Part shown: piece by piece, positions 1 to 32,000 of the stretch
Layout of the letters: each line of letters begins with the position of its first letter
How positions within the stretch are numbered: position 1 is the stretch's first letter
Assembly (NCBI RefSeq): GCF_000237865.1
Contig: NC_017459.1
Span: 2,010,001 to 2,042,000 of the forward strand
DNA: 32,000 nt
Direction: 5' to 3'
Origin: Haloquadratum walsbyi C23
Lineage (GTDB): Archaea; Halobacteriota; Halobacteria; Halobacteriales; Haloferacaceae
The notes under the pieces: model-generated
What the model saw: the letters and a program-made list of their open reading frames with translations, nothing else
What the model was told of the DNA's origin: nothing
Databases searched by the model: none
Made by a program: the position numbers and the translations under genes

Positions 1-203
1 GTAATTAATCGATATATCATGCAGGTTATTTCTTGAGAACAGCTTTGTATCTATTCGACGTAATATGATGTTTTTATACTAAGTTGTAGTCGCACACAAA
101 CGCGAAATTGAGTATTGACGAGCGAAACGACTGAAATCAGAAGACAAAATAAAGAACTGTTCAACAGCTTTTTTGACTGAGATATGAATATATAATATTA
201 CGA

Positions 204-875
204 ATGAATACGTCGATGCAAACATATCTTGTCACACAGGAGGACCGCTCAGCCGGGCGATCAACAACCGAGATTGTTGAGGCGGCTATTGACGGAGGGA
301 TTGATATTGTGCAGTTACGTGAAAAGGAGACAACTGCTCGGAGGCGGTATGAGATCGGTCAGACAGTTCGTACGCAAACTGCCCAGGCGGGGGTGACGTT
401 TCTTGTGAACGACCGCGTAGATCTTGCTGCTGCCGTTAATGCTGATGGCGTTCATCTCGGCGATGATGATCTTCCAGTCACGGCTGCCCGAGAAGTTCTT
501 GGTCAGGACGCGATCATCGGACGGTCAGTCTCAACACCAGCAGCAGCTCAGAGAGCTGAAGATATCGGCGCAGATTATCTTGGGGTTGGGGCTGTGTATC
601 CAACAGGAACAAAAGACGTCACAGCTGAAAGCGCCGAGATAGGTCCGAAAACTGTGACCGCAATTACAGATGCAGTCTCCATCCCAGTTATCGGAATCGG
701 TGGGATTACCCCATCGAACACGACGGAGGTCATACGAGCAGGCGCGGATGGTGTCGCAGTTGTTTCTGCGATTACGACTGCCGATGATCCGGCTGCAGCG
801 ACGCGAAAGCTACAAGAATCGGTCGATACAGCCAGTGTAGAGAGCCAATTGCCTAGTGAGGAGCCATCAGCATAA
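204..875 (+). CDS. thiE: thiamine-phosphate synthase
   Basis: 223-aa ORF with TMP-synthase barrel motifs (IDIVQLREK, FLVNDRVDLA, GVHLGDDDLP, GADYLGVGAVYPTGTK, IPVIGIGGI). Its stop overlaps the thiM start (TAATG at 873-877). Confidence 0.9.
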   Translation: MNTSMQTYLVTQEDRSAGRSTTEIVEAAIDGGIDIVQLREKETTARRRYEIGQTVRTQTAQAGVTFLVNDRVDLAAAVNADGVHLGDDDLPVTAAREVLGQDAIIGRSVSTPAAAQRAEDIGADYLGVGAVYPTGTKDVTAESAEIGPKTVTAITDAVSIPVIGIGGITPSNTTEVIRAGADGVAVVSAITTADDPAAATRKLQESVDTASVESQLPSEEPSA

Positions 876-1741
876 TGAACGAAGATACCACAACACTTGT
901 CGAAGAAACGAATACGACTACCCAGGCTGCGCTGAGACAACTCGGTCAGACAACGCCACTCGTGAATGCCATTACGAACGACGTAACAGTAAATCAGGTT
1001 GCAAATATCATCTTACACTGGGGCGGGCTGCCGGTCATGTCGGATGACGTAAGAGAGCTTGATGAGATGGTTAACGCTGCAGAGGCGTGTCTCTTGAATA
1101 TGGGAACAGTGAGTGAAACGGGTGAGGAGGCGATGATGACCGCGGGACAAGCAGCCTCTGAGCACGATGCAGGATTGGTTCTTGATCCAGTTGGAGCTGG
1201 CGCGACAGCGACCCGATCACGGGTTGCAGAGCGATTAAGTACTACTCTCGATATTGATGTCATCAATGGAAATCGTGGTGAAGTCGCAGCGTTAGTCGGC
1301 GAGGATGCTGAGGTTCGGGGTGTTGAATCGGTTGGTGAACATCCCGATGCTGCCGAGACAGCGATTGCGTGTGCTCAACATACAGAAGCGGTTGTCGTTT
1401 CTTCAGGAGTAACTGATATTGTCGCGACAGCGGAAACAGCATTTGAGTTGAATGTCGGTGATGAAATGCTCGGAACTCTCGTTGGAACGGGGTGTATGCT
1501 TGGTGGAACAATCGCTGCATTTTGTGGTGGGTTAGATGACCCATTAACAGCCGCGCTGACGGGGACAGTTGCATTTGGGCTTGCGGGCGAAGCTGCAGCG
1601 AATGGTGAGTTTGGCGAGTATGCTGGTCCGGCGAGCTATGAGACAACAGTTCTTGATGCTGCAGCTGGAACCGACCCTGAGATGATAGCTGCTGTTGATA
1701 TTGATAACCGGGTTAATCGTGTGCTTGCAGAAGCCAAATGA
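875..1741 (+). CDS. thiM: hydroxyethylthiazole kinase
   Basis: 288-aa ORF with ThiM-like motifs (PLVNAITNDVTVNQVAN, GGLPVMS, LLNMGT, VLDPVGAGAT, INGNRGE, VSSG..D). Translationally coupled to thiE. Confidence 0.9.
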   Translation: MNEDTTTLVEETNTTTQAALRQLGQTTPLVNAITNDVTVNQVANIILHWGGLPVMSDDVRELDEMVNAAEACLLNMGTVSETGEEAMMTAGQAASEHDAGLVLDPVGAGATATRSRVAERLSTTLDIDVINGNRGEVAALVGEDAEVRGVESVGEHPDAAETAIACAQHTEAVVVSSGVTDIVATAETAFELNVGDEMLGTLVGTGCMLGGTIAAFCGGLDDPLTAALTGTVAFGLAGEAAANGEFGEYAGPASYETTVLDAAAGTDPEMIAAVDIDNRVNRVLAEAK

Positions 1742-1854
1742 ACAAATCTCTGTAGTTTCGATACGGTATGCAGAACAGATGAGAATCATAATCTGAATAC
1801 TATTACATACATAGGGAGACGCTCTTACTCAATATTCTACTCAAACGCGATGCA

Positions 1855-1884
1855 ATGCAGTGTAATGTAATGCAGTGTAATGTA
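1855..1884. repeat. perfect 15-bp tandem duplication (ATGCAGTGTAATGTA x2) in the thiM-thiD spacer
   Basis: Read directly: 1855-1869 is identical to 1870-1884. A partial unit (ATGCA) lies immediately upstream. Confidence 0.9.
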
Positions 1885-1942
1885 GCATAGTGTTGATACA
1901 ACGCCAGATAATATAATGCGGTGAAATAACGATATATACCAT

Positions 1943-2764
1943 ATGAACGAAACGACCACAGAACTACCGTACGCACTCACAATCGCCTCCAGTGATTCTA
2001 GTGGAGGAGCGGGGATTCAAGCAGATCTAAAAACAATGACTCGATTCGGCGTGTATGGCGGGTCTGTCGTTGTATCAACAACAGCACAGAATACACAAGG
2101 TGTTGATTCAACACATGTTCTCCCGCCTGCAGAAATTCGCACACAGTTTGAGTCGGTCGCTGAGGATATCGACATTGATGCGATTAAACTTGGGATGTTA
2201 GCTACTGCTGAAGCCATTGAGACCGTTGATGATTGTCTCATGGAATATGATGGACCAGTTGTCATTGATCCCGTAATGGTAGCAACATCGGGGGATCGAC
2301 TGCTTGCAGAGAATGCGATTGATGTATACACTGATCTATTTTCACATGCAACCCTCCTCACACCAAATGCCGATGAGACAGAAGCACTCACTGGTGTATG
2401 GCCTGATACTGTTGAGGCGCGTGAACGTGCGGCTGAGCAGTTTTTTGATTGGGGTGTTGATGCGGTATTATTCAAGGGCGGTCATATAGAAACTGATGAA
2501 AATACCGTCCAGGATATACTCATTGGTGCGGATGCAGGAACACAACTTACGATCACCGGTGACCGCGTTGAGACAGCTCACACCCATGGGTCAGGATGTA
2601 CACTTGCAAGTGCGATTGCCGCTGGGCTTGCTCATGATGTTGATATCGAAACGGCTGTATCAGATGGCGTAGAGTTTGTTCAAACCGCACTACAAGACGC
2701 AGCCACGATTGGTGCGAATGGAAGCGTAAATCATCTTGTCGAGTTCACCCGGGACGCTGACTGA
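1943..2764 (+). CDS. thiD: hydroxymethylpyrimidine/phosphomethylpyrimidine kinase
   Basis: 273-aa ORF with ThiD/PfkB-type motifs (LTIASSDSSGGAGIQADLKT, IKLGML, VVIDPVM, LLTPN..E, HGSGCTLASAIAAGLA). Stand-alone, with no ThiN fusion. Confidence 0.9.
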   Translation: MNETTTELPYALTIASSDSSGGAGIQADLKTMTRFGVYGGSVVVSTTAQNTQGVDSTHVLPPAEIRTQFESVAEDIDIDAIKLGMLATAEAIETVDDCLMEYDGPVVIDPVMVATSGDRLLAENAIDVYTDLFSHATLLTPNADETEALTGVWPDTVEARERAAEQFFDWGVDAVLFKGGHIETDENTVQDILIGADAGTQLTITGDRVETAHTHGSGCTLASAIAAGLAHDVDIETAVSDGVEFVQTALQDAATIGANGSVNHLVEFTRDAD

Positions 2765-2875
2765 TTCGTCTGATTTGATAGACGTGAATGGCTGAATGGT
2801 GCGATGTTATTATTTTGGATATTGCAGTGATATTCAATTGAAATCAAAATATTAACCATACTTATGTTTCGAGTC

Positions 2876-3592
2876 TTACGTGGGTCGCTCATTCGGATCT
2901 TCAATAACAACTGGGCAGTTTTGTTGTGCGACATCAATAACAAATGCATCGGCGTCAGTGCTGAGTAAGTCAATCGTGTCGTAGTGGATTGGAATTGTCA
3001 GTTGAGGATCAAGCGCAGCGGTAAGGGATGCTGCTGCATGGCGGTTCATAACTACGCTTCCACCGATATTCGCTAAGAAAACATCAACCGGCAATCGCTG
3101 AAATCCAGTCAACACATCTGAATCACCAGGCCAAAAAATCGAGAGGTTATTTATTGAAAGTCGATATCCACAGCCAAGCCCACGTGGATGCACAACAGAG
3201 CCATCTGCTTCTGCGGTCGGTCCATCTGGGTCATTATATGCTGGAAGACTCCAGATGTCAACTGGACCAACGACACAATGAGATTCAGCATCAATGCGGA
3301 TTGTGTCGTATGACAGATTTGAAACGGCTGTGACGTCGCGATCGATTTGCTCTGTTTTGATGCCCTCGAATGCAACAATGGTTGCCGTTTCATCGGCGAC
3401 CTGATTGATAGCATCGGAATCATAATGATGGTTATGAGTAACAACCACGAGATCGCCGTCATGAGCGTAGTAATTGTCAAGAACGCCATACCGACCTGGG
3501 TCAATATATGTCACAAAGCCATCTGCACTCTCAATTCGAACGGTTGCATATCCAAGCCATGATATACTGAGAGATTCGATACGAACAGTCAT
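2876..3592 (-). CDS. metal-dependent hydrolase, MBL fold (UPF0173-like)
   Basis: 238-aa acidic ORF with a histidine cluster (VVVTHNHHYDSD) typical of the beta-lactamase-fold HxHxDH motif. Substrate unknown. Confidence 0.75.
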   Translation of the reverse strand: MTVRIESLSISWLGYATVRIESADGFVTYIDPGRYGVLDNYYAHDGDLVVVTHNHHYDSDAINQVADETATIVAFEGIKTEQIDRDVTAVSNLSYDTIRIDAESHCVVGPVDIWSLPAYNDPDGPTAEADGSVVHPRGLGCGYRLSINNLSIFWPGDSDVLTGFQRLPVDVFLANIGGSVVMNRHAAASLTAALDPQLTIPIHYDTIDLLSTDADAFVIDVAQQNCPVVIEDPNERPT

Positions 3593-3788
3593 GATATGTA
3601 TTCAAGAAACTGTTGTAAAAAGTTCTCTGGAGACTCCAATTAAAGTAAATATATTGATATTTCGACACATTTCATTGAGTGATTCCAATCCGTGGGTCAT
3701 AGCAATATAAAATATCAGATGATACGATGAAAAAGATTAGTGGGGTTATGCTTGAGGTGAAAGGGCGCTGAAGTAATTCTTCGTATCA

Positions 3789-5645
3789 CTAATCAGGTGA
3801 CTCGCCTGTGGTGAGATGTTTGATTCGAGAAAGTGAATCAACGTCGCTGATTGCTTTGTCATGTCGGATTCCAACAACACGCGGAAACCGGAGGGCAAAT
3901 CCAGAGTCATACGTCGGTGAGCGTTGAATCTCCTCATATCCAACTTCAACAACAATTGCGGGTTCAATCATGACGGTCTGTCCATCTTCTGAGCGAACAT
4001 GTGGGCGCAATTGCTCAGTTAGGGTTGTAAGTTGGTCATCTGTGAGTCCTGTTGCAACTTTCCCGAGTGAATTAAATTGCTGTTCATCTGCTGTTGTTCG
4101 TGCAGAAACAACAAACGTTCCAAACACATTTGCACGCCGACCTTCGCCCCACTCGGCACCGGTAACAACAAGATCAAGTGTTTCAACATCGGGTTTGTGT
4201 TTAAGCCAGTGTTGTCCACGGGATCCTGGGTTGTATGTTGAGTCAGGATCTTTCAGCATGACACCCTCATGTCCATTTGAAAGGGCTTTGCTCCGTGCTT
4301 GCGCAATTACATTGGGGTCAGTTGTGAGTTGGAATGGTGAGAGGGCATCAGTCGTATTGAATAACTCACGAAGTCTCTCCCGTCGTTCACGGAGTGGTAT
4401 ATCAAGTAAATCAGCGTCATCGATATGGAGACAATCAAACACATATACGTTGAGATTGACAGACTCACGCATTGCATCAATATCGTATTTTCGCCGAAAT
4501 CGACGAAGGACCTCCTGAAATGCCAATGGGTCATCATCATCGCTTACCGCGACGACCTCAGCATCAAGAATAGCTGGAACGGTAACTTTCTGAGAAATAA
4601 ACTCAACAATCTCGGGAAGCGGATCAGTAACATCCTCCATATTGCGTGAATACAACGAGACTGACTCGCCATCTGTGTGTATCTGTACTCGTGCTCCGTC
4701 AAATTTCGTCTCAATAGCCACCGCATCCCACGTATCAACAGCATCAACACCGTCGGCTGCTTGTGCAAGCATTGCCTGGATTGGTCGCCCGACTTCAAGA
4801 CTGATATCTATAAGTCCTGCTTGCCCCTGGTTTCGTGCAATAGTAGCAACCATGCCATAATCATTTGATACCTGCAACGCACGTTCAACAACTGCAGATG
4901 GATCTACATTAGAAGACGTATCAGGGTCGCTTTCTTTAGTTTGTACACTCTCAGACGTATTCGGGCTTGTGTCACCGCTGATTTTATTAGTCATCTCCGG
5001 TTGGGACGCAGGAGGCACTGATTCGGCATCTTCACGAGATTCTAGTGTTTTCTTATCGGCATCTGCCGCTGGTTCGATAAACCCTGAGATAATTGCATCA
5101 CGAACAGTTCCAGTTCCAACACCAATTCGCATTTCACCGAGGATGAGTCGTGCAAGAACGCGAGCTTCTGATGATGAGGCCTGAGAGAACAATCCGAAAA
5201 GCAGATTACGACGACGGCTTTCGCTCCCATCACCACTTGCTGATGCAACTGCACGAAGCGTTTTATCGACGTGACCGACGGTTAGCGAATCTGGCGTCGA
5301 TGGAGTAAATGCAGACAATCCCTGCTGCCCGTTCAGATCATAACTCGCTGCGACAGCCCCAATCTCGCCATACTCTGCAAGGCGATTTTCAACATCTGCT
5401 GAGTCAACATTCGGTCCAGCAGCCTGAGCAATCGTCGTATGTAACAACGCGGGTCCAATATCGAGGGTTTGTGATGACCATGCAGGAAACACCGTTCCTT
5501 TAATAAACCGAACAACAATACTGAGCGTTTTGTCATCCATGTTTCCAGCCGTTGTTAATAATTTACTAACAAGTGAAGTAATCTCTAGATCTGCAGATTC
5601 AGCCTCAATCGTAATAACATGATTAGCAAAATCATCAAACTGCAT
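3789..5645 (-). CDS. ligA: ATP-dependent DNA ligase
   Basis: 618-aa ORF with the adenylation motif I (IETKFDGARVQIH), later motifs (EGVMLK, WLKHK) and OB-fold C-terminal motifs. Carries a low-complexity acidic/Ser-rich linker at about aa 192-250. Confidence 0.92.
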   Translation of the reverse strand: MQFDDFANHVITIEAESADLEITSLVSKLLTTAGNMDDKTLSIVVRFIKGTVFPAWSSQTLDIGPALLHTTIAQAAGPNVDSADVENRLAEYGEIGAVAASYDLNGQQGLSAFTPSTPDSLTVGHVDKTLRAVASASGDGSESRRRNLLFGLFSQASSSEARVLARLILGEMRIGVGTGTVRDAIISGFIEPAADADKKTLESREDAESVPPASQPEMTNKISGDTSPNTSESVQTKESDPDTSSNVDPSAVVERALQVSNDYGMVATIARNQGQAGLIDISLEVGRPIQAMLAQAADGVDAVDTWDAVAIETKFDGARVQIHTDGESVSLYSRNMEDVTDPLPEIVEFISQKVTVPAILDAEVVAVSDDDDPLAFQEVLRRFRRKYDIDAMRESVNLNVYVFDCLHIDDADLLDIPLRERRERLRELFNTTDALSPFQLTTDPNVIAQARSKALSNGHEGVMLKDPDSTYNPGSRGQHWLKHKPDVETLDLVVTGAEWGEGRRANVFGTFVVSARTTADEQQFNSLGKVATGLTDDQLTTLTEQLRPHVRSEDGQTVMIEPAIVVEVGYEEIQRSPTYDSGFALRFPRVVGIRHDKAISDVDSLSRIKHLTTGESPD

Positions 5646-5845
5646 TAATATATACTTACCACTGATTCTAAAAGAGTGCGGCGACTTATGATATCAAAAT
5701 TGGCATACTAACAGATGATCTGATCCCGGAGAAAACAAGTAAAGTCAATCTGAGCGAGTGTTCGGAGTGATATTCTCTTTGATTGATACTAATATGTCAG
5801 ATTAAATCCACCGGATTCAAGCCATCGGGTCGTCCATCATGGCGT

Positions 5846-7378
5846 ATGACCGATGAGTTGGCGGCGGAGGTTCGCGACGCCCTTGCCGTCGATGCAGAGG
5901 GCTTCAACGATCGCGCACTGGCAGATGCGGACGTTGTAAAGGATGAACTTGCAGCAGGCACCTTTGACAATCATCAAGCTATCATTGGATTGGAGTACGA
6001 ATTTTATGCAGTCGCTGATGGTCGGTGGGCAGCCTCTAATGATGGTGATGTTTATGGATTGATGCGTGTTCCACGGCGTTTGCTTGAGCACGTTGGATTT
6101 GAGAAAGAACTTGGATTACATAACGCGGAAATGACGACAAATCCACAACCACTGAATGCAAGTGGATTGCGTGCGCAAGAATCAGAAGTTCGTGCACAAC
6201 TTCGCGCAGCACTGCAGTGCACAAGTGCTGAAGGGATCCGACTGGTTAGCGATGGGCTGTGGACTATTCCACCAGCAGGTGAGACAGCAGAAGAGTATCT
6301 CACAAACAGTGTCGATGACGATGGTGTTCGAATTGCAACGAATATGAGCGGGTCGGTACGGTATCATGCAATGGCGAATGGTCCGCGAGTTCCAGATACT
6401 GTGATGCTTGATGCGCCACATGTGTCACTTCCAGCTGATACGGTTATGCCGGAGTCCCTAATCAGTTCAATCCAACCACACTTCCAGGTTGCACACGCCG
6501 CTGACTTACCAACATATTTTAATTACGCTCTTCGCATCGCCGGACCACTGCTTGCCCTCGGGGTCAACTCACCATTTTTTCCACCAGACCTATACGACGA
6601 TGTTGGTGCACAGCAGATTCTTGCTGATGGTCATGCCGAAAACCGGATTCATGTCTTTGAGTCGGTTTTGAACACGGCTGATGCGGAGAAAGTCCGGTTT
6701 CCACAGGATCTTAATACAGTCGAAGATGCAGTCGATCGGGTAGCAGACGATGCAACGATTGTTCCGATGCCAGTCCCTCGAGGTGACCGTTTTGATGATA
6801 ACTTCGCCACACTGCGACGAAAGCATGGGACGTACTGGCGATGGATACGCCCTGTATTTGACGGTGCATCACGGTCCTCGGCAAATGCTCGCATTGAGTT
6901 CCGTCCACTCCCCGCACAACCAACAGTTCGTGATTCAATGGCATTCCAAGCAACATTCGCTGGCTTGATGAAGAGTCTTCCACGGCGAGAACATCCTGTC
7001 GTCAATCAAAGTTGGTCAACTGCACACGAGAATTTCTATGCTGCGATGCGATCTGGGCTTGACAGCCGACAACGATGGATATGCAATGATGGTGTCGAAA
7101 CAATTGATCAAGAAGCGATTTATGATGATATTTTTGCACACGCGATTGATGGATTGACCGCCAGTGGTTGCTCTAAATCAACTGCAGAGACGTATGTTGA
7201 ACCGTTACGACACCGTGTCAAGACACAAATGACACCGGCAAGTTGGAAGGTTACCCAGGTTCGTAATCATCTGACTGATGGGACAGACTTCGCTGCTGCC
7301 GTCGCGGAAATGCAGCGAGCATATATAAAAGAACAACGAGAAACGCTTCTTGATGAATCATTCCTCGCGTGGGAATGA
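5846..7378 (+). CDS. glutamate-cysteine ligase family (carboxylate-amine ligase, GCS2-like) protein
   Basis: The listed ORF begins at TTG 5783. The ATG at 5846 (MTDELAAEV) is the more plausible start. GCS2-like features are present (IGLEYEFY, LHNAEMTTNP, IQPHFQV, SPFFP, ARIEFRPLP). Haloarchaea make gamma-glutamylcysteine, so a GshA-type role is plausible but not shown here. Confidence 0.6.
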   Translation: MTDELAAEVRDALAVDAEGFNDRALADADVVKDELAAGTFDNHQAIIGLEYEFYAVADGRWAASNDGDVYGLMRVPRRLLEHVGFEKELGLHNAEMTTNPQPLNASGLRAQESEVRAQLRAALQCTSAEGIRLVSDGLWTIPPAGETAEEYLTNSVDDDGVRIATNMSGSVRYHAMANGPRVPDTVMLDAPHVSLPADTVMPESLISSIQPHFQVAHAADLPTYFNYALRIAGPLLALGVNSPFFPPDLYDDVGAQQILADGHAENRIHVFESVLNTADAEKVRFPQDLNTVEDAVDRVADDATIVPMPVPRGDRFDDNFATLRRKHGTYWRWIRPVFDGASRSSANARIEFRPLPAQPTVRDSMAFQATFAGLMKSLPRREHPVVNQSWSTAHENFYAAMRSGLDSRQRWICNDGVETIDQEAIYDDIFAHAIDGLTASGCSKSTAETYVEPLRHRVKTQMTPASWKVTQVRNHLTDGTDFAAAVAEMQRAYIKEQRETLLDESFLAWE

Positions 7379-7508
7379 TCCTATGCGTAGGATCTCATAT
7401 TGATCACTTCGAATAGTTTCACCGGCGGTGTCGAATGACGCGGGTTCAGCGGTTCCTATCACCGACACAAATAATCACGGTAATAAAAACTTGCACTAAT
7501 CACTATCA
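7377..7508 (+). repeat. interspersed ~130-bp repeat, copy 1 (no ORF)
   Basis: Aligns to the reverse complement of 13155-13287. The 101-nt core has 10 mismatches by manual alignment. Starts at the stop codon of the upstream CDS. Confidence 0.85.
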
Positions 7509-7712
7509 GTAGATGCACTGAGAAAATCCGAGAATCGGTATCTGAATATTATTTCACAGAGTTACAAGCCGGATGCCACAGGGCTTGACCCCAAGATGCT
7601 TCACAATAATAGTAATACTATCTGAGTATCGTATGAGGAACAGACGAGAATATCAAAATGTCAAAACGTGAATACTCACGACAATTGCAATAATTAAGCG
7701 GCAACTCTCAAT

Positions 7713-8444
7713 TTAAACAAGCTCTTCGAAGTCCTCGTGCTGCGTGATCTCAACACCATCTTCTGTAACGACACAGACATTAATTCCATTTCCAGAGGCA
7801 AGGTCACGCTCAACAGCACTTTCAATTGAACGCGCAGCGACTGTTTTTGCCTCTTCAATCGACAGATCTTCGTTATATTGTTGTTCGAGAACACCAAGTG
7901 CGTACTGACTTCCTGACCCAGTAACCGTATACTCCTCTTCAATGATTGACCCAGCAGGGTCGATGCTGTAGATATGTGGTCCATCATCGTCAACGCCACC
8001 GAGAATAGGTTGCACAATAAAGAAGCCACCTGAGCGAAGGAAGTTTCCAAGAAGAGTCGAGAGTGCTTCCATACTCATGTCTTCACCACGTCGTGCCTCA
8101 TATAGTCGAACCTCTGCTCGGATCGAACTAATCAATGATTGTGCGGCTGAGACTGATCCAGCAATTGTCAATGCACCAGTTGGGTGAATTTCTTCGACCT
8201 TCTGGACATCCTTTGATGAAACCATTCGACCAAGACTCGCACGCATATCTGTTGCGAGGACAGTACCATCCTGGGTCTTGAGTCCGACCGTTGTCGTTCC
8301 AGTTTTTGTTTCCATATCGCCGATATCATTAGCGCGGTCATCAGCGTTCGGGAACTCACCAAGTTCCGGTGAAAAAACGTCACTGCGGTCACCATTCAGA
8401 GAGTCTGGTCGTCCAGAGATATCATTATTCATGGGCGTACGCAT
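7713..8444 (-). CDS. psmB: proteasome subunit beta
   Basis: 243-aa ORF with a propeptide followed by the catalytic-Thr site (KTG/TTTVGLKTQDGTVLATDMRAS). Ntn-hydrolase beta-subunit pattern. Confidence 0.92.
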   Translation of the reverse strand: MRTPMNNDISGRPDSLNGDRSDVFSPELGEFPNADDRANDIGDMETKTGTTTVGLKTQDGTVLATDMRASLGRMVSSKDVQKVEEIHPTGALTIAGSVSAAQSLISSIRAEVRLYEARRGEDMSMEALSTLLGNFLRSGGFFIVQPILGGVDDDGPHIYSIDPAGSIIEEEYTVTGSGSQYALGVLEQQYNEDLSIEEAKTVAARSIESAVERDLASGNGINVCVVTEDGVEITQHEDFEELV

Positions 8445-8698
8445 TGATTTTGTTTATTGCCCGCCGGTGATAAATGCCACCCTTCTGTGATTATATGTGA
8501 GTGAAGCAATGATACCGTGTGGAATAGATGAATCAATGATCTCAAATTTATTATCCTCTCGCTATGAATAGTATTGGTAATGAGCGTGTGGGACAGGGAC
8601 AGTTCAACACGTGAGAATATGACATAGTAGGCATCGATCCGATACGCATACAATATTTATTGGATCGGGAGTTGTGCTCACTCAGTTCACGGTTATGG

Positions 8699-8878
8699 TT
8701 ATTCGTCCTGATCGGCAGTTTCTTCATAAGTCTGTGCTGCGGTATCAACAACCCGTCCAATAGGGAGCGTCAGACCGAATCGCTGTGCAAGGAGCGCAAA
8801 CGGTAGCGCTACAATACCAATCATCACCGTTATTTGATAGCACACAAACGCACTCGCCCGCCGCAAATCTGTCATCAT
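8699..8878 (-). CDS. small membrane protein, hypothetical
   Basis: Trimmed from the 79-aa ORF to the internal ATG ATG (MMTDLRR). One hydrophobic helix (ITVMIGIVALPFALLA) plus an acidic tail. No recognisable family. Confidence 0.35.
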   Translation of the reverse strand: MMTDLRRASAFVCYQITVMIGIVALPFALLAQRFGLTLPIGRVVDTAAQTYEETADQDE

Positions 8879-9231
8879 CGTCCTAGTGGCAACCGGTAAC
8901 TCCAGTATATAAATATACTCATTCTGGGGAGCGAACATGGTCGTCGCCGTCTGTTGGTTTGCTTGATATCGGTTATATAGATCACATATATTATCACCAT
9001 CATAAATTTAGACACAAACACTGGCGTTTTGTGAGTAATTCTCATAAGTTATGAGTGGGTCCTCGATGGCATCCGCGGCGAACTCGAAGTCGGCTAACAA
9101 CGTGTTTGAATCAGAGATAACCCGTTTGTGGGGTCATTCGACACAGGAGTGATGATATGGGCGGGCATTGCCATTGCTAGATAGCGCTCTTGAACCGGAA
9201 GACACGATAGTCTTGGGTGGTATGAATTCGT

Positions 9232-9588
9232 ATGACTAATTATCTTGTCGCGATGGAAGCCGCATGGCTCGTTCGCGACGTGAATGATATTGATGACGCT
9301 ATTGGTGTTGCTGTCAGCGAAGCGGGAAAGCGGCTCAATGATCGAGATAAGGAATATGTCGAGGTTGAGGTGGGGGCAACACCATGTCCGGCTTGTGGTG
9401 AGCCATTTGACTCGGCATTTATTGCTGCGGATACAGCGCTTGTTGGACTATTATTAGAGATTACAGTGTTCAACGCCGATGGTGAGAAGCATGCCTCTCG
9501 AATTGCAAAAAGTGAGGTTGGTGGCGCACTGAGAGATGTCCCATTATCCGTAATTGATTGTGTCGAGACAGAAGATGATGATACCTGA
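9232..9588 (+). CDS. UPF0212/DUF555 family protein
   Basis: 118-aa acidic ORF of the archaeal DUF555 type (N-terminal YLV..EAAW.V, central CPACGEPF). Confidence 0.75.
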   Translation: MTNYLVAMEAAWLVRDVNDIDDAIGVAVSEAGKRLNDRDKEYVEVEVGATPCPACGEPFDSAFIAADTALVGLLLEITVFNADGEKHASRIAKSEVGGALRDVPLSVIDCVETEDDDT

Positions 9589-9668
9589 TGATCTTCCAGA
9601 AGATTATTAATCCAGATGTACTCTGGACCGGCATACGTTCACCCGCGGAGTGAACTGTGATGCGTATA

Positions 9669-9687
9669 ATCGCTAGTTGTCCACTCT
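9669..9687 (+). repeat. IS left terminal inverted repeat
   Basis: ATCGCTAGTTGTCCACTCT is the exact reverse complement of 11163-11181. Confidence 0.9.
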
Positions 9688-11179
9688 GTCTCAGTGATGC
9701 CGTCGCTGACATATAGTGCCAGATGAAGCGGGTGAATCAGGAAGCTGATTCATCCGCTGCCCGGATGTGGGTGACGTGAACCTACCAAAGCTCAAACGAA
9801 TCCTCACCGATCCGGACGAGTTCATTTCGAACAGCCAGCTGAAATCTCTTAGCATGGAGTTGCTTGAGTTGATACCCATGGAAGGAATCGAGGGCTCCGG
9901 CCTCGATTCCGACCAGATCATGGAAGTCGTTTTACGAGCTGCTGTTGACCAGACATCGGTCAACGGTGTCACAACCAGCACTGAGGACACACCAAACCGG
10001 GAGACAGTGATGGATTGGCTCCACACGCTGGAAAAAGAGACAATGCTTGATGCTGTCAACGACATTCTCGCGCTGGTAGCTATGACGGTTCTCGACCGCG
10101 ACGGGTCGAGAACCATCTGCATCGACTTCATGAACAACCCATTCCACGGTTGTCCAGACGATGAAGACGAATTCCGGCGGATGAGTGCCCGCGACGGCAC
10201 TACAAAGTGTCACCGCTACTGTACAGCGTTTGTTCTTGCACAGGGGAAGCCGCTGACGCTGGCGGTTGAACCGGTTGATGGCAAAGATAGCAAGGCCGAC
10301 GCGGTCGAGCGCGTGCTCGCCCGCGTTGAGACTTATCCGTTCGAGATCGATCAGATTCTCATGGACAGAGACGCCTTCTGTGGCGAGTTAATCGGCGTTC
10401 TCCGTGAGGCAGCACCGCCGGTCTTTCCGGTGAGAACCGGGAAAGAAACCCTCGAAGAGAAGCTCACAACGGGTTCCTCGTACATGACTGAGGAGATAAT
10501 CTGCGAAGGGAAAGAGCACGAACAAACGTATCCACTGGCGGTCAACGTCACGTATCAAAACGGAGATCGCGGGAAGTCAGGGCTCAAACAGACAGGATAC
10601 GCGGCGTACGGTCTGGAAGACCGAACGCCGCGGCAAGTGGCGCAGGTCTACAACCACCGGGCACAGATTGAGAAGAGCTACGAGACATTCCGGAAAGCGC
10701 GTGCTCTGACAACAACACCATCGACGACGATTCGGCTGTTCTACGTGGGCGCTGGGTTCCTGCTGGAGCAGTTGTGGGTTGTGTTGCAGTGGGCAGTGCT
10801 CGCCCGACCACGGCGTGGCGGGCGAGCACTTCCGACCGATTTCACGTTCAACAACGCGTTTCTCCATGGGGTCGAAGAGGTGCTGGACGATGAGCTCGGC
10901 TGGAAAGATGAACACCAGACGAACGGCCAGGGACTACCAGCAGGGCACGAACACGGACTCGGGTAAGCCGCCTCGCTTCGGGCGAAGCGAGGCTGGCGAC
11001 CAGCGACAGCTGTATCTGAATTGCGGCTTCAACACAGAGCTCAGTAGAGACAAGTAGTAAACTCGATATCTGTTTAGGTCACTGAGACAGCTGTTGGCGT
11101 CTTTGTCTTGTTTCGACGTCTTCCGGACGTGAAGTCTTACTTTCGCGGCTGCGGTTATCGGTAGAGTGGACAACTAGCG
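9671..11179 (+). mobile_element. ISH3-family insertion sequence, apparently intact (1509 bp)
   Basis: Perfect terminal inverted repeats CGCTAGTTGTCCACTCT (9671-9687 and 11163-11179, extendable by AT). Identical 5-bp direct repeats ATAAT flank it at 9666-9670 and 11180-11184. One uninterrupted transposase ORF. Visibly GC-richer than its surroundings. Confidence 0.88.
9767..10966 (+). CDS. ISH3-family (IS4-related) DDE transposase
   Basis: 399-aa ORF with a GTG start as listed; the true start is uncertain. The C-terminal region has the YREK-like signature (YNHRAQIEKSYETFRK). The segment TTTPSTTIRLFYVGAGFLLEQLWV...ARPRRGGRALP resembles ISH3-group transposases as I recall them. Confidence 0.85.
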   Translation: MGDVNLPKLKRILTDPDEFISNSQLKSLSMELLELIPMEGIEGSGLDSDQIMEVVLRAAVDQTSVNGVTTSTEDTPNRETVMDWLHTLEKETMLDAVNDILALVAMTVLDRDGSRTICIDFMNNPFHGCPDDEDEFRRMSARDGTTKCHRYCTAFVLAQGKPLTLAVEPVDGKDSKADAVERVLARVETYPFEIDQILMDRDAFCGELIGVLREAAPPVFPVRTGKETLEEKLTTGSSYMTEEIICEGKEHEQTYPLAVNVTYQNGDRGKSGLKQTGYAAYGLEDRTPRQVAQVYNHRAQIEKSYETFRKARALTTTPSTTIRLFYVGAGFLLEQLWVVLQWAVLARPRRGGRALPTDFTFNNAFLHGVEEVLDDELGWKDEHQTNGQGLPAGHEHGLG

Positions 11180-11181
11180 AT
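11163..11181 (-). repeat. IS right terminal inverted repeat
   Basis: AGAGTGGACAACTAGCGAT, the reverse complement of 9669-9687. Confidence 0.9.
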
Positions 11182-11296
11182 AATGAGCTCTATGAATGAG
11201 TAGTAAGTATCTATGAAGTGATATTATCCGATCAATGTTAATTGGTATATTTATTGTTAGATACTTGCCCGAAACACTTTCGTATAACTTCAGGTA

Positions 11297-11851
11297 ATGA
11301 CACACATGGAACTCCCGACAAGAGAAGACCTCAAACAACGCCGAGATGAACTTGAGTTAACACAGAGCTCACTCGCCAAGATGGCAGGTGTTTCACAGCC
11401 TCTGATTGCTCGGATTGAGGGCGGTGATGTCGACCCGCGATTATCGACACTGAGACGGATTGTTAATGCACTTGATGAAGCTGAGGGAGAAGTTATTCGT
11501 GCAGATGATCTGATGAATACGAATGTAATTAGTGTTGCACCAGACGAGTCAGTCGAGATGGCACGCGATACAATGCTTGAGGAGGGATTCTCACAAGTAC
11601 CCGTTATTCGTGATGGTCGACCAGTAGGAATGATCTCGAATAGCGATATTCGGCATGCTCCAGGGCAGGCTGATAGAGTTGGAACACTTCCAGTTGCTGA
11701 GGTAATGCGTGAATCAGTGACGACCGTGGAACCAACAGCAATGCTGGAAGAGATTGATTCTGCGCTCGACCGTGACGCAGCAGTGCTTGTTGTCAAAGGC
11801 GGTGAGACAGTCGGTATTATCACTGACGCGGATGTCGCCGCTCGAGTCTAA
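11297..11851 (+). CDS. HTH (XRE-type) plus CBS-pair domain regulator
   Basis: 184-aa ORF with an N-terminal HTH_3-like segment (LTQSSLAKMAGVSQPLIARIEGG) followed by two CBS repeats (VISVAPDESV...FSQVPVI; VTTVEP...AAVLVVKGGETVGIIT). Confidence 0.85.
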   Translation: MTHMELPTREDLKQRRDELELTQSSLAKMAGVSQPLIARIEGGDVDPRLSTLRRIVNALDEAEGEVIRADDLMNTNVISVAPDESVEMARDTMLEEGFSQVPVIRDGRPVGMISNSDIRHAPGQADRVGTLPVAEVMRESVTTVEPTAMLEEIDSALDRDAAVLVVKGGETVGIITDADVAARV

Positions 11852-11891
11852 TTCTGTCTGTGGTGAGCGGTTCTCGTGACGGTCATGTGCA

Positions 11892-11930
11892 GTTCAGCAG
11901 CGTTCAGTTATCACCGACATGTCGAAATGC
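11892..11930 (+). repeat. possible degenerate fragment of the 7377/13155 repeat family
   Basis: GTTCAGCAGCGTTCAGTTATCACCGACATGTCGAAATG resembles GTTCAGCGGTTCCTATCACCGACAC plus TGTCGAATG of copy 1. Contains the 10-bp palindrome CGACATGTCG. Weak manual match. Confidence 0.25.
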
Positions 11931-12009
11931 ACAGCGGGAGTGTGTCCATTATTTTGAATATCCAATATCTCTCTGCATTAGAAGGATAGTAAGTGAAATT
12001 TCTGCGTAA

Positions 12010-13038
12010 TCATAGTTCAAGCCCACGAATACTGACACCCTCACCAGTGTCAACCTGCCCAATTATCTTCCCTTCTGTTGCTTCTGCCAGCATCTCAGCG
12101 TTCTCGGGAGACATAGCGCACACGAATCCAGTACCCATATTAAATGTTTGATACATTTCACTATCAGAGACATTGCCAGCCGACTGAACAAACTCAAAAA
12201 TAGGTGGTGTCTCAAACGGATCGTCAATCACGTAACGATGTGACCCCAATCGTTCAAGATTTCTCAACCCACCACCGGTGATGTGTGCAGCAGTACGCAC
12301 ATCATGAGCATGCATTGGGTCTAACAGATCTGTGTAAATCCGTGTTGGTTCAAGAAGTGCTGCACCCAGTGTCTCATACTCGTCGAATGGACAGGGAGCC
12401 GTATATTCGTATTCACGGGTGATGGCTGTTCGAGCGAGTGTAAGTCCATTTGAGTGGATTCCTGATGACGCAAACCCAACCAGTGCATCGCCAGGATTGG
12501 CTGTCTCGGTGAACACACCGTCTTTCGGTGTCAGCCCGGCACATGTGCCTGCAAGGTCAAATCCATCAACCACTTCTGGTAAGACAGCTGTTTCACCACC
12601 AATGAGCGTAATATCCGCAATGTCAGCGCCTGTATCGAGTCCAACGCCAATTTGCTCTGTAAGGTTTTCATCAGGATCGTCAATAGCGAGATAATCAACG
12701 AATGCAACCGGTCGAACGCCGGCAGCAACAAGATCATTGACATTCATCGCGATGCAATCAATTCCGATTGTTGAATATTCACTCATCGCTGCTGCAACGA
12801 GCAATTTCGTCCCAACACCATCAGTCGCGAGTGCGAGATATCGATCACCAATGTCGATCAGCCCGGCATAATCACCAGCGGACTCACCAACAGCATCAAT
12901 GAGTGCTGCGGTCGCTGCTTCGCTTGCCTCGATATCAACACCTGCGGCAGCGTAGGTGAGTTCATCAGAGTCTTCCTCGGATGCATTTGTCTTGATATCT
13001 GTATTACGTTCCGCTGTATCGTCAGGTGGATTGCTCAT
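12010..13038 (-). CDS. purM: phosphoribosylformylglycinamidine cyclo-ligase (AIR synthetase)
   Basis: PurM motifs are present (YAAAGVDIEA, LATDGVGTKL, IGIDCIAMNVNDL, GGETA, ITGGG, FNMGTG). The listed ORF starts at TTG 13065; the ATG at 13038 (MSNPPDD) is preferred. Confidence 0.92.
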   Translation of the reverse strand: MSNPPDDTAERNTDIKTNASEEDSDELTYAAAGVDIEASEAATAALIDAVGESAGDYAGLIDIGDRYLALATDGVGTKLLVAAAMSEYSTIGIDCIAMNVNDLVAAGVRPVAFVDYLAIDDPDENLTEQIGVGLDTGADIADITLIGGETAVLPEVVDGFDLAGTCAGLTPKDGVFTETANPGDALVGFASSGIHSNGLTLARTAITREYEYTAPCPFDEYETLGAALLEPTRIYTDLLDPMHAHDVRTAAHITGGGLRNLERLGSHRYVIDDPFETPPIFEFVQSAGNVSDSEMYQTFNMGTGFVCAMSPENAEMLAEATEGKIIGQVDTGEGVSIRGLEL

Positions 13039-13154
13039 ATGCACATTCCCGCGGTGATAAGACAAAAGTGTAGTCAGTCTTGACGCATTCTATATTGTGA
13101 TTGATTTGTATGACCTGTGATTGCGCCTCGCCAGCGCTGTCATGAGTGATTAAT

Positions 13155-13287
13155 TGATAGTGATTAGTGCAAGTCTTTATCGCCGTGATTATTCATATCG
13201 GTGATGGGAGCCGCTGAACCCGCGTCATTCGACATCGCCGGTGGAACTATTCGAACTAACCAGTATGAGATAATCAACTAGAGGATC
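13155..13287 (-). repeat. interspersed ~130-bp repeat, copy 2 (inverted relative to copy 1)
   Basis: Its reverse complement aligns to 7377-7508 at about 90% over the 101-nt core. Lies in the purM upstream spacer. Confidence 0.85.
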
Positions 13288-13500
13288 AGATTATGCTAAC
13301 GAAGGTATCATTGGGTCAGTTTGGACTCTATCGATATGATAAGAAAGTATGAAAACAATTAATAAAACGTCTTCTGTGCTCTCGTCCCATCATAAAATAT
13401 TGATAAAACGTTTCATCGTCGATCTAAATCGTTACAAAATGAGTAAACGCTCGTTACGTTATATGTAGCTTCCCGACATATGTACATATAGAAATTACCC

Positions 13501-13749
13501 ATGTCGAATGTCCCCTACACAAATGACCAACCCTCTAATAATCGGACCACGATTCAAGCAGCATGTAGACATGGCGTGCGCCACACAAAGGTCGCCATGT
13601 TTTGGAGTGCAATCATATTGCCAGTTGGATATCTCCCATTATTGATTGGGGGATTACACAATTTCGAGACAATCATATTTGTTACACTTGTTGCATTCAA
13701 TATCATTGCGTTATATATTGGTCACGATCATCAACCATCTGATTCTTGA
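13501..13749 (+). CDS. small two-helix membrane protein, hypothetical
   Basis: 82-aa ORF with two hydrophobic segments (FWSAIILPVGYLPLLIGGL; IIFVTLVAFNIIALYIG). No family recognised. Confidence 0.4.
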   Translation: MSNVPYTNDQPSNNRTTIQAACRHGVRHTKVAMFWSAIILPVGYLPLLIGGLHNFETIIFVTLVAFNIIALYIGHDHQPSDS

Positions 13750-13898
13750 AGTTGTTTTGTGTCGGTGTAACGCAGATAGAACCGGATATATGTCGTCTGA
13801 TATTAGTGTATCAAGACATAATTGAGATAGATTATACGATTTGATAATGATCAAGAGTCGATGGAGCCCGGACAGTTATCCAAGCAAGTAAGGGTAGT

Positions 13899-14573
13899 TC
13901 AGAAGCCAAACCCGATGATAAATGCACCAATCGTCAATAAAAGTGCAGGAATAAATACAACTGCGAAGATAACCGGATTCCACTGATAGACGGTTCGACC
14001 GTCAAGCGCACCGAACGGAAGCATGTTGAACGCCACGAGTAGGAGATTTATCATCAGCCCACGTGATCCGATGAGAATTATGAGTGATGAATCAAGCGTC
14101 AGACCTGCCAGATAGATCGGGACGAAAATCACGGTGAGAATAGCATTTGTCACCGGTCCGGCAAGTGCAATTAATCCATGTTGTCGTGATGTAACACGCC
14201 CCTGATGATGGACAGCCCCTGGTGCTGCAAATATAAAGCCTGCAAGTGAACTCACAATTGCCAGAAACAACATCCCATAGTCAGCACGAAACTCTGCTAA
14301 CTGCCCAAATCGAACCGCAATAACCTTGTGTGCAATCTCATGAAGTAAAAACCCGAGTCCAGCGGTCAATAGACTGACGAGAATCGGGATAACGACACCG
14401 CGGTTAAGGATTCCTGAAAGGGCGCGTGCACCACCACCAGCGAAGAAAATCGCAAACGCGACGCTCAATGCAATAAGTGCAATACCAAGGTCGCGCAGTT
14501 CCCGGCGGCTAAACGAGACTTCTGGCGATGAACGAGAATGTGCCATACGGTATAATCCGATATCAAGAGGCAT
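13899..14573 (-). CDS. site-2 protease family (M50) zinc metalloprotease
   Basis: HExxH in a membrane helix (LLHEIAHKVIA) and the M50 NxxPxxxLDG motif (FNMLPFGALDG), with multiple TM segments. The listed ORF starts at 14615. I prefer ATG 14573 because the TATA-like TTATATTATATA lies about 30 nt upstream inside the longer ORF. ATG 14546 is also possible. Confidence 0.85.
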   Translation of the reverse strand: MPLDIGLYRMAHSRSSPEVSFSRRELRDLGIALIALSVAFAIFFAGGGARALSGILNRGVVIPILVSLLTAGLGFLLHEIAHKVIAVRFGQLAEFRADYGMLFLAIVSSLAGFIFAAPGAVHHQGRVTSRQHGLIALAGPVTNAILTVIFVPIYLAGLTLDSSLIILIGSRGLMINLLLVAFNMLPFGALDGRTVYQWNPVIFAVVFIPALLLTIGAFIIGFGF

Positions 14574-14767
14574 ATGATTGCTGTTGGATGTAGTTAAATG
14601 TATATAATATAACATAAGTTGATCTCACAGTAGGGGAAAGTCAATTATCGGCGATTTATTTTTTACTCAAAGCACAACATGTGTATAGGCGTTCTTACAC
14701 TCATGAGTATAGTTTTATCCGAACAGTGGTCAGGGTGACGACCACCGGTAGATAAACAGTCGAATAA

Positions 14768-16432
14768 TTATGTGATATTCGTCCAGATAATCTGCCAACC
14801 ATTGCGTGCCCCTTCGATTAAGAGAGTAACCACACCAGAGACTCCGCCAAGATCAAGCGCAAATAACGGGAGTAGATATGCAACAAATATCGTCGAGGCA
14901 ACGATGCTTCCAATGTTCGTTGCTGCAACGACAATAATCAGGCGAAATAGGGGTACCTCAAGGAGTTCAGTGATAAGAGCACCAATTGGACGTTCCTCAT
15001 CGGAGAGAAGTTCATTTAGAGTGCTAATGTCAGAGACATTGACCGGGTCATGTTGAAGTTCAACATAGCCAGTGAACCACCCAGGTGCAAGAAATGGGTT
15101 AATTGAAGTTAGCCATGCAATAGCACCACCGACAAGTGATGATGACCAGTGTGCACCCGCCGCTTTTGCAAGTCCAGCAGCAAAGATACCATTAATCAAA
15201 AACCAAGCAGCAAATAATCGTAAGAGTGTCTGGTTCCCGGCAGATGAAAGCGCAAGAAGGACGAAAAATCCAATTACAATAGCGGAGACACTCCCACCAA
15301 CAAGTTTGCTCCACGGGATGCGTCCGCTCTGGGTTCCGGTCAGTGATTCCTGTGGAGGAAGTGTTCCTGGATGTGTGAGATACCGCTCAATTCCCTCGCG
15401 ATGACCAGCACCAACAACGGCAACAACAGTCTGACCCTGATCGCGAAGTTCAACGAGCCGATTCGCAATATACGCGTCCCGTTCGTCAATGAGAGCTTCT
15501 GCACCACCGGGCGAGAACTGTCGAAACTCAGCCATCATTGCACTCACCACATCAGTGTCTGTCATTTCTGCCATATCGAACTCCTCGATATTCTCTTCGG
15601 GCTGCTGTGTTCGAAAGATGTCAGTAAGTTCTCCAAGCAGAGTGCCAGCGATAATCCCTGCAGTAAGTCCGAGTGTAACACTTCCTATGACTCGAACAGT
15701 AAGTGGACCTAACTGTGTGGTGATTGGTTCAGCAATCCCAAGTCCAAAGCCAGCAATCCCACCAACAGCAATTCCACCACCAACAGCGGCAAGCAGTCGA
15801 TCCTCAGCAGAGAGAATAGTCGCAGCACCAATCCAGATCACGGAGCCGGTTGCGAGCGCGAGTAATGCACCGCCAGCGACACGAGTCAACAGCGCGGACG
15901 TAATTCCGATTGTGTTCCCGAAGAGTGCAATGAGCGGACCAAAGAACAGACCTGCAATAACACCTATTGCAAGTCCAATGCCAAGCCCATTACCAGCACC
16001 GACAGCGAGCCCTCCAATAAGTTGGATTTTTTCAATCCGGGTCATCCGATTCCAAAAGCGTCGCATTGTTTCGTTGATATCACGGTCAACAAGTGCAATA
16101 TCCGTCCCAGTTGCGTCTGCTGCATCGATGGCTGCAAGCATATCAGCACCAGGCTGGACATCAAACCGATCACCAAGCCGAGTTTGGACGTACGATAACA
16201 TCCAATACGCAAGAAACTGAAAAACAGTATTGCCGCGGAGAAGATCAGCGGCTGCGAGATCATCCGGCTCATCGCCGCGCAACTGTCGATATCGTCCCTC
16301 ATCAAGTTCGACAGCAACGACGTCCGGTTGCTCGGTCTCGATGACTGATTGTACTTTTTCAGCACTCTCAGCCGAAACATGTGCGGTCCCGACAACGCGG
16401 ACGCGACCAGTGTCGGTCGCTTCCTGACTCAT
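14768..16432 (-). CDS. TraB/PrgY-family protein with internal and C-terminal membrane segments
   Basis: TraB-family N-terminus (VRVVGTAHVSAESAEKV...PDVVAVELD), a later ERD.Y.A..L motif (IDERDAYIANRL) and GAGH. A Gly/Ala/Ile-rich hydrophobic block of about 130 aa is inserted between the two halves. Confidence 0.8.
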   Translation of the reverse strand: MSQEATDTGRVRVVGTAHVSAESAEKVQSVIETEQPDVVAVELDEGRYRQLRGDEPDDLAAADLLRGNTVFQFLAYWMLSYVQTRLGDRFDVQPGADMLAAIDAADATGTDIALVDRDINETMRRFWNRMTRIEKIQLIGGLAVGAGNGLGIGLAIGVIAGLFFGPLIALFGNTIGITSALLTRVAGGALLALATGSVIWIGAATILSAEDRLLAAVGGGIAVGGIAGFGLGIAEPITTQLGPLTVRVIGSVTLGLTAGIIAGTLLGELTDIFRTQQPEENIEEFDMAEMTDTDVVSAMMAEFRQFSPGGAEALIDERDAYIANRLVELRDQGQTVVAVVGAGHREGIERYLTHPGTLPPQESLTGTQSGRIPWSKLVGGSVSAIVIGFFVLLALSSAGNQTLLRLFAAWFLINGIFAAGLAKAAGAHWSSSLVGGAIAWLTSINPFLAPGWFTGYVELQHDPVNVSDISTLNELLSDEERPIGALITELLEVPLFRLIIVVAATNIGSIVASTIFVAYLLPLFALDLGGVSGVVTLLIEGARNGWQIIWTNIT

Positions 16433-16723
16433 TCTATTACAGATATATATTTTACGCTGGGATTTACCCCTGTCGAAGCGACAACACGTAATGATTAATT
16501 ACACTATAGAATTGACATAGGTTGCATTGTATTCATGTCGTGATATCGCTTTGATATCGATGTGTAATTTGAGACACGTCACTCATCATAACTACGAACT
16601 GTAAACTTACCCGGGGCAGTCACTTCGACTGCTTGTACATATTGGTTATATCTCTTGTGACTCATCACTCACAACAGCAATACTATCCCGCAGTTATTCG
16701 TACTCTGAGCCGCTAACTCAAAT

Positions 16724-17260
16724 ATGAATCATTCAGCGAATGTAGCGGGTGTCGGTGTTGGCGTCGACGCTAATGGTGAGGAAATATCAGCGGTGCTTCT
16801 AGCTGCAAGGGACGAATACCTTCCAATTGCGGTAACAACCGATCAGGCACGGGCAATCAAACTTGCATTGGCTGGCGAACCGTTTGAGCGACCGTTGACA
16901 CACGATCTACTCATTCAGATGATCACTGACTTTGGCGGGGCTCTTGACGGTGTGCGGATTGATGATATCGCTGATGGGACATTTTACGCGAAGATTGATA
17001 CCGAGCGGTATGATGACGGTGAATCACGTCATCATGTGTTTGATGCACGACCCAGTGATGCAATTGCGCTTGCCGTGCGTGCGGAGTGTCAAATCGAAGT
17101 CTCTGATGATGTGTTAGACTATGCTGGAGAGCCGCCATCCCGATTTGAGACTGCGAGTGATGAAGAACAAGGTATCGTTGACCCATCGGAGTTTGATGAG
17201 TATGATGAATCCGATATCGACACAGATGTAGACACAGAGTCTGATCCTGACGGAATATAA
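16724..17260 (+). CDS. bifunctional nuclease (DUF151/BFN) family protein
   Basis: 178-aa ORF with BFN motifs (LPIAVTTDQARAI, RPLTHDLL, DARPSDAIALAVR) and an acidic D/E/T-rich tail. Confidence 0.8.
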   Translation: MNHSANVAGVGVGVDANGEEISAVLLAARDEYLPIAVTTDQARAIKLALAGEPFERPLTHDLLIQMITDFGGALDGVRIDDIADGTFYAKIDTERYDDGESRHHVFDARPSDAIALAVRAECQIEVSDDVLDYAGEPPSRFETASDEEQGIVDPSEFDEYDESDIDTDVDTESDPDGI

Positions 17261-17391
17261 TAACCGAAAAGATACGTCGCAGAGACCATCGGGTAGTCTA
17301 GACCCTACTCAATAACTGTCAGATGCTGAAGTCACATCTGTTGGTATCACGACCATATTGACCGACGACTTATTTTCCCGTATCAAGAAAT

Positions 17392-17859
17392 ATGCATATG
17401 GCATTATCCGTTGAAACACCGACGCCACCATCACTAGCAGATAACGTTGACCCGAATGAGTATGACGATGCTGAGGTAGTCGGCGATACTGATTATCGTC
17501 GTAAACAGCTTGGTGAATTGCTTCAAGATGGCGCATGGGCGGACGCCTTTGAATTGTGGGTATCTGATACATCCCTTACCGAGGACGAATGGCGGATTGT
17601 GCTTGATATAGAGTTACTTTCACAGTTTGATTTCTTCTGGGACGATTTCGCAGATAGAGTCGGCTATCACGCCCCTGGACTTCCTGAAGATTGGAAAGAA
17701 CGTGACATTCATCCTGACATTAACTCTTGGAAAACAATCTCAAGTATTAACGCTGGATTGACCGAACTTGGACAACTGACCTGTGAAGTGCTCAAAGATG
17801 AATACATCACGTGGGAGTCAGAGTATGAAGCCCCGGAGGATCTTCCAGATTTCTCCTAA
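17392..17859 (+). CDS. acidic hypothetical protein
   Basis: 155-aa ORF with composition typical of real halophile proteins (D/E-rich, Trp-containing). No motif recognised. Confidence 0.55.
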   Translation: MHMALSVETPTPPSLADNVDPNEYDDAEVVGDTDYRRKQLGELLQDGAWADAFELWVSDTSLTEDEWRIVLDIELLSQFDFFWDDFADRVGYHAPGLPEDWKERDIHPDINSWKTISSINAGLTELGQLTCEVLKDEYITWESEYEAPEDLPDFS

Positions 17860-18098
17860 CAAGGATGCGTCTCGATCTTACTCAGTAGATATCGAGTGAG
17901 GCCTCATTCGAGGATAATCTGTATTTCTGAGTATGGACCATATCCTTTCAGACTCCAATCACCAATATCAATCACGTTGGTGAGAATATATCACTCAGCC
18001 AAAATTAACGAGAGGGTTCATCAAAAAAAGCGGTCGTATGTGTTCATCCGGGCGTCGAATTACAGAGAACTGATATACGTCCGTCAGCATCATTTTGT

Positions 18099-21000
18099 AT
18101 GGACGAAGTCGACGACCAGTACACACCGGCGGATGTCGAAACCGCTATTGAGACGTACTGGGACGACACAAACGCATATGAAGCGACGAAAGAAGCACAC
18201 GCTGATGATCCGTCCTTCTTCTTTGTTGATGGTCCGCCATATACATCTGGGCAGATGCATCTGGGAACAGCCTGGAATAAGACGCTCAAAGATGCGATTA
18301 TCCGATATAAACGGATGACCGGACATCATGTTACTGACCGACCAGGTTATGATATGCATGGACTCCCGATTGAAGTCAAGGTTGAAGAGGAACTTGGCTT
18401 TGAGACCAAGCGAGATATCGAAGAATACGGGATGGAGTCCTTTATTGAGGAGTGCAAGCGCTTTGCTGTTGATAATCGCAAAGCAATGGACGAGGACTTC
18501 CAGTCGATTGGTGTCTGGATGGATTGGGATAATCCATATGAAACACTCTCACCAGAGTATATGGAAGCAGCATGGTGGGCGTTTCAACAGGTCGATGACC
18601 GGGGACTGGTTGAGCGTGGCAAACGCTCTGTGAGTTATTGTCCGCGATGTCAAACTGCGATTGCAGCAAATGAAGTTGAATATGATGAGATTACCTCCCC
18701 CTCGATTTATGTTCGATTCCCACTCTCGAATAAAGAGGGAAGTCTTGTTATCTGGACGACGACACCATGGACGATTCCAGCAAATACATTTGTCGCAGTT
18801 GATAAAGATCTAACATATCAGGCTGTTCGTGCAGAACAAGGTGATGATTCAGAGGTACTCTACATTGCTGAATCCTGCGTTGAGGATGTGCTAAAGCAGG
18901 GTCGATATGACGATTACACTGTTGTCGAGGAATATAGCGGTGATGAACTCACAGGCTTGGAATATGACCACCCGCTCGCAGATCAAGTCCAGACATACGC
19001 TGATTTTGCGGGTGCTGGCGAGGTATATACAGCTGAGTATGTTGAGGCTGACCGCACAGGACTCGTTCACTCTGCACCAGGGCATGGACAAGAGGACTTC
19101 GCACGTGGGCAGGAACTCGATCTTGAAACGTTCGTGCCGGTTGATGGCCGTGGTGAGTTCACCGAGGCAGCCGGTCAGTACACTGGGACGTTCGTTCGCG
19201 ATGCAAATGATGAAATTATTGATGATCTCGATGAGGAAGGTGTGTTATTATCATCGGGAACGCATGAACATCGCTACGGACACTGTTGGCGCTGTGATAC
19301 AGACATTATTTTCCTTGCGACTGATCAATGGTTCATTACAGTTACCGATATCAAAGACGAATTACTCGATAATATCAACGACTCAGAGTGGTATCCACAA
19401 TGGGCACGGGATAATCGCTTCCGTGATTTCGTCGCAGACGCCCCAGATTGGAATGTCTCTCGACAACGGTATTGGGGGATTCCATTGCCTATCTGGGAGT
19501 CTGTCGACGATACTGATACTGATACTGGGGATAGCAGCACGTCAGATGATTGGATTGTCATCGGGACTCGTGAGGAGTTAGCCGAACGTGCAGATCAAGA
19601 TGTTAATCCTGCAGAGATTGATCTTCATCGACCAGCAGTTGATCCGCTGACAATCACCGAGAACGGGACCAGATATGAGCGCGTTCCGGACGTCTTCGAC
19701 GTGTGGATTGATTCCTCAGTTGCATCATGGGGGACAATCGATTATCCGGGTGAGACGGATGCATACGATGAATTGTGGCCAGCAGATTTCATCGTTGAGG
19801 CACACGATCAGACACGTGGGTGGTTTTGGTCACAACTCGGCATGGGCACCGCTGCAACGGGACAAGTACCATATGAGGAGGTGATGATGCATGGCTTCGC
19901 GAATGATGAGAACGGTCGGAAAATGTCAAAATCGCGTGGGAATATTGTCACGCCTGAGGAGGCAATTGACCGTGCTGGTCGGGACCCACTTCGAGCATAT
20001 CTGTTAAGTCATGATCAACAGGGTGTTGATCTCTCATTCGAGTGGAATGGGCTTGGTGAGATGCAATCGACATTGAACATTTTCTGGAATGTCTTCCGAT
20101 TCCCACTCCCATACATGGATCTTGATGGATATGATCCTGCTACGGCTGACCTGTCTGAGGGATCAATGAATATTGTTGATGAATGGGTGCTTTCACGATT
20201 ACAGTCAGTCAAAGCAACAACACGAGCTGCATGGGAAGAGTATGAGATTGACACCGCCGTTAATACGATCCTCGAATTCATTACTGGTGACGTCTCACGG
20301 TTTTATATCAAGGCAATTCGTGAGCGGATGTGGGCAGATGAGGATTCGGCATCAAAACGTGGGGCGTATGCAACCCTGAGCACGGTGTTAGATGAGACAA
20401 TTCGGCTGCTTGCACCGATTGCACCATATCTCACAGAGCAGATGTATCAACACCTGAATGGGTCAGAAACAACAGTACACGCACTTTCATACCCGAGCGT
20501 TGACCCAGAATGGCAGAATGAAACACTCGAATCCGAGATGGCGGTACTCAGAGATGTTGAGGAAGCAGCGGCAAACGCACGCCAACAGGGTGGGCGCAAA
20601 CTTCGATGGCCTGTCCCACGGGTGATTGTCGAAGCCGAGGATGACTCGATTGCTGATGCAGTTGAGTCATTATCTGGATTACTTGCAGACCGCGTCAACA
20701 CAGAAGCGATTGAGACGGTCACACAGTTTGATGAACTGATTGAGCGTGCACAACCGGAGATGAGTGTCATTGGTCCGGAGTTCGGAGCAGACGCACAGCG
20801 TGTGATGGACGCTATTGAGGGTGGGTCACGCGAGATACTCACAGAAGGTGTGACAATTGATGGCGAGCAGTATGAGATTACAGATGAGATGATAACCTTC
20901 GATGCTGAGCCACCAGCGTATATTTCGGCTGCGGATTTCGATGGTGGAACAGTGTATGTCGACACATCACTGACCGAATCGATTGAGGCGGAGGGATATG

Positions 21001-21284
21001 CACGGGATGTCATCCGTCGAATCCAGCAGATGCGAAAGGAACTGGCGCTTGATGTCGATACCGAAATTCAAACAGCAGTCGATGTTGCCGACGACCGGGT
21101 GGCTGACCTTGTTGCCCAACAACGCGACGTCGTCGCAACAGAGACACGAACAAACGCATTTGTCGATAATATTGATCGCGCAAGTGAGAACGGACAAGCA
21201 CTCATTGAGGAATGGGATGTCGAAGGCGTTACCGTAACAATCGGTGTTGCCCCGCTCAAAGCACAGCTATCTGATCAGTCGTAA
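18099..21284 (+). CDS. ileS: isoleucine--tRNA ligase
   Basis: 1061-aa class-I synthetase with a HIGH-type motif (PPYTSGQMHLGTAWNK), KMSKS (GRKMSKSRGN), an editing-domain segment (WTTTPWTIPAN) and a zinc-knuckle (CPRC...CWRC). Confidence 0.97.
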   Translation: MDEVDDQYTPADVETAIETYWDDTNAYEATKEAHADDPSFFFVDGPPYTSGQMHLGTAWNKTLKDAIIRYKRMTGHHVTDRPGYDMHGLPIEVKVEEELGFETKRDIEEYGMESFIEECKRFAVDNRKAMDEDFQSIGVWMDWDNPYETLSPEYMEAAWWAFQQVDDRGLVERGKRSVSYCPRCQTAIAANEVEYDEITSPSIYVRFPLSNKEGSLVIWTTTPWTIPANTFVAVDKDLTYQAVRAEQGDDSEVLYIAESCVEDVLKQGRYDDYTVVEEYSGDELTGLEYDHPLADQVQTYADFAGAGEVYTAEYVEADRTGLVHSAPGHGQEDFARGQELDLETFVPVDGRGEFTEAAGQYTGTFVRDANDEIIDDLDEEGVLLSSGTHEHRYGHCWRCDTDIIFLATDQWFITVTDIKDELLDNINDSEWYPQWARDNRFRDFVADAPDWNVSRQRYWGIPLPIWESVDDTDTDTGDSSTSDDWIVIGTREELAERADQDVNPAEIDLHRPAVDPLTITENGTRYERVPDVFDVWIDSSVASWGTIDYPGETDAYDELWPADFIVEAHDQTRGWFWSQLGMGTAATGQVPYEEVMMHGFANDENGRKMSKSRGNIVTPEEAIDRAGRDPLRAYLLSHDQQGVDLSFEWNGLGEMQSTLNIFWNVFRFPLPYMDLDGYDPATADLSEGSMNIVDEWVLSRLQSVKATTRAAWEEYEIDTAVNTILEFITGDVSRFYIKAIRERMWADEDSASKRGAYATLSTVLDETIRLLAPIAPYLTEQMYQHLNGSETTVHALSYPSVDPEWQNETLESEMAVLRDVEEAAANARQQGGRKLRWPVPRVIVEAEDDSIADAVESLSGLLADRVNTEAIETVTQFDELIERAQPEMSVIGPEFGADAQRVMDAIEGGSREILTEGVTIDGEQYEITDEMITFDAEPPAYISAADFDGGTVYVDTSLTESIEAEGYARDVIRRIQQMRKELALDVDTEIQTAVDVADDRVADLVAQQRDVVATETRTNAFVDNIDRASENGQALIEEWDVEGVTVTIGVAPLKAQLSDQS

Positions 21285-21308
21285 TCTAAACGAAAAGCAG
21301 CGCGAGTT

Positions 21309-21691
21309 CCCCGCCCCACCGTGGGCGGGGGTGAAGCTCGTACGCTCGGCTGCGTCCCATTTTTTTAATTGTCGGGACGCCCTACTACAATTTGGAACCC
21401 ACGTTATCGGCCTCGCAAAACCCGCGCACCCATTTTGGGGTAAGACGCGGTGCGCCGGGTCTATGTCGCGCCCATGTGAAGGGGCGGACGCCCACGGACA
21501 CGCCCGCCACGGTAGCAACAGACGACCTCTGTTGCGGTGGCACTTTTGGTGTGTTCGGGTGTTACTGGTTCCACGCGAGTCTCGCCAGAGACGAGCGCGG
21601 GCGGAATTAAAATTCGCCACCGGTCGTTTCGCTGGCTTCCCGCCAGAGACCACGGCGAAGCCACGGGCCACCGCGCCCGTGGTACTTCACC
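21309..21691. ncRNA. GC-rich structured-RNA candidate, class unresolved
   Basis: About 63% G+C by hand count over 21301-21700, against AT-rich flanks. Only basic, Cys/Arg/Trp-rich spurious ORFs cover it. At least seven near-perfect GC hairpins plus a possible closing helix (21330-21336 with 21685-21691). Motifs recur (CCACCG x3, CGCCAGAGAC x2). Strand cues conflict. No RNase P CR-I or SRP helix-8 motif found by eye. Confidence 0.5.
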
Positions 21692-21753
21692 TCGATAGTT
21701 ACGTTATTTCATGTTGAATGTCCTGCGTGTTTGGCGACTGAATTTATCTCAGG

Positions 21754-21783
21754 GTTTGAGGTTTGAGGTTTTGATTTTGGGAG
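21754..21783. repeat. degenerate 7-bp tandem repeat (GTTTGAG GTTTGAG GTTTTGA TTTTGGG)
   Basis: Read directly. Lies about 85-110 nt upstream of the dhaK start. Confidence 0.85.
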
Positions 21784-21796
21784 AGAGGCTATCTGG

Positions 21797-21812
21797 GAAA
21801 TAGTGAAATAGT
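21797..21812. repeat. 8-bp tandem duplication (GAAATAGT x2)
   Basis: Read directly. Lies just upstream of the dhaK TATA-like box. Confidence 0.85.
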
Positions 21813-21831
21813 GAGTGATTCCCCGCGAACG

Positions 21832-21839
21832 TTTTTATA
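21832..21839 (+). promoter_or_regulatory. TATA-like box for a probably leaderless dhaK transcript
   Basis: TTTTTATA is centred about 30 nt upstream of ATG 21866, spacing typical of haloarchaeal leaderless mRNAs. ACACT-N7-AGTGT (21839-21855) lies between the box and the start. Confidence 0.5.
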
Positions 21840-21865
21840 CACTGCAATGTAGTGTTGTATACGTT

Positions 21866-22873
21866 ATGCAGAAGCTCATTAATGACCCTGATAATTATGT
21901 CGATGAGATGCTTGATGGGATGGTCTCAGCATATCCTGAAAGATTGACCCGCGTTGATGATACAAAGGTGCTGACACGAGATAGCCTGATTGATGACAAA
22001 GTCGGGATTGTGACCGGTGGAGGAAGTGGTCATGAGCCGACTCATGCAGGATACATTGGCGATGGAATGCTTGATGGAGCAGCAGCCGGGGAAGTGTTTA
22101 CCTCACCAACCGCTGATGAATTGGATACATTAGCACAAGCCTGTGATACAGGTGAGGGTGTTCTCTGCGTTGTCAAGAATTATGAGGGCGATGTGATGAA
22201 TTTCGATACAGCCGCTGAGATGGCTGAAATTGAGGACGTCACCGTCGAACAGATTGTCGTCGATGATGATGTTGCCGTCGAGGACTCACTCTATACAAGT
22301 GGGAGACGAGGAGTGTGTGGAACAATATTCGTCCACAAGGCTGTTGGGGCAAAGGCAGCCGCAGGAGGGTCACTTGAAGAGGTCGCTGCCGTCGGTGAGA
22401 AGGTAATTGATAATGTTGGGACAATGGGTATGGCGCTTACGTCCTGTGTGACCCCGGCAAAAGGTGAGGAGACATTTGATCTTGGTGAGGATGAGATTGA
22501 ACTTGGGATTGGAATTCATGGTGAACCTGGGACAGAGCGAACTGATCAGCTCAGTGCTGAAGAGGTAGGGACACATCTCACAGAGAACGTGCTTGACGAT
22601 CTTGATCCTGCGGCTGGCACAGAGGTTGCGGTGATTGTCAATGGGATGGGCGGGACCCCACTATCGGAGTTATTCATTGTGAACAATGCCGTCCAGTCGA
22701 CGCTTGAAGCGCATGAGCTTGATACGTGGGAAACGATGGTTGGCGATTATATGACATCACTCGACATGCGTGGGTGCTCTGTTACCGTTTGCACGGTTGA
22801 TGATGAACTCAAAGAGTTGTTTGCTGCGCCCGCTGACACACCAGCACTGACACGGGCTGGCGATGATGAGTGA
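21866..22873 (+). CDS. dhaK: dihydroxyacetone kinase, DhaK subunit
   Basis: DhaK motifs are present (KLINDP.N.VDEMLDG, GIVTGGGSGHEPTHAGYIG.GMLD.AA.GEVF, VKNYEGDVMNF, ELGIGIHGEPG). The listed ORF begins upstream at 21815; ATG 21866 (MQKLIND) is preferred. Confidence 0.93.
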   Translation: MQKLINDPDNYVDEMLDGMVSAYPERLTRVDDTKVLTRDSLIDDKVGIVTGGGSGHEPTHAGYIGDGMLDGAAAGEVFTSPTADELDTLAQACDTGEGVLCVVKNYEGDVMNFDTAAEMAEIEDVTVEQIVVDDDVAVEDSLYTSGRRGVCGTIFVHKAVGAKAAAGGSLEEVAAVGEKVIDNVGTMGMALTSCVTPAKGEETFDLGEDEIELGIGIHGEPGTERTDQLSAEEVGTHLTENVLDDLDPAAGTEVAVIVNGMGGTPLSELFIVNNAVQSTLEAHELDTWETMVGDYMTSLDMRGCSVTVCTVDDELKELFAAPADTPALTRAGDDE

Positions 22874-23609
22874 GGATATTCATGAACGACAGCGACCAGT
22901 TGTTCTTGAGGCAATAAACGCGGTTGCAGACCGTATTGAATCCGAACAAGATCACCTCACTGAGCTAGACTCAGCAATTGGGGATGCTGATCACGGTGCG
23001 AATCTTACACGAGGGTTTAGTTCAGTCCGTGAGGAACTTGAAGAAATAGAGGATGAGCCGATTGATGCGATTGTTAAGGAAGTCGGAACAACGCTCATCA
23101 GTAACGTTGGTGGAGCCTCAGGTCCATTGTACGGGGGAACACTTCTGACAGCAAGTCAAGAGCTTACCGACGGGATTACGGCTGAGTCATCTGTTGCGTT
23201 TGCGGAGGCATATCTTGCAAAAGTGAAAGACCGGGGGGATGCAACGGTTGGCGATAAGACGATGGTCGATACGCTCACTCCTGCAGTCCACACATATAAG
23301 AAATCGATTGAAGAGGATGAGTTACCACCACTGACTGCACTCGCCAAAGCAGTTGATGCAGCCGAGCGAGGTGTTGAATACACTGTGCCACTAAAGGCAA
23401 TGAAAGGGCGTGCATCATTTCTTGGATGGCGCTCTGTCGGTCATCAAGACCCTGGGGCAACCAGTACACTATATATTCTTGAGGAACTACTCGCCGTCGC
23501 TGAAACACATCTTGAGGGCGAGACTGCGGTTGAAGCAGTTGCTGAGAACGTCTCAGAAACAGATGAAAGTGCAGATGATGCTGAAGCGACTGACGCCGAA
23601 CAGAAATAA
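22863..23609 (+). CDS. dhaL: dihydroxyacetone kinase, ADP-binding DhaL subunit
   Basis: DhaL motifs are present (LTELDSAIGDADHGANLTRGF, GGASGPLYG, GDKTMVD). Overlaps the dhaK end by 11 nt. Confidence 0.93.
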   Translation: MMSEDIHERQRPVVLEAINAVADRIESEQDHLTELDSAIGDADHGANLTRGFSSVREELEEIEDEPIDAIVKEVGTTLISNVGGASGPLYGGTLLTASQELTDGITAESSVAFAEAYLAKVKDRGDATVGDKTMVDTLTPAVHTYKKSIEEDELPPLTALAKAVDAAERGVEYTVPLKAMKGRASFLGWRSVGHQDPGATSTLYILEELLAVAETHLEGETAVEAVAENVSETDESADDAEATDAEQK

Positions 23610-24082
23610 TGGTCGGAGTTGTTGTTATATCACATAGTCCGCGCGCAGCGAAGGGAATCCGCGACATCGCTGTCGAGATGGGGAGTAGTGATACTCGCCT
23701 CGTCGTTGCCGGTGGTGATGTTGATGGAGGAATCGGGACAGATCCAAATGCGATTGCTGAGGCAATCACCGAGGCTGCAGGTGTAAATGATGATCATCGC
23801 ACGCAGGAGAATAATACTGAAGCCGGAAGTATAGATGGAGATGACAATCCAACTCAAGGTGAAATAGACGACGTCGTTCTTCTTGTTGATCTTGGCAGCG
23901 CAGTCATGAATGCTGAGTTAGCAATCGAGATGGTTACAATAGATAATACAGTCCATATTGCGGACGCACCTGTGCTCGAGGGAGCGCTCAATGCAACTGT
24001 CGAGGCATCCTCCTCGAAGGCAACCGTCGAATCTGTTGTCGCCGCGGCTGAGGATGCTCGTGAATACTCAAAAATCAATTGA
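23609..24082 (+). CDS. dhaM: dihydroxyacetone kinase phosphotransfer subunit (PTS EIIA-Man-like DhaM)
   Basis: N-terminus MVGVVVISHSPRAAKG fits the EIIA-Man phospho-His loop. The start overlaps the dhaL stop (TAATG). Only the EIIA-like domain is present, with an acidic insertion (about aa 55-90). Confidence 0.85.
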   Translation: MVGVVVISHSPRAAKGIRDIAVEMGSSDTRLVVAGGDVDGGIGTDPNAIAEAITEAAGVNDDHRTQENNTEAGSIDGDDNPTQGEIDDVVLLVDLGSAVMNAELAIEMVTIDNTVHIADAPVLEGALNATVEASSSKATVESVVAAAEDAREYSKIN

Positions 24083-24474
24083 ATTGATAGAACAATATCA
24101 GTATTAGTATCAGTATCATATTACGAATGGTAATAATCCATGATCGAAATTGTTGGTTATCTGAACACTCTTGATTGAGGATTGAAGAGGCTCATCCCGT
24201 GTCTCCCGACTCTGTGGCAGGTCGACAGGCTGCTCATCTCAGCGACCATTGCTAATCTAAGACATGTGTATCTTATTTCACGTACACTGCTTGTGGAGAG
24301 CTCTCGTATATTATCCAATATCAACTATATTATGTCAAGACAATCGTGATTTCATGGGCAAACGCAATCATAATACAGAATATTGCATTCATACTTCGCG
24401 GGTGAATTGACATATGACGAGAGATTGGATAACATAATCGTTAATTGTATTTCCAGTGGGACCTATTACCAAGT

Positions 24475-25728
24475 ATGACGATCCAAACAGATGTTGCAAT
24501 AATCGGCGGCGGAGCGACTGGTGCTGGAATTGCTCGTGATCTCGCACTTCGTGGCGTTGATGTATCACTCTTTGAGCGTGGCGGACTTGGCGGAGGCACC
24601 TCCGGGCGCTCGCATGGATTATTACATAGTGGTGGTCGATACGCAGAGTCTGACCCAATTGGTGCTGAGGAATGCATCCGCGAAAGTCGAATTCTTAGGG
24701 ATATCGCTGAGGGATGTATCCGTGAGACTGGAGGATTATTCGTTCAACTTGAGTCAGATGATCCTGCATACTTCGAGGAAAAACTCGAAGCCTGTAATGA
24801 ACTTGATATTCCGACTGAAACAATTAGTGCTGAGGAGGCACACGAACGCGTTCCCGGGCTAACTGAGGATGTTGAACGGGCATTTACCGTCCCTGATGGG
24901 GTGATCTACCCATCACGACTTGTTGTTGCCAATGCTGCAGACGCTCGTGAACACGGTGCATCAATTCATACACATACCCCTGTTGAGTCGGTCACGACTG
25001 CTAATGGAGAGATAACAGAATTACACGTCGGAGGTGAGATTAACGATACCGTTGAAGCAACACAAATTGTCAACGCTACCGGTGCATGGGCAGAGGTAAT
25101 GGGTGAGGATCTTGGTGTCGATGTCTCAATGCAACCAACGCGTGGAGTGATGATCTCAGTTGAATATGATGGGCTTGACCCAGTTTTGAATCGATGTCGT
25201 GACCCTGATGATGGTGATATTATCGTCCCACACGATGGTGAAGTCGTACTTGGGACAACAAGCGTTGCAGTTGAAGATCCAGATGATTATGAGGAAGCTG
25301 ACTGGGAGGTCGAGCGATCTGTTGATGAATGTGCGGAATTGATCCCGGATATTACAGACGCTCCAGAAGTCCGAACCTGGTGGGGTGTTCGACCATTATA
25401 TGAGCCTGATGAAGATGAGCGCGATGATGGTCGTGGTATCTCACGTGGCTTCTTTGTCATCAATCATGCTGAACGCAACGAACCGGCAAATCTTATTTCA
25501 GTTGTTGGTGGGAAACTCACCACATATCGACAGATGGCAGAGGCAGCAAGTGATCAAATCTGTGCGAGACTTGGTGTTGATGCGTCGTGTGAAACCGATG
25601 AGCGGCCATTACATGCTTCGGATGACCCAGCACAACTTGATGCACTAATCGATGAATTTGATGCAGTCAATCCGACTGATCGAGATATTGTGACTACAGC
25701 CACGCCTGCAGAATCCGCCGCAGATTAA
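24475..25728 (+). CDS. FAD-dependent glycerol-3-phosphate dehydrogenase, GlpA-like (short form)
   Basis: Dinucleotide fold (DVAIIGGGATGAGIARDLALRGVDVSLFER), GTSGRSHGLLHSGGRY and GGKLTTYRQMAE. The listed ORF starts at TTG 24445; ATG 24475 (MTIQTD) is preferred. Ends before the C-terminal BFD-like Fe-S domain expected in GlpA. No glpB or glpC follows. Confidence 0.8.
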   Translation: MTIQTDVAIIGGGATGAGIARDLALRGVDVSLFERGGLGGGTSGRSHGLLHSGGRYAESDPIGAEECIRESRILRDIAEGCIRETGGLFVQLESDDPAYFEEKLEACNELDIPTETISAEEAHERVPGLTEDVERAFTVPDGVIYPSRLVVANAADAREHGASIHTHTPVESVTTANGEITELHVGGEINDTVEATQIVNATGAWAEVMGEDLGVDVSMQPTRGVMISVEYDGLDPVLNRCRDPDDGDIIVPHDGEVVLGTTSVAVEDPDDYEEADWEVERSVDECAELIPDITDAPEVRTWWGVRPLYEPDEDERDDGRGISRGFFVINHAERNEPANLISVVGGKLTTYRQMAEAASDQICARLGVDASCETDERPLHASDDPAQLDALIDEFDAVNPTDRDIVTTATPAESAAD

Positions 25729-25890
25729 GGAAAGATTCGGGTCTACATCTGAGTCAACGAATCGATTTACAGGATCTTCATTTCAGTATGTGAACCATTG
25801 AGATCGTCAGTATTGTTAATTGATTGAGACATATCGCAGAATGGTACTTAAGCGGTGTTTCTTTGTTGATGAGACTCTTTTCGACAGTAT

Positions 25891-26592
25891 ATGTCTACTG
25901 ACGCGGACGCGACAGTTCCGCCACTTGTGCTTGATATCGATGGGACACTCACCGATGCACCAGGGCGATTAGACCCACGTGTTTCAGTATATCTCCAGTC
26001 GTGGGATGCACCGATTGTTCTTGCGACTGGCAAGTCGTTCCCCTATCCAGTGGCTCTTTGTCATTTTCTTGGGATTGAGCAGACGGTGATTGCGGAGAAT
26101 GGTGGTGTCGTTCTTGCTGATGAGACGGTCTCATATCAAGGGGATAGTGAACGAGCACAGGCAGCCGCTAGTGTGTTTGAGGAACGTGGTGGTGATCTTG
26201 GATGGGGTGGCTTTGACGATGTGAATAAATGGCGTGAGACCGAGATTGCTGTTGATCTTTCAGCCGATGAAGAATTGCTTCGTGAGGTTGCCGCGGAGTT
26301 TGATCTGACAGTCATCGATACAGGCTATGCATATCATCTTAAAACACCAGGCGTCGAGAAGGGCGATGGACTCAAAGCCGTTTGTGAGACATTGGAGCTT
26401 GATCCTGACTCATTTGTTGCTATTGGTGACAGCGAAAATGACGTCTCGACATTTGCAGTGGCTGGTCGGTCATACGCCGTGAAAAATGCCGATGACGCCG
26501 CTCAGCGGGCTGCTGATGAAGTACTGGAGAACTCATACTTTGATGGGACCGCATCAGTCCTTGATCGGATTGAGAATAGTGAGACGTCGTAG
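25891..26592 (+). CDS. HAD-superfamily phosphatase (archaeal phosphoglycolate-phosphatase/SPP-like)
   Basis: HAD motif I (LVLDIDGTLTD), motif II (ATGKS) and motif III/IV (K...IGDSEND). Confidence 0.75.
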   Translation: MSTDADATVPPLVLDIDGTLTDAPGRLDPRVSVYLQSWDAPIVLATGKSFPYPVALCHFLGIEQTVIAENGGVVLADETVSYQGDSERAQAAASVFEERGGDLGWGGFDDVNKWRETEIAVDLSADEELLREVAAEFDLTVIDTGYAYHLKTPGVEKGDGLKAVCETLELDPDSFVAIGDSENDVSTFAVAGRSYAVKNADDAAQRAADEVLENSYFDGTASVLDRIENSETS

Positions 26593-26706
26593 GAAATTAT
26601 AAAATAAACTGATAATCACGAATATATCAATTATAGTGATTGTATATCGATTGCGTGATGAATATATACTTAGACCATCAAAATATATACTATTTACAAT
26701 ATCTGG

Positions 26707-26931
26707 TTAGGCTTTCGCGTCTACGTCTACGTCTCCATCTACATCCGAGACAGGGACAAACGCTCCATTGATATCCCATTCATGAATACAGTAGACGCTT
26801 CCAATAGCAGGATTCTCATCCTGTTCAGCGACGTTCCATGTAATCGCGTCATTATTCCAATGCTCGATTCGACCGCAGCGTTCACAGACTCGCTCATCCG
26901 GAGTGTCGATAGGTGAGGTCATAACTCTCAT
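26707..26931 (-). CDS. small HEWD-motif protein with a CxxC knuckle
   Basis: 74-aa acidic ORF with CERCG, IEHWN and CIHEWD motifs, resembling the haloarchaeal HEWD small-protein family as I recall it. The start may be ATG 26922 (MTSPID). Confidence 0.55.
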   Translation of the reverse strand: MRVMTSPIDTPDERVCERCGRIEHWNNDAITWNVAEQDENPAIGSVYCIHEWDINGAFVPVSDVDGDVDVDAKA

Positions 26932-27296
26932 GATGTGGCTGAAGATGTAGGTGATGAATGTCCGTCCTTATTCGACAGTGCCCGAAATTATCAGACGGTA
27001 TGTCATACGGTGTCGTGTACCGACAGTTCAAATCGTACTATATAGACTGTCTAATATAAACTTACCGTATGGCATTTCTGGTTGGTGATGAAGTGAAAAT
27101 AGAACGCTTCAAAGTCAGTCCGGGTGAATTGAGTAGATTACTCATTTGTGATAATGTATATATATATCGATAATTATGAATTTTAGATTATGTGTATTGG
27201 GCTTTCAGGCGAATGTTAGATATGGAATAGATACTCAAAACCAAGCGTGATATACTAATACAGCAGTGTTTTCCGCATACCGCACAAGACTGTTAC

Positions 27297-27863
27297 ATGG
27301 GACATCACACCTTTGACGTTGAACGAGCAGACGCGCTTGAGGACCCAGAGCGATATGAATACTGCTCACGAGAAGAATTACTCGCTGCGCTTGATGTCGG
27401 TCCAACAACTGATACTGACGCAGTAATCGCCGATATTGGGAGTGGGACTGGATTCTACACCGATGCAGTCGCCCCCTGTGCAGAGTTGGTCTATGCTGTT
27501 GATGTGCAATCGGCAATGCACGATAAATACCGTACCAAGGGGCATCCAGAGAATATCTCTTTTGTCACCGCTGAGGCATCGTCACTTCCATTTGAGTCGA
27601 ACGAACTCGATGCTGCGTTCTCGACAATGACATATCATGAGTTCGCTGGACCTGACGCACTTTCTGAGTTGGCTCGCGTTATTCGTCCTGGGGGGCGTGT
27701 TGTTACTGTCGATTGGTCAAAAACTGGGACTGGTGAATCCGGTCCGCCACGATCAGAGCGATATGAACTTTCCGACGCCGTCCGGGAATTCACGGCTGCT
27801 GGATTCACAACTGTCAATGCTGCAAGTCGAATTGAGACATTCATTCATATTAGTCGTCGATAG
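27297..27863 (+). CDS. class I SAM-dependent methyltransferase
   Basis: Motif I (VIADIGSGTGFYT), post-I acidic residue (YAVD), motif II/III region (LDAAFSTMTYHEF, IRPGGRVV). Confidence 0.85.
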   Translation: MGHHTFDVERADALEDPERYEYCSREELLAALDVGPTTDTDAVIADIGSGTGFYTDAVAPCAELVYAVDVQSAMHDKYRTKGHPENISFVTAEASSLPFESNELDAAFSTMTYHEFAGPDALSELARVIRPGGRVVTVDWSKTGTGESGPPRSERYELSDAVREFTAAGFTTVNAASRIETFIHISRR

Positions 27864-27972
27864 CTTTCATATGTTTTACTCTCATCAAGAATATTAGGCA
27901 ATCATATGGATATAGTCCATATTGTGTTCCATCAGGGAAATACTCTTATTATAGCATCAAATTGTGTCGAGT

Positions 27973-28125
27973 ATGGTGATATATCACGGGACAATTGATC
28001 CGTATGCCACCACATCATCGGTACAGGAGTGTCGATCCTGCGGAGCTCGCTTCACTAGCGCTGATGGTCACTGTCAGACATGTGGGAGTACCGCAGTGCA
28101 AAATATCGCCGTTACACGGGAGTGA
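27973..28125 (+). CDS. 50-aa zinc-ribbon protein (below the ORF-track length cutoff)
   Basis: Manual translation: MVIYHGTIDPYATTSSVQECRSCGARFTSADGHCQTCGSTAVQNIAVTRE, ATG 27973 to TGA 28123-28125. The CxxC-N10-CxxC spacing matches small haloarchaeal zinc-finger or rubrerythrin-like-domain proteins. Confidence 0.55.
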   Translation: MVIYHGTIDPYATTSSVQECRSCGARFTSADGHCQTCGSTAVQNIAVTRE

Positions 28126-28474
28126 TTACAAGACAGTATTACTATTCGACGGCTATCCATGAGAGATATGACGCCGTCACGATATCCATCATACCTCGTC
28201 GACTACTGTCATAATATAGCTTACAATCCCGGACCGGCTATTATCTGTCAGCCAGCATCGAACATCATCGGTCGGCGAGTGCCTGCCACAACCCGGTCCG
28301 GATTCCTTCTACACGAACGATTGTATTCTTCAGCTACTGGTATCGTCACTGCTATTCCTCTGTTTAGATCTATCACACAGGATAGCTGTGCGTGAGATCT
28401 CATAGCATAATTTTTGTATTGAGTTTCGCAGGTATCGTTATTTAACGGTGAGTTCAGAAACAGATTAGATTATA

Positions 28475-29458
28475 TTAAATTCTCATATCAACATCACCGA
28501 TGCCAGCAGCGCGCTCTAAGAGAATGATAATAAATACTCCGACAAGCGCAGCGGTGATGAAGAGAGCAATTGTTGACGGCGTCCAACCAGTCCCGGCATC
28601 CGAGCTCAGTCGTGTCCCGACTCGAACAACTGGTGCGCGAAGTGCACCAACAATGAGTGCAACAAGAAACGCAAATGTCGCCTCATAATATCGCTCAAGC
28701 GCCCATCGAACGGCATGCGCGATACTGAATAATCCAAACACAGCCCCGGAGACGAACGCAACGACGACTGTCCCGGTCTCTATAACTGGGGCGAATGACC
28801 CACCAGTAAGTACTGCGACGCCGGCATCAACGAACATCGAGAGTGTCCCTGTCATATACTCGTACTGTCCAAGAATAACGAGCAAGAGTGATCCCGAAAT
28901 CCCGGGGAGAATCATTGCACTGACTGCGACTGCACCGGCGAGTATCGTCACAGGGAGGCTTTGACCGAGTGCTGTGGCAGCCTGCCCGGAGACAATGAAC
29001 GCAACAAGAAACCCTCCTGCTGCCGCTACAATCCGACCAGGCGTATCGATAGTGAGTGGTTGTCGGAGAACCCATGCAGAGGCGGCGATAAGTCCAAAAA
29101 AGAATCCGAATGTTATTGCCGGGTATGAGACGATGCCGACATGAACAATACGTGTGATTGTAATAATCGCTGAAAGAATCCCTGCACCGAGTGCAATGAG
29201 AAACCAAATGTCGATTGTGCGAAGAGCAGCGAGTGCGCTTTCGCGGTAGTGTGGATGAGGGGCTGAGAGAATAGCTCGTATTCGGCGTGGTGTAACAGCG
29301 GTGACAGCAGTGATCAGTCGTTCATAGATCCCAACAATGAGTGCAATTGTTCCTCCAGAGACACCTGGGACTGCATCTGCTGCTCCCATGCAGATTCCTT
29401 TAATATAAACGACGAGCCACGATGGCATGAGCGAGGACTCGTCTGAGTCATTCACCAT
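28475..29458 (-). CDS. DUF368 family polytopic membrane protein (putative polyprenyl-phosphate transporter family)
   Basis: 327-aa ORF with the DUF368 hallmark near the N-terminus (GAADAVPGVSGGTIALIVGIYERLI) and an internal repeat of it (MILPGISGSLLLVILGQYEY). About 8-10 TM helices. Confidence 0.85.
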   Translation of the reverse strand: MVNDSDESSLMPSWLVVYIKGICMGAADAVPGVSGGTIALIVGIYERLITAVTAVTPRRIRAILSAPHPHYRESALAALRTIDIWFLIALGAGILSAIITITRIVHVGIVSYPAITFGFFFGLIAASAWVLRQPLTIDTPGRIVAAAGGFLVAFIVSGQAATALGQSLPVTILAGAVAVSAMILPGISGSLLLVILGQYEYMTGTLSMFVDAGVAVLTGGSFAPVIETGTVVVAFVSGAVFGLFSIAHAVRWALERYYEATFAFLVALIVGALRAPVVRVGTRLSSDAGTGWTPSTIALFITAALVGVFIIILLERAAGIGDVDMRI

Positions 29459-29488
29459 GCAATTGAGTCTGATAGGCAGGCATTCCGT

Positions 29489-29512
29489 GTTTTCGTTTTC
29501 GTTTTCGTTTTC
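29489..29512. repeat. hexanucleotide microsatellite (GTTTTC)x4 with a degenerate T-rich extension to about 29531
   Basis: Read directly. Lies 31-54 nt upstream of the DUF368 start codon, reading GAAAAC on that gene's coding strand. Confidence 0.9.
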
Positions 29513-29623
29513 GTTTTTTGTTTTGTATTTTCATACGTTGAATCCAGATTATCTTCGTGTGAGCAGTACATGATGAATACCAGAATATGACGTGAAGTAT
29601 GGAGATATATATTTAAGATTCAG

Positions 29624-30961
29624 TCACCACGTCAGTCCTTCATATGTGATTCCGTCGCGACGGTCAATGATTCGTCGACCATCGATAACGACTGGATCCA
29701 CCATCGTATCAAATTCTGTATCAAGCGCCGCGAATTCATCCCAACCGGTGACAACAACGGCTCCATGTGCATCAGCAAGTGCGTCTGCAGCAGTCTCAGT
29801 GTAGGTAATGTCAGGATATTTCTCACGCATGTTTTCGGTTGCAACCGGATCATAAGCAACCACATCCGCACCGTGGTCGCGAAGTTGGTCAATGACTGGT
29901 GCAGCGCGGGTATGACGAATATCATCCGTTCCAGGTTTGAATGCAAGACCAAGCACGGCAATTCGATTATCAGTGATCTCTGTGTGTTTTGCAAGCAATT
30001 CGAGTAAGCGTTCAGGCTGGATATTATTCACACTGAGAGTGGCATTGAGCATCGGTGGATTATATCCGCGTTCCTGTGCCGCAGCGATGATAGCATTCGT
30101 ATCTTTTGGAAAACAACTTCCACCAAAGCCAACCCCGCTTCGTAGGAATTGTGCCCCAATCCGATCATCAAGTCCAATTGCATCTGCGACCTCATATGCG
30201 TCAACACCGAATTCCTTGCACACGTTTCCAAGATCATTAATCAGACTGACTTTACTGGCAAGAAATGCGTTGTTTCCATACTTAATCATCTCCGCTGCTG
30301 CGACGTCGGTCTCGACAACTGGAATCTCATCATCCGCTCGCTCACGAAGCGGGTCATATAATTTATACAATAATTCAGTTGCGCGCTCATCAGCCGTTCC
30401 AAAAACGAGTTTGTCTGGATTAAGAAAGTCAGTGACGGCGCTTCCCTCCCGCTGAAACTCGGGATTTGAGCCGACAAGAAAGTCCTGTGTACGTGCAAGA
30501 CCATCGCGAGCAATGGCAGGCGCAAGTTGCTCATCAGTCGTTGTTGGAATCACGGTTGATTTTGTGAGGATAAGATGGGGGTCTGGGTCCGGGTCTGTAT
30601 CTGTATCTGTGTCTGTATCTGTTGAATTCTGATTCGCGAGTGCCTCACCAACTGACTCCGCGCCAGCTTTCATATACTGGAGGTCAATGCTTCCGTCATC
30701 GCGAGACGGTGTTGGGAGTGCAAGCATCGTGACGTCGGTCTCAGGGATGATATCATACGTTGTTGTTGCACGTAATCGATCCCCACCGTGCTCGGCGACC
30801 AGTTCATCCAGTCCTGGCTCATGAATCGGTGCCTCACCAGCCTCGATAGCAGCGACGATTGAGTCATCAATATCGATGGTGGTCACTGTATGCCCGAGAT
30901 CGGCAAAGCAGGCAGCGACAGTTGTCCCAACATAACCACTCCCGACGATGCTGATATGCAT
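29624..30961 (-). CDS. aglM: UDP-glucose 6-dehydrogenase
   Basis: NAD fold (MHISIVGSGYVGTTVAACFADLGH), catalytic-Cys region (GFGGSCFPKD) and a UDPG_MGDP_dh C-terminal domain. The listed ORF starts at 30982; ATG 30961 is preferred. Adjacent to an AglB-like gene, as in Haloferax. Carries a (TD)5(PD)3 insertion. Confidence 0.88.
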   Translation of the reverse strand: MHISIVGSGYVGTTVAACFADLGHTVTTIDIDDSIVAAIEAGEAPIHEPGLDELVAEHGGDRLRATTTYDIIPETDVTMLALPTPSRDDGSIDLQYMKAGAESVGEALANQNSTDTDTDTDTDPDPDPHLILTKSTVIPTTTDEQLAPAIARDGLARTQDFLVGSNPEFQREGSAVTDFLNPDKLVFGTADERATELLYKLYDPLRERADDEIPVVETDVAAAEMIKYGNNAFLASKVSLINDLGNVCKEFGVDAYEVADAIGLDDRIGAQFLRSGVGFGGSCFPKDTNAIIAAAQERGYNPPMLNATLSVNNIQPERLLELLAKHTEITDNRIAVLGLAFKPGTDDIRHTRAAPVIDQLRDHGADVVAYDPVATENMREKYPDITYTETAADALADAHGAVVVTGWDEFAALDTEFDTMVDPVVIDGRRIIDRRDGITYEGLTW

Positions 30962-31239
30962 TATCGATGAAATGAATCCCATCCTGTTTGAGCGTATCGA
31001 CTTTGACGAGTCTGGGAATCGGGAGACTCTGAGAGGCGGGTGGTATGGAAATCGTCATCGCCGTGTACGTATCCTGAATGATGATTACCTGCTATTGATT
31101 TAGCGAATACAATCGCGTAAGTTAGTGGGTGCAAATCTGTCTCGGCATGTCGTCAGAGACTGCGACCACGTAACCGAATTGCAAATATAAGATGTGATTA
31201 TGTTCGGGGTGTCAAAAACAAAAATTACTGTCGTAGTAT

Positions 31240-32000
31240 CTAACCTGCCCGTTTCATGCTCGGACTAGAAATAGGCGAGTCGAGTGACGACTGCGAGTCT
31301 GAGTCCGAATCTGAACTGGATCCGCCCTCATCACCTGCAGTTGAGTCCGAATCTGCATTTGAACTCGAATCAGTGGAATCACTGTCACTCTCTGTCGAAC
31401 CGCTCTCACTAGTCTCAGACGCGCCGTTATCCGTTGCTGCATCAGACTCAGAAGAGTCAGACTCGGAACTAGAACTGGAGCCGGATCCACCGATACTCAA
31501 TTCCTGTGCATTGCGATCAAGTTCGACATCAATTGCTCCTGATTCATCACCGTTGACGAGCCCTTCTGGCACAGAGACATTCGCTTGATAACTGACGACG
31601 TATCCAGATTCATTGAATGACGGTGCAGATGAGATTGTATAGCTGTCATTCGCGTGGACGCTAATATCGGTGTATCCATTATCGGGACCGTATTCGTCAT
31701 ACTCTGTTGTTGAGTATGGAACAGTCATACTGAACGTCCCTGTGTCCGTCGTCTGTGCCTGTTGTGTGTAGGTGAATGTTGAGTTCTTATTCGGAATAGT
31801 GAGTTCAACCTGTGCGGTCACTGTCGAGTTGGTAGGTGCATTGCTCCCCTCAATCGTCGCACCGGGAACACGTTCGAATGTCTTGACGTATGATGGCTGT
31901 GGCGGCACTGTCGTCCGTGGGTTGATACCGGCAGCTTGTGCACCTCGGTAAGTTGTTCGGAGGATTGACCGTGATGCTGATTGATTATTCACGTGGACAA
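31240..32000 (-). CDS. aglB: C-terminal part of archaeal oligosaccharyltransferase (AglB/STT3), 5'-truncated by the window edge
   Basis: The reading frame is open to the window end. The beta-rich peripheral-domain sequence (TFERVPGATIEG, NSTFTYTQQA, TVPYSTTEY) and the position next to aglM fit haloarchaeal AglB. Ends in a Ser/Asp-rich tail of about 80 aa. The catalytic motifs lie outside the window, so the call rests on context and recollection. Confidence 0.6.
   Translation of the reverse strand, partial: VHVNNQSASRSILRTTYRGAQAAGINPRTTVPPQPSYVKTFERVPGATIEGSNAPTNSTVTAQVELTIPNKNSTFTYTQQAQTTDTGTFSMTVPYSTTEYDEYGPDNGYTDISVHANDSYTISSAPSFNESGYVVSYQANVSVPEGLVNGDESGAIDVELDRNAQELSIGGSGSSSSSESDSSESDAATDNGASETSESGSTESDSDSTDSSSNADSDSTAGDEGGSSSDSDSDSQSSLDSPISSPSMKRAG

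Follow-up and report, generated by a model that had tools for sequence, protein, structure and literature searches.

HqIRS44, a gene-less IS200/IS605-type element with a putative omega-RNA-like core, between ileS and dhaK of Haloquadratum walsbyi C23

The sot2652 RNA, made from haloarchaeal tnpB genes at their 3' end, is now classed as an omega-RNA, the RNA that guides the TnpB nuclease. Such TnpB guide RNAs were reportedly described by Karvelis and by Altae-Tran in 2021. The guide of an omega-RNA is the flank that lies 3' of the right end (RE) of its element (PMC10055086), and the palindrome-associated transposable elements (PATEs), a class defined in PMC3119063, "often encode omega-RNAs" that are used by TnpB in trans (PMC10055086). 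A PATE is also expressed as RNA in Halobacterium (PMC4615843). Both the transcription of PATEs and the existence of PATE-borne TnpB guide RNAs are already in the literature, from 2015 and 2023. The expressed PATE VNG_R0052 of Halobacterium salinarum NRC-1, a fused left end (LE) and RE (Gomes-Filho et al. 2015), is, like HqIRS44, the subject of this report, a haloarchaeal element in which IS200/IS605 ends are fused without a gene. However, it is a different element whose end hairpin is a tetraloop, and its transcription is a feature of VNG_R0052 itself. The PATE-like elements of Geobacillus stearothermophilus and the REPINs (Meers et al. 2023; Bertels & Rainey) are also non-autonomous and mobilised in trans by a Y1 transposase, but they are bacterial and unrelated in sequence to HqIRS44.

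HqIRS44 itself was described as a "homogeneous PATE" of Haloquadratum walsbyi (Dyall-Smith et al. 2011, PLoS One 6:e20968, Tables S5, S8 and S9; PMC3119063), with TCTAA as its targeting sequence (Table S9). Four copies are given for strain C23 and three for HBSQ001, with two and one strain-specific insertions respectively. One of these strain-specific insertions lies at C23 2031285-2031690, where 406 bp in C23 stand against 5 bp in HBSQ001 (Table S5, row 478). The 2011 paper predates the omega-RNA and gives the core of the element no role.

The insertion and its relatives

The window, which is the whole stretch of 32,000 nucleotides that was analysed, corresponds to positions 2,010,001-2,042,000 of the H. 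walsbyi C23 chromosome, and its IleS and DhaK are exact matches to the C23 proteins CCC40798 and CCC40799. With the offset of 2,010,000, the catalogued element falls at window 21285-21690. The 5' and 3' termini published for HqIRS44 in Table S9 are those of the window sequence, and two adjacent rows of Table S5, ISHwa12 and HqIRS55, also agree with the window (PMC3119063). An earlier note, made from the letters of the sequence, had singled out 21309-21691 as a GC-rich island of about 63% G+C with AT-richer flanks. This was borne out, with 62.8% G+C over 21301-21700 and 63.4% over 21309-21691 against 48.1% in the whole window.

The island is the PATE HqIRS44, a gene-less IS200/IS605 (IS1341/TnpB-type) derivative that keeps two ends and a non-coding core, and an element at exactly C23 2031285-2031690 has been known since it was catalogued in 2011. 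It agrees with the published HqIRS44 in length (405-406 bp with TCTAA included), termini and coordinates, with no sequence difference. The fall-back reading of the earlier note, a GC-rich MITE or foreign remnant, came close to this; the element is mobile, horizontally spread and non-coding, but of the IS200/IS605 PATE type. Taken as a whole, the locus is very probably best explained by one HqIRS44 copy, for which we infer mobility by TnpA in trans and an omega-RNA-like core. The features are as follows.

21285-21289, plus strand: TCTAA target (TAM-like), host DNA outside the insert, directly 3' of the ileS stop codon (21282-21284)
21290-21690, plus strand: inserted DNA, PATE HqIRS44, non-autonomous, IS200/IS605 family, 401 nt (406 with TCTAA), delimited by occupied against empty sites and by the ends of homology
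21309-21330, plus strand: LE subterminal hairpin, CCCCGCCC, loop CACCGT, GGGCGGGG; a perfect 8-bp stem that begins 19 nt past the cleavage point
21352-21380, plus strand: 7-bp hairpin, stem confirmed, with a 15-nt A/T loop containing a T7 run (ATTTTTTTAATTGTC); the loop may act as an archaeal TATA-like box for RNA downstream, its centre lying 33 nt before the start of the sot2652 model, and/or as an oligo-T stop to ileS read-through
21403-21690, plus strand: omega-RNA-like (sotRNA-like) scaffold, with 5' stem-loops like the start of Rfam sot2652 (RF02657), then about 130 extra nt, a short hairpin and the RE hairpin
21661-21682, plus strand: RE subterminal hairpin, CCACGGGC, loop CACCGC, GCCCGTGG; a perfect 8-bp stem
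21683-21690, plus strand: RE tail TACTTCAC, whose end ...TTCAC is the right cleavage site (listed copies and Table S9, PMC3119063)
21691-21710, plus strand: predicted guide portion CTCGATAGTTACGTTATTTC should an omega-RNA extend beyond the RE, as the TnpB/omega-RNA architecture would suggest

These limits, with the target at 21285-21289 and the insert at 21290-21690, are sharper than those first proposed. Homology with copies in other genomes ends exactly at 21285 and 21690. TCTAA stands 5' of 15 of the 16 listed copies (the remaining one has CCTAA), with unrelated flanks, and 15 of the 16 end in GTACTTCAC followed by unrelated flank, the copy at locus L032 ending in ...TTCAT; both boundaries, TCTAA ... 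GTACTTCAC, are kept in 14. The site is empty in 12 natural Haloquadratum contigs and occupied in one, and the junctions are precise. The occupied site reads ...TCTAA, then the insert (ACGAAAAG...TACTTCAC), then CTCGATAG, against ...TCTAGCTCGATAG in the empty one. The natural genomes without the element keep identical flanking genes. A metagenome scan for both junction types returned only three contigs, all empty, which is too few for allele frequencies.

The stems listed in the earlier note all lie at the positions it gave. Of the seven checked, five are perfect (21309-21316/21323-21330, 21352-21358/21374-21380, 21515-21522/21528-21535, 21661-21668/21675-21682 and 21330-21336/21685-21691) and two imperfect, as had been said (21421-21430/21449-21459 and 21483-21490/21501-21508). 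The repeated motifs are likewise in place, CCACCG three times (21316, 21617 and 21668) and CGCCAGAGAC twice (21583 and 21641). The two hairpins with CACCGY loops that had attracted attention are the left-end and right-end hairpins of a transposon, so that near-terminal palindromes with 6-nt loops are present at both ends. The pair GGTGAAG (21330-21336) and CTTCACC (21685-21691), proposed as a closing helix for the whole domain, is a perfect complement; its sequences are the conserved ones that adjoin the LE and RE hairpins.

With its 401 nt HqIRS44 is too short for a transposase, and its ORFs give only basic low-complexity peptides; the two ORFs named in the earlier note exist and their products are Arg/Cys/Trp/His-rich, as described there. 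No tnpB was present among the larger ORFs examined in the window. A tblastn search with the longest in-frame peptide of the core returned other PATE copies only, which leaves the core as a remnant of a TnpB C-terminus without support at the protein level.

At least eight further haloarchaeal genera have copies with 80-91% identity, and identity among copies ranges overall from 80 to 99%. Since the element is common to these high-G+C haloarchaea, its 63% G+C in a 48% genome is accounted for. One Haloarcula MAG contains six identical copies, a sign of a recent burst. The exact RE 22-mer was found in 57 DNA stretches of the genome collection, nearly all of them haloarchaeal; H. walsbyi itself is not among these 57, and the representative genome of the species may not be C23.

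The ends are also those of coding IS elements. Window 21285-21341 is 98% identical over 57 nt to the LE of a complete tnpA/tnpB IS of Natronorubrum aibiense (locus L001, 1466-1522). The LE and RE are common to three loci with tnpA plus tnpB (L001, L025 and L055) and to three with tnpB only (L015, L064 and L062), and in L001, L015, L025 and L055 the RE hairpin follows directly after tnpB. Only the LE (about 60 nt) and the RE (about 40-60 nt) are shared with such elements. Set against ISNph6 and ISNph8 of Natronomonas pharaonis and the plasmid element L001, HqIRS44 has the same TCTAA target, a near-identical LE (the 98% just given for L001), an RE with the same stem and CACCGC loop, and likewise neither inverted repeats nor target duplication. 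In contrast to them, it lacks both tnpA and tnpB, its core cannot be aligned with their tnpB coding region, and its last letters are GTACTTCAC, against GTTTAC in L001 and L025. Searches for a parent that combines this core with tnpB, by blastn against plasmids and by blastn and nhmmer against 73 fetched loci, found none; together with tblastn of the open frame of the core, they returned only other PATE copies or truncated derivatives.

The core as a candidate omega-RNA

The core at 21403-21690 probably encodes an omega-RNA-like transcript on the plus strand, to judge from its weak homology to RF02657. In cmscan this family matched 21403-21584 over the full model with 23.3 bits (E 0.0064) and 21631-21688 with 19 bits; the two matches are on the plus strand, and neither reaches the gathering score of 61. 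Other copies give the same weak matches in the same orientation at 22-25 bits. For comparison, RF02657 scores 103-170 bits at the 3' ends of tnpB in the IS elements that share the ends of HqIRS44. The earlier note had listed a divergent known RNA among its options, and this holds in part; the core does resemble sot2652/omega-RNA on the plus strand, but at 23 bits against the 61 that membership of the family takes.

Several features of the match are those of the sotRNA/omega-RNA of haloarchaeal IS1341-type tnpB genes (RF02657; Gomes-Filho et al. 2015). The matches lie on the strand that runs from LE to RE, in the position expected relative to the RE, which ends at the 21690 boundary. The 5' motif is UUAUCGGCCUCGCAAAACCC against AUUACCGGACUCACAAAACCC in sot2652, both 5' stem-loops are kept, and there is a terminal hairpin with a 6-nt loop. 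VNG_sot2652 carries a 6-nt loop on a 10-bp stem, and the RE hairpin of HqIRS44 has the same form (PMC4615843). By our reading of the cmscan alignment, the second 5' stem-loop is kept through base pairs that are reversed relative to L001, GGGCG/CGCCC having become CGCCC/GGGCG. Set against these likenesses are the score of 23 bits (threshold 61), about 130 extra nt without sot2652 counterpart (roughly 21500-21630) and the lack of overlap with any tnpB ORF.

Conservation among the PATE copies follows the same domain. The core of about 290 nt is nearly intact across at least nine genera and the linker at 21342-21402 varies freely, with the omega-like domain the most conserved part of the element (15-28% of columns variable). 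Variable columns make up 21% of predicted paired and 45% of unpaired positions (Fisher p = 5e-7), a difference that is partly circular, given that RNAalifold prefers conserved columns. A compensatory two-sided change was seen in one of 115 predicted pairs, among copies that are too similar for covariation to be used.

The strand is indicated by the RF02657 matches and not by folding. On either strand the element folds more stably than its dinucleotide shuffles (z = -3.9 on plus and -2.8 on minus), so folding alone does not pick one. The cues that had been read as favouring the minus strand, a G.U in place of an A.C pair and the T7 run on plus, did not hold up. When 11 copies were folded together, the consensus energies are -166.4 kcal/mol on plus and -169.5 on minus, and the counts of G.U and A.C are similar.

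Competing readings of the island

The reading that competes best is that the PATE is inert as RNA, its structure reflecting the end hairpins required by TnpA and recent common descent, with the core a decaying relic that has no role as guide. We regard this as possible, though it is not the reading we favor. It would fit the weakness of the sot2652 similarity, the single compensatory pair, the lack of a strand preferred by folding and the fact that most tnpB genes of C23 are pseudogenes (PMC3119063), and with copies 80-99% identical the conservation may reflect recent spread. However, TnpA needs only the ends, as the existence of 52-bp "terminal-only" PATEs attests (PMC3119063), and yet the core of about 290 nt has been kept while the linker at 21342-21402 varies. 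In addition, the core starts with the same motif and stem-loops as the RNA family linked to tnpB, and the Halobacterium PATE is transcribed (PMC4615843).

Much less probable is that the island is a co-opted cis-regulatory module, in which ileS transcripts would end at the T7 run, the promoter region of dhaKLM, 175 nt downstream, would be altered by the insertion, or both. Oligo-T tracts do terminate archaeal transcription, and the element lies directly 3' of the ileS stop codon with the T7-run hairpin on the ileS strand. Of 11 copies, 10 retain a TTTTTAA-like loop, which a deletion has removed from the Natrinema one. Against a regulatory module, no part of the element is less conserved than its T-rich segment, with 63% variable columns around the hairpin at 21352-21380, and most natural genomes have the same flanking genes without the element, so any cis-regulatory effect would be incidental.

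The main proposal of the earlier note, a free-standing RNA gene of the host between ileS and dhaK (a divergent RNase P RNA, an SRP/7S RNA or a novel one), is hardly credible and is already refuted by the empty sites. The high G+C, the many stable hairpins, the absence of a plausible ORF and the z-scores of -3.9 and -2.8 are what such a gene would have. However, the element is absent at this locus from 12 of 13 natural Haloquadratum contigs and from strain HBSQ001, and it occurs in unrelated contexts in other genera with sharp transposon boundaries. The absence of the element from most natural Haloquadratum genomes is incompatible with a housekeeping RNA. No Rfam family reached its curated threshold in the whole window, and at E <= 10 over 21150-21900 there was no RNase P or SRP similarity, only the weak sot2652 matches and one CRISPR-repeat model on the RE hairpin. 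A search of the plus strand of 21201-21800 did not find the CR-I motif of RNase P, GGAAAGTCC.

A classical MITE, which a DDE transposase moves and which has terminal inverted repeats flanked by a duplicated target site, would likewise be short, non-coding, multi-copy and GC-rich, but it is contradicted by the junctions to the point of refutation, since occupied and empty sites show no duplication, the ends (ACGAAAAG... and ...TACTTCAC) are not inverted repeats of each other, and they match IS200/IS605 elements. The search for inverted repeats and duplications that had been suggested for recognising a MITE would wrongly reject this element, because the IS200/IS605 PATE type has subterminal hairpins and neither of those marks.

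Mobility, site alleles and wider meaning

For HqIRS44 as a PATE with an omega-RNA-like core, the likely course of mobilisation can be sketched by analogy with IS608 and ISDra2. A Y1 (HUH) TnpA supplied in trans would recognise both hairpins on the single-stranded plus ("top") strand, excise the element as a single-stranded circle and paste it 3' of another TCTAA. A putative omega-RNA-like transcript from the core would continue past the RE into the adjoining flank. Loaded into a TnpB nuclease from another locus, it could guide cleavage of the site that lacks the element (TCTAA then CTCGATAG...), and this cutting would favor retention of the element. All 15 tnpA genes and 83 of the 100 tnpB genes of C23 are disrupted (PMC3119063), an observation that bears on the source of the transposase and on a usable TnpB partner in this strain.

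The alleles of the target position differ. All 12 empty alleles sampled carry TCTAG and both element-bearing alleles carry TCTAA, a difference that is unexplained by simple insertion into the commonest allele. One empty allele (L071) carries, close by, a CAG variant that in all other cases accompanies the element. It is conceivable, though a long shot, that TCTAG in the empty alleles is the footprint in the natural population of omega-RNA-guided TnpB activity or of target immunity to TnpA. Under this reading, an empty site that still had TCTAA ahead of CTCGATAG... would be cut or invaded anew, and only empty alleles with a mutant TAM would persist. If the guide and this "immune allele" idea were true, TCTAA-CTCGATAGTTACGTTA would be cut and TCTAG-... 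would not.

GC-rich, hairpin-dense intergenic islands in the AT-rich Haloquadratum are predictable false positives for scans that look for novel structured RNAs. Given that H. walsbyi carries about 180-190 PATEs, these should be masked, or candidates checked against the HqIRS/ISHwa catalogue first. Beyond this, the conserved core of about 290 nt in HqIRS44 resembles a lengthened version of the sot2652 omega-RNA. An element of this kind, spread across many haloarchaeal genera, would offer a ready natural system in which to ask whether TnpB serves gene-less elements in trans.

Identity of the island

A blastn search against plasmids settled the identity of the island, returning full-length copies about 81% identical to it in plasmids of Natronococcus occultus and Natrinema gelatinilyticum. 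It is almost certainly HqIRS44, an IS605-related palindrome-associated transposable element (PATE), which is already known and named at exactly 21285-21690; the literature also covers this class of element and its likely RNA. The window's IleS and DhaK match H. walsbyi C23 proteins CCC40798 and CCC40799 exactly. Dyall-Smith et al. 2011 (PMC3119063) defined PATEs as IS605-related elements without inverted repeats, target duplication or transposase, with 177 in C23 and 194 in HBSQ001. Their Table S5, row 478, lists an intergenic INSERT_REPEAT, HqIRS44, at C23 2031285-2031690 (406 bp, 5 bp in HBSQ001), which at an offset of 2,010,000 is exactly window 21285-21690. Their Table S9 gives 'HqIRS44 (405-406 bp)' the ends TCTAA ACGAAAAGCAGCGCGAGTTCCCCGCCCCACCGTGGGCGGGGGTGAA... 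and ...GCGAAGCCACGGGCCACCGCGCCCGTGGTACTTCAC, in agreement with the window sequence; the same table links these ends to the Natronomonas elements ISNph6 and ISNph8. The offset is confirmed by two further rows that fit window features.

Window features matching rows of Table S5 (PMC3119063)
9666-11184: ISHwa12, C23 2019671-2021179, row 472, C23-specific insertion
13155-13271: HqIRS55, C23 2023157-2023266, row 474, C23-specific 'small mobile repeat'

The ISHwa12 unit (about 1.5 kb) is flanked by 22-nt inverted repeats, 95% complementary, and contains a 399-aa GC-rich ORF (9767-10966) with no Pfam match. HqIRS55 is the second copy of an inverted pair of repeats of about 117 nt, 88% identical, the first being at 7392-7508.

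The earlier note had observed this feature accurately, and the feature is real. G+C is 62.8% at 21301-21700 vs 48.1% in the full 32-kb window, two ORFs spanning the island give Arg/Cys/Trp/His-rich peptides while neighbouring proteins are acidic, all seven stems checked are present at the positions given (five perfect, two imperfect as described), and there are three occurrences of CCACCG and two of CGCCAGAGAC. Folding also beats dinucleotide shuffles on both strands (z = -3.9 plus, -2.8 minus). What failed was the main interpretation, a structured RNA of the RNase P or 7S class. Rfam at curated thresholds gave zero matches in the whole window, and a permissive scan of 21150-21900 returned no RNase P or SRP model. 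What that scan did return were weak plus-strand matches to RF02657 (sot2652), one at 21403-21584 scoring 23.3 bits (E 0.0064) and a second at 21631-21688 scoring 19 bits; the gathering score of the family is 61.

Insertion site and transposition

When three copies are aligned with their flanks, homology begins sharply at TCTAAACG (21285) and ends at ...GTACTTCAC (21690), and the DNA outside is unrelated. Over its first 57 nt (21285-21341) the island shares 98% identity with the left end (LE) of a complete IS200/IS605 element on a Natronorubrum aibiense plasmid. That element carries a tnpA that is divergent, along with a gene for an 'RNA-guided endonuclease TnpB', and its right-end (RE) hairpin also matches. 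Among ten natural Haloquadratum contigs picked by identical DhaK protein, the ileS-dhaK spacer is 187 nt in nine and long in one; three additional metagenome contigs are all empty at this site. The empty site reads ...TCGTAATCTAG/CTCGATAGTTACG... and the occupied site ...TCGTAATCTAA[insert ACGAAAAG ... GTACTTCAC]CTCGATAG..., and their alignment therefore defines an insert of 401 nt, 21290-21690, on the 3' side of a TCTAA-like pentanucleotide. The fall-back offered before, a GC-rich MITE or foreign remnant, was roughly right in pointing to a mobile element, but neither terminal inverted repeats nor a target duplication are present at these junctions. The same spacer holds a polymorphic GGTTTGA tandem repeat (21753-21766), with two copies in the window and L005 and three in L004, L008, L009, L010 and L012 (alignment of occupied and empty sites).

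The ends fit the established IS608 paradigm. The target oligonucleotide lies 5' of the LE, the LE hairpin has its foot 19 nt from the cleavage point, and the RE hairpin is followed by 8 nt with TTCAC as terminus. Such ends suggest that the element would move by single-strand 'peel-and-paste' on the plus strand, with Y1 TnpA given in trans. Dyall-Smith et al. report all 15 tnpA genes of C23 as disrupted (PMC3119063).

Position 21289 makes the pentanucleotide TCTAA in both occupied alleles (the window and contig L010) and TCTAG in all 12 empty alleles. IS200/IS605 insertion leaves its target sequence unaltered, so either the TCTAA haplotype is now seen only occupied or the empty alleles gained a target-inactivating change. 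With 2 occupied and 12 empty alleles the split may be plain linkage. A CAG/CAA SNP in the last ileS codons (21278, 11 nt upstream) is mostly, not fully, linked to the element, as one empty contig (L071) combines CAG with TCTAG. Cutting of intact empty sites by TnpB and its guide RNA (omega-RNA) would produce the same TCTAG-only empty alleles in this small sample.

A possible omega-RNA in the core

The best lead on the core is its similarity to sot2652, a 'sense overlapping transcript' from the 3' end of IS1341-type tnpB in Halobacterium (PMC4615843), a type of RNA now read as TnpB omega-RNA (PMC12558985; PMC10055086). At the tnpB 3' end plus RE of three tnpA+tnpB elements with HqIRS44-type ends, RF02657 reaches 103-170 bits; in the other PATE copies it reaches 22-25 bits with orientation and position unchanged. 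In the alignment from the permissive Rfam scan, read by eye against the N. aibiense element (L001), the first 100 nt or so of the core (21403-21500) keep the two 5' stem-loops, the second with its base pairs reversed (GGGCG/CGCCC to CGCCC/GGGCG). Its final 58 nt retain a short hairpin and the RE hairpin, and about 130 nt of mid-core have no counterpart in sot2652. In an alignment of 11 copies, variation is highest in the linker 21342-21402 (63% of columns) and low in the conserved omega-like domain (15-28%), and 21% of predicted paired columns vary vs 45% of unpaired ones (p = 5e-7), a contrast partly built into RNAalifold.

The case against is nonetheless substantial. The RF02657 score is far under threshold (23.3 vs 61 bits), PATE copies show just one compensatory pair, and consensus folding has no strand preference. 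A coding parent with an HqIRS44 core was found neither among the fetched loci nor by open-frame search. Of the two cues previously taken to favour the minus strand, the T7 run is present: a conserved hairpin has it in its loop, 33 nt 5' of where the sot2652 model starts. It may be a TATA-like box for a plus-strand RNA just as well as an oligo-T stop that ends ileS read-through; upstream of sotRNAs, Gomes-Filho et al. saw no classical BRE-TATA (PMC4615843). The second cue, the A.C mismatch of stem 21483-21508, is likewise present but occurs in only the two copies from Haloquadratum (window and L010), with a standard pair in the other 9 of 11 (columns 325/373). Weighing both sides, we therefore regard the PATE assignment as close to certain, an omega-RNA-like core as somewhat probable, and a functional TnpB partnership in present-day C23 as unlikely.

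Distribution across haloarchaea

A scan with the exact RE hairpin 22-mer, one genome per species, found 57 stretches of DNA, almost all haloarchaeal, in three groups. The first consists of complete PATE copies with 78-91% identity to the window, in Haloarcula, Salinarchaeum, Halococcoides, Halovenus, Halobiforma, a Halorutilales plasmid and an uncultured Halobacteriales MAG; counting Natronococcus and Natrinema from the plasmid search, at least eight genera besides Haloquadratum have them. Among 16 listed copies, the 5' pentanucleotide is TCTAA in 15 and CCTAA in one, and the 3' end GTACTTCAC in 15 and TTCAT in one. The second group shares only LE and RE with HqIRS44 and comprises tnpB-only IS elements of about 1.4 kb (Natrialba, Natrinema) and tnpA+tnpB elements (Haloprofundus, Halalkalicoccus). 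The third are truncated or chimeric PATEs with the final ~150 nt in common. Two loci from MAGs labelled Marinobacter (L039) and Mollicutes (L050) match the 3' part of haloarchaeal RNAs of the sot2652 type and the RE hairpin (...GGGAACTACAAAAGCCACGGGCCACCGCGCCCGTGG.CGTTTAC). Mis-binning of haloarchaeal contigs seems a likelier explanation here than cross-domain transfer, and a GC-rich palindrome arising by chance would seem to account for the match in the actinomycete Umezawaea (L067).

Some HqIRS44-like copies of other genera carry nested small insertions with their own inverted repeats, in the LE hairpin loop (L029 5961-6010, L032, L035; one is 50 nt exactly in the loop) or after the first core hairpin (L002, L032; 54 nt, alignment columns 222-275). 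They are reminiscent of SMR elements, which Dyall-Smith et al. described as targeting the palindromes of PATEs (PMC3119063). In an uncultured Halobacteriales MAG, a tRNA gene (L016 2418-2492) and the PATE copy are about 500 nt apart.

These donor lineages normally have about 63% G+C, which explains the contrast of the island with its 48% host. Six identical PATE copies occupy six sites in Haloarcula sp. MAG DAL-9Gt_49m_66C1R (L033, L034, L042, L046, L054, L059), which suggests a recent burst of transposition in that lineage and so an active transposase there.
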